From a bacterium (GTDB lineage: Bacteria; Patescibacteriota; Patescibacteriia; HK-STAS-PATE-3): a stretch of DNA of 64,000 bases. Shown one piece after another: positions 1 to 64,000 of the stretch. Numbering within the stretch: position 1 is the stretch's first letter; each line of letters starts with the position of its first letter. The notes below the pieces were generated by a model. That model saw only the letters and a program-made list of their open reading frames with translations, had not been told where the DNA came from and ran no database searches. The position numbers and the translations under genes were made by a program. The stretch covers positions 21,369 through 85,368 of the forward strand of contig JAZDMR010000011.1 in assembly GCA_043800725.1 (NCBI GenBank), in the 5' to 3' direction.

Positions 1-28
1 GTAGGTGATTCTACGATAACTAGGTGTT

Positions 29-274
29 TTGGCATTAAACTTTTTGTTAGCACTGACTGGTTATGTACCAGGGTTTGCCTATATTCGTCAAGTCCCCAAA
101 TTAATTGACCAAGTCAATGTGGGTGTATTTATTAATGTTTTTATATTATTTGAGGTGATCCTTATAGAAGGGATATTTGCTTTCTTGACAAAGTTTTTCA
201 AAGTTTTGCCAATCTTTTTTGGTAGCTTTATTTCTCCACCATTTGGATTTTTCGAAAGAAAATCCTTGCATTAA
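29..274 (+). CDS. hypothetical small hydrophobic protein (window edge; weak)
   Basis: 81-aa ORF, hydrophobic composition; no recognizable motif. Confidence 0.2.
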   Translation: MALNFLLALTGYVPGFAYIRQVPKLIDQVNVGVFINVFILFEVILIEGIFAFLTKFFKVLPIFFGSFISPPFGFFERKSLH

Positions 275-342
275 GATCTCTCCGAGCTGGGGGCTAATCC
301 TTTTTTTATTTATTAGATAGGCAACTAGTTCCGAGTGATTTA

Positions 343-885
343 TTAAAGAATGTATGGTAATTTTTGTTCGCTGATAATAGGGATCCAGGGCATTTCGGCG
401 CTGAATAAATTAATTACGTTATTACAGACCAAACCTTCTTTTCGAATATTTTGAATCATTTGTTTTTTAGTTTGGCCGTGGCCCGAAGCATCATCAATTA
501 ATGCAATACGCCAATTAGGCTGGTAAGATCCTTCAATTACATTACGTTCACCTTTTATACCCCTCTTATCGCGTAGACAAAGAAATGGAAGGCCAGTTTG
601 TTGTGAAACAGAGACTGCTAGTGGTGTGCCCGCAGTAGGTGCTCCGCAGACCGCATCGATAGGCAGACGTTTAGCAATCTGACCCAGCGTTTTTCCAAAC
701 AAGTTTAAAATCTTGGGATCCGAATACATCCTACGTGAAGCAATATACATGCAGTAAAATCTATCCTGAGCACCATAAAATTTCCCCGGCATTAGGAAAG
801 GGAAATCGGAAAATAACTTCAGAAGCTGCTTCTTATATTTGGGGCTAGCGGTCATATTAGTTGAGAATATATTTTGAATTACCAA
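343..885 (-). CDS. type I phosphoribosyltransferase (orotate PRTase-like)
   Basis: PRPP-binding motif 'RIALIDDASGHGQT' and 'VCGAPTAGTPLA' typical of type I PRTases. Confidence 0.6.
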   Translation of the reverse strand: MVIQNIFSTNMTASPKYKKQLLKLFSDFPFLMPGKFYGAQDRFYCMYIASRRMYSDPKILNLFGKTLGQIAKRLPIDAVCGAPTAGTPLAVSVSQQTGLPFLCLRDKRGIKGERNVIEGSYQPNWRIALIDDASGHGQTKKQMIQNIRKEGLVCNNVINLFSAEMPWIPIISEQKLPYIL

Positions 886-1966
886 TGTTCCGAAGATAAC
901 CTTTGACCTCCAAATGCGTACACATGGCGATTATTTGGTTACTATTAATTTTACTCTTCTCGATGACTTGGTCAACATGAATAGGATCGCTGCTAAATAG
1001 TTGAAGTATTTGTCGCTCCCGATCTGTTAATGCTTGGCGTGAAAACGATGAGTTTGGTTTATGAACTGTGATTTGTAGAGCATTTAGAACATCTTGAGGA
1101 TCGGTAATCACAGCTGCACCTTCCTTGATCAGATAATTAGTACCCATAGCTTGAGGATTAGTAATCGAACCTGGCACGGCCATAACTTCGCGGTTAGCCT
1201 CTAGGGCATAGCGGGCGGTTATTAAGGCGCCTGATTTTTGACCGGCCTCGATAACCAGGGTACCAGCTGATAGTCCAGCGATAATCCTGTTTCTGAGTGG
1301 AAATTGGTAGCTTAAGGGTTGAGTCTGGGGCGGGTATTCAGATAGCCAGCCGCCGCCTTGTTCAATAATCGATTCAGCCAAGTATTGATTCGTGCTGGGA
1401 TAGATATGATCCACCCCGGAAGCGAATACGGCAATAGTCCTTCCAGAAGCATCCAAAGTAGCTTGATGGGCTGCGGCATCAATACCCAGAGCCAGACCGG
1501 AAATAATTATTATTCCCTGGCTGGCTAGGGGTTTAATTAGCCGGTCGGTTATAGTAGCGCCAAGATTGGAAGGGATGCGCGTGCCAACTACTGAAAGACA
1601 GGGGCCGGCAGGCAGCTGGCCTTTTAAATAGAGTACGGACGGCGGGGCCGGGCTTTGCCTGAGCAGCTCAGGATAGTCATTATCTGGCAGGAGCAAGGTT
1701 TTGATTTGAAGCTGAGCTAATCGTTCTAAAAAGTCATCAGGATTAAATGTTGGCCTGATAAGGTTGATTTGTTTTAAGGTTGGTTTATTTAATCCCAATC
1801 GCGACAGCTGGTCGATTGAGCAATGCCAAGCCTTAGCCATCAGCTGAAAATAATCATTAAGCAGCTTAAAAGTTCCCGGTCCTATTCCGGGTATGGCGGA
1901 CCAGGCAATCCAGTACTTGCGCTCGTCTGGTGCTAGGTTTGAGGGTTGTTTTATGCGATTAAACAA
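857..1966 (-). CDS. dprA: DNA processing protein DprA (Smf)
   Basis: Rossmann-like motif 'ISGLALGIDAAAHQATL', 369 aa, C-terminal winged-helix-like region. Confidence 0.85.
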   Translation of the reverse strand: MFNRIKQPSNLAPDERKYWIAWSAIPGIGPGTFKLLNDYFQLMAKAWHCSIDQLSRLGLNKPTLKQINLIRPTFNPDDFLERLAQLQIKTLLLPDNDYPELLRQSPAPPSVLYLKGQLPAGPCLSVVGTRIPSNLGATITDRLIKPLASQGIIIISGLALGIDAAAHQATLDASGRTIAVFASGVDHIYPSTNQYLAESIIEQGGGWLSEYPPQTQPLSYQFPLRNRIIAGLSAGTLVIEAGQKSGALITARYALEANREVMAVPGSITNPQAMGTNYLIKEGAAVITDPQDVLNALQITVHKPNSSFSRQALTDRERQILQLFSSDPIHVDQVIEKSKINSNQIIAMCTHLEVKGYLRNIGNSKYILN

Positions 1967-2145
1967 AAATGGCCTTTCTAAGTCGCCACCTGTTTAACAA
2001 GTTATCAATAAATTATTAGTTGGTCAATCTGTTGAAGAAAAAAATTTCGCACAGGCAAAGATTTTCACCGCCGTACGGGATCCCGCTTCCTCATATTATT
2101 TTAATTTGTAGCGGGGGATCTTTGCTTAAAAAACCACCCAGGATC

Positions 2146-2164
2146 ACCCCCGATCAAGTCGGGG
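2146..2164 (-). terminator. hairpin CCCCCGA-tcaagt-TCGGGGG downstream of the Nramp-like gene
   Basis: perfect 7-bp GC-rich stem immediately 3' of the minus-strand CDS end (2217); the T-tract is not adjacent. Confidence 0.3.
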
Positions 2165-2216
2165 GCCGGACTATGCGGTTTAAGAGATGGGAATAGCTAT
2201 GCGTATAAGGATTGAT

Positions 2217-3617
2217 TTAGCTGAACTGATTAATAATTACTCGAATCGCGAAGTAGATGAAGAATATGGAAATGCCGGACATAATGATATTGGTCAGCCA
2301 GTTTGGCCTCAAGGGTTTGGGCAGGCGAGTATTGTTTAAATAAATCAGGAAAGGCGTATAAATAGCCATGGTTAAGCCGCCCAAGACCGCGGAAATAACC
2401 AGCAGCGTTAATGGTTGCTCCAAAGGCAATAATGCGGCTCCGATTATCACTACCGCGACAATGATTGTGTAATATAGCCGGCTAAGAGAGATGTTTTTTA
2501 ACCAAGATAGTTTACTGGAAAACGGACCGACTCGCGAGTTGGTATACAAAATATTGCTGACGATTCTTGTTAGTGCATCGATCACGGTCCACATGACCGA
2601 GAAGAGCATCAAGAAAGCCATGATCAGGAAAAGATAATAGCCGACCTGTCCCCAATTATCACTAAATATTTTAGCCTGGGTCACAGCCACATCCAGACCT
2701 TCTGGCACCAGGCCCTGAGGCGTCAAGACCACATAAGCGTTAACGCTGAGCAATATCAAAGTAATCAAACCTAACAGCCAGAAAATAATGCCCTGGTCGA
2801 CCCGGACGTATCTCATCCAGCCTTTCCAGCGGCGCAAATTTTTTTCATTAGGCTCAAAGGTAAAGCCGGTCGGTTCGACAGCTTCGGATTTGCCAGTGAT
2901 TGGGTTTTCAATCCTGCCAACATACTTAGCCATACCCAGCTGCTTATCCCGATACCATAGCGATACGGCCAGATTAAGCATGCCGCCAGCCCCGGCAAAC
3001 ACCACGGCGCTTAATAGCAAATTAATGTCTATGCCCTCGGGGATATGCCCGAAATTTACCAAGCCCTTGAATGTTTCTACCAGATCAGATCCGGATAAGT
3101 TGAAAAAGCTGATGGTTAGCAACATCACAAAAAAAACAGGGACAGTTATTTTTAAAGATTTTTCCAGCATGGCGTAGGCGGCCCGTCCGCTAAAAGTCAG
3201 CACCAAAACCAGGGCCAGAGTAATCCAGGACCACATCAAATGACTGCCAAAACCAAACAGCTCGCGTAGCAGAGTGCCGATTGAGCTGGCCCAGCCCGGC
3301 CAGATATACAGCAAAATAGCGGAAAAAAACCAAAAAACGGTTGACCATTTTAATACCCGTGCCGAAGTAGCAAAAAAGCCTTCACCAGTAGCTAGGGCAT
3401 GGCGAGCTACTTCCTGGTTGATGAAATATTGAAAACTAATTCCTAAAAGAGCCAGCCAAAGCAGACCCAAGCCGAATTTGGTAATTAAATGCGGCCAGAT
3501 TATTAGCTCGCCAGTGCCGATAGCCAAGCCCATAACCACCACCCCGACACCCAAAGCCTTGGTCCAGTTTGGCGGTGCGGGAAGTTCTCGTTTTTCTAAT
3601 GGAGGATAGCGACCCAT
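2217..3617 (-). CDS. Nramp-family (MntH-like) divalent metal transporter homolog, divergent
   Basis: 466-aa polytopic membrane protein; TM1/TM2 region resembles Nramp (LLW...L...Q...A..ATG) but the DPGN motif is replaced by GTGE. Confidence 0.45.
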   Translation of the reverse strand: MGRYPPLEKRELPAPPNWTKALGVGVVVMGLAIGTGELIIWPHLITKFGLGLLWLALLGISFQYFINQEVARHALATGEGFFATSARVLKWSTVFWFFSAILLYIWPGWASSIGTLLRELFGFGSHLMWSWITLALVLVLTFSGRAAYAMLEKSLKITVPVFFVMLLTISFFNLSGSDLVETFKGLVNFGHIPEGIDINLLLSAVVFAGAGGMLNLAVSLWYRDKQLGMAKYVGRIENPITGKSEAVEPTGFTFEPNEKNLRRWKGWMRYVRVDQGIIFWLLGLITLILLSVNAYVVLTPQGLVPEGLDVAVTQAKIFSDNWGQVGYYLFLIMAFLMLFSVMWTVIDALTRIVSNILYTNSRVGPFSSKLSWLKNISLSRLYYTIIVAVVIIGAALLPLEQPLTLLVISAVLGGLTMAIYTPFLIYLNNTRLPKPLRPNWLTNIIMSGISIFFIYFAIRVIINQFS

Positions 3618-3682
3618 TTATTTTTACAGTATAGCTAAACTGGCTAATTCTTAATTAGTATACACTGGAAATTGGCTGGAGG

Positions 3683-6600
3683 CTAATTGTCTTTGGGTAG
3701 CTGAAGCTTGGCAACTATTTTTTGCAGGGTTTTTAGCCAGTCAACATCCAAGGCGTTCTTATCGATCTTCGCTTGGTCGCCCATAAAGGACCACTCGGTG
3801 GCGAATTTCTTCAGGATTTTCATGGTGTCAACAGAGACCTTGCTGGCGAATTTCAATAAAATTCTTTCTTTAGGCAAGCCATCTACAGAAATTTTTGAGG
3901 CGGTTAAATGGGTCAGGTCGGTATGCTGGGACAAAATTTTAATTTTTAAAACTTCAAATAAATTGCTTAGGCTTTTTGGCAAGTCAACGCCGCGGAACTC
4001 TTTGTTGATAAAAGCGGTCAAATCTTGTTCAGTAGTTAGACCCGCCAGCTGCTGATAAATCTTTAAACGTCTCGGCTCGCTAGGCACCAAAGTTTGCGGA
4101 ATACCGATTTCAACGGGCAGATCAATTTGTACGTCTCGCAGCGGTCTAGGGATTGCTCCGGTTTTGTATTCATCAATAGCTTGGGCCAGCAGCCTGGTAT
4201 ACAGGGCCAGACCAATAGCCGCAACCTTGCCGTGCTGTTCGCGGCCCAACAAGTTGCCGGTGCCCCTGATTTCCAGATCCCGGAGAGCGATTTGAAAACC
4301 AGAGCCGAGCTCTTTGGCTTCCAAAAGCGCTTGCAGGCGTTTACGGGCTGAATCATTCAGCTTGTTTGCGTGGTATAAGAAATAGGCATAAGCCTGGCGC
4401 TTACTGCGTCCGACCCGGCCCCTGAGCTGATATAATTGCGCCAGGCCGAACTTAGGCGAGTTATCAACGATTAGGGTATTTACATTAGGCAGGTCCAGTC
4501 CGCTTTCAATAATTGTCGAGCAAACCAGGAGGTTAGTTTTTTTATTGTCAAAATCGGACATTGAACGAGCCAAGGTTTCCTCGGCCATTTGCCCGTGAGC
4601 AATGCCGATTTTGGCTTGGGGCACCAGCTTTTGTAATCTTTGGGCGGCTAACTCGATTGTTTCCACATTATTATAGAGATAATAGATCTGGCCCTTGCGC
4701 TTAAGTTCCCGCTCAATTGCTTTAATGACAATTGCGTCTTCATAGGGCTTGATAATTGTTTCAATCGGTAAGCGCCCCTCGGGAGGCGTTTCGATAACGC
4801 TGATGTCTCTTAAGCCAGACAGAGCGAAATTCAGAGTGCGAGGAATAGGCGTGGCTGTCAGGGTCAAAATGTGGGCCTGGGTGCGCAAGCGCTTAAGTTG
4901 TTCCTTATGTCGCACGCCGAATCTCTGCTCCTCGTCGATAATAATCAGGCCTAAGTCGCGAAAGATGATATCCGGTGAAAGCAAGCGATGCGTGCCGATA
5001 ATAATATCAACATCGCGAGTGCGCAGTTTGCGGACCACCTCACCCTGTTCTTTATCGGAGCGAAAACGCGAAAGTATTTCTATTTTTACATTAATACCTT
5101 TAAGTCTTTGCTGAAAAGTATCATAGTGCTGCTGAGTTAAAATAGTAGTGGGCGAGAGCAAAGCGACTTGTTTGCCGTTCAGCACCGCTTTTAGGGCCGC
5201 CCGGATAGCCACTTCAGTTTTACCAAAACCTACGTCTCCGCAAACCAAGCGATCCATAGGCTTGCTCTTGGACAGATCTTCCATTACCTCATCGATCACG
5301 TGAGACTGGTCAGTAGTTAGCTCATAAGCAAATGAGTCAGCTAACTCACGCTCTTCCGGGAAAGTCTGGCTAAATGCCGCCGCTTTTGACGTATCGCGCT
5401 GAGCATAAAGCTGAAGCAGCTCCTGGGCGATTTTTGAGGCTTCTTCGCGTATTTTGTGGGTTATCTGATACCAATTGCTGCCGGACAAGCGATGGAGCTT
5501 CGGCTGGGCCAGGCCAAAATATTTAGTAATTTTTTCCGCAGATTCGACCGGCACAAAAAGCTTATCGCTCTCAGCATATTCAATCACAAAGTATTCTTTG
5601 GTGATGTCATCGATTTTATTTGAGGTCATGCCAGTAAACTGTCCAATGCCGTGATCTAAGTGAACAACGAAGTCGCCCATCCTGAGTTCAGCAATAAAAA
5701 CCGAAGCACTGACTCGCGGACCTTGTTTTTCCGGCTTAGCCTCAACTTTTTCGCCGAAGATGTCCGTGTCCGCAAACACACTTATTTTTTCCTGATCGTT
5801 GCGCCAACCGTAAATTATCTGTCCGGGCGCGGGTTTTAAAAAGGTGAGCAGATCAAGCTTTTTACTTTGAAACAGCTTGGCTAGAGAGTGCTTATGTTCA
5901 GTAATGATTTGGATTTCAAAACCGGTCTTTTGCAGTTTTTTAATATCATCAGTAAATTGGTTCAGGTGATTATGATAAAGTTTTTGAGATTGGAAATCAT
6001 AAGCCAGCGATTTCTGAGTGCCAAAGGTATAAAAAGTGATTTGTTTGAAGTGACTGAGCTGCTGAGAATATTTAGGCCAGTCTTGATCAAGCTCCTGAAA
6101 GCTCTCAGGATCAGAACTGATAACAATTGTTTTTTCTGAAGGCAGATAATCAAAAACTGAAGCGCTCATAGCGGTATTATTAAGCTTGATAGGCAGGATT
6201 GTAATAGTATTTTGAGCAGTTCCCGTACGTCGGGTAGTAATAGTAACTGGTTTGATTGAATCAATCTTAGAACCAACAAATTCCAGCCGTAATGGCTTAT
6301 TAAGCTGAGGTGAATATATATCCACAATACCCCCTCGCCGAGAATAGGTGCCTGGGCTGTCAGCTTGAGTTTCCTGTGCGTAGCCTATTTTTATGAGATG
6401 CTCTGCTAATCGGATTAAATCGTATTCTTGACCAGCATTAAGTTTCAAAGTAGCTTGCTGCAAAACGGTAGGCGAAGGAAAAGGATAATGCATAATTGGC
6501 AAAGACAGAATAGTAACTCCCGACCGGCCCTTGGCTAAGTTGGATAAAGCCTGAACATTGGAAGGCTCAAGATCAGTTATCGGTACTGGCTTCTTTAATA

Positions 6601-6814
6601 TCTCCCCCCAGAATTTAAGCTGATGAAAAAGCTCTTCTCCTTCGCGGATGTTTCGGACCAACCATAAAACCACCCAGTCTTTGGCCATTAACGGCAAAGC
6701 CTGAGACATCAACCAAGCTTTAGCAGAGCTATTAGTAAGTCCGGAAAGCTCGGTTTGGCTTTCCTTTTTGATAAGTTCGGCAATAGCCGAACCAGGTGTT
6801 TTGGTACGGTTCAC
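3683..6814 (-). CDS. mfd: transcription-repair coupling factor Mfd
   Basis: 1043 aa; Walker A 'GDVGFGKTEVA', DEEQ helicase motif, 'LTATPIPRTL', TRG-like motif. Confidence 0.9.
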   Translation of the reverse strand: MNRTKTPGSAIAELIKKESQTELSGLTNSSAKAWLMSQALPLMAKDWVVLWLVRNIREGEELFHQLKFWGEILKKPVPITDLEPSNVQALSNLAKGRSGVTILSLPIMHYPFPSPTVLQQATLKLNAGQEYDLIRLAEHLIKIGYAQETQADSPGTYSRRGGIVDIYSPQLNKPLRLEFVGSKIDSIKPVTITTRRTGTAQNTITILPIKLNNTAMSASVFDYLPSEKTIVISSDPESFQELDQDWPKYSQQLSHFKQITFYTFGTQKSLAYDFQSQKLYHNHLNQFTDDIKKLQKTGFEIQIITEHKHSLAKLFQSKKLDLLTFLKPAPGQIIYGWRNDQEKISVFADTDIFGEKVEAKPEKQGPRVSASVFIAELRMGDFVVHLDHGIGQFTGMTSNKIDDITKEYFVIEYAESDKLFVPVESAEKITKYFGLAQPKLHRLSGSNWYQITHKIREEASKIAQELLQLYAQRDTSKAAAFSQTFPEERELADSFAYELTTDQSHVIDEVMEDLSKSKPMDRLVCGDVGFGKTEVAIRAALKAVLNGKQVALLSPTTILTQQHYDTFQQRLKGINVKIEILSRFRSDKEQGEVVRKLRTRDVDIIIGTHRLLSPDIIFRDLGLIIIDEEQRFGVRHKEQLKRLRTQAHILTLTATPIPRTLNFALSGLRDISVIETPPEGRLPIETIIKPYEDAIVIKAIERELKRKGQIYYLYNNVETIELAAQRLQKLVPQAKIGIAHGQMAEETLARSMSDFDNKKTNLLVCSTIIESGLDLPNVNTLIVDNSPKFGLAQLYQLRGRVGRSKRQAYAYFLYHANKLNDSARKRLQALLEAKELGSGFQIALRDLEIRGTGNLLGREQHGKVAAIGLALYTRLLAQAIDEYKTGAIPRPLRDVQIDLPVEIGIPQTLVPSEPRRLKIYQQLAGLTTEQDLTAFINKEFRGVDLPKSLSNLFEVLKIKILSQHTDLTHLTASKISVDGLPKERILLKFASKVSVDTMKILKKFATEWSFMGDQAKIDKNALDVDWLKTLQKIVAKLQLPKDN

Positions 6815-7115
6815 TTAAGATAGATAATTGATACTCAAACAAACAAAGTCATTCGCATCTCATGCGTTCATATACAAGTATAGCGCAGATAGGCGATTTT
6901 GGCAATATCTGCCTAAAAAGGGCTTGACATAGCAGAAAACATGTGTTATCGTTGCCAGTTACTTTAAAAATCTCATGCTTAGCACGCTATTGATAAGTTG
7001 CGAACTAACTGCGACCCCTCCTTAGCAGTTATAGTAGCTTAAAGTTAAGGTCTAAACTGTTTTCAGCTTAAATCTTACGCTTATCAGTAGCGTAGTGGGT
7101 GTGAGATTTTGTGTC

Positions 7116-7144
7116 TTGACTCTCTAGCAATAATCAGATAAATT
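7116..7144 (+). promoter_or_regulatory. sigma70-like promoter TTGACT-17-TAAATT upstream of the tRNA cluster
   Basis: hexamers read directly from the sequence, 17-nt spacer, about 60 nt upstream of the first tRNA. Confidence 0.35.
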
Positions 7145-7206
7145 CAGTCAGCGTGGTTTTGTTACCATGCCAAGTTCGTTTGATTATAGTAGCGCAATCG
7201 TCTGGT

Positions 7207-7337
7207 GAGGGGTGTAGCTCAGTTCGGTAGAGTGCAAGACTGTGGATCTTGAAGTCGGTGGTTCTCTCGCATTGCCGCGGGATCCCGCAATCGTTGTTTA
7301 AATAATGGGGTGCGGGAAAATCCGTTCACCCTTCCCA
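7207..7337 (+). tRNA. tRNA-His(GTG) carrying a roughly 58-nt insertion in the T-arm (possible intron, inserted element or pseudogene)
   Basis: G-1, acceptor AGGGGTG/CACCCTT, C73 and encoded CCA; D-arm and anticodon arm (loop CTGTGGA) canonical; after GGTGGTTC a hairpin-containing insert (ATTGCCGCGGGATCCCGCAAT) precedes the 3' acceptor. Confidence 0.5.
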
Positions 7338-7355
7338 AGTTCTTTGTAAATTTAT

Positions 7356-7431
7356 GCGCCGGTAGCTCAATGTTTGGTAGAGCGGCCGATTCTTAATCGG
7401 CAGGTTGTGGGATCGAGCCCCACCTGGCGCA
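7356..7431 (+). tRNA. tRNA-Lys(CTT)
   Basis: acceptor GCGCCGG/CTGGCGC, D-arm GCTC..GAGC, anticodon loop TTCTTAA, T-arm GTGGG-ATCGAGC-CCCAC, discriminator A, no encoded CCA. Confidence 0.85.
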
Positions 7432-7454
7432 CAGTTTATCATTACAGATCGGTT

Positions 7455-7533
7455 TCGGGGGGTGGAGTTGCGACTGGTACAACGTCAAGGCAGTCTGTCC
7501 TGACGACACTTGCCGAGCTCGAGGGCCCCCCGA
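7455..7533 (+). repeat. tRNA-like structured spacer element, copy 1 (TCGGGGGG...CCCCCCGA closing stem)
   Basis: about 75% identical to the element at 7674-7751; contains a D-arm-like GTTG-CGACTGGTA-CAAC hairpin. Confidence 0.6.
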
Positions 7534-7582
7534 TCTATCTTCTCCGAAGTTTCTACATGGAGTGGCGCTACAGTTTTAGAGG

Positions 7583-7668
7583 GCTGACGTAGCTCAGATG
7601 GTAGAGCATCGGCAAGTACTGGAAGGGAAAGCCGAGGGTCACGAGTTCGAGTCTCGTCGTCAGCTCCA
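7583..7668 (+). tRNA. tRNA of undetermined identity with a 17-nt anticodon loop (10-nt insertion)
   Basis: perfect acceptor (GCTGACG/CGTCAGC), D, anticodon-stem (TCGGC/GCCGA) and T arms plus encoded CCA, but the loop between the anticodon stem halves is AAGTACTGGAAGGGAAA. Confidence 0.55.
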
Positions 7669-7673
7669 GTTTG

Positions 7674-7751
7674 TCGGGGGCTAAAGTTACGACAGGTATA
7701 CCGTTGGGGCAATCTGCCCTGACGCCACTTGCCGAACTCGATGCCCCCCGA
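7674..7751 (+). repeat. tRNA-like structured spacer element, copy 2
   Basis: homologous to 7455-7533; TCGGGGG...CCCCCCGA closing stem. Confidence 0.6.
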
Positions 7752-7771
7752 CCAGATCTTTCAAAGTATTC

Positions 7772-7890
7772 GCGGGAATAGCTCAGTGGCTAGAGCGGCT
7801 GACTTTTAATCAGTAGGTTGGGGGTTCTCCGCCACCGAAAGTAGGAATAGTTGGCGGATCAGCCTCAAGCCGAGAGTCCCATTTCCCGTA
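7772..7890 (+). tRNA. tRNA-Lys(TTT) carrying a roughly 43-nt insertion in the T-arm region
   Basis: acceptor GCGGGAA paired with TTCCCGT (G1-U72), canonical D-arm and anticodon loop CTTTTAA; after GGGGGTTC a hairpin (TCCGCCA..TGGCGGA) insert precedes GAGTCCCA and the acceptor 3' strand. Confidence 0.45.
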
Positions 7891-8158
7891 CAAGTTTCCA
7901 TCCTCCTCAAGGTGGATCCCGAGTGCCGTTGCTTAAACTTTTCCTTGGTTGATTCCTCGGACCAGTTGAAGCACGGCGCTTTTTCTTTTATCTCAATATA
8001 GCTAGATATTTTGATATGTTAAATAAATAACAAGAAACAATATCAAAATACAAACAATATTCAATAACTAATTACCAAGTCCCCCAACTGTTTGATCTAT
8101 CGGAGCTTGAATATTGTGGCTTGCTTGTTATTTGATTATTAGATTTTGTTAATTATTT

Positions 8159-8692
8159 TTACTGCGTCCACTTAAGCAGGAAATCGACAATCGGTTGAAC
8201 AGTTTGCTCTATCTGCTTTTGTTGCTCCTCAGTAAATTTTTGCAGAACATAATCTTCGGCCGGGATGCCCAGTTCTCGGTTGGAGCCGATACCGATGCGC
8301 AAGCGATAAAAGTCCTGAGTGCCAAGCTTGGCGACAATTGACTCAACGCCATTATGCCCGGCCGTACCTCGGTCTTGAGCTGGTCTTAATTCGCCCGGCG
8401 GTAGATCCAGATCGTCATGGATGATCAGGAGGTCTTTTAAAGCCAATCGATAGAAACGGACCATCTCACCGACTGCCTCGCCGGATCTATTCATAAATGT
8501 TTGAGGTTTCATGAAAAACCAGTGATGGGCCGGGTCGTCATTGCGGGTGATCTCTGCTTCGAATTTTTTATTGAAAGAAAAAGGCGCCAGGGATAAATAT
8601 TCTACCAGCTGATCAACCGCCCAAAAGCCGACGTTGTGGCGCGTGTCATCATATTGTTTCCCGGGATTGCCCAGGCCGACGATAAGTTTCAT
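8159..8692 (-). CDS. pth: peptidyl-tRNA hydrolase
   Basis: N-terminal 'MKLIVGLGNPGKQYDDTRHNVGF' signature. Confidence 0.9.
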   Translation of the reverse strand: MKLIVGLGNPGKQYDDTRHNVGFWAVDQLVEYLSLAPFSFNKKFEAEITRNDDPAHHWFFMKPQTFMNRSGEAVGEMVRFYRLALKDLLIIHDDLDLPPGELRPAQDRGTAGHNGVESIVAKLGTQDFYRLRIGIGSNRELGIPAEDYVLQKFTEEQQKQIEQTVQPIVDFLLKWTQ

Positions 8693-10029
8693 TAGTTAAT
8701 TTTTACTTTTCGGATTGATGTTCTGATGGCGCAACCCACGAAATCATAGCGCTCGCGTAGCATTTTTTCAACAAAAGACAAATAGGATATATTTAAGTCT
8801 TCTTTGGGTCCGATGGTTATCAGAAACCTTGGCGGGGCAGTGCCGATTTGCTCCAACTTTCTGATTCGGGGGTATTTGGTACCTTTCCCGCGAGTCGGAG
8901 GATGGCGCTGGATAATGTCTTTTAGCAAGCGATTTAAGTCTGTTTGCTCGATCTGCCGTTGGTAATTAATCCAAGCAAAGCTGGCTTGAGTCAGTAGGTC
9001 GTGTACTCTGGTTTTATTGGTAGCAGAAGTAAAGACGATCGGTGCCCAGTTTAAAAAATTGAAAGTACTGATCAGGGCCAGCTGGTATTGTCTCAAGCTC
9101 TGAGCGTCTTTATTCGGGATCAGATCCCATTTATTAGCGGCGATAATGACACACTTATTTGCTTCCAGTATTTGATTAACAATTTCTCGGTCTTGAGCAG
9201 AAAGATTTTCACTCAGGTCCAATACCAAAATAACAACCTGGGCCAGACTAATAGCTAGCTGTGACATGCGGCTGCCTTCATATTCCAGCGAGCTGCGGAG
9301 GATTTTGGTTCTGCGCCGAAGGCCGGCGGTGTCGATCAAGATGTAGTCTTTATCTTTCCATTTAAAAGGAATTTCCAGGGCATCCCGGGTAGTGAAAGGT
9401 TCCGGGCTGACCAAAACTCTTTGGTCATTAAGAATACCATTTATCAGGGACGATTTGCCCACGTTTGGCTTCCCCACAAAAGCGATTTTTAGTCCGGTCG
9501 GCGGTTCAAATTTCTTTGATGATTTTTTAGCCAATTGCCCAACAATCACGTCCAGCAGATCGCCGCTGCTTCGGCCATTCATAGCAGAGACATAATTCGG
9601 TTCGCCAAATCCCAAACGCCCAACTTCTGGAGGCACTTGCCGCTGGGCATTAATATTTTCAATTTTATTAGCAACCAAGATAGCCGGGATTTTATTCTTG
9701 CGAAGCCAGCGGACGAATTCTTGATCTTCCTGGGTTAATTCCTGACGGCCATCAACCAGTAAAAGTACCAGGTCAGCCTGTTTAACGGTTTTTTCCGTTC
9801 GATCTCGGACAGCCCTTTCCATAACGTCGGATTTATTTACAGTCCAGCCGCCAGTGTCGATCAGGCCAAATGATTTGTCGCGCCATTCAATATAAGCTTG
9901 GTTACTGTCACGGGTAGTGCCGGCAATATTCGTAACAATGGCTTTTTGCGATTCAGTCAGACGATTAAACAAGCGTGATTTTCCCACGTTGGTTCTCCCG
10001 ACAATGGCTACTTGGGGGATCTTGGTCAT
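8692..10029 (-). CDS. der: ribosome-associated GTPase Der (EngA)
   Basis: two tandem GTPase domains with Walker A motifs GRTNVGKS and GKPNVGKS, plus a C-terminal KH-like domain. Confidence 0.9.
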   Translation of the reverse strand: MTKIPQVAIVGRTNVGKSRLFNRLTESQKAIVTNIAGTTRDSNQAYIEWRDKSFGLIDTGGWTVNKSDVMERAVRDRTEKTVKQADLVLLLVDGRQELTQEDQEFVRWLRKNKIPAILVANKIENINAQRQVPPEVGRLGFGEPNYVSAMNGRSSGDLLDVIVGQLAKKSSKKFEPPTGLKIAFVGKPNVGKSSLINGILNDQRVLVSPEPFTTRDALEIPFKWKDKDYILIDTAGLRRRTKILRSSLEYEGSRMSQLAISLAQVVILVLDLSENLSAQDREIVNQILEANKCVIIAANKWDLIPNKDAQSLRQYQLALISTFNFLNWAPIVFTSATNKTRVHDLLTQASFAWINYQRQIEQTDLNRLLKDIIQRHPPTRGKGTKYPRIRKLEQIGTAPPRFLITIGPKEDLNISYLSFVEKMLRERYDFVGCAIRTSIRKVKIN

Positions 10030-10038
10030 TATTTTACT

Positions 10039-11532
10039 TTAACCTGAAGAAATCTGATTTTGGAGAAGGCTGAGCTGGCTTTCATTGCCCAGGATCAATA
10101 AAAAGTCCGGCATAGAACCGCTTATAGAATCTACGTCCAAGCCCAGTGATTGGACAGTAAAGTCAGAGCTAGGCAGCGAATCTGGGGCAAGATAAAGCGG
10201 AACCGTGGCAGGTATTTGAGCGTCTGGATAAGCTCTTTTGAGAATATTAAGCATTTCCGGCCTAGTGCCGTTTGTGAAATCATAGATCAGTGTTGTCTGG
10301 TGGTCCCGCGCGGAAGCATTCTCATATCTAATCACTTCAAAACCAAGGTGTTCTAGCAATTGCGAAGTTTGACTGGCCAGACCGACTCGATTGGTTCCAT
10401 TTTGGACAATAATGCTGGCTGTCTCAGTTTTACTTTGGTTGACTTTAAAAATATTATTAGCGATTTCCTGAACTTCAGACCAATCATCCCAGCCAGCTTT
10501 AGGTCGCAGGATGTAGGCTCCATCAGGGGTTGAGTCGGCCATAAAGGGGCTTTCAATACCGCTATCCAAAACCACATTGTTTATTGTTTTGGTGTTAAAA
10601 TCTTCTATCAAAGAAGCCAACCGAAGAATTTCCCAAAGCTCTAAGTTGGTTCTGGTGTGAGCGCCTAAGTCATCCAGCACATCAGAAATTTTTACAGGAT
10701 TTAGCAGCGTGCCAAAGCTCATGGCCTTTTCCCTGATGCCCAAGAGCACTTGCTGCTGTCTTTTTGAGCGGTCGAAGTCAGAAGTGCTTTTTCGGGAGCG
10801 GACATATTTTAGAGCTTGGTCGCCGTCCATTTCTTGGACACCAGCCTGAAAGCCGATAGTTTGGTAGCCGTAATTTTCAGTGGGATAGAGGCTGTCGACA
10901 AATGATTTTTCTACATCAATGGTAATGCCTCCCAGGTCGTCAACAGTTTTTTCAAAACCGGAAAAATCAATCCTGGCGTAATATGAAATCGGCATATCAA
11001 GAATCTCACTGACAACTTCAGCAGTGAGCGATTCTCCTCCGCCTGGGTAGTCGTCAATTAAACCGAAGGCATTCGCATTGTTGATTTTGCGATAGTTGTA
11101 GCCCGGGATGGGTACGTATAAGTCACGAGGAATAGACAGCATAGCCAGCTGACCAGTGGACGGTTTGATGCTTACTAGAATAATTGTATCAGCTAAATAA
11201 GCGCCGTCGTGACCCTCGCCTCCGATGCCTAATAGTAATATGTTGATGCGGTCGCTAGACTCGCCCAATAGCGGTTGATCACGATTGGCAACCAGCTCGC
11301 TTAAATGTTGGAACAGGCTTAATGATTCTTCACCAATGGCTGGCTGGTTATTATTAGGGTCTATCACCCGGGAAAAAGTGGCAAAGCTTACTGAGAGGCC
11401 GACTAGGACCGTTAAACCGATAAAAAAGCTCTTATCAAAAAAGTGAGACTCCTTTACTGGGGCAGAAGGAGCTGTTTTACCTTGGGTTTTTTTAGGCGGT
11501 ATTTTTTTTGCCTTGGAAATCGTTTTAGTCAT
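10039..11532 (-). CDS. LytR-CpsA-Psr (LCP) family cell-envelope protein
   Basis: N-terminal TM; LCP core 'ILLLGIGGEGHDGAYLADTIILVSI...LSIPRDLYVPIPGY'. Confidence 0.8.
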   Translation of the reverse strand: MTKTISKAKKIPPKKTQGKTAPSAPVKESHFFDKSFFIGLTVLVGLSVSFATFSRVIDPNNNQPAIGEESLSLFQHLSELVANRDQPLLGESSDRINILLLGIGGEGHDGAYLADTIILVSIKPSTGQLAMLSIPRDLYVPIPGYNYRKINNANAFGLIDDYPGGGESLTAEVVSEILDMPISYYARIDFSGFEKTVDDLGGITIDVEKSFVDSLYPTENYGYQTIGFQAGVQEMDGDQALKYVRSRKSTSDFDRSKRQQQVLLGIREKAMSFGTLLNPVKISDVLDDLGAHTRTNLELWEILRLASLIEDFNTKTINNVVLDSGIESPFMADSTPDGAYILRPKAGWDDWSEVQEIANNIFKVNQSKTETASIIVQNGTNRVGLASQTSQLLEHLGFEVIRYENASARDHQTTLIYDFTNGTRPEMLNILKRAYPDAQIPATVPLYLAPDSLPSSDFTVQSLGLDVDSISGSMPDFLLILGNESQLSLLQNQISSG

Positions 11533-11900
11533 GGATAATATTGCGTCTTAAGCTATCGTACGATGATAATACTTCCTCGTCAACGATGATTAGTTCAAGC
11601 GATGGATATTATTAATGGCGCAAAAAAGGAAATATATGACAATACGGCGTAATTATTGGTCGATATTATGAATATTAACCATGCTTAGGATGTTTTTAAA
11701 ATTACCAAAAAATCACTAAATATCAAAGAGAAAAGCAGAATATTATCAAAAAATAAGTAAAAACTTAGTATTTATCAAGAGTGATTTATTCTGAAATTAT
11801 CCATGATAAGCAAGGGATTGCCGCATAATCGATTGGTTGCTAGGGCCTGGTTTAGGATCCCCTAGAGCGGAGCGGCGGGCCGATTAGTGCTACAATACAA

Positions 11901-12611
11901 TTGATGGAAAAAGTTAATGTTTCAATAATAGTGCCTTGTCGTAATGAGGCGTCAACAATTGAGCGGGAAGCAGAAAAGTGTTTCCAGGCTGTAAAGCCTT
12001 TAACCGAGCGTTTTGAATTTCTGGTTATAAATGATGCCAGCCAAGACGGTAGCGGGGAAATACTGGATCGGTTGGCCCGGAAACACACGGAGATGTCTGT
12101 TATTCATCATGAGAGAAGCAAAGGCATTGCCAGCACTTTGACTGAGCTTTATGATTGGGCATCTCAGGACTATGTTTTGAATTTCAGTTTTAACGGCGAA
12201 TGGGAGACTGATGATTTAGCCAAGATTATAAAAACCAGAGATCAGGCGGATATTATTGTGGGCAAGAGGCAGACCAGGCACTATTCTTTTTATCGGGCCA
12301 TTGTTTCCCAGATTTATAATGATTTTTCCAAAGCGATTTTCGGAGTAGCCACTTATGATGCGGGCAGTATCAAGTTATTTCCCCAGAAGGCACTAAAGTC
12401 TGCCCGGCCCAGGTCAAAAAGCAGATTTGCTGATGCTGAACGGATGATCTTAGCCGGCAAAATAGGCTATACTATCAAACCGATCCCGATCCAGAACTAT
12501 CCAGGCGGCAAACAGAATCGCTTCGGCAGTGGGCCCGGCGCGGTTCTCAAATCATTTATTGATATGATACGAATGTGGGCCAGGTTTTATATCCCCAGCC
12601 GCCCTCGCTAG
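11901..12611 (+). CDS. family 2 glycosyltransferase
   Basis: 'VSIIVPCRNEASTIE' and 'VINDASQDGSGEIL' GT-A fold motifs. Confidence 0.75.
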   Translation: MMEKVNVSIIVPCRNEASTIEREAEKCFQAVKPLTERFEFLVINDASQDGSGEILDRLARKHTEMSVIHHERSKGIASTLTELYDWASQDYVLNFSFNGEWETDDLAKIIKTRDQADIIVGKRQTRHYSFYRAIVSQIYNDFSKAIFGVATYDAGSIKLFPQKALKSARPRSKSRFADAERMILAGKIGYTIKPIPIQNYPGGKQNRFGSGPGAVLKSFIDMIRMWARFYIPSRPR

Positions 12612-12614
12612 CAT

Positions 12615-13109
12615 ATGAAAAATATTTATCTTACCCCCAAAGACATTAGCCAGTTTTCTGATCTGGTGGCCAAGCTGCGCCAGCAAAATTATTGGCTGCC
12701 GGAGCGGGCCTTTGAGCTGATGCATCGGGCCATGTCCTGGTGGGCGGCTGAGATCGTTATTATGCGGAAAGGCGGCAAAGAGGTGCTGTTGACTCTTTAC
12801 ACTGGCAAATATTTCAAGGGCCAATGGCACATCCCGGGCGGCTTCAGTATCCGCGATGAGTCGCTGGAACAGCATGTCGACAGAATTTCCCGGCGCGAGA
12901 TCGGCCAGAGTGTTAAGTTCAAGAAAGTATTGAGTACTTATAAATGGAAAGCAAATGAACACCCGATCGGCCGGCCCTTGTCCGTGTTTTGCCTGTGCCA
13001 GCCCGCCAAAAAGATTATAGAAACAGACGAGATGAAGTGGTTCCCGATCAAAAAGCTGCCCTCGACCATGATTGGGTGTCAGAAGCGGTTTTTGCAAACC
13101 CTGAAATAA
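12615..13109 (+). CDS. hypothetical protein with a partial NUDIX-like box; GC-rich
   Basis: 'GGFSIRDESLEQHVDRISRREIGQ' loosely fits G-x5-E-x7-RE..E.G; starts 4 nt after the GT2 stop. Confidence 0.4.
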   Translation: MKNIYLTPKDISQFSDLVAKLRQQNYWLPERAFELMHRAMSWWAAEIVIMRKGGKEVLLTLYTGKYFKGQWHIPGGFSIRDESLEQHVDRISRREIGQSVKFKKVLSTYKWKANEHPIGRPLSVFCLCQPAKKIIETDEMKWFPIKKLPSTMIGCQKRFLQTLK

Positions 13110-13286
13110 AAACAAGACGGCGATTCTAGCTAATATCGAAAATGTCGTTAAGGTTAAGTGTTCACTTCTATCTTAACCCTTGTTCCATGGTAGTTAGAAT
13201 CGCCTTCTACATATGGGCGTTATATTCTCATTACAAATGCGACATAGGTTAGAATATTAGTAAACCTAATTACTAATCTAAGCCAT

Positions 13287-13868
13287 ATGTCGCATATAAA
13301 TGATTCTATCACCAAAATTAAGATTTGTTGGAGCCTGTATCAGAATGGAGTATCCCTGGAAAGGGTTCCAGATCAATTGGGCATTCATCGGGCGACTGTC
13401 TATCGGTGGATCTATGGGATTAAATTAAAAGGTATTAATAAGTTCATACAAGACTATCGGAACGCCAAGAAAGGCAGACGTCAGCCTCGAAAAACAGATC
13501 CTGTGATTAAGGCTCGTATTTATGCCATTCGTGACGAGTACAAGAGATGTTGTGGTGAAAAGATCCGTTTCATTCTCAAGCGTGATTACGATACTGCTAT
13601 TGGCACAGCAACCATCTACCGTATCTTAGGAGAAAAGTACCAATTACGAGGTAAATGGAAGAAATACAGCAAAAGAGGCTTTGTTAGAAAAGGCCTAAAA
13701 CCAAGGGAAGTTATTCAAACGGATACTGTTGATCTGGGTAGTCTCTATGCTTTCACCGCTATTGATACATTCACAAAAGAAGCCAGCTTTATGTTTTGCG
13801 TTCATTATGCATATGGTGATAAATGCGCCACATGGATATGTCGATGGGACTGTTCTGTTCTTTGTTAA
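13287..13868 (+). pseudogene. truncated IS481/IS3-like DDE transposase fragment (HTH + start of the integrase core)
   Basis: 'HRATVYRW' HTH and 'VIQTDTVDLGSLYAFTAIDTFTKEA' at the start of the DDE core, then the frame ends with most of the integrase (rve) core missing. Confidence 0.55.
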
Positions 13869-14044
13869 TCTGGGTTTTGGTGCAATTGGCTTGATTTTGG
13901 GGGCTGGGATTCGTTGGTTTATTTGGAGCGCTCCCTTTGCTCTCCTTGCTGAAATTAAACAGAGACGAAAAGTCAAGTAGCTTGTTAGCATGAACCTAGA
14001 GCAACACAGCCGTATGTTTTCCTGACTGGAGAATGTGCGGCTTT

Positions 14045-14581
14045 TTATTTTAATAGCTGCCAATTCATATACACATACGGCGGCTGGCCATATTTTTCCG
14101 GTAGGCCGTGTTTGCGATAATTAAATTGGATGTAGCGAAGGGTGTTGTAATAACGTTCTGGTGTATCAACAATGCGGAAGTTATATCTGGGTTGCCAGAT
14201 CCGGCCTTGGTGAATGGAACGGGAAAAGGTGCCTTTGATGGATTGCATTAAACCGGATATGTAGCGGTCATCACAGCGCGGCATACAGCGCACCTTAGAA
14301 AAAGTGCGCTGTGGGGATGGGGAAGATTGTGGGGGCGGGGAACACCATTCATTGTCACAGCGCAGTCTTTCCAGGCTGCGCTGGGGTTTTACCAGCAGGT
14401 GTAAATGATCCGGAAGAATGCAAAAAGCCAGCAAATCGAATTTCTTAAGATCGCAAGCGTTGAATATTATCTTATTCAACCGTCCTGCCATCTCCACATT
14501 TTCAAACACCCGCTGACGATACGTAGTCACTGCCGTAATAAAATACGGGTATTCGTTTTGGTAGATCAGACGCTGTGTCAC
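14045..14581 (-). mobile_element. REP-associated tyrosine transposase (RAYT) / IS200-like TnpA
   Basis: HuH motif 'ILPDHLHLLV', N-terminal 'YFITAVTTYRQRVF', C-terminal 'YIQFNYRKHGL' (RAYT Y-x-x-N-x-x-K-x-G-L). Confidence 0.7.
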
Positions 14582-14711
14582 AAAAAGGCGGCCTCCCTGG
14601 CCACCTCATGTCGATTGAATGTTATTCTATTGGTTTGGTTGCGTCAAGAAAAGACCGCTCCTTGCAAGAAGAAGCGGTCAGGGTGATGTACAGTAGATAA
14701 CCATAAGGCGC

Positions 14712-15050
14712 TTAGAAGACACGTGGCCGCATAACATGACCGCACTTATCGCACTTTTTAATAACCCGCTTACCTTCCCGGAAAGTTCTCTCAAGTATCA
14801 AAGGAAAGTAAGCATTGCAACGATTGCACGCATGACCGAGTCTTTGTATAGGCAGATCAAAAAAATTTGGTAGCTGTGGCTGTGGTTTCGGGATGACAAT
14901 GACTTCTTTTGAACCGAATGGCAGCCAGGTACGGTGTTCCTCAATCCAGTAACCAGTTCGTTTACCAGTTCCGCCTCCGCCTATTCCTCCATTTGGCATC
15001 TTGGGTGAAGCTGGCTTGTCTCCATTATGAGTTACGGGTTGTAATGGCAT
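14712..15050 (-). CDS. hypothetical protein with a C-terminal CxxC...CxxC zinc-ribbon
   Basis: 'CNRCN...CDKCGH'; lies upstream of the RAYT gene on the same strand. Confidence 0.4.
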   Translation of the reverse strand: MPLQPVTHNGDKPASPKMPNGGIGGGGTGKRTGYWIEEHRTWLPFGSKEVIVIPKPQPQLPNFFDLPIQRLGHACNRCNAYFPLILERTFREGKRVIKKCDKCGHVMRPRVF

Positions 15051-15173
15051 GTGACCCCCTTAGGTTTATGGCCAATTTTATCAAGAACAAATTTCGCGCT
15101 TACCTTAGTCTTTCAAAGCCGGATTGTCAATTCTGAAAGAAATATGCTTAGTTTGGTGTAATATAATAAGAGT

Positions 15174-15746
15174 ATGACTGATTACTCAAGTTTTCGCGAT
15201 GAGGAGCTGGTAGTCGTGATTCGCGATTCGAACCAAGAGCTCTACCGCCTGATCGTGGAGCGGTATGAAACAAAACTTCGCCGTTATGCGATGACTTTCT
15301 TGCGCGATTCTGACCGGGCTGAAGATGTTTTACAAAACGCGTTTATCAAGGCTTACATAAATTTGAAGGGCTTCAATACCAAGAAAAAGTTTTCCTCCTG
15401 GATTTACCGGATTGTTCACAACGAAGCCGTTAACGAGCTGAAAAAACACAAACAGGAAACATCCATGGAAGATGTGCCTGAGATAAAAAATATTCGTGAT
15501 AATGGTGAAGACATTCACAGCCAGGTGGAAAAGCAGGAGATGGCGGACATGCTTAAGAAAAATTTAAATCAGCTATCAATTAAATATCGCGAGCCCCTGG
15601 TGCTTTATTATTTAGAAGAGCGGGCCTATGAAGAAATCAGCGATATTCTGCGCCTGCCTATCGGCACGGTCGGCACCAGAATCAATCGGGGTAAAAAATT
15701 ATTAAGAGCTATTTATGAACGACAAACCCAAGCCAACCCTAGCTGA
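15174..15746 (+). CDS. ECF-type RNA polymerase sigma-70 factor
   Basis: region 2 'FIKAYINLKGF..WIYRIVHNEAV' and region 4 'AYEEISDILRLPIGTVGTRINRGKKLL'. Confidence 0.85.
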   Translation: MTDYSSFRDEELVVVIRDSNQELYRLIVERYETKLRRYAMTFLRDSDRAEDVLQNAFIKAYINLKGFNTKKKFSSWIYRIVHNEAVNELKKHKQETSMEDVPEIKNIRDNGEDIHSQVEKQEMADMLKKNLNQLSIKYREPLVLYYLEERAYEEISDILRLPIGTVGTRINRGKKLLRAIYERQTQANPS

Positions 15747-16458
15747 CAAGATCAGCCAAGAGATAACCGAGCAAAAAATTCACATGCGCTCAAAAACTTA
15801 TTTTGTGCTGGGCTCTTTGGCTTTAGGCGCTGGCTTGGCTGGCGTGTTTCTAATTACTATGTTTTTCATTGGAATTATCTTTTTCCGGCTAAGGGTTCAT
15901 GCGCCGCATGTTTATTTACGGCCGGATTTGGGGAGTCTTGGGCCTTTTATCCAGAACATGCCTTGGCTGCCTTTAATCGTTGCCGTGGTGGGATTGGGTT
16001 TAGGTATTTGGCTGCTTCATAAATATGAATTCAGTTATAAAAAAGCCTGGAAAGGAATAATGATTGGTTTTGTGGGAGCAGGGTTGGTGACTGGTTTTGT
16101 ACTAGACGCAACTGGCTTGCCTGACCAAGCCAGGGAGCTGGAGATTTTCCGGCCGCTGATCGAGCAAGATTTTTCCGGTGACCAATGGGTGCTTGGCAAG
16201 GTTAGTGAATTGGATGATGAGCAGATTACCATTGTTCAGCCCAATGGACAAACGGTGATCGTGCTCTATGATGACCAAACGGTTTTTCGGCCTCCGATTC
16301 AAGTTCAGCTAAATGAATTCGTTCGGGTAATCGGCGATTTGGAAGACGGAAAGTATCTGGCTGAAGATATTATCCATGGACAACCGCCGCGGGGAATACG
16401 CATCCGGGCGATTAATATCAACAGCTATAATTTAAGGCCGAGTAATTTCAATAAATGA
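15715..16458 (+). CDS. membrane protein, putative anti-sigma factor
   Basis: overlaps the sigma-factor stop; several TM helices; no enzymatic motif. Confidence 0.45.
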   Translation: MNDKPKPTLADKISQEITEQKIHMRSKTYFVLGSLALGAGLAGVFLITMFFIGIIFFRLRVHAPHVYLRPDLGSLGPFIQNMPWLPLIVAVVGLGLGIWLLHKYEFSYKKAWKGIMIGFVGAGLVTGFVLDATGLPDQARELEIFRPLIEQDFSGDQWVLGKVSELDDEQITIVQPNGQTVIVLYDDQTVFRPPIQVQLNEFVRVIGDLEDGKYLAEDIIHGQPPRGIRIRAININSYNLRPSNFNK

Positions 16459-16498
16459 AATAAAACGGCACATATTATTGTAGTGTTAGTATAAACAC

Positions 16499-17164
16499 AT
16501 GAATATCATAGAAACGAAAGAAATCAGCCGAGTATTTGAAGATCAGGGCAAACAAGTGGTCGCTTTAAACAAAGTGTCATTTAAACTCCCCCAAGGCGAG
16601 AGCTTGAGCGTGATCGGACCATCTGGTTCAGGTAAATCAACTTTGTTGCATATTTTAGGCGGATTGGACACTCCTTCCTCAGGTAAGATTTTAATTAATG
16701 GTAAAAATCCCAAGGAGTTGAATGATACGGAGCTATCAGGCTTTCGCAATTCCACAATTGGTTTTGTGTTTCAGTTTTTTTATTTGCAAGATTTTCTATC
16801 GGCTGAGGAAAATATCGCTTTACCTTTGCTGATTAAAGGCGTGTCAACTAAGGAAGCTAAGGAACGGGCCAAGGAATTGGTTATTCAAGTAGGTTTGGCA
16901 GAGCGCAGAGATCATACGCCTAATAAGTTATCTGGCGGTGAACAGCAAAGAGTGGCGATTGCTCGTGCCTTGGTTAACGATCCCAAGGTTATTTTGGCTG
17001 ATGAGCCAACCGGTAATCTGGACCAGGAAAACGCCGGCAGGATTTTTTCATTGTTAAAAGAAATTTCTGAAACAGGTGTCAGCGTAGTGGTGATTACTCA
17101 TGATCGTAATGTAACAAAGTATTTTCCAAAGACTTTTGAATTAACCAAGGGCCGGGCGAACTAA
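16499..17164 (+). CDS. ABC transporter ATP-binding protein (MacB/LolD-like)
   Basis: Walker A 'GPSGSGKST', signature '[15 protein letters not shown]', Walker B '[11 protein letters not shown]'. Confidence 0.9.
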
Positions 17165-17165
17165 T

Positions 17166-19007
17166 ATGAAATTCGGCCAAGTATTTTCGTTAAATATTAA
17201 AAAGCTGAATAAACGCAAAGCCAAAGCGTCCTGGTTAATAATCCCGATCGCCGCTCTGGTTATGCTAAGCCTGCTGGTTTCGAGCCAAATAAAAAATATC
17301 CGGACCGCGGTTGATGAAAGCGTTTTCGGGACGGTAGATGAGCAGAATACTTTGATTAAACTTTCTAATAACCCCTTTACTCAAATTGGTCGAGGCCAGG
17401 GCTTTGGCGCTTTTAATATGGAGCAGCAAAATTATTCCGAGGCAGATATTGCGAATATTTCCGAGATAGCCAATGTTTCGCAGGCGGCTTTAGCTGTTGA
17501 GCTGCCGGTCAACCAAATAACTGCCGGCGGTTTGTTTGCTGGGACGGGTATCAACGTTCCTTTTGTGATCGGGTTAGACTCTGAATTCGCCAATTTGTAT
17601 ACCGATCAGAATTTTGCTTATATCCCAGGCCAGCCCGTGCCGATAATTCTCAATTCCCAGACTTTTACTCGGCTGACGGAAAATTGGGATGGACAAACCG
17701 AAATTACCATAGACTTCGATCCCGGAGATTTTCAGCGCGGAGGCGACCGTCAGGTAAGGGGGCGGATGTCCAGCGGACCGATTCAGTCGGAAATTATTGA
17801 TTATCAAAAAGATCAGCTGATCGGCAAAGAGATCACTCTTAGTTTTGGCGGCTTGGCAGACTTGCCAACCTATACGATTGAGCCGAATATCGGGGGAATG
17901 AAGTTTATTAAATATTCAGACGAGGAAATTGAGGCCAGCGCCAGCAGTCGTCGCGAAGCCATAGAGTCGTATTGGAATTACCAGGCGATTTCAGAGCCCT
18001 TAATCTATGATTTTCAAGTAGTGGGCGTAATTGAAGATCAGGGGGTACTCAATACTTATCTGCCGACTGAATTTGTTGCCACGGCAATGTCCGATTTGAC
18101 CGAACATCAACTGGCTGCCAGGACCGAAACGGAGATTCCCAGCGATGAATTAAACAATACTTTTACCGGTTTGCTGTTCGACGGTACAGAGCTGACTACT
18201 CAGGATGAATCCTTTGTTGGTCGGATACGGGGAGCGGCCGGAGCGGTCGCGCCAGGAGCCCGGATTGATTTTGGACAGGAGTCTGACAGTCAAACCAGCT
18301 ATGAAATTCCCGGACTGATTATTGAGACTGAACGGGTAAGCGATGAAGACAATTCTGTCAGCACGGGCGACGTGATTGGGTTATATACGTCAGCTGATGC
18401 GTATAATTTGGCGGCTCAGACCAGCGACACAGTATATATCAAAGTCGATTCGATCTTCAATCGGTCACAGGTGATTGATGACCTGAATGCGGCCGGCTAC
18501 ACTTATCAAGACTTAAGCGACCTGGACGTGTTTGATGAGCTGCAATCGACTTTGCAATGGGTGTCCAATATTACGATCATTGCTTTCATTTTCTTAAGCG
18601 TTATTATTATTATCTTTACCATGACCAAGTTTGTGTCTGAGTCGAAAAAGGAGATTGGTATTTATCGGGCCTTGGGCATGACCAAAGGGGGCATTAAGGC
18701 TTTATTCTCAGTCCAGGGATTGCTTTATACGGTAATTGGTTACCTAGTTGGCGGAGTATTGGGGTTATTGATTATGCCTCTGCTGGCTTCGCCGATTTAC
18801 AATTGGTTTGACGGCTTTCTTGAAAAAACAGTCCAAGAGTCGTTTAACGTGGTTAATACTGTTGACGTTGTTTTGTTCCGCACTGTCGACTGGTCCACCT
18901 TTGGTATTTATAGTGGTGTTCTGATTGTTATTGCTGTAATTACTGCCTTGATTCCTTCGAATCATGCGGCGAATATCGATCCAGTGGATGCGATCCGTAA
19001 TGAGTAA
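17166..19007 (+). CDS. ABC transporter permease, FtsX/MacB family
   Basis: N-terminal TM, large periplasmic domain, C-terminal FtsX-like 4-TM bundle. Confidence 0.75.
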   Translation: MKFGQVFSLNIKKLNKRKAKASWLIIPIAALVMLSLLVSSQIKNIRTAVDESVFGTVDEQNTLIKLSNNPFTQIGRGQGFGAFNMEQQNYSEADIANISEIANVSQAALAVELPVNQITAGGLFAGTGINVPFVIGLDSEFANLYTDQNFAYIPGQPVPIILNSQTFTRLTENWDGQTEITIDFDPGDFQRGGDRQVRGRMSSGPIQSEIIDYQKDQLIGKEITLSFGGLADLPTYTIEPNIGGMKFIKYSDEEIEASASSRREAIESYWNYQAISEPLIYDFQVVGVIEDQGVLNTYLPTEFVATAMSDLTEHQLAARTETEIPSDELNNTFTGLLFDGTELTTQDESFVGRIRGAAGAVAPGARIDFGQESDSQTSYEIPGLIIETERVSDEDNSVSTGDVIGLYTSADAYNLAAQTSDTVYIKVDSIFNRSQVIDDLNAAGYTYQDLSDLDVFDELQSTLQWVSNITIIAFIFLSVIIIIFTMTKFVSESKKEIGIYRALGMTKGGIKALFSVQGLLYTVIGYLVGGVLGLLIMPLLASPIYNWFDGFLEKTVQESFNVVNTVDVVLFRTVDWSTFGIYSGVLIVIAVITALIPSNHAANIDPVDAIRNE

Positions 19008-19020
19008 TTATTTATAAGGC

Positions 19021-20562
19021 CTATTCCGTGGTTATGCGGCTGGTCGCGTCTTGGAATTGGAAGGGGTGGTCGCTATCAGCAAAGATATAGATTGATTCAG
19101 AGATAGGGGGCAAGTCGGCGTTAAACAGAATTGAAAAAAGAGTGCGAAAAGTATTAATCGGCGTGCTGGGCGCTGTCATTTGATCCGCCAGTTCAGGAGG
19201 AAGATATAAAGCGCTCAAGATGCCAGTTTTTATTTGGATCTCTTCATCGGTTGCCTCGGGCCATTTGATTTTAGTTTTTTCTTGGTAATTTTGATTCAGA
19301 AAATTCTCAGGATAAGGCCCTTCATCAGATTGTAAAATGATAATTGGGGGTGAACTGGAGTTGCTGATTACCTGGTCAACCAGGCTGATAATTTGCTGGT
19401 TGGTATAGAGAAGCTGATTAATATAATTTTCACTATTACTCCGAGTGTCCGTAATCTCTTGGGGTAGAAATTCGCCCGTAGGAGAAAAAACATATGGAGG
19501 ATGGGGTAACAGAAAGTGGGCTAGAGTAAATGTTGGTTCTGGTTTTTTGGGGATCTCCAGTAGTTGTTCAAACTGATATTGGGCATGCTGGTAGTGGGCC
19601 GGATTAGTCATTAGTAAAAGAAACCCGCCTTCATTAAAGTTGAGTTGTTCGCCAATGGCGGAAAAAAGTGAGATTCTAAAGAGCAGCATGGTAAAGTCCG
19701 AAGGCGTAAGTAGGCTGTAATTAAAATCAGCGTTGTTGTTTTGCTTAGTGCCTCCCCACCATGAACCAATATGCACATACTGGTAGTTTTGTCCTTGGAG
19801 GTAACGGCCGACTGCATGGTTTTCCAAAAGATGATAAAGCGGTCTTTTATTAGTCGCATTGATCCCGTATTTGTCTGTCAGATTTGTTAAATAACTCATA
19901 TTTAATGTTGAGCTGAGAGAATAGAGCGTAGTCGGATAATTTGAATGAGCATTTGAAGAAACAGAAAAGCCCCGGTTCTTTAGATCATCAACAAATGATT
20001 GATTATCGAAATTATAAAAACGAGTCAGATTGGCAGGACTGGCATAGCGATCAAAAACAATAAAATAAATATCCGGATTATTTACTTGCGTGGCGCTCCA
20101 ATCCGGCAAGTTGCCTAGCAAATCACTTTCTAGAGAGCGCAACTGCCAGGAACCAAACACTAAATTGATAATATTAATGCTGATTAGGATTACTGCAATA
20201 TAATTAAAAATTTTTGTAGTCTGTGTGAATTGTCGATGGGAAGAGGCAAGGTAAAAAAGTAAGAACAAGATCGCAAGCACCCAAACAACCCAGCCTATCG
20301 TTTTGGCGGCTGGCTCTGAATTGGTCGGAATAATATGCCCAAAGCTGAACGATAATAACATGAATAAAGAAACAAACAAGGCTGCTGCTTTCCATTTTCG
20401 AATGATTATGCCCAAAAACAACCAAAGCAGCAATCCTATGCCAACAAGCGCCAGCATTGGCCAAAGAGCGGTCATTAGTGATGCCTCGCCTTGGTTATTG
20501 GCCCACAAAAAAATAGCCGGGTAGCTACTTAACAGTATGACATGCAGATAAGGCTTAGTCAT
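19021..20562 (-). CDS. polytopic membrane protein with an extracytoplasmic alkaline-phosphatase-superfamily (sulfatase/LTA-synthase-like) domain
   Basis: about 5 N-terminal TM helices, then a soluble domain containing 'YFIVFDRYA'. Confidence 0.35.
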   Translation of the reverse strand: MTKPYLHVILLSSYPAIFLWANNQGEASLMTALWPMLALVGIGLLLWLFLGIIIRKWKAAALFVSLFMLLSFSFGHIIPTNSEPAAKTIGWVVWVLAILFLLFYLASSHRQFTQTTKIFNYIAVILISINIINLVFGSWQLRSLESDLLGNLPDWSATQVNNPDIYFIVFDRYASPANLTRFYNFDNQSFVDDLKNRGFSVSSNAHSNYPTTLYSLSSTLNMSYLTNLTDKYGINATNKRPLYHLLENHAVGRYLQGQNYQYVHIGSWWGGTKQNNNADFNYSLLTPSDFTMLLFRISLFSAIGEQLNFNEGGFLLLMTNPAHYQHAQYQFEQLLEIPKKPEPTFTLAHFLLPHPPYVFSPTGEFLPQEITDTRSNSENYINQLLYTNQQIISLVDQVISNSSSPPIIILQSDEGPYPENFLNQNYQEKTKIKWPEATDEEIQIKTGILSALYLPPELADQMTAPSTPINTFRTLFSILFNADLPPISESIYIFADSDHPFQFQDATSRITTE

Positions 20563-21949
20563 GCTTCTTTTTAAGGAGATAGATAAAACGTTCGCTATCG
20601 GCCACTTGACTCTGTTTTTGGATCAACCAGCGGCTAGCAATTGCTTTTTCAAAAGAAGCTAGATGATAGTCTTTAAAAATATCCTCTCGGGCTCGGAGCA
20701 GCCTTTGGACCTGAGAATCAGACTTAGGGACAAATTCGACGATTGCCCAGTGGCCAAGCTGGCTGAGCAACTGTGAGAACATTTCCAGGGAGATGTTTTT
20801 TCCAATGCAAAGATGATGAATTAAGGCTAGAGCCAAGACAACATCTGATCGGGCGCGGTCAATAAACGATTCACGCTCAGTGTTTGCCCAGCCCAATCCA
20901 GGGCTGGGATTGGTTAGATTGATAACTAAGGGCAGTAGATTTGTCCGATTGTTATCCCGTACCCGTCGATATAATCGTTCGACCGAGTCGGAGTCGTTGT
21001 CCAGGGCGATGGTTTCCATTCCCAAGTCAGCCGCTAACTCACTAAAGACGCCGGTGTTGGAGCCCAGGTCCAGGACGGTTTGTCCTTTGGTTTTTTTCAA
21101 ATAGTCGCGGACAATTTCCTGTTTGGCTTGAAACGCCAAATCAGAATAATTAGTCATCTGATAATAGTCGCTCCAAAACGATTTATCTGAGTCCAGCTTT
21201 AATTTCTCAACAACTGTTTTTAGGTTGGCAATTAAAGCAATCAGCCTATCTTTGGTAAGTTGTTTATTCGTGGTTGAAGCTCCTTTATCAGCGTGGGTTT
21301 TTTGATTTCGAGCGTGAAGGTAAAGGTGCAGGTTCAGGCCCAAAGACAGCCTGGCCTTAGCGGGCAGCAGTTTGGTCGCTAAATCGAGGGGTAATCCGTC
21401 AGGGTAGAGGCGCAGCAGTTGCCCTAGCCGGGTACCGCGATAACTCATGAGCGCCAAGGGCGCCAGGAATTGCTCGCAGAACTGGCGATAGGCGATCCAG
21501 GGCCGCCCGGATCGATATTTGGTAAATGACAAATGGTCAATTAAAACAGGTCTGCCTGATTGAAATTGGATATTAAAAGCGCTGGCATCCTTGAGCGAAA
21601 AATCATGGTCAAGAGCTAGCAGTTGAATTTTTAAAGTTGTCAGGGCCGCATCACGAAGCATGCCCCAGGACCATTCATAAGGATAAGAGATAAATTTAAT
21701 CTGTTGAGGTTTGATTACGCAATAGGCCAGATCTGAGTCGGCTGGCGGACCATTAACTACTTGGTAGGGCAGCATCAATTCTTGTTCTATCAATAACCTT
21801 GACAAGGGATTTTCTTGAAATGCCTGAAAATCTTCTTGGCCTGCTCGGTTTATTTGTCTGAAGAATTGTCCATCCCTTTGAAACATAAAACCATTAGGAT
21901 CTCGATAAGAACCGGGGTGAGGTTGGTTGTTTTCGTTGGAGCGCTGCAC
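20555..21949 (-). CDS. class I SAM-dependent methyltransferase domain protein
   Basis: 'VLDLGSNTGVFSELAADLG...IALDNDSDSV' Rossmann SAM-binding motif. Confidence 0.6.
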   Translation of the reverse strand: MQRSNENNQPHPGSYRDPNGFMFQRDGQFFRQINRAGQEDFQAFQENPLSRLLIEQELMLPYQVVNGPPADSDLAYCVIKPQQIKFISYPYEWSWGMLRDAALTTLKIQLLALDHDFSLKDASAFNIQFQSGRPVLIDHLSFTKYRSGRPWIAYRQFCEQFLAPLALMSYRGTRLGQLLRLYPDGLPLDLATKLLPAKARLSLGLNLHLYLHARNQKTHADKGASTTNKQLTKDRLIALIANLKTVVEKLKLDSDKSFWSDYYQMTNYSDLAFQAKQEIVRDYLKKTKGQTVLDLGSNTGVFSELAADLGMETIALDNDSDSVERLYRRVRDNNRTNLLPLVINLTNPSPGLGWANTERESFIDRARSDVVLALALIHHLCIGKNISLEMFSQLLSQLGHWAIVEFVPKSDSQVQRLLRAREDIFKDYHLASFEKAIASRWLIQKQSQVADSERFIYLLKKKHD

Positions 21950-21953
21950 TAGT

Positions 21954-22169
21954 TTACCGTTTTATTCGAGAAAAAAGCCTACTGAAGAAATTTTTAATCC
22001 GGTGAAAAAAGACCTTGAGGGCCACCAGGCTGCCCAAAATGGTCGCCACGACAACCTGGGTGATAAAACTGCCGCTCCCCGGGTCTAAATAAGCCTGAGC
22101 CGGCCAGGCCAGCAACAAGCCGGCTAAACTGAGCAAGGCAATGCTTTTAATGTTTAGATACTGATTCAT
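21954..22169 (-). CDS. small membrane protein
   Basis: 71 aa with two predicted TM segments, directly upstream of the methyltransferase. Confidence 0.3.
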   Translation of the reverse strand: MNQYLNIKSIALLSLAGLLLAWPAQAYLDPGSGSFITQVVVATILGSLVALKVFFHRIKNFFSRLFSRIKR

Positions 22170-22500
22170 ATGTTACTCACAATATCATAGTCTGGGAAAG
22201 CAATCCAAGTTTATAAATAATGAAAACCCGCTGCATAGGAGTGGCGGCAACGGGATTTTTTTTGGGGTGTTTTTAGGGAAGGAGCATTTTTTTTGGAGCA
22301 TACCAGGTTACCTTAGTAATTAAAGATTGTCAAACGGAGCGAGGCTTTGGACAGGAGTGAAATTTTTTATGTGTCGGATATGTAGTACAGATAGTTGGAA
22401 TTAATAACCAAACTTCAATGACCAATAATCAAATTCCAAGATACAAATAACGCCCACTGAATATTAATAATTGGTAATTGGAATTTTAAATTGATAGGAG

Positions 22501-23055
22501 GTGATATCAATTATGAAAAACAAACCGCTTTTCTTATTCATCGCTCTGGTAGGTATTTTTGGCGCAACACTCCTAGTCGCAAATGCCACCTCAGCCGCCG
22601 GGCTATTGGGCTTTGGTCACGGCGGAGAGCAAAAGCTCCAAACCACAGCTGAGATTTTGGGTACTGATGCGGAGACGCTTAAGCAAGAACTTGAGACCAA
22701 AGACTTACCTAAGATACTGGAGGACAATGGAGTAACTCAGGACGAGTTTCAAGCTCAAATGCAAGAAAAAAAACGCGCTATGCTTAAAGCGGAAGGTTTG
22801 ACTGACGAAAAAATTGGCGAGATGTTTGCTCAGCATGAAGAGCGACATCAGGCTATGCTCGAGAACAAAGCGGAGATCTTAGGCATGAGCACAGAAGAAT
22901 TAGAAAAAGCTTTAGAGGATCAGTCATGGCCAGAACTCCCGGATGAGGCAGGCGTCACTCATGTTGAGCTTCACGAAAAGATGAGTAAGCTAAAAGATGA
23001 GTTTGGCGGCAAAGGCTTTGGTCACGGTCCACCGGGCGGCTTCGATAAAACATAA
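22501..23055 (+). CDS. secreted hypothetical protein (GFGHG-flanked, charged helical repeats)
   Basis: strong SD (GGAGGTG), signal peptide, E/K-rich repeats. Confidence 0.5.
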   Translation: MISIMKNKPLFLFIALVGIFGATLLVANATSAAGLLGFGHGGEQKLQTTAEILGTDAETLKQELETKDLPKILEDNGVTQDEFQAQMQEKKRAMLKAEGLTDEKIGEMFAQHEERHQAMLENKAEILGMSTEELEKALEDQSWPELPDEAGVTHVELHEKMSKLKDEFGGKGFGHGPPGGFDKT

Positions 23056-23137
23056 ACTACCAGCTAACCATTAATCCCCCCAAGAACCGCCTAGCTCACC
23101 CCCCCTAGCGGTTTTTGGTTTGGTTTTCCCTACACAG

Positions 23138-24109
23138 CTATTTAAGTAAAGTATTAAACTCATTCTTTCCAAATGTTGTGAATTTTTGTAGGAAAGAATT
23201 ATAATCTTTAATATCATCTGTGCGATGCTTGTCGATGCCATGTGACTTATTCCAGTAGTTCATCTCAATAATAAATAATACATAACGAACCCTGGTTAGG
23301 TCATAAAGTAAATCCAATTCTTCCGGAGAAATCTGGTGAAAATTACGATAGCCGTCGATAAAAAGTTTCGCTTGGTGGGGTTTCCAATTATATGTGAAAA
23401 TTAGCTGGCTCATTGATACAGCAATATTTTGGATATAAGGACTAAAGGCGATATCGCTAAAGTCAATAATACCACTCAGTTTATTATTACTAATAATAAT
23501 ATTATGAAGTGCGATATCATTGTGAATTAATCCTGCTGCTAATGTATCAAATAATGGTTTGATTTGACGGAAGTCATCAAAAACTTGGTTGATCATTTTG
23601 CGGTCAATATATTCAGGGAGGAAACGTACTTTATTTTCAAGTTGTAAGAACGTTTTTTCATCGAATTCGTAGTTTTGTCGTGTTTTTAAACCATCTTTGC
23701 ATATCATGAGTGCTTAATCTATTTTTCCTGCTTGCTGGCCAATTTCATACGCAATTGTATTGCTAACTTTTTGTTTGTAAGCGTTCTTGCCAGGAATATA
23801 ATCCATGGTGATTGTGATTTTATTTTTAAAAAGACAAGTTAGCTTGTTTGTTTTTGTTTTATGTACATGCGAAGTTTTACATCCGGCCTGGTAGCAGATA
23901 TTCATAACAGCAACTTCAAAGAGAATAATGTCAATATTCAGACCCTTGCCTTCAAATATTTTAATAACGTATTCGCCAGTGTCAGTTTTTATATAATAAT
24001 TAGTATTCTCGTAACCCGAAACAAACAGTTTTACTTCTAAAAGTTTGCCCAAACCGCTATATTGATTGATAATTTCCTCAAGCACTGTTTCTGAGTATTG
24101 TTGTCTCAT
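23138..24109 (-). pseudogene. aminoglycoside-phosphotransferase (APH)/choline-kinase-fold protein interrupted by an in-frame TAA
   Basis: N-terminal piece (23714-24109) and C-terminal piece (23138-23707) are in the same frame, separated by TAA-GCA-CTC-ATG; the C-terminal piece carries catalytic 'LIHNDIALHNIII' and 'IIDFSDIAF' motifs. Confidence 0.5.
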
Positions 24110-24225
24110 GCCAGTAGTGTAGCGTTATTTCAACGAATCTTATGAAAAAAACATTATTTGGAAAAGTGAAGGAATCGGGGCTATTCAGGCTTAACACTAA
24201 ATTTATGATATTCTAAATAACGGAT

Positions 24226-25767
24226 ATGAAGATGAAAGATTTATACTCCATAAAAAATATTCAAAAGATCAAGTGGGGCATCTTGGAAGAGAACCGCCCG
24301 ATTAGCCTGTATCCGGTTATATATCCGGGCTGGTCAGATATTATAAAGAATACCGGTAAAATCCTAGGCAAACCTCAAAAAAATATTGCCTGCCTGCATC
24401 ATAAAGATCTTGGGTACATTTTTGTTGATCATAAGGAATGGACCGCTTTAGGTAGGTATGTTTTGAAAAAAATTATTATCCGGCCGGCCTGGGGCTTATC
24501 GCTGGAAAAAAACATTCTTGGTTATTCAGACAGACTGGTGAATTTTACTGCTAAGAAAATATTTTGCGTTAACCTAAAAAAGAAAACAAACACCCAGCTT
24601 TACCGGCTATACGAAGAATATATCAGGCGGCATAGCGAACTTTATAACCAGGCGATTATCCACGTGTATCTTGATTTATACAAACCCCACCTGACAACCT
24701 ATTTAATTGAATACCTGAATAGACAAATAAAAAAGACTGCTTATAAAAGCACTGCCAAAGAAGTGTTTACTCAAATAACAGTCCCCAAAAGATTATCCAA
24801 AGTACAGCATGAAGAAATAGCCCTCTTAAAAATCGCCAGTCGCATTCGGGCTGGTAGGCGATCTCAAAAGTTCGAACGGGAAAAGCTATCAAGCAGTATC
24901 ATTCGTTCCGTTGGACAGCATATCTCGAAATACAAATACTTAGGCTTCAATTTTGAGGGTCCGCCCTTTCCTGACCAATATTTTTGGAAACGGTTAAAAG
25001 AGTTGGCGCTTGATTCAGTAAGTCCTGAGGAAAAATATGCTGCGGTTATAAATAAAAAAAAGCAAGACCGGAAAATCCAAGAATATTTCAATAACGAATT
25101 AAAAGTTGATTATAAGCATCAGCAGCTTTTTTCCATTACACGGGGCATAATTTTTACCAAAGACTATCGGAAAATGAGCCTGGTTCAATCGTATTATGAA
25201 ACTGAAAAACTTTTAATTGAAATTGGGCGGCGGGTGAATCTGAACATTCACGAAGTTCGAGAGTGCCTTTTGCATGAACTAAAGAACATGCTGATAAATT
25301 CTCAGGCCAGGCCATCTGATATAAAAAAACGAATGAGGGGTTGTTTATTTGTAATTATTGATCGCCGATTCCCGGGCAAGATTTATACAGATCAAAGATA
25401 TAGAACGATGAAAAAGTATTTGTTAAAAAAAGAAGACCTGACTGAAGTGAATTATTTTCATGGCCAAGCCGCATATTTTGGAAAAACCGAGGGGGTTATA
25501 CGAGTTATTAATACTGTGAAAGATTTAAGCAAGATGAAAATGGGGGACATTCTGGTCTCACAAATGACCAATCCAGATCTGGTGCCGGCTATTAAAAAAG
25601 CTGCGGCTATTATCACAGATATAGGCGGAGTGACTTGCCACGCCGCCATTATCAGCCGAGAGTTAAAAATTCCCTGCGTGATCGGCACCAAGATAGCCAC
25701 CAAAGTATTGAAAGATGGTGATCGGGTTATTGTTGACGCTAATCAAGGAGATGTCAGGAGGATTTAG
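24226..25767 (+). CDS. PEP-utilizing-enzyme mobile (swivel His) domain protein
   Basis: C-terminal 'ITDIGGVTCHAAIISRELKIPCVIG' swivel motif; N-terminal roughly 400 aa unassigned; AT-rich. Confidence 0.6.
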   Translation: MKMKDLYSIKNIQKIKWGILEENRPISLYPVIYPGWSDIIKNTGKILGKPQKNIACLHHKDLGYIFVDHKEWTALGRYVLKKIIIRPAWGLSLEKNILGYSDRLVNFTAKKIFCVNLKKKTNTQLYRLYEEYIRRHSELYNQAIIHVYLDLYKPHLTTYLIEYLNRQIKKTAYKSTAKEVFTQITVPKRLSKVQHEEIALLKIASRIRAGRRSQKFEREKLSSSIIRSVGQHISKYKYLGFNFEGPPFPDQYFWKRLKELALDSVSPEEKYAAVINKKKQDRKIQEYFNNELKVDYKHQQLFSITRGIIFTKDYRKMSLVQSYYETEKLLIEIGRRVNLNIHEVRECLLHELKNMLINSQARPSDIKKRMRGCLFVIIDRRFPGKIYTDQRYRTMKKYLLKKEDLTEVNYFHGQAAYFGKTEGVIRVINTVKDLSKMKMGDILVSQMTNPDLVPAIKKAAAIITDIGGVTCHAAIISRELKIPCVIGTKIATKVLKDGDRVIVDANQGDVRRI

Positions 25768-25907
25768 GGAAAGTTTATAAAATATCGTGAAGATTTTATC
25801 ACCCTAGTAGCTATTAAAGGGGCTATTTAGTCTTGCTTTGGGTCGCAAAACCTGCTATGCTTGTACCGATTTTGTTTTATATTAGTGCTTTTTAATACCT
25901 TAAGAGG

Positions 25908-25984
25908 GGACGATTAGCTCAGTTGGTTAGAGCGCACGATTCACATTCGTGAGGTCGGAGGTTCGACTCCTCCATCGTCCACCA
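25908..25984 (+). tRNA. tRNA-Val(CAC)
   Basis: acceptor GGACGAT/ATCGTCC, D-arm GCTC-AGTTGGTTA-GAGC, anticodon loop TTCACAT, T-arm GGAGG-TTCGACT-CCTCC, encoded CCA. Confidence 0.8.
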
Positions 25985-25998
25985 GATAAAAAAACTAT

Positions 25999-26676
25999 AT
26001 GGAAAAAGAAAAAAACGTATCAAATCCCAAGACCGAAAAAGATGGTCCCGTAGGTGCGAAAAAAATGACCCGCCAGACTCGCAAGGACGAGTCGATCTTA
26101 CCATCTTTTGCTTCATCGGCAGGATCATTCATTATCGAGGTGGTGAAAGTAATTGTTATCGCCCTGGCCATCATCGTACCAGTGCGCTACTTTTTAATGC
26201 AGCCATTCTACGTCAAAGGCGCCTCGATGGAGCCGAATTTTCATGATAATGAGTATTTAATAATAGATGAGTTGACTTATCGATTAACAGAGCCGAGACG
26301 CGGAGAAGTGATTGTTTTTCGCAACCCGCGCAGACCATCGGAGTTTTATATCAAAAGAATAATCGGCCTGCCTTCCGAAAAGATAGAAATCAACCATGGC
26401 GAAATTACCATCACTAATAATGATTTTCCCAGCGGCTTTGTCTTATCTGAAGAAAAATATCTTCCTGAAGGGATTTACACATCCGGGAGCGAGGGCATTC
26501 AGCTTGGCGAAGGCGAATTTTATGTAATGGGGGATAATCGCGCCTCTAGCTTGGATTCGCGCAGTTTCGGAGCAATTAAAGAAGAAGAAATTATTGGCCG
26601 TATTTGGATACGAGCCTGGCCATTTCATAAAGTTCAGCATTATAGTAGACCAGAATTAACATCCGTAACCCCTTAA
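25999..26676 (+). CDS. lepB: signal peptidase I
   Basis: 'GASMEPNF' (catalytic Ser box), 'YIKRIIGLPSEKI' (Lys box), 'YVMGDNRASSLDSR'. Confidence 0.85.
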   Translation: MEKEKNVSNPKTEKDGPVGAKKMTRQTRKDESILPSFASSAGSFIIEVVKVIVIALAIIVPVRYFLMQPFYVKGASMEPNFHDNEYLIIDELTYRLTEPRRGEVIVFRNPRRPSEFYIKRIIGLPSEKIEINHGEITITNNDFPSGFVLSEEKYLPEGIYTSGSEGIQLGEGEFYVMGDNRASSLDSRSFGAIKEEEIIGRIWIRAWPFHKVQHYSRPELTSVTP

Positions 26677-26682
26677 AACGCC

Positions 26683-28068
26683 ATGAAAAAAACGCAAGCC
26701 CAAGAAGCAGAACTTGAACCGAGGCCGACAATCAAAGGCCCTAATCTACTCAGGGGCATGAAGGATATTCTGCCCTCAGATCAGCCATATTGGAACAAGG
26801 TGCGCGACGTTGTCCGAGAAATTTCTAATCAGTATCGGTATGAAAGGATTGATACTCCCATTCTGGAAGATACTAGATTATTCATCAGAACCATTGGGAA
26901 AGACACTGATGTAGTTGAAAAGGAAATGTATGAATTTGTTGATCGGAGCGGACAGAATATTGTATTAAGACCGGAAATGTCTGCCCCGGTAGTCCGAGCA
27001 TACATTGAGCACGGACTTTTAAGCTTACCCCAGCCTGTAAAGCTTTATTATTTCGGGCCGATGTTTCGCTATGATCGGCCCCAGGCCGGACGCTATCGCC
27101 AGCACTATCAGTTTGGCTTTGAGGTTTTGGGCGCCGTCCATCCAGTCATCGACGCTCAATTAATTACTATTGCTAATCATCTATATACTCGCTTAGGTAT
27201 TCCAATCAATGTACATATCAACAGCATCGGAGATAAAGAAAGCCGGGGAGTTTATGAGAAAGCGCTAACTGATTACTATAAAAGCCGCAAGAATTCGCTG
27301 TGCGATGACTGTAAAAGGCGTTTGCAAAAAAATCCTCTGCGCTTGCTTGACTGCAAGCAGCCGGATTGCAAGGAATTATCAGTGGACGCCCCCCAAACAG
27401 TGGATTATTTAAATGAAGAAAGCCGCCAGCATTTTGTTTCTGTGCTCGAGTATCTGGATGAGCAGGAAATTGCCTATACCTTAAACCCCAAGATTGTTCG
27501 GGGGCTTGATTATTATACTCGGACTACCTTTGAAATATTTCCCGACCAGGAATCAGATGGACAGTCTTGTCAGGCTTTGGGCGGCGGCGGACGCTATGAC
27601 GATCTGATTGAGGAGCTATGCGGCCGCCCTACTCCAGGAGTTGGCTTTGCCTGCGGAGTGGAAAGGCTGGTTGCTAAATTAAAAGAACAAGAAGCCGATT
27701 TGCCAGGATTACCCGCGCCCGATGTATTTTTAGGGCAATTGGGTGATCCGGCCAGAAAGCTATGTTTAAAGCTTTTTGATGAATTGCAAGCCCAAGGAAT
27801 CGGAGTAGCTGAGAGTTTAAGTAAGGACGGCATAAAAGCCCAGCTGGAAGTGGCTGATCGTTTAGGTGCGAAGTTTGCTTTGATTATCGGCCAGAAAGAA
27901 ATGATGGACGGCACAATCTTGGTTCGCGATATGGAAAATGGAATTCAAGAGGTGGTTGATTTTAAAAGGGCAGTTCCAGAAATTCTCAAGAGGCTAACCA
28001 GAGGTAAACCAAGCGGAATTAACAAGCCTGCCGAGCAACCGGATAAAGAAGAAGATGTCTCAGGCTGA
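26683..28068 (+). CDS. hisS: histidyl-tRNA synthetase
   Basis: class II motifs incl. 'LRPEMSAPVVRAY', 'GGGRYDDL', C-terminal anticodon-binding domain. Confidence 0.9.
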   Translation: MKKTQAQEAELEPRPTIKGPNLLRGMKDILPSDQPYWNKVRDVVREISNQYRYERIDTPILEDTRLFIRTIGKDTDVVEKEMYEFVDRSGQNIVLRPEMSAPVVRAYIEHGLLSLPQPVKLYYFGPMFRYDRPQAGRYRQHYQFGFEVLGAVHPVIDAQLITIANHLYTRLGIPINVHINSIGDKESRGVYEKALTDYYKSRKNSLCDDCKRRLQKNPLRLLDCKQPDCKELSVDAPQTVDYLNEESRQHFVSVLEYLDEQEIAYTLNPKIVRGLDYYTRTTFEIFPDQESDGQSCQALGGGGRYDDLIEELCGRPTPGVGFACGVERLVAKLKEQEADLPGLPAPDVFLGQLGDPARKLCLKLFDELQAQGIGVAESLSKDGIKAQLEVADRLGAKFALIIGQKEMMDGTILVRDMENGIQEVVDFKRAVPEILKRLTRGKPSGINKPAEQPDKEEDVSG

Positions 28069-28402
28069 ATGTATTTTTTGTAAAATTATTGATGGCTCAT
28101 TGCCCTCAACCAAGGTATATGAAGATGACCAATCATTGGCTTTTTTAGATGCAAATCCCAAAGCACCAGTTCATTTTTTAGTAATACCCAAACAGCACAT
28201 AGAAAGCTTGCCCTCAACCACCTCAGAGTCTGAAGTGCTGCTGGGTCATTTATTGGGTGTGGCGCGAGAAGTCGCAAAGAAGAAGGGGATTTCTGAGACT
28301 GGGTATAAAATCATCCAAAACGTCGGCCAAGATGGCGGCCAGGTCGTGCCCCACCTTCACTTTCATATTTTAGGCGGCCGCCAGGTTACTGGGGCAGTTT
28401 AA
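28055..28402 (+). CDS. HIT-family (histidine triad) nucleotide hydrolase
   Basis: 'HLHFHILGG' histidine triad. Confidence 0.85.
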   Translation: MSQAECIFCKIIDGSLPSTKVYEDDQSLAFLDANPKAPVHFLVIPKQHIESLPSTTSESEVLLGHLLGVAREVAKKKGISETGYKIIQNVGQDGGQVVPHLHFHILGGRQVTGAV

Positions 28403-28408
28403 TATTGT

Positions 28409-28438
28409 TTGACAGAACAGGGATGAAAGTGGTATATT
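28409..28438 (+). promoter_or_regulatory. sigma70-like promoter TTGACA-18-TATATT upstream of rpsU
   Basis: near-consensus hexamers read from the sequence, about 95 nt upstream of the rpsU start. Confidence 0.45.
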
Positions 28439-28532
28439 GAAAACCGATAAATATAATTTATTAATACATTTTCAAATGAAAAATCCGCCCCCCACGGGTC
28501 TGGATTTAGCAAGGAGGTGAGACACTCTGAAT

Positions 28533-28808
28533 ATGGTAGAAGTCAAGAAAAAAGATGGTGAGTCTCTTGAGGGAATGCTCAGACGATTTACCAAAAAAGT
28601 ACAACAGAGTGGAGTACTCATTAGAGCGAAAAAAAGCAGATACTACGAACCACCAAAAAGCAAGAGAGCAATAAAAGAGAGTGCTATTCGTCGTCGGTCA
28701 ATCAAGGATCGCAACGAATTATTAAGGAAAATGGGAAAATTGCCTGAAATCGATGCACGGCATCATAGAGGACGACCAACAGGCAGTAAATTACCGTCTA
28801 CGAATTAG
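28533..28808 (+). CDS. rpsU: 30S ribosomal protein S21
   Basis: 'VEVKKKDGESLEGMLRRFTKKVQQSGVL..AKKSRYYEPP'. Confidence 0.85.
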   Translation: MVEVKKKDGESLEGMLRRFTKKVQQSGVLIRAKKSRYYEPPKSKRAIKESAIRRRSIKDRNELLRKMGKLPEIDARHHRGRPTGSKLPSTN

Positions 28809-28817
28809 TAATTAAAT

Positions 28818-29273
28818 ATGGGGCTCCAGCAGACAATTGAAGATAACTACAAAGCAGCCTTTAAAGCTGGCCAAAAGGCTGAGGTTATCGTATTGCGTTC
28901 ACTTAAATCAGCCATGAAGAATGAAGAGATTGCGCTGAAAAAGACTGTGCTGGACGATGAAGATGTTATCAAAGTGCTTAATCGTGAAGTTAAGCGCCGT
29001 AAAGACGCTCTGGTTATGTTTCAAAAAGGCAATCGTTTAGAGCTGGCGGAAATCGAACAAATAGAAATCAATTTTCTGAAAAAGTATCTTCCCGAAGAGC
29101 TTTCAGCCGGCCAGCTTAATGAGATTATTAGTCAGGTTATTAAACAGTCAGGCGCTACGGAATTAAGCGACCTGGGAAAGGTTATGTCCCGGGTGATGCT
29201 CAAAGTGCAAGGTCGAGCTGATGGTTCGGCCATAAGCGCCGAGGTAAAAAAACAACTCAGCGGATATAAATAA
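28818..29273 (+). CDS. GatB/YqeY-domain protein
   Basis: 151 aa; YqeY-like repeats; conserved rpsU-yqeY arrangement. Confidence 0.75.
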   Translation: MGLQQTIEDNYKAAFKAGQKAEVIVLRSLKSAMKNEEIALKKTVLDDEDVIKVLNREVKRRKDALVMFQKGNRLELAEIEQIEINFLKKYLPEELSAGQLNEIISQVIKQSGATELSDLGKVMSRVMLKVQGRADGSAISAEVKKQLSGYK

Positions 29274-29294
29274 ATCCAGCGAGCCGTTTCTTCC

Positions 29295-32200
29295 ATGCTT
29301 GTGAAACGATTTTATCTAGGAATTATTACGGGAATTTTATTAACCAGTGTTCTGACACTGGCTTTGGCGTATTTTGGGTCTCCTGCTCCGGTAGAAGCTC
29401 AAACCTCCTTTTCAATCGAGGATATTGGCGGTCAGGTGGGCCTAGGCACCGCTGATCTTAAGGGGGTGGTTATCAATGTCATCAAATGGGCGCTGGGCAT
29501 CATGGCTCTGGTCGCCGTGTCTTTTATCATTTACGGCGGCATAATCTGGATGACTTCGCACGGCAATAAGGATAAGATTGATAAAGCCAAGCAGATTATC
29601 ATCAGCGCCGTGATCGGACTGATCATCGTGCTGATTTCCTGGGCCATCGTTACCTACGTCATCAATACCTTTATTGACGTTACCGGCGAACCTGGGCCCG
29701 AATGTACTATTGAAGGAGAGAGCTGCGGCTGGTGTCTGGTCTGTAATGCTAGTTTAAATTGCGTTCCTGATTTAATTAGTCCTCAGTGTCAGCTGCCAGC
29801 CAATAGCTTCCGAGTGATTGATATTGAAACATCTCATGAGGCCGGTCTTGGCAATAACCAGGAAGTTAATCGCTGCAGCAAGGTCAAGCCGGAGTTTAAC
29901 CACCTTGTTGACGTTGTAACCTTTGATGCGGTCGTAGCTGACGGTTCGTTAAAAGTAGCTCGAGCTGATGATGACAATGCTATTGTTAACGGCACTTGGT
30001 CGAGAACAGACAAGGTTATCACCTTTGAGCACGAAGACGAGCTGTATGAAGAATTTACAGACTATAAAGCCCATATCCCCATAGATCTGAAAGATACCGG
30101 AGGCTTGGGATTAACCGGCTGTCAGGCAGATGGTGGCTGTACTCTCGTAGGAGATCATTATGAGTGGATTTTCACTACCAATGATCAGCTAGATGAGATT
30201 GCGCCGTTTGTTGAGCATGCTTATCCAGTGATCAGCACAGAGGTTGGCTATCCGGACACTGATGTGAATCGCGATCCGATCATCAGTATTTGGTTTAATG
30301 AGGGGATTGATGAGACGACCATGGCGGACGGCAATAACAACCCGATTCCGACAGTGTTTAAGATTGAGCCGCTTGACGGACCTGGCGGCGTTGCCGGTCC
30401 GATGATTGATCCTACTACTTTGATAGTCAGCAGCGGTTCTGGTAATCGGGTTGATATTTCAATGGATGGCGGAAATATTTTGGAATCGTTTACTCGGTAT
30501 CGAATCACCGTTCAGAATGTTGAAGACCTATGCGGCAACCTGTTATGGCCGCCCGAAGTTTGGGAATTTGAAACCAATGATACGGTGGCCGGTATTGCGG
30601 GCTGGGATCCGACCGGCGATCAGGTTTGCCCGGATACCAATGTCACGGTGGTCTTTACAACCTCAATGTGGAACAACCAAGTAGAAATCCAGATTGATAA
30701 TCCAGCTACTCCGGGCCTTGATATGCAAGCAGTTATGCCGCCACCGAGTGAATTTCCTGGCCCGCCTTATGAAGCGCCGGGAGTTGGCGGATTATTTGAA
30801 GTTATAGATCCTGGTGATCCAATAAATTCGCATTTCAAAGTGTATCGGTTTAACCCCACCGATGATCTGGCATCGAGCTTCGATTTCAATGTCACCATAT
30901 TGACCAACAAACAAATAAATCAGGACGGTGATCTGTTGACTGGTGGCTGGTCATTTGCCACCGCTACTCCGGAAACTTGCGTTTGTAAACCTTTTGTTAC
31001 GAGTATTTTTCCAGCAACCGGTTCACCTGGCCAGTGCGTGACTGTTCGCGGCAGCTGTTTTTTAGGCACCAATGACAACGCCGCTGTTCACTTGGACCCG
31101 GAATTCGATACTGATTTCACGGTTAATCCGCCCAACCCGGTTTCCGCGCCGACCTTAAACGACCCACAAGCAGATAATTTTATTGTCACCACTATTCCGG
31201 ACTCATTTGCTTTATATGATGAAGCTCATACACGGGTGACAACAGACTATGATGAAGACAGCTATGGTAATCAGGAATCCAATACTAATGTATCTTTTCG
31301 AATAACTGATCCAAATCCGGCCCAAGGCCCGTGTTTATTCGGCATATCGCCGGATGAAGGCTATCCTGATGTTACCGAGCCCACTGTCATGGGTATCCGG
31401 TTTAAAGAGCAAGGTGTTGGCAGCGCTGTTACTTATTTCAACAACCAAGAGGCGTCAATAGTGAGTTGGGATGATATTTCAAATCCAAACAAAGTAAAAA
31501 CCACAGTACCAACAAACGCTCTTACCGGAGGTGTTTACCTGACAGATAAAGACGGCAATGACTCAAATCCGGTTCCGTTTACGGTTCTTGAGTATCCGCC
31601 GGGTGAATTGTTCGTGACCAATCCCTGGCCCACCTGTACAGAGGCTTGTCCGAATTTGGTATTGCATAACAAATTTGCGCCGGACAACATTGACGTTAAT
31701 CCGACTACTATTTTACCCAACAACACCCTTGTTATGAAAAGATGCTCAGACCAGACCTGCACGGTATTTGATCCGGAGAATGTGGTTGTTGATAACGATA
31801 TCAGCTATGATTCTGACACTGACCGTTTGGAATTCCGCCCCAATGGAATACTTGATCCTGATCGCTGGTACGCGGCCATTTTAATTGGTGGAGATGGCGG
31901 CATTAAGGGGACAGAGGGCCAGATACTGGGTAATACCAATACCACGTATCTTACTTTTCCGGCCTATCAATGGAAGTTTAAAGTTAAAGATGATCCAACG
32001 CTTTGCCAGATTGACAGCGTTCAAGTCACTCCGGCCACTCGTTTTCTCGCTAATGAAGGCCAGACTGCTACATTTCATTCGGCTGCTTATGGTTCCCCGG
32101 ATTCATGCGATCCGGGCGGGCAGCAAATAGACGGCCGGCCCTGGGAGTGGACCATTACTCCGGCGGATGCGAACTTTAGTGATGATTCGGATACAGATGA

Positions 32201-34928
32201 TAATAATGCCGTCGTGACAGCTCTTCAGGAAACATTGAATCCGCCCCCACCGAACTGGGCCGATGTCAGAGCCGAACCGACCGATTCCAATGGCAACTTT
32301 GATACCGGCCAGTTAACTATTGATTATCTGTACTGCGATGAAACAACCGACTGCACCCAAGACGGCCTATGCGCTGGCAGTACCTGTAATAATGAAGCCC
32401 ATCGCTGCACCCCGGTAATTACCGAGTATACGCCGGCCGGAGGCGATATCGGCACTTGGCTGACTATTAAGGGCTGCTATTTCGGCAGTTACAAGAGAGG
32501 TGTTTGTAATGGTGGTAGCAATCACGGTGCATTATGCGATAGCCGGTGGCAGGATTGTCCAGGAGGGACCTGTGAAGGTGGTAGCCAAGTAATTTACTCG
32601 ACCGACAAGCAGGGTAACTGGGCTGATGATTCGATTTGTCCCAATCCCAGTCGCCTTTGGAGCAACTATGCCATTGTGGCTAATGAATTGCCCAATCGTT
32701 TGACGCCGGGAGACGGCAGCGACGATGCCGTAGACGGACCGATTTCAATAGTCCGGGGGATTGACGGTGAGATTGAGAGCACTAATGATGTATTTCCAGG
32801 CGAATTAATATTGGATGATTTTGACGTAAATGATGATGAAACTCCGGGCATTTGCGCCATAGTGCCTGATGAGGGCCGTGAAGGAGAAAATGTGGACGTA
32901 ATTGGACAGTATTTTGAAGATACTCAAGGAACAAACGACTCAGTTACTTTTGACGGGATTATCAGCGCAATTGAAAACTGGGCTGATAGCCTGATTGACG
33001 TATATGTTCCCTTGGGCGTTCCCTTCGGTTTAATTGATACTGTGGCCCATAAGGACGCAATTGACAGTAATGCTTATCCCTTCGAAGTGACGGTACCCTC
33101 TTGCTTGGTATGTATAAATGACGCTGATTGCAATGTGGGTTTTGGCTGCACTAATAACGGCTGCTGTGAGTCCTCGCCAAATGTAGTTGACACTATTCCG
33201 ATAAATGATGCCGCAGATGTGTGTCTAAATACTTTGGTTGGTGTCAATTTTGACAAGAATATGGACACCAGTACCATGAATGAAAATACCGTTGTAATGA
33301 CCTTGGCTGATGCAACTCTGGGAGATGGGGAGGTTTGCGGCAATAACAACGAATGCTACTCTGGCGTATGCCAGGCAGGTGCTTGCGTAGATGATTCAGT
33401 GAGTCTGACTTTTACCGAGAGATCAGGCCAGAGGTTAAGATTTTCTCCCGGGCTGCTGCTGCGCAATACTAAGTATCGAGTATTATTGACCGGACTTGAG
33501 AGTAGTCAAGGCGTGCGCATGCTTGATTACCTCTGGTTCTTCACCACGGTCGATAGTGATTCTGTCTGTGCTATTGATCGGATAGATGTTACCCCAAGTC
33601 TCTGGACCCCAGATATGGTAGGACAGACCCAAATCTTCACAGCCACCCCCGAGAGCGATTCCGGTCCGATCGGTGAAATCCCGGGTGTTTATGAGTGGGA
33701 TTGGAGCTGGAGCTCTTCAAATGATCTGGTGGCTACTTTGGGCGGTATTCAGGATAATGGCGATACCTCTGAAGCAACCGCAACCACCCAAAACGAAAAC
33801 GGCCAGTCAACTGTCACAGCCACAGCTTCGATATTTGAAAGCGGTTTGTCCACGGGCAGCAAGTCAGGCACAGCCCTGATTGACTATCTCAAGTGTGATA
33901 ATCCTTGGAGTTTTGATGATGCATCTTTGAATTGCGATCTGCCCGGCGAGGGTTGCGCAGATTATAATTTTCATATTGGCTATTGCCGCGATGGCAGCAA
34001 TTTATTGCCCGATTATAATTTACAGGTTGTCAAAGGCAAGACTGGAGATGTTCTCAAGCAGTACTTATTCAAAGAAAACGACCCTGACCAGGTTGATGCC
34101 ATTGGTTTGAGGATCTATAACAATACCGAGGGCTCATCTCCTGAGCAGTGGTTTATTAAGCAGTTTCCATATGAGTCAACCACGCCTTCGGGCTTGATTG
34201 TCGATGGGTATCAGGCAGTACGCAGCGGACGAACAGTCTATATGGCTGCTACGAATTTTGACGACGGAGCCAACACCTTGATACCTCATATGTATATATT
34301 TTCTTACAATGACGGAGCTTCTTCGGGCACTTTAAATATTTTCCAGCAGATGCTTGGCCGATTAAAGGTAAATACCAACCGTAATCCGGTGGAAAAAGAG
34401 GAGATTACCAGAGATACCAAACGGCTAGCGGATTTGCAAGACGTAAGTATGTCCCTGGAAGCCTACGGCAATACTAATGATCATTATCCTTCGATGGAAG
34501 CCGGCACCTACCTGATATCTATGAGCACTTCCAAGTGGCCTTCCTGGCAAAGTGCCTTAGGTAATGCCCTGGGCAAGACTTTGGATGTTGATCCGCTCAA
34601 TACCCTTAATACAGATTTTTGTCCCAACCCCCTTTATGATACGGACACCTGCTGGTCAGAGCCGACCAAAACCTTTATGTGCGTACCTGACTCATTTATT
34701 TATGCTTACAAAGCCATCCGGCATTGTCAGGGAGGAGGCGAAATTTGCATTTCAGACTCTGATTGCTCGGGAGTTTCTTGCGAGGAAGCTGATTCTTACT
34801 CAGTCTTTTCTCATATGGAGTATGGCGGAATTGGTAGTTGGATAATGGGCGGAATAGGCGACCCTTGCAGTTTTGACGTGGGTCAAGGCAACTCAGTATG
34901 TAATTGCTTTAATTACCAAAGACCCTAA
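29295..34928 (+). CDS. giant (1877 aa) Cys-rich cell-surface protein with an N-terminal signal/TM hairpin (pilin-like VirB2/TrbC-type segment) and repeated beta-rich domains
   Basis: uninterrupted 5.6-kb ORF; N-terminal 'IIYGGIIWMTSHGN...IISAVIGLIIVLISWAIV' double TM; numerous CxxC and D/N/T-rich repeats. Confidence 0.7.
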   Translation: MLVKRFYLGIITGILLTSVLTLALAYFGSPAPVEAQTSFSIEDIGGQVGLGTADLKGVVINVIKWALGIMALVAVSFIIYGGIIWMTSHGNKDKIDKAKQIIISAVIGLIIVLISWAIVTYVINTFIDVTGEPGPECTIEGESCGWCLVCNASLNCVPDLISPQCQLPANSFRVIDIETSHEAGLGNNQEVNRCSKVKPEFNHLVDVVTFDAVVADGSLKVARADDDNAIVNGTWSRTDKVITFEHEDELYEEFTDYKAHIPIDLKDTGGLGLTGCQADGGCTLVGDHYEWIFTTNDQLDEIAPFVEHAYPVISTEVGYPDTDVNRDPIISIWFNEGIDETTMADGNNNPIPTVFKIEPLDGPGGVAGPMIDPTTLIVSSGSGNRVDISMDGGNILESFTRYRITVQNVEDLCGNLLWPPEVWEFETNDTVAGIAGWDPTGDQVCPDTNVTVVFTTSMWNNQVEIQIDNPATPGLDMQAVMPPPSEFPGPPYEAPGVGGLFEVIDPGDPINSHFKVYRFNPTDDLASSFDFNVTILTNKQINQDGDLLTGGWSFATATPETCVCKPFVTSIFPATGSPGQCVTVRGSCFLGTNDNAAVHLDPEFDTDFTVNPPNPVSAPTLNDPQADNFIVTTIPDSFALYDEAHTRVTTDYDEDSYGNQESNTNVSFRITDPNPAQGPCLFGISPDEGYPDVTEPTVMGIRFKEQGVGSAVTYFNNQEASIVSWDDISNPNKVKTTVPTNALTGGVYLTDKDGNDSNPVPFTVLEYPPGELFVTNPWPTCTEACPNLVLHNKFAPDNIDVNPTTILPNNTLVMKRCSDQTCTVFDPENVVVDNDISYDSDTDRLEFRPNGILDPDRWYAAILIGGDGGIKGTEGQILGNTNTTYLTFPAYQWKFKVKDDPTLCQIDSVQVTPATRFLANEGQTATFHSAAYGSPDSCDPGGQQIDGRPWEWTITPADANFSDDSDTDDNNAVVTALQETLNPPPPNWADVRAEPTDSNGNFDTGQLTIDYLYCDETTDCTQDGLCAGSTCNNEAHRCTPVITEYTPAGGDIGTWLTIKGCYFGSYKRGVCNGGSNHGALCDSRWQDCPGGTCEGGSQVIYSTDKQGNWADDSICPNPSRLWSNYAIVANELPNRLTPGDGSDDAVDGPISIVRGIDGEIESTNDVFPGELILDDFDVNDDETPGICAIVPDEGREGENVDVIGQYFEDTQGTNDSVTFDGIISAIENWADSLIDVYVPLGVPFGLIDTVAHKDAIDSNAYPFEVTVPSCLVCINDADCNVGFGCTNNGCCESSPNVVDTIPINDAADVCLNTLVGVNFDKNMDTSTMNENTVVMTLADATLGDGEVCGNNNECYSGVCQAGACVDDSVSLTFTERSGQRLRFSPGLLLRNTKYRVLLTGLESSQGVRMLDYLWFFTTVDSDSVCAIDRIDVTPSLWTPDMVGQTQIFTATPESDSGPIGEIPGVYEWDWSWSSSNDLVATLGGIQDNGDTSEATATTQNENGQSTVTATASIFESGLSTGSKSGTALIDYLKCDNPWSFDDASLNCDLPGEGCADYNFHIGYCRDGSNLLPDYNLQVVKGKTGDVLKQYLFKENDPDQVDAIGLRIYNNTEGSSPEQWFIKQFPYESTTPSGLIVDGYQAVRSGRTVYMAATNFDDGANTLIPHMYIFSYNDGASSGTLNIFQQMLGRLKVNTNRNPVEKEEITRDTKRLADLQDVSMSLEAYGNTNDHYPSMEAGTYLISMSTSKWPSWQSALGNALGKTLDVDPLNTLNTDFCPNPLYDTDTCWSEPTKTFMCVPDSFIYAYKAIRHCQGGGEICISDSDCSGVSCEEADSYSVFSHMEYGGIGSWIMGGIGDPCSFDVGQGNSVCNCFNYQRP

Positions 34929-34942
34929 AGGAGAATACAAAT

Positions 34943-35425
34943 ATGGCCGATCCCTTACCTGAACAAAATTATAGTTCAACCCCAAATCCTTCAACGTTGT
35001 CAAAGTTGTCTAGAATTCGTATAATCCTTATGAGCGTTGCAGCGGTTGTCGTGGTGCTAGTAGTAATTAGATATTGGCCATTTGGCGATAATGCGGACAA
35101 TAATGTAAATCAGACGAATCAGACAGCCATAAGTCCGAATTTATCGCTAAAAATCTCTGATCAAGTAGCAGGAGAAACCAATGATCAGGACGGTGACGGA
35201 CTGACAGACGAAGAAGAACAGGCCCTAGGCACGGATATTACCAAAGTTGATAGCGACGATGATCTCTTGTTCGACAGTGAGGAATTGAACATCTATCAGA
35301 CAGACCCCTTAAATCCGGACACTGATTCAGATGGTTTGACAGATGGAGAGGAAGTAAAAAAAAGGCTTAACCCCAAAGGACCAGGACCCTTAGTTGATCT
35401 AAGTCAAGCAATCTCAGATAGTTAA
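34943..35425 (+). CDS. membrane-anchored protein with thrombospondin type-3-like Ca-binding repeats (DQDGDGLTDEEE)
   Basis: N-terminal TM; repeats D-x-D-G-D-G-L-T-D-x-E-E and 'DTDSDGLTDGEE'. Confidence 0.5.
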   Translation: MADPLPEQNYSSTPNPSTLSKLSRIRIILMSVAAVVVVLVVIRYWPFGDNADNNVNQTNQTAISPNLSLKISDQVAGETNDQDGDGLTDEEEQALGTDITKVDSDDDLLFDSEELNIYQTDPLNPDTDSDGLTDGEEVKKRLNPKGPGPLVDLSQAISDS

Positions 35426-35443
35426 TTTCTACTCTTAATAAGT

Positions 35444-36601
35444 ATGTTTGGACAAAAATCTAAAAATAAACAGGATCAAAAATCCTCATCCCAGCAATCC
35501 AGCCCAGAATCCATTCCTGTGCCGGTCAAATTCGAAGATATTCACACTATGCCTGAGAAATTTTTGAGCCAGGAAGCCAAACACGACCAGTCTGGCAAGA
35601 AACGCAGTTCAATCCTTTTAATCGTGATTATTATTACCTTGCTCATAGGCGGCGGATCAGCTGCAGCGGTATATTTTTTACTCCAGACAGACGATACAAA
35701 TGTAAATAATGAAGATAATATCACAAATTTCCAACTAAACGTAAATCTGGATATCAATACCAACGCGAATTTGAATACTAATCTGAATTCTAATAGTAAT
35801 TCAAGCAATGGTAATCTTAATCAAAACACCAACACCGGCAGCAATACTAATATTCCCACCAATCTTAATATCACTGGTAATACCAATACCGGAACCAATT
35901 TAAACCTTAATATTAATTCCAATACTAATACTTCTACCAACACAAACACGAGCACCACGCGAACAGACCCCCTGCCCATGGCCACCGACTCTGACGGAGA
36001 CGGTTTAACTGATCTGGAAGAGACTTTATACGGCACTAATGAGTTTCAGCCGGATTCTGACGGTGACAGCTTTATTGATGGAAAAAGCGTCAATACCAAT
36101 GGTCAGATAATCGGCGAGGTATACATGGGCTATAATCCAAATGGCATTGGCCGGCTGGATACTTCGGGTCTGGTAAGGTCATATGATAATTCGAATTTTT
36201 CATACTCCGTGCTTTATCCTTCCCGCTGGCTAGCCCAAGCAGCGACTACTGACGGCCGGATTGTGTTGTTTACCCCAAGCAATCCCACTGGCGAGTTTAT
36301 CCAGCTGATAGTGGAAGATAATCCCACCCGCCTTTCCGCCAGAAGCTATTATCTCAGCCTGAATCCGGGAGTAGAAGCAGCCGCCCTGGAAAATATTGTC
36401 GTCAATGGCCTAGAGGGGGTAGTCAGTCCCGAGGATGAATATGTATATTTTTCGAAAAATGATAAATTATACATTATCCATTATGCAGTTGGCCAAATCA
36501 GCGCGGTAAATTTCAGAACAACGTTTGAAATGATGTATCAGAATTTTCGGCTGACCAGTTTGACCAATACCAACACCAATCAAACCAATAGTAATCAGTA
36601 G
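35444..36601 (+). CDS. membrane-anchored protein with an N/T-rich low-complexity spacer and TSP3-like motifs
   Basis: TM, then (N-[LTS]-N)n tract, then 'DSDGDGLTDLEE' and 'DSDGDSFIDG'; globular C-terminus. Confidence 0.5.
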   Translation: MFGQKSKNKQDQKSSSQQSSPESIPVPVKFEDIHTMPEKFLSQEAKHDQSGKKRSSILLIVIIITLLIGGGSAAAVYFLLQTDDTNVNNEDNITNFQLNVNLDINTNANLNTNLNSNSNSSNGNLNQNTNTGSNTNIPTNLNITGNTNTGTNLNLNINSNTNTSTNTNTSTTRTDPLPMATDSDGDGLTDLEETLYGTNEFQPDSDGDSFIDGKSVNTNGQIIGEVYMGYNPNGIGRLDTSGLVRSYDNSNFSYSVLYPSRWLAQAATTDGRIVLFTPSNPTGEFIQLIVEDNPTRLSARSYYLSLNPGVEAAALENIVVNGLEGVVSPEDEYVYFSKNDKLYIIHYAVGQISAVNFRTTFEMMYQNFRLTSLTNTNTNQTNSNQ

Positions 36602-36617
36602 TTTAGCATTCAAGGGC

Positions 36618-37088
36618 ATGCGCCTTACCCTGGCCAATACCACATCATCGCACCTTCCCAAAACATTGGTAACTCGTGCTCTTCAGACAGCAGCCAGAAT
36701 AACCAGTAGCCGGAAACAGGTTTATGAGATAACAGTCAGTTTTGTCGGCGATCAACAGATCAAAAAAATAAACCGGCGCTATCGCAAGGCAGATCGAGTA
36801 ACAGACATTCTCTCGTTTACCTATCAGAGAGCAGAATCAAAAATTAATTATCGTAAGAATGCACCAAATTCACTCAAAGGTCCATATGGAGAATTGGTTC
36901 TGGCTCTTGATCAGATTACCCGTCAGGCGAAGCTGCACAATAAGACGATTAAAGCTGAACTGAGAGATGTATTGATTCATGGCTATCTGCATTTATTAGG
37001 ACACGATCATCACAAGGTAAGAGAGCGGAGAATAATGAGACAATGGGAGGACAGAATTAAAAGGGATTTTCAGCGAAAATTTTTTTAA
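36618..37088 (+). CDS. ybeY: rRNA maturation endoribonuclease YbeY
   Basis: 'HGYLHLLGHDH' metal-binding motif. Confidence 0.85.
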   Translation: MRLTLANTTSSHLPKTLVTRALQTAARITSSRKQVYEITVSFVGDQQIKKINRRYRKADRVTDILSFTYQRAESKINYRKNAPNSLKGPYGELVLALDQITRQAKLHNKTIKAELRDVLIHGYLHLLGHDHHKVRERRIMRQWEDRIKRDFQRKFF

Positions 37089-37093
37089 AGAGT

Positions 37094-37474
37094 ATGGGTT
37101 TTTTCAACATCCGCATATTAGCTAAAAGTTTCCGGTTTGCTTGGCGAGGCCTATCGACTGCTTTTAAAAACGAACAAAACTTCAGAGTCCAGTTAATTGC
37201 CGCAATAATTATCCTGGCGCTGATAGTCATTCTCCCCCTAGCCACCTGGGAGATAGTCGCCCTAATAATGATTACCACCTTGGTGCTGATTCTGGAGCTG
37301 ATCAATAGTATTTTTGAAAAACTAGCTGATATCCTAGAGCCGCGGATTCATTCATACGTCAGGGTGATAAAAGATTTAATGGCAGCTACGGTACTGATTG
37401 CTTCGATCGTATCGGTGATTATCGGACTGATTATCTTATTACCTCACTTCTATATTTTAAATATTTTTAAATAA
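37094..37474 (+). CDS. dgkA: diacylglycerol / undecaprenol kinase (DgkA family)
   Basis: 126 aa, 3 TM, 'LELINSIFE' matches the DgkA 'EILNSAIE' catalytic helix. Confidence 0.7.
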   Translation: MGFFNIRILAKSFRFAWRGLSTAFKNEQNFRVQLIAAIIILALIVILPLATWEIVALIMITTLVLILELINSIFEKLADILEPRIHSYVRVIKDLMAATVLIASIVSVIIGLIILLPHFYILNIFK

Positions 37475-37492
37475 TTCAACCGAGATTGTCGT

Positions 37493-38734
37493 ATGGCAAA
37501 AGATGAAATAATTTCAGGCTTAGACATTGGATCAGATATGATCCGGGTCGTAGTCGGACAAAAAAACCCAAATGATAATTCGCTCCAGGTTTTGGGAGCA
37601 GCTGAAAGCCCGTCTGAGGGAATAAGCAAGGGATCCGTAACGAGTATTGAAGATGCGGTATCTTCAATTTCTACCGCGCTTGAGCGGGCTGAGAGAATGT
37701 CAGGCCTGCCGATTGAATCTGCTTTTGTCGGCATGACCGGTACTCATATTACATCTCAGGATAGCCACGGAGTAATAGCGGTGGCCAAAGCGGATGGCGA
37801 AATCAAGGAAGACGATATTGAGAGAGTGATTGAAGCAGCTCAAGCCGTAGCAACGCCGCCGAATTTTGAGACCTTACACGTAATTCCCAGAATTTTCACG
37901 GTTGATAATCAGGAAGGCATCAAAGATCCGGTGGGGATGACCGGTATGCGTTTGGAGGTAGATGTTCAAATCATTCAGGGATTGTCTTCCCAAATAAAGA
38001 ATCTGACCAAGAGCATTTATCGTACCGGAATTCAGATTGATGATTTAGTTCTGGGCATTTTAGCTTGTGCTGAAGCGACTGTTACCAAGCGCCAAAGAGA
38101 GCTGGGCGTAGCGTTGGTTAATATCGGCGCCAGCACAACCTCGATTGTAGTTTTTGAGGAAGGCGATGTATTGCATACCAAGATATTGCCTATCGGCGCC
38201 AATCACGTAACCAGCGATATAGCAATCGGCCTAAGAACCTCGATTGATATAGCCGAAAAGATTAAACTTGAATACGGCTCAGCCTTGCCCGCAGAGATAA
38301 ATAAAAGAGAAGAGATTGATTTATCTGAGTTTGAAGGCGGAGAGAACACCGCAGTATCGCGCAAGCACGTGGCTGAAATAATTGAAGCTCGCACGGAAGA
38401 GATGTTCTCTATGATTGATAAAGAATTTCAACAAGTTGACCGGTCCGGAAGATTGCCTGCCGGAGTTGTTCTTACCGGCGGAGGAGCTAAGCTTCAAGGT
38501 ATTATCGAAGTGGCGAAAAATGAATTTCGATTACCAGCCAGCATTGGAATACCATTAAATATTATTAGCGCCATCGATAAAATTCAGGAGCCGACTTTTA
38601 CCTCCGCGGTAGGCTTGTTAGCCTGGGGTGCTGGCCTGGATAATCAATCTTCAGGCTTATCTTTAAAGCGTTTAGGCTCAGTTCGAGACGTTTCGGGCAA
38701 GCTGAAAGAATGGTTTAAATCATTTATTCCCTAA
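37493..38734 (+). CDS. ftsA: cell division protein FtsA
   Basis: actin-like ATPase fold, 413 aa, directly upstream of ftsZ. Confidence 0.85.
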   Translation: MAKDEIISGLDIGSDMIRVVVGQKNPNDNSLQVLGAAESPSEGISKGSVTSIEDAVSSISTALERAERMSGLPIESAFVGMTGTHITSQDSHGVIAVAKADGEIKEDDIERVIEAAQAVATPPNFETLHVIPRIFTVDNQEGIKDPVGMTGMRLEVDVQIIQGLSSQIKNLTKSIYRTGIQIDDLVLGILACAEATVTKRQRELGVALVNIGASTTSIVVFEEGDVLHTKILPIGANHVTSDIAIGLRTSIDIAEKIKLEYGSALPAEINKREEIDLSEFEGGENTAVSRKHVAEIIEARTEEMFSMIDKEFQQVDRSGRLPAGVVLTGGGAKLQGIIEVAKNEFRLPASIGIPLNIISAIDKIQEPTFTSAVGLLAWGAGLDNQSSGLSLKRLGSVRDVSGKLKEWFKSFIP

Positions 38735-38748
38735 TATCTTAGTTCTTG

Positions 38749-38778
38749 ATCATTCACGTTGACAAAGACGGTCTCGGA
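38749..38778 (+). promoter_or_regulatory. candidate internal ftsZ promoter TTGACA-17/18-TACACT with an embedded ACGGTC/GACCGT hairpin
   Basis: consensus -35 read from the sequence in the ftsA-ftsZ spacer. Confidence 0.3.
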
Positions 38779-38822
38779 CCGTTACACTAAGTAAGCGTGA
38801 AGGATTATCTACTTTAAGAAAC

Positions 38823-40022
38823 ATGTCAAAAAATCAACCAACAGAAGTTAAACCAGCCATAGAGACGTTTGCTAAAATTAAGGTGGTAGGCGTAGGTGGT
38901 TCTGGCGGAGCCGCGGTCAATCGAATGATTGATTCCCATATTCGCGGGATTGAATTCGTGGCGGTGAATACCGACGCCCAAGATTTGCATCATAATTCAG
39001 CCACTACCAAGATTCATATTGGCAAGACTACTACCCGAGGCTTGGGCGCGGGCATGGATCCAGACGTTGGCCGGAAAGCAGCAGAAGAAAACCAAGACGA
39101 AATCCACGATCTGCTCAAAGGTTCTGACATGGTTTTTATAACTTGCGGATTAGGCGGCGGCACAGGCACCGGGGCCGCCCCAGTGATTGCTGAGATTGCC
39201 AAGGACGTGGGCGCTTTAACAGTAGCCGTGGTGACCAAGCCTTTCAGTTTTGAAGGAGCGCAAAGACTGTCTATTGCTGAGGCCGGCCATGGTGAATTAT
39301 CTGAACGAGTTGATACGATTATTACAATTCCTAATGATCGACTGCTTCAGATAATTGATAAAAAAACTTCGCTTTTAGAATCATTTGCTATTGTTGATGA
39401 TGTGCTACGTCAGGGCGTTCAGGGCATTGCCGAGTTGATCACTGTGCCCGGTTTAATTAACGTAGACTTTGCTGATGTTAAAGCAATTATGGAAAACGCG
39501 GGTACGGCCCTAATGGGTATTGGCAGGGCTACCGGAGAAAATCGGGCTGTTGAGTCAGCCAAAGCAGCTATTGATTCGCCTTTGCTAGAATTGTCTATTG
39601 ATGGCGCACAGGGAATATTATTTACCGTGACTGGCGGCGATAAATTGTCTATGTTTGAGGTTAATGAAGCGGCAAAAATCATCACCAGCTCAGCAGATCC
39701 AAACGCAAAGGTTATTTTTGGTTCAGTTATTGATGAATCCTTAGGAGATGAGGTTAAAATTACGGTAATTGCTACTGGTTTTGGAAAGGGCAGCAACCGG
39801 CCAGTCATGAAAAAGATTGCTCATACCTCACCAATGGCTAAAAATGAAGATGAGCCAATGTCATCTTTTAGATCAGCGGCAACTCGCTCAATGGATGAAT
39901 CTCCAGATAAGCCAAAAAAGAAGATTGAATCCAATTTTACACCTCCACCAACTGTTGACGATAAGACTAAAGAAGAAGAGGAGCTTGAAATCCCGGCCTT
40001 CATCCGTAAGAAAATGCTCTAG
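38823..40022 (+). CDS. ftsZ: cell division GTPase FtsZ
   Basis: tubulin signature 'GGGTGTGAAPVIAEIAK', T7 loop 'NVDFADV'. Confidence 0.95.
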   Translation: MSKNQPTEVKPAIETFAKIKVVGVGGSGGAAVNRMIDSHIRGIEFVAVNTDAQDLHHNSATTKIHIGKTTTRGLGAGMDPDVGRKAAEENQDEIHDLLKGSDMVFITCGLGGGTGTGAAPVIAEIAKDVGALTVAVVTKPFSFEGAQRLSIAEAGHGELSERVDTIITIPNDRLLQIIDKKTSLLESFAIVDDVLRQGVQGIAELITVPGLINVDFADVKAIMENAGTALMGIGRATGENRAVESAKAAIDSPLLELSIDGAQGILFTVTGGDKLSMFEVNEAAKIITSSADPNAKVIFGSVIDESLGDEVKITVIATGFGKGSNRPVMKKIAHTSPMAKNEDEPMSSFRSAATRSMDESPDKPKKKIESNFTPPPTVDDKTKEEEELEIPAFIRKKML

Positions 40023-40129
40023 CTGTTGGATTACAGGAAGTAAACAGGAGCGAAAGTTAAATATCTAAAATAAAACGACTCTTTAGCAGAAAAACACTTG
40101 ATTTTACGGTGGATATGCCTTTAGCTATC

Positions 40130-40185
40130 TTGACAGTCCCATATATTGTGGTAAGCTTATAGGTGAACACACTAGATATGGGGGT
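40130..40185 (+). promoter_or_regulatory. tandem NrdR boxes overlapping a TTGACA -35 element upstream of nrdR-nrdJ
   Basis: 'CCCATATATTGTGG' and 'CACACTAGATATGGGG', each fitting the NrdR-box core (acaCwAtATaTwGtgt), centres about 32 bp apart. Confidence 0.55.
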
Positions 40186-40332
40186 TAAGGGGTGAACAGG
40201 CTAGGCCGGAAGTAAGTGAAACAGGCCATTGCCTGTTTTCGAACCCAAAAATAAAGCAATTTTACTAAATATATTCTAAACTACCCTGCCTCCGAAAAGG
40301 CAGCGCAGGTGATATGTCTTAATTGACTAAAA

Positions 40333-40842
40333 ATGAAGTGTCCGGTTTGCCATTATAAAGACAGTAAGGTAATTGATTCGCGCTTAGCAACAGATGGATT
40401 TGCCATAAGAAGGCGCAGAGAGTGCCATAAATGCACTTTTCGCTTCTCTACCTACGAAGAGGTAGAATTACTCAACCTGACTGTGCTAAAAAGAGATGGT
40501 CGCAGGGAGTCCTATATCAGATCTAAGCTGGAAAGCGGCCTAAAAAAGGCATTTGAGAAGCGCCCAATCACAACCGAGGAGCTAACCAGGCTAATTAACA
40601 GAATAGAGAGGGATATTCAGAAAAAGGGCGGCAAAAAAAGCAGTCAGGAAGTAAAAACTAGCGAAATTGGTGAGATCATTATGCGTCATTTAAAGCGGGT
40701 TGATCCTGTTGCTTACATTCGTTTTGCGTCTGTTTATCGGTCATTCAAGGATGCTGAAACTTTCCAAAAAGAGCTGAAAGTACTGGTTAAAACCCCGAAA
40801 ACTAATAAAGACCGGCACCAAAAAATCCGGAAGAAGAAATAA
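40333..40842 (+). CDS. nrdR: transcriptional repressor NrdR
   Basis: 'MKCPVCHYKDSKVIDSR...CHKCTFRF' zinc ribbon plus ATP-cone. Confidence 0.9.
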   Translation: MKCPVCHYKDSKVIDSRLATDGFAIRRRRECHKCTFRFSTYEEVELLNLTVLKRDGRRESYIRSKLESGLKKAFEKRPITTEELTRLINRIERDIQKKGGKKSSQEVKTSEIGEIIMRHLKRVDPVAYIRFASVYRSFKDAETFQKELKVLVKTPKTNKDRHQKIRKKK

Positions 40843-40874
40843 TAATTAAAACAATCATCGAAAGGACTATAAAC

Positions 40875-43814
40875 ATGCGGTCGTCCGAGCCAGAAATTCA
40901 GCCAAAATCTCTCCCCTCAAAATCAAACCAGAGCACCAATGACGCTTTGTTGGAAAAGTTATTGGAGCAATCGCCCAAACGTAATGGAGAGAATAAAGGC
41001 TTATCCTGGCAAAGGTTTTTTTCGCGCGGCAATGTCCATCCTTTTGACGAGATTCAGTGGGAAAAAAGAACCGCAGTAATCACTGATGCCAATGGCAAGG
41101 TGGTTTTTGAGCAGAAAGACATCGAAGTGCCTAATTTTTGGTCGCAGAACGCTACCAATATTGTGGCGTCCAAGTATTTTTATGGCGATTCGGAAAAAGG
41201 CCAAAGAGAGCAATCGGTCCGCTCCCTGATTGACCGAGTTACCCAGACGATAACCGACTGGGGCAAAGAAGATAATTATTTTATAAGCGAGTCAGATGCC
41301 AAGATATTTTATGACGAACTGACTTGGCTGATTACCCATCAATATTTGACATTCAATAGTCCGGTCTGGTTTAACTGCGGCGTACACCGTTATGATCGCG
41401 GTTCTGGCGCCGGACGCTGGTATTGGAATAAAAACAAAGGCATTGTAGAGCTGGCTGAAGATGATTACATTCATCCTCAATGTTCAGCCTGCTTTATTTT
41501 ATCGGTTGAAGATTCAATGGATTCGATTCTGAATCTGTCTAAGACCGAAGGCATGATTTTTAAATTCGGATCAGGCGCAGGTTCCAATTTATCGCCGATT
41601 CGCTCCTCTCGGGAAAGGCTATCTGGCGGCGGAACTGCTTCCGGTCCGGTTTCTTTTATGAAAGGCTATGATGCGTTTGCCGGAGTAATTAAATCAGGCG
41701 GTAAAACGCGCCGGGCTGCCAAGATGACCATACTTAATATTGAACATCCGGATATAACTGATTTTATATTATCAAAATCAAAAGAAGAGGAAAAAGCCTG
41801 GGCATTGATTGATGCGGGTTATGACGGAGCGATTGATGGAGAGGCTTATGGTTCAATATTCTACCAAAATGCTAACCACAGTGTCCGAGTTACCGATGAA
41901 TTCATGAAGGCAGTTGAAAACGATGCTCACTGGCAGACTCGATCTGTTCAGGGTGGTGAAGTGGTTGATACTTATAAGGCCCCAGAACTGCTGCGTATGA
42001 TGGCAGAAGCCACTCACAAGTGCGGAGATCCAGGACTTCAATTTGATAGCATTATTAATGACTGGCATACTTGCATTAATACCGACCGCATTCATGCTTC
42101 CAATCCGTGTTCAGAGTATATGTTTCTAAATAATACTGCCTGCAATTTAGCTTCCATTAATTTGCTCAAGTACCGGACCAAGGATGGCGAATTTGATTAT
42201 GAGAAGTTCCGACAGTCAACCAAGGTGCTGATTACAGCTATGGAAATAATAGTTGATAATGCCAGCTATCCTACCAAGGAAATTGCTCAGAGCAGCCACA
42301 TCTTTCGTGCTCTGGGTATTGGTTATGCTAATTTGGGAGCATTACTCATGTCTTTGGGTTTGCCTTATGACAGCAATGAAGGTCGTGCTTACGCCGCAGT
42401 AATTACGGCTTTATTGACTGGCCAAGCCTATTCTCAGTCAGCCCTGATTTCTGAGCAGACCGGTCCATTTCCAGGCTATGCGGAAAATAAAGAACCAACC
42501 CTAAGAGTTATACAGAAGCATCGGGATGCGGTTAAAGGGATCAATCAGAAGCTGATTCCTAGCGGAATGTGGGAATCGGCTAGAGATGTTTGGGATGAAG
42601 CAGTTGAGTTAAGCGCCAAACATGGCTTACGCAATGCTCAAACATCATTATTAGCCCCTACTGGCACGATTGCTTTCATGATGGATTGTGATACGACCGG
42701 CGTTGAGCCAGACATTGCCTTGGTTAAGTATAAGAAGTTGGTCGGCGGCGGCTACATGAAAATGGTTAATATGACCGTGCCTTTGGCTCTTAATCGGTTA
42801 GGCTACACTGATACTCAGATCGAGGAAATCAAGACTTTTATTGATTCCAACGACACCATTGAGGGAGCGCCTCATTTGAAGGATGAGGATTTAGCGGTTT
42901 TTGATTGCGCTTTCACGGCAAAAAACGGCAAACGCACCATTCATCATATGGGACACATCAAAATGATGGGCGCAGTCCAGCCATTTTTATCCGGAGCAAT
43001 TTCCAAGACCGTAAACATGCCTACTGAATCGACAGTCGAGGATATTATGGATGCCTATATTCAGGGCTGGAAGTTGGGCTTGAAAGCTTTGGCTATATAC
43101 CGCGATGGGTCGAAGAGAACCCAGCCCCTAAATACCGCCGTATCTGACGATAGTAAAAAAATAAGTGATAAAAAAGGAACTGCTGAACCGAAACCCTACC
43201 GGCATCGCCTGCCTGATGAGCGTCAATCAATCACTCATAAATTTGAAATAGCCGGACACGAGGGCTATATCACTGTCGGCTTGTATCCCGAAGGACAGCC
43301 CGGTGAATTGTTTATCACTATGAGCAAAGAAGGCAGCACCTTATCGGGCATTATGGATTCATTTGCCACCTCTATCTCCCTGAATCTGCAATACGGAGTG
43401 CCCTTGAAAATATTAGTAAAGAAGTTCACGCATCAAAGATATGAACCAGCCGGCTTTACCCGAAACCCAGACATACCAATAGTCAAATCGATTACGGATT
43501 ATATTTTTCGATGGCTGGCAATAAAATTCCTAGACCCCAATGAGGCGGCTGAAGTGCACAATAGAACTTTGGTTGATCAAAGCAATGGCTTATCGTTGTC
43601 AGCTAATCAGGATGCCAAAACAGCTGAAGCAACTACCAAGACGGCCAGACCGCTAACCGAAGAAGGCACTGATATTCAGGGTATTCAGCTGGAACTAGCC
43701 ACTATCCAGAATCAGACAGACGCTCCGCCTTGCGATTTTTGCGGGGCTATCATGGTTCGTGGCGGTTCATGCTACAAGTGTTTGGAGTGCGGCAATACCA
43801 GCGGCTGTTCTTAA
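40875..43814 (+). CDS. nrdJ: adenosylcobalamin-dependent (class II) ribonucleotide reductase
   Basis: 979 aa; active-site 'ASNPCSEY', 'LLAPTGTI'; C-terminal CxxC..CxxC tail. Confidence 0.85.
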   Translation: MRSSEPEIQPKSLPSKSNQSTNDALLEKLLEQSPKRNGENKGLSWQRFFSRGNVHPFDEIQWEKRTAVITDANGKVVFEQKDIEVPNFWSQNATNIVASKYFYGDSEKGQREQSVRSLIDRVTQTITDWGKEDNYFISESDAKIFYDELTWLITHQYLTFNSPVWFNCGVHRYDRGSGAGRWYWNKNKGIVELAEDDYIHPQCSACFILSVEDSMDSILNLSKTEGMIFKFGSGAGSNLSPIRSSRERLSGGGTASGPVSFMKGYDAFAGVIKSGGKTRRAAKMTILNIEHPDITDFILSKSKEEEKAWALIDAGYDGAIDGEAYGSIFYQNANHSVRVTDEFMKAVENDAHWQTRSVQGGEVVDTYKAPELLRMMAEATHKCGDPGLQFDSIINDWHTCINTDRIHASNPCSEYMFLNNTACNLASINLLKYRTKDGEFDYEKFRQSTKVLITAMEIIVDNASYPTKEIAQSSHIFRALGIGYANLGALLMSLGLPYDSNEGRAYAAVITALLTGQAYSQSALISEQTGPFPGYAENKEPTLRVIQKHRDAVKGINQKLIPSGMWESARDVWDEAVELSAKHGLRNAQTSLLAPTGTIAFMMDCDTTGVEPDIALVKYKKLVGGGYMKMVNMTVPLALNRLGYTDTQIEEIKTFIDSNDTIEGAPHLKDEDLAVFDCAFTAKNGKRTIHHMGHIKMMGAVQPFLSGAISKTVNMPTESTVEDIMDAYIQGWKLGLKALAIYRDGSKRTQPLNTAVSDDSKKISDKKGTAEPKPYRHRLPDERQSITHKFEIAGHEGYITVGLYPEGQPGELFITMSKEGSTLSGIMDSFATSISLNLQYGVPLKILVKKFTHQRYEPAGFTRNPDIPIVKSITDYIFRWLAIKFLDPNEAAEVHNRTLVDQSNGLSLSANQDAKTAEATTKTARPLTEEGTDIQGIQLELATIQNQTDAPPCDFCGAIMVRGGSCYKCLECGNTSGCS

Positions 43815-43850
43815 ACCACTCCCAGCCTCTCATTTCATAAGGAGGGGAGC

Positions 43851-44423
43851 TTGGTTGTTTCGCAACGCTATTTAATCTCAACGATTTTGAAAAAAAGTCT
43901 AAAAGGATTAACAATTGTATATGTTGGCCAAGGCAAAGGTAAGACCACGGCCGCGGTTGGTTTGGCTGTTCGAGCCCGAGGCTGGGGCCAGCGAGTTCTG
44001 TTTTTACAGTTTATCAAAGAAGCCAAGTGGCCCTCGGGCGAACGAGCTATGCTCAAGAAGCTGGGCGTTCATGTTTGGGTAATGGGCCAAGGCTTTGTCA
44101 GGATTTTAAACGACCAGAAGCCTTTTACTGTTCATAAACAAGCTGCTCGTCAGGCGCTTAAGAAAGCCCAAGAAGCCATTCGTGGAAAATATTATGATGT
44201 TGTGATTTTGGATGAAGCAATATCTGCAATTGAAGAAAGGCTGATTACACAAACTGATATCGTCCGATTAATAACCAAAAAGCGGCCCAAGATCACCCTG
44301 GTATTAACCGGCCATACTGTCTATCCCATGATTATGAAAAAAGCCGACCTGATCACGAACATGAAAAAGATTAAACATCCGTTTGATAATGGTATAATGG
44401 CTAAGAAAGGGATTGATTTTTAA
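43851..44423 (+). CDS. cob(I)alamin/corrinoid adenosyltransferase (CobA/CobO/BtuR family)
   Basis: P-loop 'GQGKGKTTAAVGLAVRA', 'VVILDE' Walker B; adjacent to the B12-dependent RNR. Confidence 0.8.
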   Translation: MVVSQRYLISTILKKSLKGLTIVYVGQGKGKTTAAVGLAVRARGWGQRVLFLQFIKEAKWPSGERAMLKKLGVHVWVMGQGFVRILNDQKPFTVHKQAARQALKKAQEAIRGKYYDVVILDEAISAIEERLITQTDIVRLITKKRPKITLVLTGHTVYPMIMKKADLITNMKKIKHPFDNGIMAKKGIDF

Positions 44424-44434
44424 AGGTCATTTTT

Positions 44435-44845
44435 ATGCCCCAAGAGCAATTTATTTCAATTCGCGCAATTATCACATACGGCAACAAGATCCTGCTGGTC
44501 CGAGAATCCAAGGATTATACCGATGGAACCAATCCTGGAAAATGGGATGTACCGGGCGGCCGGGTGTCTTTGGGTGAAAAGCCCTATGATGCACTGCAGC
44601 GGGAGGTTAAAGAAGAAGTAGGATTGGATATTGAAGTAGGGCGGCCCGTTTGGGTGGATGATTTTCGGCCTACTATTGAGGGTTTTACCAGACACATTGT
44701 GGTGGTTTATGTGGCGTGCAGCAGCAAATCAGACAAGGTAGTTTTAAGCGAGGTGCATGATGGATTCAAATGGCTGACCAAGGCCGAAGCTGTAAAACTA
44801 CCTTTGATGGACTCAGTAGCTCGGGCTTTGGCAGCCTTGGATTAA
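44435..44845 (+). CDS. NUDIX hydrolase
   Basis: Nudix box 'GGRVSLGEKPYDALQREVKEEVGL'. Confidence 0.8.
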   Translation: MPQEQFISIRAIITYGNKILLVRESKDYTDGTNPGKWDVPGGRVSLGEKPYDALQREVKEEVGLDIEVGRPVWVDDFRPTIEGFTRHIVVVYVACSSKSDKVVLSEVHDGFKWLTKAEAVKLPLMDSVARALAALD

Positions 44846-44900
44846 AAAAGTAAAGGGCATTAAAAAGGGAATTGATTATTAATTTAAAAAGGATTTTCAT

Positions 44901-45317
44901 ATGCCAGGCGAAATATCTACCCCACCTGAGGCAAGACTCTCACAAGAAACAAATAACGAAAAAGGACCTGAACAATATGCCAACTTTTGGGCGTCATTAA
45001 CTATCCAAGAGCAGCAATTAGCTGAAGCGCTGTTAAACAGACAAGTCCCAAATAGTGATACTGCGTATATGGAAAAGGATCTGGACCCGGAAAAAGTAAA
45101 ACATTTGACCTTAGTTGATCTTGGGAGCGAATTTAATGCCGTTGCCACGACAATTACTCGCGGCATTGGAACAAGCGTACGGGTAGAAGGCAGTGATGAG
45201 CCAGTCTTGGTTGATAAAGAAAATTGGCGTGAATACGGCCCTAGGGGCAAGTGGGCGTCAGACTGGATGCCACATCTTGAATCATTGAAGCAAAAAATAG
45301 AAGCTTTTTTAGTGTGA
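44901..45317 (+). CDS. hypothetical protein
   Basis: balanced composition; preferred over the overlapping S/P/C-rich antisense ORF. Confidence 0.4.
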   Translation: MPGEISTPPEARLSQETNNEKGPEQYANFWASLTIQEQQLAEALLNRQVPNSDTAYMEKDLDPEKVKHLTLVDLGSEFNAVATTITRGIGTSVRVEGSDEPVLVDKENWREYGPRGKWASDWMPHLESLKQKIEAFLV

Positions 45318-45374
45318 ATACTTGGATTTGACGAATACAGCTGACTTGAGTTAAGATGCAAACCTGACAATTTA

Positions 45375-45500
45375 TTAAATGGGAAAGGAGTGCAATTCTC
45401 CTGCGGTCCCGCCGCCGTACAGCCGGCCCCCAGTCCCGACGTAAAGTCGGGACAAAGATAAATCCTTCGTGGAGAGGTTGGCCGTATGATTAAGGGCCGA
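45375..45500 (+). ncRNA. cobalamin (B12) riboswitch candidate
   Basis: 'GGGAAAGGAGTGCAATTCTCCTGCGGTCCCGCCGCCGTA' matches the cobalamin-riboswitch core (GGGAA..GGTG.AA..CC..GCGGTCCCGCC[ACTG]); downstream hairpins CAGTCCCGAC/GTCGGGAC; precedes the DUF4430 and ECF-S genes. Confidence 0.6.
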
Positions 45501-45541
45501 TTTCCTCCATGTTGATTGGGGGGATGTTTATTATTTAAGTA

Positions 45542-46027
45542 ATGACTAATCATATGTCTGACAAAAAATTCACCCGACTTCATGGCTGGCTAGCCGCCGT
45601 AATGGTGGTTGCCGCAATTATTACCGGCAGCTTTGTTCGCATGTCGAACTCGGTCGGCGATAATATTAATAACGACCTGCTAATAAAAAGACCGGCGGTA
45701 TTAGGCGCCGCGGCGATTGAGGGGCCGGCTGCCCACCTGGTAGTTGCTTTAGAAGAAAGGCCATTTATTGATAATGATTATGCTTTGGAAGATGATGATA
45801 CCATCTATAGCTTTTTGGATCGCGTGATACAGGAAAGAGAGGGCTTAACTTTTCAGACTAAACAGTATGATTTTGGTAAGCTTATTACCAATGTGGCTGA
45901 TTTTGAAAACGGCAATGAAGGCTACTACTGGCTTTACTCTGTCAATGGAGAAGACGCCAATGTCAGCATTGATAATTATATTTTGGAGGGTGGCGAGTTG
46001 ATTGAGCTGCGCTATGCGCCAAGCTGA
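45542..46027 (+). CDS. DUF4430-family extracytoplasmic protein (B12-uptake associated)
   Basis: TM anchor; C-terminal 'YWLYSVNGEDANVSIDNYILEGGELIELRY' matches the DUF4430 'W.Y.VNG.....Y.LKDGD.V.W.Y' signature. Confidence 0.65.
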   Translation: MTNHMSDKKFTRLHGWLAAVMVVAAIITGSFVRMSNSVGDNINNDLLIKRPAVLGAAAIEGPAAHLVVALEERPFIDNDYALEDDDTIYSFLDRVIQEREGLTFQTKQYDFGKLITNVADFENGNEGYYWLYSVNGEDANVSIDNYILEGGELIELRYAPS

Positions 46028-46605
46028 TGCTTAAAAAGAATAAAACAATTATTGCTGTTGTTTTTGTAGTGTTTGGCGTTTTATTGCGGCTAGTTCCACA
46101 TCCGGCTAACATGACCCCGATAGCTGCGGTTGCTTTATTTGCCGGTGTCTACCTTAGCCGGCGTTGGTCAATGATTATCCCCATGGCCATTATGATGATA
46201 AGCGACCTGCTAATGAGCTTTGCTTTTTTTCGTAACCTGATTCCCTGGGGCGCGAATGGTGCAGGCTGGCATAATTTGGCTCCGATAGTTTGGCTGTGCT
46301 TTGCCTTGGTTGGCTTGATCGGCTGGTGGGTGGCCAAGCATAAGTCAGCCAAGAATATTCTTCTGGGAAGCTTAGCAGGCTCAGTGGTATTTTACCTGGT
46401 TACTAATTGGGCGGTCTGGGCCTTTGGGACAATGTATCCGGCCAATTTTGCCGGCTTGCTGGAATCCTATACCATGGCTCTGCCCTTTTTCCGCAACAGC
46501 CTGGTGGGCAATATTGCTTATACTACAGTGCTTTTTGGTCTCTATGAATCCGTCCCAGTATTTGGTAAAATGAGGAAGCGTAAAGAAATCACCGTTAGCA
46601 ATTAG
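46027..46605 (+). CDS. putative ECF-transporter S component (CbrT-like, cobalamin)
   Basis: 192 aa, about 5 TM helices, translationally coupled (ATGA overlap) to the DUF4430 gene, downstream of the riboswitch. Confidence 0.45.
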   Translation: MLKKNKTIIAVVFVVFGVLLRLVPHPANMTPIAAVALFAGVYLSRRWSMIIPMAIMMISDLLMSFAFFRNLIPWGANGAGWHNLAPIVWLCFALVGLIGWWVAKHKSAKNILLGSLAGSVVFYLVTNWAVWAFGTMYPANFAGLLESYTMALPFFRNSLVGNIAYTTVLFGLYESVPVFGKMRKRKEITVSN

Positions 46606-46607
46606 TA

Positions 46608-47489
46608 ATGCCTGAATACCAGCGATACTATCGCTATCAAGACAAAGGCTCGGTTACCAATTCCAAACTCGTCCGTTGGCTGGTTTATATAATTGTTTTA
46701 TTTGTGATAATTTTATTGATCCGCGCTTGTTTGGGCGGTGGCGGAAAGCAGACAGAGGGCGAGCTAACCAATGAATCAACAGAGGCTGAACAGGTAACGG
46801 ATGAAAATAGTAATACTAACAGCAGCGATCAGGAAACAGATACTAAAGCCAGTATTGCCACAGTAGAATCGTTTGATGTGGCCAGTCAGTGCGACGGTAT
46901 TATTTCGCTTTATGGCAGCGAGCCAAAAATTGCTTTGACTTTTGGCGGACGCGGCTCCGGCGCCAATGTTGATGAAATACTTAAAATTTTAAGCGATTCA
47001 GGCGTGCCAGGCAGCTTTTTCTTTACCGGGGTATTTGCCAGAAATAATCCTGAGGTGGTGACCAAGATCAATCAAGCCGGTTTTCGGGTTTATAACCAAA
47101 GCGATTCTCATCCTGACTTTGAAGATTTGACAGAAGATGAGATGTTGCAGGAGCTTGAGCTGGCCGATGAAGAAATCAGTAAATTAACGGGCTTGACCAC
47201 CAAACCTTTCTTCCGCCCACCCTACGGCTCGGTAACTGAAGCGATCGCTGATGTGGTTATTTCAGCCGGGTATTGTTCAGTCACCTGGACAGTCGACGCG
47301 TTAGATTGGAGTTCGGGCGTGGCCAGTAGCGAAGTATATGACCGGGTCATGGAACGCGCCCAGGACGGAGCGATTGTTTTGATGCATATCGGCAGTGATC
47401 CATTGCCCAGCGCATTGCCCGACATTATCACTGACTTAAGAACAGAGGGGTACGAACTAGTCAGCCTGGCTGATTTAGTCGGTTCATAA
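46608..47489 (+). CDS. polysaccharide deacetylase (NodB-homology) family protein
   Basis: 'TFGGRGSGAN', 'IVLMHIGS', NodB motifs; N-terminal TM. Confidence 0.75.
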   Translation: MPEYQRYYRYQDKGSVTNSKLVRWLVYIIVLFVIILLIRACLGGGGKQTEGELTNESTEAEQVTDENSNTNSSDQETDTKASIATVESFDVASQCDGIISLYGSEPKIALTFGGRGSGANVDEILKILSDSGVPGSFFFTGVFARNNPEVVTKINQAGFRVYNQSDSHPDFEDLTEDEMLQELELADEEISKLTGLTTKPFFRPPYGSVTEAIADVVISAGYCSVTWTVDALDWSSGVASSEVYDRVMERAQDGAIVLMHIGSDPLPSALPDIITDLRTEGYELVSLADLVGS

Positions 47490-47515
47490 AGAGTTATTGT
47501 GCGCCCAACCACAAA

Positions 47516-47537
47516 GGCGAAGATGACCATCTTCGCC
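47516..47537. terminator. bidirectional hairpin GGCGAAGAT-gacc-ATCTTCGCC between convergent genes
   Basis: perfect 9-bp stem between the stops of 46608-47489(+) and 47634-47888(-). Confidence 0.5.
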
Positions 47538-47633
47538 TGCGTTAAGTTATACTTGCCCAAAACATCCCTCGCAGGAGAAAAAAGGGACGCCTAGCAAGAG
47601 TGTCCCTTGAGTTTATCGATCTATGAAGGATCG

Positions 47634-47888
47634 TTATGGTTGAGCTATTTCTTTTTTCGATTTTACCACCGTGCCCTGAGGAAAATTGTTTAGGCACGAT
47701 GCTCGGATAAACCAATTTGAGCTGTCAGTAGGCCTGAAAGGGCTCGAGGATACAGTTACATCAGTTCTCTTACCAACTCGAATTATATCTCCAAGACAAA
47801 CTTGTACATTCGAGTCGAGTTTAACTGTGACTTCGCGACCGTTTGAACTTGTCACTGTCCCGATCCGACTATACACATATTCTGCCAT
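47634..47888 (-). CDS. hypothetical protein
   Basis: 84-aa ORF; no motif. Confidence 0.3.
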   Translation of the reverse strand: MAEYVYSRIGTVTSSNGREVTVKLDSNVQVCLGDIIRVGKRTDVTVSSSPFRPTDSSNWFIRASCLNNFPQGTVVKSKKEIAQP

Positions 47889-48083
47889 ACAGCCTCCTTG
47901 GGTTAAAAAAGTGCAAACTATTATTACTTCTAGGCTAGATTTAACTCAGATGAATAATCTTGTCAATAATATTGGCAGAAAATGTAAGAAAAGCGCTGGC
48001 CGGGTTGTAGTATTATTATGGCTATCAGGCGATTATCAGTTGTCTTGACATTAAGTGTTTTTTAAAATATCCTTTTTAAATGT

Positions 48084-49328
48084 ATGGAGGAAAATAAATC
48101 AATGCCTAATCCAGAAAAAACCACTATCCATCCCGGTTCGATTTCGACAGGGTTCATTTCAGTGGTTATTATTATTAGTCTTTTAATTGGTGCGATATCC
48201 GGGGCGGTGTTTGGCGTTTTTGCAGCCAATGGCGATCTAGACAGCTATTTACCCGGCTCATTGGTAAAATCCAGCAATTCATCAAAAGCGGTAAGCGAAC
48301 AAACAGTTCAATTGGCAGAAGAGTCGGCTACGGTAGACGTGGTTGATTTGGTAGGCCCTTCGGTAGTCAGCATAATAGGCACCCAGGATTTAAGTAAGAT
48401 TTCCCAGCAAAATGATTTCTTTGGCGATTTTTTCGGATTTTCAGTTCCTCAGGGGGGCGAACGGCAGGTTAGCGGAGGAAGCGGTTTTATTGTTTCCAGC
48501 GATGGCTTGATTCTGACCAACAAGCACGTGGTTGATCAGGATAATATTGATTATTCAGTAGTGCTTAATGACGGGACCAGCGTTGAAGCCCAAGTGCTGG
48601 CCAAGGATCCCAGTCTGGATTTGGCTCTCATTAAAGTAGATAAAACCGGCTTGCCAGTTGTTAAGTTAGGCGATTCAGACAATATTCAAGTGGGACAGAC
48701 TGTTATCGCCATTGGCAACGCCTTGGGCCGTTATCAAAACACAGTTACCAAAGGAGTCGTTTCAGGATTATCACGGACGATTGAAGCAGGCGATGGTATG
48801 GGCCAAAGCGAACTAATCGAAAATACCATTCAAACAGACGCGGCTATTAATTCAGGAAATTCAGGCGGACCTTTACTTAATATTTCAGGTGAAGTAATCG
48901 GAGTTAACACAGCCGTATCCACCCAGGGCCAATTAATCGGCTTTGCCCTGCCGATCAACGCGGCTAAGAATGATATTGAGAGCGTTCAGGAAACTGGCAA
49001 AATTATACGGCCGTTTATGGGAATTCGTTATACCATAATTACGGATGAAGTGCAGGAAGCTAATGATTTGTCGGTAGATCATGGCGCCATTTTAGTCCGC
49101 GGAGATTCAGTTAGTGAGCTAGCCGTAATCCCTGGTAGTCCGGCTGATAAAGCTGGTCTGGAAGAAAACGATATTTTATTAGAAATTGATGGAGTGCAAA
49201 TTTCCGAGGACAACAGTATTACTAGTATTTTATCTGAGTATCGGCCAAACGACGTGGTTAGCCTGAAGGTTTTACATGACGGTGAGGAAAAAACAGTAGA
49301 GCTGACTTTGGGGGAACGGGAAGGGTAG
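48084..49328 (+). CDS. HtrA/DegP-family serine protease with a PDZ domain
   Basis: 'GNSGGPLLNISGEVIGVNTAV' (catalytic Ser), His/Asp motifs, C-terminal PDZ. Confidence 0.85.
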   Translation: MEENKSMPNPEKTTIHPGSISTGFISVVIIISLLIGAISGAVFGVFAANGDLDSYLPGSLVKSSNSSKAVSEQTVQLAEESATVDVVDLVGPSVVSIIGTQDLSKISQQNDFFGDFFGFSVPQGGERQVSGGSGFIVSSDGLILTNKHVVDQDNIDYSVVLNDGTSVEAQVLAKDPSLDLALIKVDKTGLPVVKLGDSDNIQVGQTVIAIGNALGRYQNTVTKGVVSGLSRTIEAGDGMGQSELIENTIQTDAAINSGNSGGPLLNISGEVIGVNTAVSTQGQLIGFALPINAAKNDIESVQETGKIIRPFMGIRYTIITDEVQEANDLSVDHGAILVRGDSVSELAVIPGSPADKAGLEENDILLEIDGVQISEDNSITSILSEYRPNDVVSLKVLHDGEEKTVELTLGEREG

Positions 49329-49338
49329 TTTATTGGCC

Positions 49339-49456
49339 CGCACCGTTGCAGTCACTGCGAGCTTCGCGAAGCAGTCTCGTTACTATTCGGTAACTGGATT
49401 GCTACACCCCGATGTAAGTCGGGGCTCGCAATGACTGCATGTAGATTACGGTGCGA
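49339..49456 (+). repeat. structured repeat element, family member A (long imperfect stem CGCACCGTTGCAGTCACTGCGAGC / GCTCGCAATGACTGCA..ACGGTGCG)
   Basis: shares 'GCACCG..GAGC-TT-CGCGAAG-C-AGTCTC' with the elements at 50578 and 55118. Confidence 0.55.
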
Positions 49457-49504
49457 AGTTATTTAAATTGCCTTGGATAATTAATTGTGTTACTGTCGTT
49501 GTGT

Positions 49505-50577
49505 TATGACAGATATTGAAAGTCGACTTGAGGAATTAAGGAAGCGAGTGGCCTCCAGCCGGGGGTTTCTTTGACCTGGAGGTAAAGCGCAACAAGCTAG
49601 CCGGCCTGGAGACTGATATGAACAGAGAGGATTTTTGGTTTGATCAGGAATCGGCTAAACAAAAAAGCCAAGAATTTACCGAGCTGAAAAACGAATTAGC
49701 TGATTGGGACACGATTTCCGATGAAGTCACCGCTTTATTGGAATTGGCGCTGGAGTCTGAAGATGACAATGAACTGGAAGACCAGACGGATGATTTGGAA
49801 AAAAGGTTTGCTAAGCTGGAATTCACCCTGATGCTGAGCAAGCCCTATGACGAGAACAGCGCCACCTTGGCAATACATGCCGGGGCGGGAGGCACTGATG
49901 CCCAAGATTGGGCTGAAATGCTTAAGCGCATGTATTTGCGATACTTTGAATCCAAAGGCTGGACCGCCAAGATTTTGGATGAATCGCGAGGCGGGGAAGC
50001 CGGTATTAAAAGCGTGACTATCGAAGTTGTTGGGCGATACGCTTACGGCTACTTAAAAGCCGAAGCGGGAGTGCATCGCTTGGTGCGCATCTCGCCCTTT
50101 GACGCGGAAAAAATGCGCCATACTTCTTTCGCCCTAGTGGAAGTAATCCCCGACTTTGGCGAATTGCCGGAAATCAAGCTGGATGAAAAAGATTTGAAAA
50201 TAGAAACGTCCACTGCTTCCGGCCATGGCGGGCAAAGCGTCAATACCACCTATTCAGCCATACGGATTGTTCATTTGCCCACCAAGATTACCGTTTCCTG
50301 TCAAAATGAGCGTTCGCAAAAGCAGAACATGGAAACGGCCTTTAAAATACTTAAGCATAAGCTCCAGGTACGGCGTTTGATTGAGCAAGAAGCCAAGAAA
50401 AAAGAGTTGCGCGGAGAGTTTCATTCAGCCGAGTGGGGCAGTCAGATCCGGTCCTATGTGCTCCATCCTTATAAAATGGTCAAGGACCATCGAACCAAGT
50501 TTGAAAATGATAATCCGCAGGATGTTTTGGATGGCAATATTGAGCCGTTTATTGAAGCGTATTTGAAGAAGAAATAG
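49505..50577 (+). CDS. prfB: peptide chain release factor 2 with a programmed +1 frameshift site
   Basis: N-terminal leader 'MTDIESRLEELRKRVASSRG'; canonical site GGGGGG-TTT-CTT-TGA-C at 49560-49575; body (49618-50577) has 'SGGQSVNTT' (GGQ) and an SPF-like motif. As given, the G-run length puts the leader in a frame needing a -1 rather than +1 shift. Confidence 0.8.
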
Positions 50578-50734
50578 GCACCGCACTGTACCCGTATCTC
50601 TGAGCAACGCGAAGAGTCTCCATTTAACATGTTTGCCAATTGGCCACCGCAAGGCGGGGTCCCGCTTCAAAATATTGAAAACTGATGACGCGGGAAGATC
50701 CCGAATCAAGCCTGAGGATGACAGTGCGGGGGGG
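50578..50734 (+). repeat. structured repeat element, family member B
   Basis: 28-nt identity with member C (CGTATCTCTGAGCAACGCGAAGAGTCTC); closing stem CACCGCACTGT/ACAGTGCGG; contains GCGGGGTCCCGC and CGCGGGAAGATCCCG palindromes. Confidence 0.6.
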
Positions 50735-50808
50735 TAATTGACAAAGCAAACCAGGTTGTCTAAAGTTGGGACGAATCTGTTGATTTTGGTGATAACCCAG
50801 GAGGATAG

Positions 50809-51309
50809 ATGCACATAAAAAACATGACGGAAATTCAGGATTTATGGAGAAAAATCCCGCCAGATGGGCATTCGCTGATATTTTTGCGGACGCCATTAAT
50901 GACCGATGACCAAGCACTTCAACCAGATGATTTTGAAAGAATGAGGCTATATCTAAATGCTTGTTGTCAGCTGGTCTCAAACTTGGTGCGGACTGGACGT
51001 TTATCCATCATGGTATATCCACTCAGTGCTAAGCACTGCCAGATTGCCAGCATGTTCGCGATGAATAGGATTCCGGTCCTATCCCCGGCTCTACCTGGAT
51101 ACAATGAGACGCAAACCGAGCTTCGCCTCAAACAGGCCTTGGCAGTCGAGGGAGAACCTCGAGTCATACTTTTCTGTGGCGCTCTGCCAATACCAGGAGA
51201 TGTGGTTCAGGTAGACGCAACATTTGAGCAAGACCTGGCTACTGTTCTGTGTGTAGCCGAGGAAGGTAAGTATCGAAAGACTTCCGTTGTCGTTCCTCAG
51301 TTCGCTTAA
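50809..51309 (+). CDS. hypothetical protein (about 50% GC)
   Basis: 166-aa ORF with an RBS (AGGAGGATAGATG); no motif. Confidence 0.4.
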   Translation: MHIKNMTEIQDLWRKIPPDGHSLIFLRTPLMTDDQALQPDDFERMRLYLNACCQLVSNLVRTGRLSIMVYPLSAKHCQIASMFAMNRIPVLSPALPGYNETQTELRLKQALAVEGEPRVILFCGALPIPGDVVQVDATFEQDLATVLCVAEEGKYRKTSVVVPQFA

Positions 51310-51360
51310 AAAAACGCCTCTGATTAATTTCAGAGGCGTTCCTATTTTATATAGCAAATA

Positions 51361-52770
51361 TTACTGTTTTAAATACTGAGCCCGAATATGCTTTTGTACT
51401 TGTCTATCCAAGCTTTTTAATCTGGCGCTGTATTCAACCTTGTAAGGAAAGGTTTTATCTATTCGTAAATATTTGGGCGGTAGTTTTTTAATTTGCTCAA
51501 AGACTAGTTTACGTATTGATTGTACTGAAGGCAGTTTCTTGATTATTTTACCCTGCTTCATGTAGCGCTGGAGCAAGGGGTTTTTGAAATTTTCGGTTTC
51601 CAGGCCGATAATATCTTTTAGGTATTTGCCCTTTTTAATAATGCGAAAGACTTGCTTTTTTCCGGGCCAGCTTTTTTTGCCGCTGGATAACTTGGCCGTG
51701 TATTGCACTCCTGATTGAGTGTCCACTTGGACCAGCTTGTAAACAGCCTCAAGTTTTGGATCATCCGCAGAAGTGACCGCTTCCGTATTAACTATAAACG
51801 TATCAGCTGGAACTTTGGCTTTTACTAATTTATCTATCTTATATTCGTCCAGGTTGCTGGATAGAGTGATTGTGACATTTTTTAAACCAGCTTTATCCAG
51901 CTCTTTACGCACATAACGACACTGTTTAGCTAAGTCACCGCTATCAATCACAACCTTGGTTCTTAGTCCTCGTTTATTTCGTTCTTGACAAACCGGGATG
52001 GCATTTATTAAACCTTGCTTCAGGTCGTAGGTGTCGATCATAAGTGATAAAGCAAACTTGGCAAACTTACCAGCTGTTTCCATGGCTTCGCGTTCGGATG
52101 GATAAGAGGCGATAAAGGCATGATAGGCAATAGTAGCTGGATAGATCCAGCCTGCCTTTGTTTTATCTCTACCGATTGGAGTGGGATGATTATCACTGCC
52201 GGTGATTACGCCAGATCGCATAGCCTTGAAGCCTGTTTCAAAACCCGGGGCCCTTTGCGGTGCAGGTCCGACAACGCTGACTTTACCACCAGCTAAGACA
52301 GAGCGGATAAATTTAGTTGCGTAGGTTGTGTTAGAGCTTAGCGAGGTCATCAAAAAGGCTGAAAACAAATTTGCATCAATTAACGGAGCGGTTATCCTGA
52401 CAACTGTTTCACCTGGGAAGAAAAGCGTTCCCTCTGGCATGGCCCAAACATCACCCTTGAAGCGGAAGCTTTTTAAATATTTACCAAAACTAGGACTGAT
52501 TAGTTGTTCTTTTAGCAATATGCGAATGATTGAATCCGAATAGCGCCACTCATTAATTCCCAAGAGCATTTCCTCTAATCCAGTAAAAACCATGAAGTTT
52601 CTGTTTTTTGGCATGTCACGTACCACCAGATCAAATGTGCCTATTGATTCACGCATAGGACTGTCATACCATAGAGAGCTGACCATATAGATCTGGTCAA
52701 GGTCATTGACTGGTAAATCAGCCTGAGTGAAATGTTTATCAGAGTATTTAATATTAGATGAACTTGCCAT
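51361..52770 (-). CDS. nicotinate phosphoribosyltransferase family protein (PncB/NAPRTase-like)
   Basis: 469 aa; NAPRT-like segments 'PATIAYHAFI' (GT.AH.W analog), 'VIDSGDL', 'TLSSNLDE'. Confidence 0.6.
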   Translation of the reverse strand: MASSSNIKYSDKHFTQADLPVNDLDQIYMVSSLWYDSPMRESIGTFDLVVRDMPKNRNFMVFTGLEEMLLGINEWRYSDSIIRILLKEQLISPSFGKYLKSFRFKGDVWAMPEGTLFFPGETVVRITAPLIDANLFSAFLMTSLSSNTTYATKFIRSVLAGGKVSVVGPAPQRAPGFETGFKAMRSGVITGSDNHPTPIGRDKTKAGWIYPATIAYHAFIASYPSEREAMETAGKFAKFALSLMIDTYDLKQGLINAIPVCQERNKRGLRTKVVIDSGDLAKQCRYVRKELDKAGLKNVTITLSSNLDEYKIDKLVKAKVPADTFIVNTEAVTSADDPKLEAVYKLVQVDTQSGVQYTAKLSSGKKSWPGKKQVFRIIKKGKYLKDIIGLETENFKNPLLQRYMKQGKIIKKLPSVQSIRKLVFEQIKKLPPKYLRIDKTFPYKVEYSARLKSLDRQVQKHIRAQYLKQ

Positions 52771-53461
52771 TTTGTTTTTTTATTAGCTGGTGGAATTTAT
52801 CCCATTTGCTAGGATCCTCATCCCATTCCCGCAGATGAGTGATATTATCTTTCACTATGTCGCACAATTCTTTGGAAATATGGCCGGCCTCTTGCATAGC
52901 CTTGAACCAGCCAAGCCAGGTTAAAAAATAATGGATTGGAATATTTGAATCCTCAATTGATTTTCTTCCTCTATCAATATTGGATTGCTGCACTTCCTTA
53001 GCGTCTGTTATGACGACAATTGCATTGACCTTGCCCCGCACTTCTTCAAGAAAATCAATAGCCTTTCGCTTGCTATTGCCAGCAGACATACCATCATCAA
53101 TAATCACATAGGTCCAGCCCGGCTGAGTATGGCCCTCGACGCTAAAGCGCGCACCAGTCTTTTTTTCTTTGCGAGTAACCACCAGAGGCTTGTTCAGCTG
53201 CTGCGAAATGAAAGTGGCCCAAGGGATGCCAGATGTCTCGATGCCGGCTACTGCATCAGGATTTATTTCCCGAACTACCTGGCCCATTTCATTGGCAATT
53301 ACTCGTAGCGAATCAGGGAAGGAAAACAACCGACGCAAAGAAAGATGAGCTGGTACTTTCATTTTTACAGAGTTAGCTTCGACCGGCCCCATGATTAAGC
53401 ACTCGGGCCGGCAAATGGCTCGGACAAATTCTGGGCTGGGCTGGTGGTGGATTGGTTTCAT
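52754..53461 (-). CDS. type I phosphoribosyltransferase, paralog 1
   Basis: PRPP motif 'TYVIIDDGMSAGNS'. Confidence 0.7.
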   Translation of the reverse strand: MKPIHHQPSPEFVRAICRPECLIMGPVEANSVKMKVPAHLSLRRLFSFPDSLRVIANEMGQVVREINPDAVAGIETSGIPWATFISQQLNKPLVVTRKEKKTGARFSVEGHTQPGWTYVIIDDGMSAGNSKRKAIDFLEEVRGKVNAIVVITDAKEVQQSNIDRGRKSIEDSNIPIHYFLTWLGWFKAMQEAGHISKELCDIVKDNITHLREWDEDPSKWDKFHQLIKKQNGKFI

Positions 53462-54165
53462 AGCTTACCGGTTTTTTGGTAGTGTTTTTTAACCTTTTGA
53501 TAAAGTTTCCAGTTGTCAGGATTATCTTGCCAATGATCGCGGTCTGCACCATAAGCCTGTTCAAGCTTATAAGTATTGTCATTAAAAAAGCCCACTTGGT
53601 GCAGATATTTATCTCGATCTTTTTTCATGAACATTTCATAAACTCTGATTTTACGTTTTTTTATCCAGGCAGGATAGTCTCCATTGTTGTCACCCAGAAT
53701 TACGATGATGTCTTTGATAACTAGTTTATTCTTGGCATTCATGATAAATAATTCTTTTGAGCTACCAGTAGCAATTACATCGTCAACCAAAACAGCGCGG
53801 TCACCTTTTTGATAATCTCCTTCTACTAAAACATTTGTAGAGTATCCCTTGGCTTTTTTGCGAATATACACCCAAGGCAGATTTAATTCCAAAGCAGTAA
53901 CGGCTGCCAAACTAATGCCTCCTGATTCGCCGCCGGCAATCACTTTTATCTTGGGTCTGATCTTTTTGATAACTTTAGCGTATTCTTGGGCAACCACTTT
54001 TAGTATTTTTGGATCCGACAGACAGAGTTTGGGGTTTGCATAAACAGGAATAAGACGACCGACCTGGATTTTCACACCAAAATCGTAATATTTGTAATTC
54101 AGCATAGCCTTGGCAACTCGGAGGTTCATAGGCAATTTTTCAGTTAATATAGTGAATATTAGCAT
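53458..54165 (-). CDS. type I phosphoribosyltransferase, paralog 2
   Basis: PRPP motif 'AVLVDDVIATGSS'. Confidence 0.7.
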   Translation of the reverse strand: MLIFTILTEKLPMNLRVAKAMLNYKYYDFGVKIQVGRLIPVYANPKLCLSDPKILKVVAQEYAKVIKKIRPKIKVIAGGESGGISLAAVTALELNLPWVYIRKKAKGYSTNVLVEGDYQKGDRAVLVDDVIATGSSKELFIMNAKNKLVIKDIIVILGDNNGDYPAWIKKRKIRVYEMFMKKDRDKYLHQVGFFNDNTYKLEQAYGADRDHWQDNPDNWKLYQKVKKHYQKTGKL

Positions 54166-54440
54166 ATATAAGGGGCTGGAACATAATAGGGCATACCTAG
54201 TCGAATGGAACAGGCTTTAAGGTTTTAACCCCATAATTAAAGGGGGAATCGAATATTTCAGGTGAGGAAAATTCATAGCAAAATTCACTCACGTATCCAG
54301 GTAGATATTTAAAAGGTTGACAAAATATACGATTTGATGTATAATTATGCGTTATTTGGTGAAAGTGTGTTTACACGCCTAGCACCGAGAACAACTCGCA
54401 AATTGAAAACAAGGGACTTCAATCATAAGGAGAGTATCTG

Positions 54441-55040
54441 ATGAGTATCAGGGGAAAGTACCAGGATCGCAATATTGCCATCCAAGGTGATCGTGATCCG
54501 TCCGAGGCTGTTGGAAGTCTGGCCGTTTTACTGGGCCAGAAGCTTCATCGCGCAGGGTTCGGTGCGATCGTGGGTGATGCGGGCGGCTTAGTCAAACTGA
54601 TCGAGCAGTCTGGTATCCCTACGGTCCGGCACGCTTTCAAGGGCGAGCCGATCGTCAGTTCTGAGCCTGGTCGCGCGCCTATGGTCAGTTGCGTTGCGGC
54701 TGGCCTGGAAGCTGCCAACAGCTTCGGCCTGGGTGATGATGCGGGAATCGTCCGCTTCAACGCCCATGGCATTCGCATGAGCATCATGCGTAGCATGAGC
54801 TGCGGCGCGGTGTTTTTCGCAGGTAGCGAAGGCACTAAGTACCAGCTTCTGCATTTCTTGGTCCGCAACCTCAAAGGCAAGGGTCAGCCCATTCCGATCG
54901 CGCTGATCGGTTGGATGCCGGCCGAGGTTAGCGGGTTACTGCAGTTTCTCTGCATGACCCAACCATCCTGGCTTCAGTGTTTCGAAGCCAACGAGGCTGG
55001 TGTCGACGCTGCAGTCAAGTTCCTTCAGGGCGAAAAATAA
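54441..55040 (+). CDS. LOG/TIGR00730-family (SLOG) Rossmann protein; GC-rich (about 58%) relative to its neighbours
   Basis: 'VGDAGGLVKLIEQSG' and 'FFAGSEGTKYQLLHFL' fit the LOG 'GGxxG...PGG.GT..E' pattern; RBS AAGGAGAG. Confidence 0.55.
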   Translation: MSIRGKYQDRNIAIQGDRDPSEAVGSLAVLLGQKLHRAGFGAIVGDAGGLVKLIEQSGIPTVRHAFKGEPIVSSEPGRAPMVSCVAAGLEAANSFGLGDDAGIVRFNAHGIRMSIMRSMSCGAVFFAGSEGTKYQLLHFLVRNLKGKGQPIPIALIGWMPAEVSGLLQFLCMTQPSWLQCFEANEAGVDAAVKFLQGEK

Positions 55041-55060
55041 TTCGCTCACAAACGTTCATT

Positions 55061-55096
55061 CCCCCGGGTTTGCTATATGCAGACTCGGGGGTTTTT
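55061..55096 (+). terminator. intrinsic terminator CCCCCGGGT..ACTCGGGGG + TTTTT after the LOG-like gene
   Basis: GC-rich hairpin followed by a T5 tract, 20 nt past the stop. Confidence 0.5.
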
Positions 55097-55117
55097 ATAA
55101 CTATTTTATCTAACATC

Positions 55118-55198
55118 GCACCGTGCTCGTATCTCTGAGCAACGCGAAGAGTCTCTGTTTAGCACCTTGCCAGTTGGAGATCCTTCGCTACGCTCAGG
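55118..55198 (+). repeat. structured repeat element, family member C
   Basis: 28-nt identity with member B; followed by 200 nt with GGGATCCCCG and GCGGGATCCCGC palindromes. Confidence 0.6.
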
Positions 55199-55420
55199 AA
55201 TACGGTACTGGACAGGTATTTCGACATGTCATTTTGATTTAAAAATAGGGATCCCCGTCTTCGCGATATTAAACTAGATCAGCAGGCTCCTCCCGCTTCC
55301 AACAAAAGAGACATCAGTAGCGGGATCCCGCTCTATGCGGGGACATGCCTGGTGATGTTAACCGTAATCCAGACTAGGCATGGAAGCCTAGTCTATCTGG
55401 AATTAAAAACGAGTCAACCA

Positions 55421-56446
55421 TTAATTGTTTGTAAATAGGTCTATACCAGTTTGCCTAATCCGCTTTTCCCAGGCGGGCCACTTTTTAAAGTATGAACCAG
55501 CCGGGTTGTCTACTCTAGAAATCAAGTAAATTCCCATCCATTTATAAGCCCGTAGCCACAAAGCAGTTAGTTCGCTATCTGAAATATACTTTGACATAGT
55601 TGACTGATATTTATCAGTAAACTGCTCAAGAAACTTATGACTATCTAGTTGCAGTTTTTTTGAATTATGCAAAGACATCCAGATCCAATGAGAAAGAAGG
55701 AAGCCCAAGTCATAGGCCGGGTCGCCCATCCGGGCCATGTCAAAGTCTATTAAACTGACCCGGCCCTTGGGATGAACAAAAATATTACGAAAAACAGCAT
55801 CACCCCAAATTATACTGGTAGAGTGTTTTTGGCTTGTTTTAATAAATAAGCTAACTGACTTTGGCGAAGCGTGCTTTTTCATGCCGCCAGCAAGATGACT
55901 GTTGACAAAATCTTTTAATACTATTGTGAATCCAGGATTAAGCTTAACTTTATTTTTTGATTTCCAGGTTCGGCCATGCATGGTGGCCAAGTATTTAGCT
56001 AGCATAGTAGCAATCTCGGGATGAACTCGATTCTCAGTAAATTCACTGGCCAATAATTTACTTGAACCAACATCACTAAGCACGCTAACAAAATTGGCCC
56101 TATCAAAGTACAAGACTTTGGCAATAACATTCCTTGGTAACAAGGAAGAAAATATTTTCGTAACCTGTACTTCGGTAGTCATCCTCACAGGAGTCATATA
56201 AATTGGCTTACCCCTGGCCACGCTGCGCTTATTATATTTTTGGGCTTGTTTTAAAAAGATTAATTTTTGTCCCTGGGACGTTGTTAGTCTAAGTTTGAAA
56301 ATGTAATTTACATTTGAAAAACTGATTATTTCGGTGGCATTAATCAGGCGTATTTTATTCCAGGGTAAGTGCTTAATTACTCGTACGTTAAAATAATCAG
56401 TAACGTTTTTAATGGTCAGATCAATATTTGGCAGATACTTGGACAT
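55421..56446 (-). CDS. phosphotransferase-family kinase (APH / methylthioribose-kinase-like fold)
   Basis: 'IIWGDAVFRNIFVH' (HGD..N catalytic loop analog) and 'LIDFDMARMGDPAYDLGF' (DFE..G.P.FDLG). Confidence 0.65.
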   Translation of the reverse strand: MSKYLPNIDLTIKNVTDYFNVRVIKHLPWNKIRLINATEIISFSNVNYIFKLRLTTSQGQKLIFLKQAQKYNKRSVARGKPIYMTPVRMTTEVQVTKIFSSLLPRNVIAKVLYFDRANFVSVLSDVGSSKLLASEFTENRVHPEIATMLAKYLATMHGRTWKSKNKVKLNPGFTIVLKDFVNSHLAGGMKKHASPKSVSLFIKTSQKHSTSIIWGDAVFRNIFVHPKGRVSLIDFDMARMGDPAYDLGFLLSHWIWMSLHNSKKLQLDSHKFLEQFTDKYQSTMSKYISDSELTALWLRAYKWMGIYLISRVDNPAGSYFKKWPAWEKRIRQTGIDLFTNN

Positions 56447-56542
56447 AAGCTAAGTATAGCAGATTTAAGTCAGAAGTATTGACAATTATCGCTTTTTGAA
56501 GTATTTTATTATTTACTTGCGGTAGTTTGAGATTAGGAGAAA

Positions 56543-56788
56543 GTGACGGAGGAGACAGCAATGAGCAGATTGTTCCGTATGGAACGAGGCAGTCGGGTTT
56601 TCGTTTCAGATCCCCCCAAAGAAGCTGGACTTTTTCTCACACCTGGTGACCAGGGTTGCCAGGTGAAGAACCTGGGAACGCAAGCCGTCAAAATTGAGGG
56701 AGGGGACGCAATAGCGTCCACGGAAGTAAGGACGATCCCCACCGAAACGAAGATGTGGGTTGGGGAAAGGCAATTCGTCCTCCAGTAG
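56543..56788 (+). CDS. hypothetical small protein
   Basis: 81-aa ORF; about 52% GC; RBS-like GGAGAAAG upstream. Confidence 0.3.
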   Translation: MTEETAMSRLFRMERGSRVFVSDPPKEAGLFLTPGDQGCQVKNLGTQAVKIEGGDAIASTEVRTIPTETKMWVGERQFVLQ

Positions 56789-56912
56789 CAACCAGGCATG
56801 TTCATAACCGCAAGTATTTAGAGGGCCCTGACTTTTTATGTCGAGCCCTCTTTTCTTTTTTGAAGAGTTTTGCTAATGTATTAATAACAAATCTTGGTGG
56901 CGCCAGAAAATC

Positions 56913-58367
56913 GTGCCGAAATCCAAGGTTTTTTTAATAGTATTGGTATCAGTATTATTGGGCGTGGCCGGACAGCGCTGGCTTGGTTTAGAATACTGGC
57001 ATTGTTTATTGGTGATTGGAGCTGGTATTGTCATTCTCTTGGCAGAAAAAAGAGTGCTGGTTGTGGGTCTAGCACTAGCTGGTTTTGGCGTGGGCTTGCT
57101 TCGAGTAGCTATTGATCCGCCGTTACAAATAATTCCAGAAGGCAAAGGCGAGTTTGTGGGACGCGTTGTCCAGCCACCTGACATTCGGCGCGACCATATC
57201 AAATACACAATTCAAATAACAAATAACAAATCACAAAATACAAAAAATATTATTGAAGCTAGGGTTTTAGTTAAATCAAGTTTATACCCTGTCTATGACT
57301 TGGGCGATGTAATATCTTTTAATTGCTTTATCAGGCACCCAGGAGATATCGAGGGTTTTGCTTATGATAAGTATTTGGCTTTGAATGGCATAACCGCGAG
57401 TTGCTCCAGCTATTATCTGACCCTTGAGAAGTCAGGCAGCTGGTCCTGGGCGGGGATGCTTTTTCAGGGCAGGCAGTGGGTGAATGATCAGTTGAACAAA
57501 GTGTTACCTGAGCCTGAATCGTCGTTCACGTCAGGCTTATTAATAGGTGCCAGGCGCGGGCTTCCAGAATGGCTGATGGAGTCTTTTAATCGTACCGGCA
57601 CGACGCACTTGATCGCCTTGTCTGGTTTTAACATCACCATCATCACCAATATTATTATGCTGGTAGCTATTCAAGTGATTGGCAGGAAACGGGCTTTTTG
57701 GCTGGTGCTTGTTGCCGTATCTTTGTTTGTGATGTTTGTCGGCGGACAAGCTTCGATTGTCAGAGCCGGCATCATGGGCATGATCGCGTCTTTGGGTTTA
57801 CATATTGGTAGGCCCAGTCGAGGCTTAAACGCCTTGATTTTAAGCGGTGTTTTAATGGTTATAGCCAGCCCCAGGATTTTGTTGGATGATGTGGGATTCC
57901 AATTGTCATTTGCCGCTACCTTAGGATTGATTTCTTTATCCGGGCATGCAGAAAGTTTGTTTAGCTTTGTGCCGGAAAAGCTTGAGCTTAGGCAAACTCT
58001 ATCGGCCACGACGGCGGCCACTGTTTTTACTTTACCGATTATCTTAAGCACCTTTGGCAGGATTTCCCTGGTCAGCTTGCCCGTGAATTTATTGGTCCTG
58101 CCATTTATTCCCATTGCTATGGCTTTGGGCGTGTTAGGGGTGGTTGGCAGCTTATTCGGGGCCTCGGTTGGAATAGTGTTTGCCTTGCCTGCTTGGCTGG
58201 TATTAAGGCTGATTATAATGGTGGTGCAGTTTTTCAGCGTGCCGGATTGGGCGTTAATCAATTTTGGTAATGGTGTCGGATACTGGTCAATGGTTTTGTA
58301 TGTACCGATTTTCTTTTTTGTTGTTTGGTTAAACAAGCGATCAAGATTAATTTCCAAACCATTATGA
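56913..58367 (+). CDS. comEC: ComEC/Rec2 competence membrane channel, N-terminal (DUF4131 + Competence) part
   Basis: polytopic; 'HLIALSGFNITII' matches the ComEC competence-domain SG(L/F)H/N motif. Confidence 0.8.
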   Translation: MPKSKVFLIVLVSVLLGVAGQRWLGLEYWHCLLVIGAGIVILLAEKRVLVVGLALAGFGVGLLRVAIDPPLQIIPEGKGEFVGRVVQPPDIRRDHIKYTIQITNNKSQNTKNIIEARVLVKSSLYPVYDLGDVISFNCFIRHPGDIEGFAYDKYLALNGITASCSSYYLTLEKSGSWSWAGMLFQGRQWVNDQLNKVLPEPESSFTSGLLIGARRGLPEWLMESFNRTGTTHLIALSGFNITIITNIIMLVAIQVIGRKRAFWLVLVAVSLFVMFVGGQASIVRAGIMGMIASLGLHIGRPSRGLNALILSGVLMVIASPRILLDDVGFQLSFAATLGLISLSGHAESLFSFVPEKLELRQTLSATTAATVFTLPIILSTFGRISLVSLPVNLLVLPFIPIAMALGVLGVVGSLFGASVGIVFALPAWLVLRLIIMVVQFFSVPDWALINFGNGVGYWSMVLYVPIFFFVVWLNKRSRLISKPL

Positions 58368-59197
58368 AGTTGATTAAAATGTTCATGGCTGTTGTTTTAT
58401 TGGGAGCCGGGTTTTGGTTTTCCAGTACGTTTAGAACAATTGACAAGGTGCAGGTGACAACACTGGACGTGGGTCAAGGAGATGCAATTTTAATCAAGGC
58501 GCCGAACAATTTTGAAGTACTGATTGACAGCGGGCCGGACAATAAAGTAGTCGAGAAAGTCGGGGAGTATTTACCTTTTTTTGATCGTGAAATAGAGCTG
58601 GCAATATTGACTCATCCGGACGCCGACCATGTAAATGGTTTTGCTCAGCTTGGTAGTCGTTATCGCTTGAAAAATGTGGTTATTACAGGAGTGGCTCATT
58701 CCTTGCCTTCTTATATCGAATTTCTCAAGGTGATCAAAGAACAAGGAAGTCAAGTTTTTTATAATAACCCCGGACAGAAATTCGAGATTCCCGGAGGTGT
58801 TTTAACAATCCTGGCGCCGGAAGGAAATTATCTTGACAAAGAGGTTGACGACCAAAATGCCACGTCAATAGTGGCCAGACTAGACGTTGGAAGCAACTCG
58901 TTTCTTTTTACGGGAGACGCTGATATTGGCGAAGAAAAATGGCTGATTAATTCAGGACAAAATATTCAAGTAAATGTATTAAAAGTAGGGCATCATGGCT
59001 CCAAAAGCTCGACAAGCCCAGAGTTTGTCAAGGCAGTTAATCCGGATATTGGCTTGATTTCAGCAGGGCAAGATAATAAGTTTGGTCACCCTCACCAAGA
59101 GTTACTGGGTAGATTGGATAAGGCACTAATTCTCTCAACCGCTATTGACGGAGACATTTGTATTGAGGTGGACGAGGAAGGGCTGGGGAGGTGTTGA
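58325..59197 (+). CDS. ComEC-type metallo-beta-lactamase domain protein (ComEC C-terminal module as a separate ORF)
   Basis: 'LDVGQGDAILIK', 'ILTHPDADHVNGF', 'LKVGHHGSKSST'; overlaps the upstream ORF by 43 nt in a different frame. Confidence 0.8.
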   Translation: MVKQAIKINFQTIMKLIKMFMAVVLLGAGFWFSSTFRTIDKVQVTTLDVGQGDAILIKAPNNFEVLIDSGPDNKVVEKVGEYLPFFDREIELAILTHPDADHVNGFAQLGSRYRLKNVVITGVAHSLPSYIEFLKVIKEQGSQVFYNNPGQKFEIPGGVLTILAPEGNYLDKEVDDQNATSIVARLDVGSNSFLFTGDADIGEEKWLINSGQNIQVNVLKVGHHGSKSSTSPEFVKAVNPDIGLISAGQDNKFGHPHQELLGRLDKALILSTAIDGDICIEVDEEGLGRC

Positions 59198-59217
59198 ACA
59201 GCCCCTACCACCCCCGG

Positions 59218-59238
59218 CCCCTCCTTTGAAAGGAGGGG
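59218..59238 (+). terminator. hairpin CCCCTCC-TTTGAAA-GGAGGGG after the ComEC MBL ORF
   Basis: perfect 7-bp stem 21 nt past the stop; no U-tract. Confidence 0.35.
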
Positions 59239-59700
59239 AGGAGAATGCGAATGTTAGCCAAAATGGCTAAGAAAAGCGATTATTGGTCTTGACAGCCTTT
59301 AAATACTATGTTATTATGTGCTGTTACGCTAATAAAGTGCGAACCTTACAAACCATTGAGGAGAGAGCATTTACCACGGAAACCAAAGCCAGGTGTGGTA
59401 AATGTAGTTGGCTAATTTTTATTTAAGGTAGTGTTTTACTGCCTGCTCTCTGTTTTCATGAATTCTCGTGAATACCTCAAACATATAGAGCAGACAATAA
59501 CTCACTACCTTTTTATTTTCCGTAAAAATATGTAATGGAAAATAAATCTACGAAGCTTAAGCGAAGGAGGTTGTTTCCTTAAAAATCGGATTGAGATTAT
59601 CGATGGCCACAGCAATTAATTTTTAATGGGCCACTCATCACTCGATCCGACTTTTAGGGAAACAAGCCAGTCCTGAATTTAATTCAGGGACGGTACTGAC

Positions 59701-59832
59701 ATGGAGGGGGGAATCAAGCTGGCGGATATGATTGTCCAGGGTTGCGAACTCAGAGTTTTCATAAGAAGCCAATGGAGCAAGTGAACTTCGGTTCAAAACT
59801 TGCTCACCATCTCACCTCCATATCAGTGCTGA
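59701..59832 (+). repeat. roughly 110-130-nt structured noncoding element, copy 1
   Basis: closing helix TGGAGG/CCTCCA; internal GAGCAAG-TGAACTTCGGTTCA-AAACTTGCTC hairpin; anti-SD-like CACCTCC at the 3' end. Confidence 0.55.
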
Positions 59833-60092
59833 AACAAGAAAGGCTCAGACTTGAGGTATCCCACGGCGTCAGACTTTTGCCGGACGTTGTGGAAATAATT
59901 GATACCTCAAATCTGAACCGTTCTTCAAAACAACCCACCCCCAATCCTCACATGAAAGGCTCAAGCAAGATCATAGATCAAACTTGGGCCTCCTTCCCAA
60001 GCGCGACAGCATTGTTGCTCTTAGGAAGGAAGCTCGTTATACCTCGACCGAAATAAAATATCGGGTTACGCGAAAGATTCCTCTGTACTAAT

Positions 60093-60256
60093 ATGGAGGG
60101 GGTCCCCCTACGCCAAGGCTTCGGGGGACTAAGGAGAGTTAAGTTGGTGGATATGATTATTTCGGGTGCAAACTTGAAATTTTCATAAGAAGCCAGCGGA
60201 GCAAGTGAACTTCGGTTCAAAATTTGCTCACCATCTCACCTCCAGATTAGTGCTGA
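60093..60256 (+). repeat. roughly 110-130-nt structured noncoding element, copy 2
   Basis: about 85% identical core (60147-60256) to 59721-59832; same ATGGAGGGGG start and CACCTCCA end. Confidence 0.55.
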
Positions 60257-60394
60257 GAATTACGGAACTTTGACAATTATCTCCTTAAGTCGTTCTCATT
60301 AAATCATTGTAAACTCTCTTGATTCTTGTCGAATAAGTATAGAGTCGGAGAACGATTTTAGGAGGGCCCTGATTAAAGAATCGGGGCTATCAAT

Positions 60395-60652
60395 TTGCTT
60401 GTTAGTGGATATAAAAACAAATTTAACATTGAGGAGGGGCTTATGTCTTGGAAAAATGTTGGTATTTGGTTGGTAAAAGTCATCGCAGCCTTATGGATTG
60501 GGGCACTTATAATGTTTCTTTTCATCTTTCCGGATCTGCCGGATGATTGTTATCCGGTGTACCTATCCTTTTACTGGCCTTGGTTGGCGATATTCGCTGT
60601 GGTAACTGCATTCTTGCCCTGGCGGCGAATAGCACGGTTAGTATTGAGATAG
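60395..60652 (+). CDS. small membrane protein
   Basis: 85 aa, two TM; RBS GAGGAGGGG. Confidence 0.35.
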   Translation: MLVSGYKNKFNIEEGLMSWKNVGIWLVKVIAALWIGALIMFLFIFPDLPDDCYPVYLSFYWPWLAIFAVVTAFLPWRRIARLVLR

Positions 60653-60732
60653 TTGTACATCAATGGCGAATGAGGCGCCATAAGTTACTTCGGTAACACT
60701 TCTCACTTGCCATGAACCTCTATAGTTCGTGG

Positions 60733-60777
60733 CTTCCCCCGAGTTTCCCTTTAATCAAGAAGGGGTGCTCAGGGGAG
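60733..60777 (+). repeat. bracket-hairpin repeat, copy A (CTTCCCCCGAG..CCCTT-TAATCAAG-AAGGG..CTCAGGGGA)
   Basis: near-identical to copy B. Confidence 0.6.
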
Positions 60778-60882
60778 GATCAAGTACTGTTCTTTGCATT
60801 TTCCTCCACCTCCTTATGAAAGGCCGCTTAGGCATTATTATCTCAAAAAGTTTGAGATTCCAAAAAAAGTAAGGAGGAGAAA

Positions 60883-61419
60883 ATGTCTACATTTGTGTAT
60901 TGTCCGACTACTGGAGACCGTGTCTTCGCACAAAAGGACACGGAAGGAATAGTTGTTGTAAAATGGCAAAATGAATGCCGCCATGTGGTTGGTGGGGTCC
61001 ATTTTTACTTTAGTGCGGCTGAGCCAAAGAAACATTGGCGGAGTCGCGCGAAAGTTCTCGCCACGGCAATTATCAAAAACGCCTGTGGCATTGCTTGGGA
61101 TGAGTGTGGAGAAGTACACCTGATCGTTCCTCACTCGAAAGCCTGGGCAACCTTCGAAATTATGGGTGCCGCATCCCCTGACGGCAACCCTGACCATAAC
61201 AAGGTCGCCATGATTCATAATGGGGTGGCCTGGCCATTGTTCGGCGATGCTGGACAGTGGGAGGTCATCAGGGAACTCCGACCTTCTGAGGATGGAGTTG
61301 CTCTTTGGAAAAGGGAGGGCAATAGGGTAGAAGTTACCCTATCCGATTCTGAGGAGGCCGTGTACGCGGCAAATTGGCACATCGCTGAAGTTAGCGGTGG
61401 TGCGGAGGAAATAGCATAG
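60883..61419 (+). CDS. hypothetical protein (about 50% GC)
   Basis: strong RBS AAGGAGGAG; 178 aa; no motif. Confidence 0.45.
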   Translation: MSTFVYCPTTGDRVFAQKDTEGIVVVKWQNECRHVVGGVHFYFSAAEPKKHWRSRAKVLATAIIKNACGIAWDECGEVHLIVPHSKAWATFEIMGAASPDGNPDHNKVAMIHNGVAWPLFGDAGQWEVIRELRPSEDGVALWKREGNRVEVTLSDSEEAVYAANWHIAEVSGGAEEIA

Positions 61420-61464
61420 TAACTCGGGGAGCGTGAAATATTTAAATCAGTATTCACGTTCCCC

Positions 61465-61512
61465 ACTTCCCCCGAGTTTCCCTTTAATCAAGAAGGGGTG
61501 CTCAGGGGAAGT
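61465..61512 (+). repeat. bracket-hairpin repeat, copy B (ACTTCCCCCGAG...CTCAGGGGAAGT), preceded by the GGGGAGCGTGAA/TTCACGTTCCCC hairpin
   Basis: perfect outer stem; 46 nt after the upstream ORF stop. Confidence 0.6.
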
Positions 61513-61569
61513 GCGCACCTTTAAACTTTACGGCGACTGGCTGTCGATGAAGCCAAATGAGGAGGTGGT

Positions 61570-61785
61570 ATGATGTTTCCCTTTGATATGAGTGGGGTTT
61601 TTTTGATGATAGCAGCATTCGCCATGGTAATGGTAGGAGTTGTTCCTAATAAGGGCAGACCCACTGTGAGTCTTAAGGGAACGGTAATAATTATTATTGC
61701 CTGTCTGCTCTGCGCTCTCATTATGTTGGAGATGTTTGGGGTGATTGACTTACTTCCAAAGGGCTTCTCGTCAGACCCTTGGTAA
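61570..61785 (+). CDS. small membrane protein
   Basis: RBS GAGGAGGTGG; 71 aa, 2 TM. Confidence 0.4.
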   Translation: MMFPFDMSGVFLMIAAFAMVMVGVVPNKGRPTVSLKGTVIIIIACLLCALIMLEMFGVIDLLPKGFSSDPW

Positions 61786-61856
61786 ATAAAAAACCTAAAC
61801 AAGTCAGCACCATCGCTCTTTATTTAAAGATCCTTATAGTCGCGTGACTATAGGAT

Positions 61857-61902
61857 CTTCCCCTAAGTACCCCTTTGAATAAGAACGAGTGTTTGGGGGA
61901 AG
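61857..61902 (+). repeat. bracket-hairpin repeat, copy C (CTTCCCCTAAG...TTTGGGGGAAG), preceded by the GATCCTTATAGTC/GACTATAGGATC palindrome
   Basis: same bracket ends with a divergent interior. Confidence 0.5.
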
Positions 61903-62339
61903 TTCATTCAACAGTTCGGGGCAGGGATGCTTAAACGGAAGGGATTTCCGGCCTTTAACGAGGTAAGCGTTAAGTCCTAGTGACTGCAGGGGTTCTCCGC
62001 CTCCATATTTCTCAGAAATATTTCGGCGGATCCACCGTAGCAATACTGAGTTTTGCGGAGGCGGAGACTCCTCGCCGTCCTTGCCCTCGATTTCCCAGCA
62101 CCTGGACGCGATTGAAGGGTGCTGGAAGGGCCGCTATCGTAGGGATAGTTGGTTATAAGCCCTGAACTTTCTCGTTTTAAAATGCGAGATTGATTCAGGG
62201 CTTGTCCGTTACTCGTTTAGTATTATAACTATCGAGTAACGGACCTTTTCCCGAGTTCCGAATTCTAATTTCGGGATTCAGAAGAAGGAATGCCCTTTTA
62301 AACCAGGTGTAAAAAAACCGCTCAAGAGAAGGAGACGTC

Positions 62340-62618
62340 ATGACTTTGGAGGATGATTATATGAGGAATAAACTCATACAGTGGAAAAAAGAGTTCATCC
62401 AAGCTGGGGCCATGTGTTTTGGCGGGATGTCTATTTTTCCTGCCATTATTGCAGACTTAATTGCTGTAGTCATAGCAGTTTTGGTCTGGACTTGTTCTTC
62501 GGATAGGATCTTTCCTGTATGGGGTAAGTTTTCCCTGTGCAAGTTGGTGACCAATGCGATGGACCAATACGGGCCTCAATCGCAACCAATCACTATTGAT
62601 AAAGGGGGTGGATTATGA
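62340..62618 (+). CDS. hypothetical small protein
   Basis: RBS AGAAGGAGA; 92 aa with a hydrophobic core. Confidence 0.4.
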   Translation: MTLEDDYMRNKLIQWKKEFIQAGAMCFGGMSIFPAIIADLIAVVIAVLVWTCSSDRIFPVWGKFSLCKLVTNAMDQYGPQSQPITIDKGGGL

Positions 62619-62836
62619 AATCGAAAGAGCAGCCCGCCCCACTCACGGAGAGACACATCCCGTGGCTAATAGCACTGGTGACCCTTGGATTGGTCGAAAG
62701 TGTGATAGCTTTTTTTGGGGTTTTTGTCTACGTATTTTGGGGTTCGTTTCCTCGATGGAGCCAGTGGCCCGCTACGTTCCGAATCCTCAAAAAAGGTTTT
62801 GGGATAAGTCGTGAGAATGAGGAGGAGGTTTCATGA
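62615..62836 (+). CDS. small membrane protein
   Basis: ATGA overlap with the upstream ORF; 2 TM. Confidence 0.4.
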   Translation: MKSKEQPAPLTERHIPWLIALVTLGLVESVIAFFGVFVYVFWGSFPRWSQWPATFRILKKGFGISRENEEEVS

Positions 62837-63114
62837 GCAAGCTAAATCTGGTTTGTGTGGCAGTGGTACTTTTCTTGATTGTCGGCTCAACAAATGCCAA
62901 CGCTGGCATTCACATCCAGCGGAATGTGTCGGATATTGTCGAAGCAGGCGCGTTGTGGCTTCCGATTGATTCCTGTCGCGAAGGAATGGTCACGACTGTG
63001 ACCATTATAAACGACACCGACGAGATGTTCGAAGTCGTAGCCCTGGAGAGCAACACACATCAATCCGAGGTGATGAGCAACCAGGGCGAGACAGCCAAAA
63101 AATTACCATTTTAA
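62833..63114 (+). CDS. small secreted protein
   Basis: RBS GAGGAGGAGG; signal peptide; ATGA overlap with the upstream ORF. Confidence 0.45.
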   Translation: MSKLNLVCVAVVLFLIVGSTNANAGIHIQRNVSDIVEAGALWLPIDSCREGMVTTVTIINDTDEMFEVVALESNTHQSEVMSNQGETAKKLPF

Positions 63115-63405
63115 TTAGATGGTTCAATGCTCAGCGCCGGTACGAGGTTTGCGTTGGCTCCGAGCAATGGCCCTGTGTTGTAGGGTCGTTTGAGTATGCC
63201 AGACCGTAGTATTTTTTGGGAAACGAGAGAAGGATAGGATGTGGAACGGAGGTTCAATGTGAGGCAGCTGAACTAGGCCCGCAAGAAAAAAAGCGCATGG
63301 TTGGCGTAACCATGGACGCACAGGGGCCCATAATAAAAATACTGTGTTTTAAAAAATACGCACCCCGGGAGGAGACTCGAGCTTAAGGCTCATATTGTCT
63401 CCTCC

Positions 63406-63488
63406 CTTCCCCCGAGCTAATTAGCTTCTCAAGTCTCCACGGATCTGAGTCCGAGGATTCCTTCGAAGACTAATTAATTCAGGGGAAG
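63406..63488 (+). repeat. bracket-hairpin repeat, copy D (CTTCCCCCGAG ... CAGGGGAAG, 83 nt), preceded by the GGGAGGAGAC/GTCTCCTCCC hairpin
   Basis: same bracket ends with a longer variable interior. Confidence 0.5.
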
Positions 63489-63523
63489 TATGTTCTTTAA
63501 GTTATGAATCGCAAAAAGTCGGT

Positions 63524-63982
63524 GTGCTTTTAAAAAGAAACGAGAGAGGAGGAAAGGATATGGAAGCCGCACTTTTTATCCTAGCAATGATGGTGATGGT
63601 GCTGAAGGTTCTTGGTGGGATCGTTATCCCTGCTATTCTGATCTGTTGCTTGGGTGCATTACTTGGTCGGCTGATTCGGGTCCATAACAGCTTCTGGTTG
63701 AAACTATGGTTCATACCAGTTTTGGCGTTCAGTGCATTCATGTGTTGTTCGCACAGCCTGGGACTCATCTCCGACGGAAAGCAGATCGTGAGCTTGACCC
63801 TATTTGGATCGACCGCGTTGCTTTGGACCAGCTTCTTGTCAGTCTGGTTCAATTTACGTCTATTTCGCTGGATACCGGATACAGTCAGTTTCCAAGCACT
63901 GTTTTTAGGGAGTAGGATTCTGTCCCGGATGCCGGTTTCTGCGCAGCGGAAAGTGCTCCAGATCGCTGGAATACGTGGATGA
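63524..63982 (+). CDS. hypothetical membrane protein
   Basis: RBS GAGGAGGAAAGG; 152 aa, 4 TM. Confidence 0.45.
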   Translation: MLLKRNERGGKDMEAALFILAMMVMVLKVLGGIVIPAILICCLGALLGRLIRVHNSFWLKLWFIPVLAFSAFMCCSHSLGLISDGKQIVSLTLFGSTALLWTSFLSVWFNLRLFRWIPDTVSFQALFLGSRILSRMPVSAQRKVLQIAGIRG

Positions 63983-64000
63983 TCTTGTTTTCGCGGATAT

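Follow-up and report, generated by a model that had tools for sequence, protein, structure and literature searches.

A conserved, covarying RNA element in the noncoding region between a split comEC and a small-ORF array of a CPR bacterium

Genes and features of the locus

The region described here (59198-60394) is flanked by an MBL-fold gene, whose stop codon precedes it, and by an array of co-oriented small ORFs, the first of which follows it. Positions refer to the window, i.e. the whole stretch of DNA that was analysed, 64 kb in length. The upstream MBL gene encodes the C-terminal part of ComEC as a separate protein (Pfam Competence and Lactamase_B): comEC is split into a gene for the Competence/DUF4131 membrane part (56913-58367) and a gene for the MBL-fold part (58364-59197), which overlap by 4 nt. 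Because the same split was found in all relatives examined, it is by gene comparison a feature of the clade and not a frameshift error. Directly 5' of comEC there is an ORF of ~75 aa (56561-56788) which has a beta-rich, FHA-like pattern and no Pfam match; weakly conserved counterparts (~20-27% identity) occur in all relatives.

The following features were assigned, L-numbers denoting homologous loci from other genomes:

59218-59238, + strand: G+C-rich hairpin CCCCTCCTTTGAAAGGAGGGG without a U-tract, directly 3' of the MBL (ComEC C-terminal) stop codon, read from the sequence
59254-59270, no strand: operator-like palindrome TTAGCCAAAATGGCTAA, ~20 nt 5' of the -35 box, the sole perfect match in the window
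59289-59317, + strand: sigma-70-type promoter TTGACA-17-TATTAT with TGn before the -10 box, 11/12 matches
59322-59692, + strand: 5' part of the leader, from fold energy, inverted repeat I1 and similarity to L004 and L025 by eye
59690-59835, + strand: element A, copy 1, covariance-model score 117.8 bits, covariation, fold z = -4.4
59836-59925, + strand: element B, a long irregular hairpin GAGGUAUC.../...GAUACCUC, from inverted repeat I2 and alignment
59926-60081, + strand: lineage-specific spacer from element B to copy 2 with a hairpin at ~59986-60033, read from the sequence
60082-60259, + strand: element A, copy 2, covariance-model score 121.8 bits, fold z = -7.4, copy-to-copy comparison
60265-60277, + strand: single-stranded boxA-like motif GAACTTTGACAAT (GAACGTTGACAA in relatives), one per locus
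60281-60364, + strand: hairpin C, base UCUCC/GGAGG conserved and interior lineage-variable, from fold and alignment
60365-60387, + strand: hairpin D, GCCCUGAUU/AAUCGGGGC, with no further structured module between it and the first ORF, from the fold
60424-60652, + strand: first ORF of the array, a 76-aa membrane protein starting with ATG, SD GAGGAGG, from the ORF list, no Pfam match

The promoter is near consensus and is the best promoter match within 58.8-64 kb. The preliminary description of this DNA had placed it at 59308-59336; the promoter exists, but its position is 59289-59317. Every homologous locus has a perfect TTGACA, a spacer of 17 nt and an extended -10 box. Sequences of the type TTAGCCA...TGGCTAA are found at the same position in L004, L007, L010, L012, L013, L015 and L025, and TTAGCCAAAATGGCTAA is probably the binding site of a dimeric transcription factor. 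Comparison of the loci shows a predicted leader that would start at this conserved strong promoter with its operator-like palindrome and would run into the co-oriented small-ORF array.

The leader is highly structured and has a total length of ~1.1 kb. Its 5' part, ~370 nt from the promoter to copy 1, folds with an MFE of -123 kcal/mol versus -78 for shuffled sequence (z = -8.6) and is partly common to L004 and L025. Its hairpins are a long one at 59425-59511, another at 59586-59650 that is shared with L004, and a small one at 59670-59691 (GTCCTGAATT/AATTCAGGGAC), which had been called perfect and in fact carries a one-base bulge. At 59358-59367 there is an SD-like GAGGAGAGAG that is followed by neither a start codon nor an ORF and is kept in L004 and L025. 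The sequence CAUUGAGGAG that flanks it recurs at the true ribosome-binding site of the first ORF (60408-60417). The region as a whole is overlapped by several short ORFs. The one at 59742-60056, previously regarded as the only one, is just the longest of these (104 aa) and has no Pfam match.

Downstream, the window contains a cassette-like array of at least seven small + strand ORFs with strong GGAGG Shine-Dalgarno sites (60650-64000). The stretch from hairpin D to the first ORF gave no promoter-like match. The array ORFs are separated by imperfect palindromes of ~45-85 nt, CTTCCCCCGAG...CTCAGGGGAAG, located at 60733-60776, 61466-61509, 61857-61900, ~62246-62290 and 63406-63489; two copies are 100% identical, and within the 64 kb the motif is confined to this array. 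A Logan assembly of the same organism breaks within the first of these palindromes. Palindromes of this type (CTTCCCCCGAG...GGGGAAG) were not found in the arrays of relatives, where other intergenic hairpins of ~20 bp are present. The intergenic hairpins have no U-tracts, and the array contains no integrase and no attC-type core. For a 178-aa ORF of the array, exact look-up returned no match on record.

Fold, covariation and relatives of element A

The two copies of element A are in direct orientation. Both are real copies, and with the outer stem included they measure ~145 nt (copy 1) and ~178 nt (copy 2), so that the original estimate of roughly 110 nt was too short. Their identity, first put at about 85%, amounts to 83% in an alignment of the two to the covariance model (145 positions); for the 93-nt 3' part it is 88% and for the 35-nt 5' part 74%. 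Copy 2 has an additional 34-nt hairpin (~60101-60134) inserted between helices P1b and P1c. As had been described, TGGAGG/CCTCCA forms a closing helix and GAGCAAG...CTTGCTC a hairpin with a UUCG loop, and the string CTCACCTCCA is present. Cores of 47 nt and 21 nt occur exactly twice each in the 64-kb window, with none expected from shuffles, and the covariance model found no further copy there. Between copy 1 and copy 2 there are two fully compensatory pair differences and several wobble changes, and therefore both copies are maintained as folded RNAs. Each folds with much greater stability than shuffled sequence (z = -4.4 and -7.4).

The MBL protein places the source of the window, a MAG, among the CPR (Patescibacteria); the nearest relatives are ~52% identical and include Candidatus Nomurabacteria CP060223.1. 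When the DNA downstream of comEC-MBL was compared in these relatives, the whole noncoding unit proved to be conserved. It is syntenic in the window and in L004, L010, L012, L013, L015 and L025, i.e. in a Nomurabacteria-like CPR clade, and absent downstream of comEC-MBL in more distant CPR (~46% MBL identity). A sequence pattern derived from four lineages yielded further members from metagenomes (L016, L017, L018 and L021). Another metagenome match, L019, is a false positive, being GC-rich and not recognised by the covariance model, and L003 adds nothing as it is 100% identical and from the same organism.

For element A, 10 sequences from about 8 lineages with genomes of 34-60% GC were aligned with a covariance model (R1). 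All ten instances score 88-127 bits with R1 on the + strand and ~20 bits on the - strand. The consensus fold is a three-way junction of ~140 nt with a long, clamped P1 of ~20 bp. It comprises 45 pairs in 7 helices; in the model alignment 91.3% of the cells are paired, versus 34-50% when the partner column is shifted. Compensatory changes on both sides occur in 29 of the 45 pairs, and none of 500 shuffles reached the observed values. G-U pairs are invariant or frequent at columns 85:97, 5:225, 134:148 and 136:146, which indicates an RNA read from the + strand and not a DNA hairpin. These comparisons show element A to be a genuine conserved RNA domain of the + strand that folds independently. 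The preliminary description had also proposed a search of related genomes; the homologues in about 8 lineages and their strong covariation are the outcome. Its alternative of a decayed duplicate of a coding region is excluded, the changes being of the compensatory base-pairing kind and not codon-like.

Within P1, the outer helix P1a (~10 bp) is variable and covaries freely. The six inner pairs, P1b (UGGAGG/CCUCCA), are invariant in all ten sequences and are followed by P1c (GAGA/UCUC). P2 forms a long hairpin whose internal loops are conserved. The stem of P3 is capped by a cUUCGg loop and has a CAAAR bulge on its 3' side, and the junction region contains many invariant unpaired nucleotides. 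The CACCTCC in the element had been taken as anti-SD-like. CCUCC is indeed invariant. Its pairing partner is UGGAGG in every case, however, and the A that precedes it is a G in 2/10 sequences. A role of the CCUCC strand as a free anti-SD or 16S mimic is unlikely. As both strands are invariant, sequence-specific recognition or an alternative or tertiary contact is suggested, and P1b is probably a recognition surface or part of such a contact. A small upstream ORF at the start of P1b (AUG/UUG-GAG-GGG) was considered and rejected, since the frames are not conserved and that of L004 stops after 4 codons. Likewise, a template/variable repeat of a DGR does not fit, the differences between the copies not being adenine-specific.

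The other modules are less uniform. Element B includes an inner CYAY/RURG stem and an apical stem, and in five sequences (window, L004, L010, L012, L013) shows compensatory changes in 14/33 pairs. The boxA-like motif has the form GAAC(G/T)TTGACAA across loci and its place is always after the A/B modules and before hairpin C. Of the 10 positions specified in GYTCTTTAANA, the gamma-proteobacterial boxA consensus (PMC5725501), it agrees with 6-7. The motif and the hairpin after it accompany element A in five lineages. In L010 and L013, hairpin C retains its base and position and has entirely different interiors. Hairpin D is not a canonical terminator; L004, L010 and L012 have a hairpin at the same position. 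The tail of the leader folds with z = -3.7, and no recognisable intrinsic terminator follows any of the modules.

The order of the modules depends on the lineage: A-B in L010, L012 and L013, B-A in L004 and A-B-A in the window, which argues for autonomous modules. Element A occurs without B, boxA-like motif or C in L016, L017 and L018. In the AT-rich L016, L017 and L026 the unit is reduced to the promoter, 55 nt, element A and ~43 nt up to an SD-ATG, with nothing more; the encoded proteins are only ~39% identical to each other in these three. From the differing order and from these loci with only promoter and A, element A is the universal core of the unit and the other modules are accessory. 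Its distance to the first start codon ranges from 45 to ~600 nt, and in most loci other stable modules follow A over 170 to ~600 nt before the ORF. Element A is, on this comparative evidence, one module of a conserved, predicted leader unit of ~1.1 kb, to which the promoter noticed in the preliminary description also belongs. Downstream of the unit, all loci have co-oriented small ORFs that are not conserved and belong to no Pfam family; most of them code for membrane or secreted proteins. The arrays of L004 and L010 end in a pilin-like gene and a prepilin peptidase gene.

Two of the relatives have peculiarities of their own. L012 carries an IS200/IS605-type Y1 transposase gene (4195-4925) with the same hairpin repeat CCCGGTTGACCGTGGGAGGTCAACCGGCTG on both sides; its insertion site is 3' of the MBL gene and 5' of the operator/promoter, and the RNA unit is intact. 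L018 has a ~100-nt segment after element A (985-1085) with a T-arm-like GTGGTTCAACTCCAC. Reading this segment as a tRNA was rejected, as ARAGORN makes no tRNA call.

Comparison with known RNA families

An Rfam scan had been proposed in the preliminary description. With Rfam 15 at the gathering threshold, the whole window gave only 4 tRNAs. In the region itself, only sub-threshold matches appeared at E<=10; these, i.e. weak matches to SmY (21.8 versus a cutoff of 39), RT-14 and miRNA models, are attributed to chance. The miRNA-model match lies in the spacer 59926-60081, where it is the sole database match, and spuriously reflects the hairpin there. Among the seven homologous loci, only a tRNA was found at E<=0.5. 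RNase P, tmRNA, SRP and 6S RNA gave no Rfam signal, and the raiA model had no match even at E<=10. The unit had no match in phage and plasmid BLAST searches or in viral contigs. The exact 20-mer TTGCTCACCATCTCACCTCC occurs in genome contigs of Porphyromonas and Desulfosporosinus, by chance and without flanking similarity. The structured-RNA discovery literature that was searched holds no counterpart.

Hence neither the element in the window nor its homologues match an Rfam family. The earlier proposal of a novel small RNA or tandem cis-regulatory element gains support from these scans together with the conservation and covariation in relatives. Element A represents a new family among the structured leader RNAs or ncRNAs of bacteria, and R1 and the alignment suffice to define it.

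Possible roles of the leader

CPR bacteria (Patescibacteria) have tiny genomes with little noncoding DNA, and to our knowledge almost no regulatory RNAs have been described in them. That this clade keeps up to 1.1 kb of structured, promoter-driven noncoding sequence between comEC and fast-changing arrays of surface-protein genes points to an important, so far undescribed RNA function in the control or diversification of the surface of these episymbionts. What sets the unit apart is the modular shuffling of its domains, the length of the leader in a streamlined CPR genome, the fixed synteny with comEC and the position at the head of a cassette-like array.

A possible interpretation, which we favour tentatively, is that element A is a cis-acting leader domain, carried on one transcript with the array and acting at a distance by factor docking in an antitermination-like manner. 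Leader and array would be transcribed as one RNA, on which element A would act in cis. It would serve as docking site for RNA polymerase, Nus-type factors or a dedicated RNA-binding protein, and the docked factor could condition elongation and read-through; alternatively, it could act on the processing and stability of the array RNA, which would be long and punctuated by hairpins. Action at a distance is suggested by the clamped P1 of ~20 bp, the lack of a conserved terminator or SD-sequestering partner, the variable distance to the ORFs and the nut-like context. In the 10 instances, no conserved sequence that could compete for P1 was found downstream of element A. As to the specific mechanism, an action resembling processive antitermination would be preferred over a local, metabolite-controlled switch because the boxA-like motif with its hairpin is nut-like and because the array is punctuated by hairpins. 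Lambda nut and the boxA-boxB of rrn operons, HK022 put and the Bacillus EAR are, as here, promoter-proximal folded RNAs that head long transcripts. Such antitermination signals act at a distance without a local expression platform, and here too a boxA-like motif is followed by a hairpin. However, the fold of element A resembles neither the two hairpins of put nor the pseudoknotted EAR, and no Rfam family matches, EAR included. It also speaks against the at-a-distance reading that the nut-like context is not universal, as L016, L017 and L018 show, that the agreement with boxA is partial, and that the intergenic hairpins are devoid of U-tracts.

Instead, element A could be an orphan riboswitch aptamer, occurring in the window as a tandem pair, which would sense a small molecule or second messenger and control the surface-protein genes downstream. 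The conserved, covarying fold in a 5'UTR (43 nt before the SD-ATG in L016, L017 and L026) and the three-way junction with its many invariant unpaired nucleotides would suit an aptamer. Tandem copies, better known among riboswitches than among antitermination RNAs, are an established arrangement in several riboswitch classes. The likeness is closest to orphan and tandem riboswitches such as tandem glycine and c-di-GMP-I upstream of pilus, competence and surface genes, which share with element A the conserved junction in a 5'UTR, the occasional tandem copies and the genes for surface or secreted proteins downstream. In the predicted folds of L016 and L017, moreover, a 5' CCCUUU pairs with the SD around element A. 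This helix is weak, yet it could be an expression platform, and a translational switch stays as a rival for this reason. The classic local riboswitch is nevertheless disfavoured: a P1 of ~20 bp is very long for a switching helix, and neither a conserved competitor for it nor a conserved terminator or anti-SD partner was found downstream of A in the 10 instances. The ORF lies at a large and variable distance with other stable modules in between in most loci, and the downstream genes are an incoherent set of unrelated small proteins with no common function. No known riboswitch covariance model matches either, and we consider this reading unlikely.

Similarly unlikely, if plausible, is that the whole region, or an excised element A, is a stable trans-acting ncRNA or RNP scaffold that merely neighbours comEC and the array. 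Stable-RNA genes typically have a promoter such as this one, strictly conserved and near consensus. The modules are clamped and of high stability (z down to -8.6), and the invariant P1b suggests sequence-specific recognition. There is also a positional analogy with the raiA motif RNA, a trans-acting RNA that in 74% of cases is found 3' of comFC, a competence gene (PMC10861870). Like element A, the raiA motif RNA (ModT, RF03072) is a complex, covarying ncRNA with many invariant nucleotides and unexplained biochemistry; both lie directly 3' of a DNA-uptake gene (comFC for raiA, comEC here), and both are probably strongly expressed. The two differ in architecture (~200 nt with P1-P8 and two pseudoknots for raiA, a three-way junction of ~140 nt for element A), in distribution and transcript type (an independent trans transcript in Bacillota and Actinomycetota versus a CPR element embedded in a leader that runs into ORFs) and in their neighbours: raiA lies between comFC and the raiA gene, whereas here comEC-MBL is upstream and no raiA gene is downstream. 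A match to the raiA model is lacking, too. A free RNA is further at odds with the absence of a recognisable intrinsic terminator after any module, with the mere ~43 nt from A to the start codon in L016, L017 and L026, and with the array having no promoter of its own that could be found.

A doubtful alternative is that the modules are devices of RNA processing or stability, i.e. RNase III-type substrates, 5' stabilisers or shields of the untranslated leader against Rho, which would also set the ends of the mRNA. Long near-perfect duplexes are found in P1 of element A, in B and C and in the intergenic palindromes, and an untranslated leader of 1.1 kb would otherwise be exposed to Rho and RNases. 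This leaves unexplained why the junction nucleotides and P1b are invariant across genomes of 34-60% GC, and conservation this strong is rare for simple stabilisers. Far less probable still, and largely refuted, is a DNA-level element, be it a MITE- or REP-like mobile repeat or a site like attI or attC. The 15-nt terminal inverted repeats are MITE-like, element A heads a cassette-like array with palindromic boundaries, and a Y1 transposase is inserted nearby in L012. Against a mobile repeat stand the number of copies (just two, adjacent, in 64 kb and one per relative), the syntenic position across divergent genomes, the compensatory changes and the many G-U pairs, in place of which the opposite strand would have C-A mismatches. 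At element A no target-site duplication can be seen, no integrase ORF adjoins the region, attI/attC core sites (RYYYAAC/GTTRRRY) are missing, and nothing matches in phage, plasmid or viral collections. What remains is a likeness to the Pc/attI platform of integrons, in which a conserved promoter unit heads variable, co-oriented, promoterless short ORFs with palindromic separators; the difference is that here there is no integrase and no attC core, and that what is conserved is an RNA fold containing G-U pairs, not a recombination site.

In contrast to the cis-acting, antitermination-like leader domain that we favour, element A might conceivably, though improbably, be the core, for catalysis or recognition, of a new class of CPR ncRNA that is large and modular and is linked to DNA uptake by ComEC and to the cassette array. 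It could, for example, be an RNP or ribozyme with a part in acquiring, processing or expressing the palindrome-bounded cassettes, which would make it an integrase-less, RNA-centred analogue of the integron platform. With OLE, GOLLD, ROOL and HEARO the unit has in common that it is a multi-domain, highly structured noncoding region of ~0.4-1.1 kb. Unlike in these RNAs, the number and order of the modules vary, only A is universal, and no model matches; moreover, the unit is probably an mRNA leader and not a free RNA as they are.

Elsewhere in the window, three of the tRNA matches are clustered at 7356-7833. The third of these (7772-7833) is short (62 nt), scores just 37 bits and may be a truncated or atypical tRNA.

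Follow-up and report, generated by a model that had tools for sequence, protein, structure and literature searches.

An interval between comEC, a gene of DNA uptake, and a tRNA gene of an uncultured ultra-small Patescibacteria bacterium carries an array in which small ORFs alternate with paired hairpins. The arrangement raises the question of whether the hairpins act on DNA, as sites bounding gene cassettes, or on RNA, as signals dividing a transcript. Patescibacteria have tiny genomes, little known regulation and few recognised mobile-element platforms, and this locus, found next to competence genes in two distant genomes, combines variable orphan cargo, unusual ribosome-binding-site usage, conserved non-coding RNAs and a covarying two-hairpin signal with a mismatch. 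Action on RNA would define a new operon-punctuation or processing motif and imply a cognate factor in these organisms, and action on DNA would amount to a new system of gene cassettes that lacks an integron integrase. In both cases the elements provide a concrete, testable motif for metatranscriptome and long-read surveys. The whole stretch analysed, 64,000 nucleotides, is referred to as the window; coordinates are window positions on the + strand unless a contig is named.

Two-hairpin elements

Each element consists of a gene-specific hairpin A and a directly abutting hairpin B (gap 0–1 nt). The base of hairpin B is conserved as CTTCCCC-Y-GAG…YTC-A-GGGGAAG, that is, 7 bp between a pyrimidine-rich 5' arm and a 3' arm of GGGGAAG type, a non-Watson-Crick pair and 3 bp, with a variable top. 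Nine such elements were identified, six within the window and three just past its end (positions 1577-1654, 2076-2172 and 2534-2603 of L002, an overlapping contig from the same sample). All nine lie on the gene strand and span 5.1 kb, the other 59 kb of the window being without copies, and a scan of the 65.8 kb sequence found no B-type copy outside 59.96-65.04 kb. The exact sequence CTTCCCCCGAG occurs three times in the window, every time in the array region, and bracket-forming matches to it with up to two mismatches are confined to the same region. Within the window the bracket is not a general companion of ordinary genes.

The initial annotation had recorded four copies of a bracket-like element, each preceded by a unique palindrome. 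All four were recovered as the B hairpins of c1 (60709..60778; A 60709-60733, B 60733-60778), c2 (61426..61512; A 61426-61464, B 61466-61511), c3 (61828..61902; A 61828-61858, B 61857-61902) and c4 (63376..63488; A 63376-63405, followed by an 83-nt B at 63406-63488). Besides these four and the three on L002, a relaxed scan revealed c0 (59958..60030; fold −36.9 kcal/mol), in which A at 59958-59990 is followed by a B of the form TCCTTCC-C-AAG…CTT-A-GGAAGGA, and a further element, cX (62204..62288), pairs an A hairpin, GTCCGTTACTCG…CGAGTAACGGAC, with a degenerate B, CTTTTCCCGAG…TTCAGAAGAAG. The hairpins preceding the four brackets are strong, with folding z-scores of −3.8 to −8.8. Their supposed uniqueness does not extend to all elements, as the A hairpins at 62204 and L002 1577 have a stem in common and the A+B units of cX and c5 resemble diverged duplicates. 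Hairpin B measures 40–103 nt, and its interior is variable as had been described, except that the B hairpins of c1 and c2 are 100% identical over 44 nt and that of c3 is a 73% version of the same hairpin. One same B was found with three unrelated A hairpins. A Logan contig, L048, terminates within c1 at window position 60762, which was read as a repeat-induced assembly break; the Logan contigs showed breaks at repeats and no variants.

In an alignment built by hand in the register of the structure, 89% of the cells of the B base were paired and both-side changes were present in 6 of 11 pairs. No shuffle or register slide attained these values. Position 8 of hairpin B was non-Watson-Crick (C·A or A·C) in 11 of 14 copies. 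In 13 of 15 elements folding favoured the sense strand over the antisense strand; this bias is not evidence for action on the sense strand because base composition alone produced it in control sequence. Rfam searches returned no relevant match, and the elements appear to be undescribed so far.

Neighbouring elements are spaced 388–1161 nt apart with ORFs in between. Hairpin A begins 6–56 nt past the stop codon in six of the seven cases with a preceding ORF, and elements never lie inside ORFs. Elements also come after a non-coding RNA module (c0) and, in the Nomurabacteria sequence L049, after a tRNA-like gene, and therefore mark the ends of RNA units generally.

Conserved flanks and variable cargo

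The left boundary of the locus is formed by the palindrome TTAGCCAAAATGGCTAA and a following TG-extended sigma-70-type promoter (59254..59317; TTGACA-17-TATTAT), which had 11 of 12 consensus matches in a promoter scan. L049, L052-54 and L055 retain both the palindrome and the promoter. The promoter is followed by a conserved leader or short RNA (59318..59520), with a homolog in L049, whose end is a canonical intrinsic terminator or attenuator consisting of a long hairpin and a T-run. Beyond the leader lie two copies of a structured non-coding RNA module (59690..59835 and 60082..60260), related by a 93-nt direct repeat at 88% identity. The modules match no Rfam family, and their consensus fold with the L049 and L055 homologs showed covariation in 14 of 36 pairs. 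A deeply conserved hairpin with B-like arms, TCTCCTTAAG…TTTTAGGAGG, is present at 60277..60366 and is 83% identical to its Nomurabacteria homolog (blastn, L049 11419-11554).

Seven array ORFs, rather than the six originally counted, were found in the window. ORF1 (60443..60652) encodes 69 aa with two predicted membrane helices behind a GGAGG site and matched only itself among 1.84 billion representatives. ORF2 (60883..61419; 178 aa, soluble) is likewise an orphan, with a self match only among 5.8 billion proteins, no match in Pfam, PHROG, PADLOC or NCBIfam, and an uninformative AF2 model. ORF3 (61570..61785; 71 aa) is a membrane orphan. After some 300 nt without a convincing ORF upstream of cX, ORF4 (92 aa), ORF5 (73 aa) and ORF6 (93 aa, signal peptide) occupy 62340..63114 and are translationally coupled through 4-nt overlaps; ORF6 has one distant homolog (P0007, 34% over 83 aa). 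ORF7 (63560..63982; 140 aa, four predicted membrane helices) and the next ORF past the window, ORF8, are adjacent paralogs. The order on L002 is c5, ORF8, c5b, c6, ORF9, a canonical terminator and a tRNA-Asp-like sequence. Overall the array ORFs are almost without relatives.

Near-perfect GGAGG ribosome-binding sites had been noted in the initial annotation, and such a site indeed stands 5–9 nt before the ATG of every array ORF in the window. The observation gains weight since 36 of the 42 ordinary genes of the window are without this motif, and the strong sites are found on array genes in both genomes and are absent from most ordinary genes. Codon usage and ribosome-binding-site usage of the cargo are atypical for this genome. 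The GC content of the region, originally given as about 50%, is raised only slightly, at 46–47% against about 44%.

A matching architecture was found at the syntenic locus in the complete genome of Ca. Nomurabacteria CP060223.1 (comEC, conserved non-coding RNA, array, tRNA-Asp). This was the nearest relative found for comparison of the array, its ComEC-MBL protein being 52% identical to that of the source genome. Its array holds eight elements in a single orientation, and elements are also found there after the genes for a pilin and a prepilin peptidase and after a tRNA-like gene. The flanks of the two loci are syntenic; the gene content of the arrays is wholly different.

Proposed punctuation of transcripts

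The reading favoured here, tentatively and with confidence somewhat short of even, is that the elements are lineage-specific two-hairpin punctuation signals of the sense RNA, which process, stabilise or insulate transcripts within a variable accessory region. The element probably acts on RNA. The punctuated modules would include single ORFs, groups of ORFs and non-coding RNAs, together with a tRNA-like gene in the relative. The region would be transcribed through the elements, read-through being expected because these have no T-tracts. In keeping with this reading, the promoter scan found no strong internal promoter in the array. A protein or ribonuclease, for which RNase III, RNase P or a dedicated binding protein are candidates, would then recognise the conserved base and mismatch of hairpin B. 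By cutting or binding around the A/B junction, this factor would leave the upstream RNA capped by hairpin A, shielded from 3' exonucleases, and would separate the modules, and the downstream cistrons would each be translated from their own strong ribosome-binding site. The strong GGAGG sites fit such independent initiation on a structured polycistronic RNA.

Hairpins between cistrons are familiar from the RNase III sites of phage T7, the REP stabiliser of E. coli malE-malF and the put RNA of phage HK022. As in the T7 sites and the malE-malF stabiliser, stable mismatched stem-loops would stand between cistrons of a long transcript here, and as with processing hairpins the upstream RNA would keep a 3' hairpin; the abutting stems, 0–1 nt apart, recall the two-stem put RNA. 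We know of no sequence similarity between the elements and any of these hairpins. The present elements further differ in having their conservation at the foot of the helix, pyrimidine in the 5' arm and purine in the 3' arm.

Two observations sit less easily with transcript punctuation. The leader ends in a strong terminator, so that the promoter feeding the array is putative. In addition, an RNA role alone does not explain the identical B hairpins of c1 and c2 beside A hairpins and flanks that are unrelated, nor the mosaic make-up of the B interiors and 3' flanks of E1, E2, E3 and E4 in L049. Both require gene conversion or some other copying process, and the identical B copies beside unrelated A hairpins may keep cassette mobility at the DNA level, or mobility of RAYT type, alive.

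In another explanation, judged unlikely, the elements would be ordinary gene-end hairpins, serving as non-canonical terminators or attenuators without a dedicated factor and kept alike by tandem duplication of gene plus terminator and by short-tract gene conversion. Tandem hairpins downstream of genes are common in some bacteria, the elements are placed after stop codons, and the ORF7/ORF8 paralogs and the duplicate-like A+B units of cX and c5 suggest such duplication. However, a terminator scan reported none of the elements, and the 10 nt after hairpin B held 0–5 T residues, the exception being an interrupted T run after c4, although this genome elsewhere uses canonical hairpin and T-run terminators, one ending the leader and another between the last ORF and the tRNA promoter. 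With hairpin A followed by B rather than by T's, the elements were rejected as canonical intrinsic terminators. Also speaking against duplicated gene ends are the occurrence of one B with three unrelated A hairpins and a B base and position-8 mismatch that were kept despite a difference of about 48% in ComEC-MBL and unrelated surrounding coding sequence. The alternative offered in the initial annotation, a family of terminators or REP elements within a hypervariable island, came nearer than its integron comparison but was not exact, T-tracts being absent and the elements not being spread over the other 59 kb.

Possible cassette and REP-type mobility

The initial annotation had compared the region with attC-bounded cassettes, and the structural analogy holds. 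As in integron cassette arrays and CALINs, imperfect hairpins that all point the same way stand between promoterless ORFs, which are unrelated and mostly orphan. The hairpins have a conserved helix base, a distal part of varying length and one conserved non-paired position, and copies of the site resemble one another within an array. Membership of the integrons found no support in the tests applied. Searches of ORFs of at least 120 aa with Pfam and NCBIfam found no integrase and no tyrosine or serine recombinase in 60 kb upstream and 1.8 kb downstream, and the genes called in the ±10 kb around the CP060223.1 array included no recombinase. The attC core RYYYAAC/GTTRRRY, whose mismatch with the bracket ends had been noted from the outset, was absent from all 17 B hairpins in a regex search of both ends and both strands. 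Finally, hairpin A, an extra gene-specific hairpin at every site, is without an attC counterpart.

A looser version of this idea, also improbable, would make the array an integron-like cassette platform in which B belongs to a new class of folded single-strand DNA site, where a recombinase with its gene elsewhere captures, excises and shuffles ORF or non-coding modules. The conserved base, mismatch and variable top of B would then correspond to the R box, extrahelical bases and variable terminal structure of attC. Also in keeping with it are the shared orientation of sites and promoterless ORFs, each ORF with a ribosome-binding site of its own, some modules that are non-coding, cargo that is nearly all orphan and atypical in codon and ribosome-binding-site usage, identical or mosaic B copies next to unrelated flanks, and the two genomes whose syntenic flanks enclose entirely different genes. 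Besides the missing recombinase, attC core and hairpin A counterpart, housekeeping-type genes (pilin, prepilin peptidase and tRNA-like) stand between sites in the relative, the adjacent paralogs ORF7 and ORF8 point to local duplication rather than capture, and, unlike integrons, the array keeps the same place, between comEC and tRNA-Asp, in both of these distant genomes. Carried further, and again improbable, is the proposal that the comEC-to-tRNA-Asp interval of Nomurabacteria-like Patescibacteria could be an integrase-less, integron-like gene-capture platform. Hairpin B would there represent a new class of folded single-strand DNA recombination site, built from a box of 7 bp, a mismatch for recognition and a top that varies, and used in trans by a Y1/RAYT-type or other recombinase, which would assemble foreign genes dependent on strong ribosome-binding sites beside the DNA-uptake machinery.

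The remaining source of mobility considered was a RAYT, a Y1 HUH enzyme, which would have copied B as a REP/REPIN-like palindrome and pasted it next to existing hairpins; this was judged quite improbable. RAYTs bind imperfect hairpins and require a stem mismatch for binding (PMC3479197), and the elements share with REPs, BIMEs and REPINs the form of extragenic imperfect palindromes with a stem mismatch, functional in REPs and conserved here at position 8 in 11 of 14 copies. A RAYT-like protein encoded at 14045-14581 scored 76 bits with the NCBIfam model REP_Tyr_transpos (the cut-off is 80), a RAYT of 102.8 bits is found in a relative as an insertion exactly at the array locus, and identical B copies adjoin unrelated sequence. 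REPs are also often transcribed within operons, where they stabilise upstream mRNA. However, RAYTs are flanked by their REPs, which bear a conserved 5' tetranucleotide at the hairpin foot (PMC3479197). The RAYT-like gene here lies 46 kb from the array and is interrupted by unrelated CAGCGCA hairpins, no B-type hairpin was found near it, and the RAYT of the relative has unrelated CCGGTTGACC hairpins on its flanks. What lies 5' of B is the unconserved end of hairpin A, without a conserved tetranucleotide. Dispersed REPs or BIMEs were thus rejected, given also the confinement of B to 59.96-65.04 kb within the 65.8 kb scanned. All 17 elements share one orientation, unlike BIMEs, and neither the bipartite A+B design nor the length and variable interior of B has a REP counterpart.

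CRISPR or TIGR-type guide arrays were dismissed on the basis of the wide, ORF-filled spacing and the lack of PADLOC matches. The Neisseria DUS and Haemophilus USS resemble the elements as short conserved words, inverted and placed after genes, and the array adjoins competence genes (comEC here, also pilin and PilD in the relative). DUS and USS are over-represented genome-wide, whereas matches here with up to two mismatches numbered 16 against 12.9 expected; a DNA uptake sequence was rejected, the 11-mer being restricted to the array, where all exact matches lie.

A hairpin array downstream of a split comEC

The window is a stretch of ordinary chromosome from a Patescibacteria (CPR) bacterium; among its genes are those for DprA, Mfd, Der, HisRS, FtsA, FtsZ, class II ribonucleotide reductase, HtrA, a release factor and ComEC. 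ComEC is split into two genes overlapping by 4 nt, which encode the competence channel (56913-58367) and the MBL nuclease domain (58364-59197), a split kept in all relatives examined. The best non-self match of the MBL protein was found in Ca. Nomurabacteria (52% identity).

The array of small ORFs and hairpins that the initial annotation placed at 60395-63982 is present as claimed, and further elements were found besides. Each element consists of a gene-specific hairpin (A) abutting a hairpin with a conserved base (B). The annotated succession of a variable and then a conserved hairpin was borne out, with an A preceding every B at a gap of 0-1 nt; the A sequences are unrelated, and the combined A+B folds gave z-scores of -3.8 to -8.8 against shuffled controls. 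The exact sequence CTTCCCCCGAG occurs three times in the window, each time inside the array region, and its bracket-forming matches with up to two mismatches were all confined to the same region in a search of the 64 kb. A degenerate element on the gene strand, cX (62204-62288), was located by mismatch search and folding, and another on that strand, c0 (59958-60030), lying 5' of the annotated interval, by a relaxed scan and folding. The Logan contig L002, from the same sample, is identical to the window across their overlap and adds 1.8 kb. This extension contains three elements, two ORFs and a canonical hairpin-plus-T-run terminator, beyond which lie a tRNA-Asp promoter and tRNA-like sequence. 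In total, nine A+B elements lie within 5.1 kb, every one on the gene strand, and hairpin A starts 6-56 nt past the stop codon in six of the seven that follow an ORF. A relaxed structural scan of the remaining 59 kb found no C-rich B copy.

The complete Ca. Nomurabacteria genome CP060223.1 (locus L049) is syntenic with the window from the reductase through ComEC-MBL, 3' of which it carries the same palindrome, promoter and leader, followed by a region homologous to the non-coding RNA stretch, in which the window hairpin at 60277-60366 is matched at 83% identity. A 5 kb array of unrelated ORFs with eight A+B elements between them ends, as here, at a tRNA-Asp. The genes preceding these elements include those for a type IV pilin and a prepilin peptidase, orphan ORFs, and a 99-nt tRNA-Val(AAC)-like gene inside the array (L049 13441-13539; called by ARAGORN, not by the Rfam tRNA model). 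The synteny and shared elements, with unrelated ORFs, indicate that the element family and its locus are conserved over a large evolutionary distance but the cargo is not. The comEC-array arrangement is absent in a more distant ComEC-MBL relative (48% identity). Apparent differences 3' of comEC among the loci L049, L050 and L051 were rejected as real variation, being gene-calling differences and repeat-induced contig ends.

The cargo is largely orphan. ORF2 matched only itself among 5.8 billion proteins, and its AF2 model (pLDDT 41) was unusable. When ORF1 and ORF3-7 were concatenated for an exhaustive protein search of 1.84 billion representatives, ORF1, 3, 5, 6 and 7 gave self matches only, apart from one remote homolog that ORF6 has (34% over 83 aa); this match indicates that at least ORF6 is a real gene. 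Pfam, PHROG, PADLOC and NCBIfam gave no match to the array ORFs. ORF7 and ORF8, the latter beyond the window on L002, are diverged paralogs, and codon-usage scores are low for most array ORFs. The strong ribosome-binding sites reported earlier were found as a GGAGG site on every array ORF, whereas 36 of 42 ordinary window genes have no Shine-Dalgarno motif within 20 nt, a contrast repeated at the Nomurabacteria locus; GGAGG is 3-10 times denser on the + strand of the array than in the whole window. The reported rise in the GC content of the array above that of most of the window is real, but slight.

Pairing and copying of hairpin B

The 11-nt arms of B were aligned by hand, in structural register, for 14 copies from two genomes. 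In this alignment 89% of the cells are paired and 6 of the 11 arm pairs show changes on both sides, among them C-G to A-T in c6, T-A in cX and CTCTCC/GGAGAG in the Nomurabacteria subfamily; neither column shuffles nor register slides came near these pairing values. In 11 of the 14 copies the pair at position 8 is non-standard (C·A or A·C). B is thus built from a 7-bp box, its 5' arm pyrimidine and its 3' arm GGGGAAG/GGAGAGG-like, followed by the conserved mismatch, another 3 bp and a freely varying top of 19-80 nt. A sense-over-antisense folding preference in 13 of 15 elements was discarded as support, as it vanished against a composition control and is explained by base composition.

A repeat finder showed the B hairpins at 60733 and 61466 (c1 and c2) to be 100% identical over 44 nt, and that at 61857 (c3) to be a 73% copy of them. 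Such near-identical B subfamilies, c1/c2 here and E1/E4 and E2/E3 in L049, stand beside unrelated A hairpins, and L049 shows mosaic combinations of B interiors with 3' flanks. Together these observations indicate that some copying or conversion process acts on B. At L049 12300-12326, 12859-12885 and 14775-14797, a TTCTCT lying downstream offers the 3' arm of B (GGAGAG) an alternative partner, and their pairing would give a small third hairpin. The copies show compensatory differences here, and the arrangement may be a structural switch.

Interpretation of the A+B elements

The A+B elements are tentatively read as RNA punctuation, that is, cis-acting sense-RNA signals showing where the RNA units of a read-through region end. 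This fits their strict co-orientation with the genes, their placement behind ORFs, behind non-coding RNA modules and behind a tRNA-like gene, the absence of T-tracts with canonical termination solely at the interval end, the lack of a neighbouring recombinase, the covarying helix with its conserved mismatch, and the strong ribosome-binding site owned by each cistron. The base of B would be recognised by a factor, and cleavage would leave the upstream RNA capped at its 3' end by hairpin A. Candidates for such a factor would be RNase III, a dedicated RNA-binding protein and RNase P, the last acting on the 7-bp acceptor-like helix. RNA punctuation by itself does not account for three things: B copies that are identical or mosaic, an orphan cargo whose translation signals look foreign, and the complete turnover of cargo between syntenic flanks. 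These leave some room for a DNA-level reading, either an integron-like site or RAYT-type copying.

Plain duplicated terminators or attenuators, a terminator family having been one alternative offered initially, are improbable. No T-tract follows the elements and a terminator scan called none of them, while canonical terminators are in use in the source genome, one ending the leader and one past the last ORF. A DNA-level, integron-like recombination site, which would accommodate the copied B hairpins and the exchanged cargo, is about as improbable or slightly more so: searches of 60 kb upstream, of 1.8 kb downstream and of ±10 kb around the L049 array turned up no integrase, and none of 17 sites examined has the attC core motifs. 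The noted departure of the ends from the canonical attC core thus held, and the array is not filed as an integron.

The REP alternative, in its REP/RAYT form, is a little less probable again. The window does contain a RAYT-like gene at 14045-14581 (-), a Y1 transposase match of 76 bits (cut-off 80), and a relative carries a RAYT inserted at this very locus. Compared with REP features (PMC3479197), however, the B hairpins share a single orientation, show neither dispersal nor a conserved 5' tetranucleotide and are not placed around the RAYT; the RAYTs here and in the relative are associated with other hairpins. The RAYT-like gene is interrupted by two CAGCGCA…TGCGCTG hairpins that occur nowhere else in the window, and is adjoined by an IS481-like N-terminal transposase fragment (13287-13868, +). 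The remaining probability falls to something else. Of further candidates, DNA uptake sequences were ruled out on distribution, CRISPR/TIGR on spacing and the lack of a PADLOC match, a filamentous phage for want of any large ORF or phage-family match in the interval, and a phage or plasmid because blastn against phages and plasmids gave no match.

The elements have no Rfam match, and no described family was found to match by Rfam, literature searches and public sequence scans. The exact bracket pattern, sought in 185,579 species genomes, JGI metagenomes and IMG/VR, matched only unrelated single hairpins or other repeat families, so that the family is either narrow or diverged beyond the exact pattern; generic scans for tandem hairpins, whether by stem rules or by MFE, let through too much to be informative. 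The elements are placed with the repeated extragenic or intercistronic palindromes, here in an under-studied phylum; their bipartite design is unusual, and they are restricted to one conserved locus and conserved across genomes.

Structured RNAs and tRNA-like sequences around the array

Beyond ComEC-MBL, at 59254-59520, a conserved palindrome TTAGCCAAAATGGCTAA is followed 3' by a near-consensus promoter and a leader of ~200 nt that ends in a long hairpin with a T-run. This arrangement is conserved in three or four related genomes, and the leader could be a regulated small RNA or conditional terminator. A structured RNA module lies in two tandem copies at 59690-59835 and 60082-60260, with homologs at L049 11305-11445 and, in another relative, L055 5118-5300. 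Its closing stem is GGAGGGG…CACCTCC, and 14 of 36 predicted pairs covary among four sequences; the module matched no Rfam family, and public scans with the non-coding RNA core returned no match. The hairpin at 60277-60366 carries a Shine-Dalgarno-like AGGAGG in its 3' arm, may form a pseudoknot between TTGACAA (60266) and TTGTCGAA (60324), and may be a translational or riboswitch-like element. In the 290-nt non-coding gap from ORF6 to c4, a canonical minus-strand terminator (hairpin and T-run, 63296-63314) suggests an antisense or small RNA.

In another relative, contigs (L052 10948-11064, L053 and L054) stop 117-214 nt past ComEC-MBL, just beyond the conserved palindrome. They come from two or more sequencing runs, one of them reported in seven samples, and from a MAG; the contig taken from the MAG continues into an ORF fragment on the reverse strand. 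These ends hint at an insertion or repeat at this hotspot. Past the tRNA-Asp promoter, L002 holds the 5' part of tRNA-Asp in two copies (3229-3330 and 3363-3399), the first with a 33-nt insertion, a non-pairing anticodon stem and no ARAGORN call; these may represent a tRNA that was interrupted or duplicated, or the scar of an old integration. Elsewhere in the window, a 62-nt tRNA-like match at 7772-7833, negative by ARAGORN and detected by Rfam only (37 bits), adjoins tRNA-Lys and tRNA-Thr(AGT).
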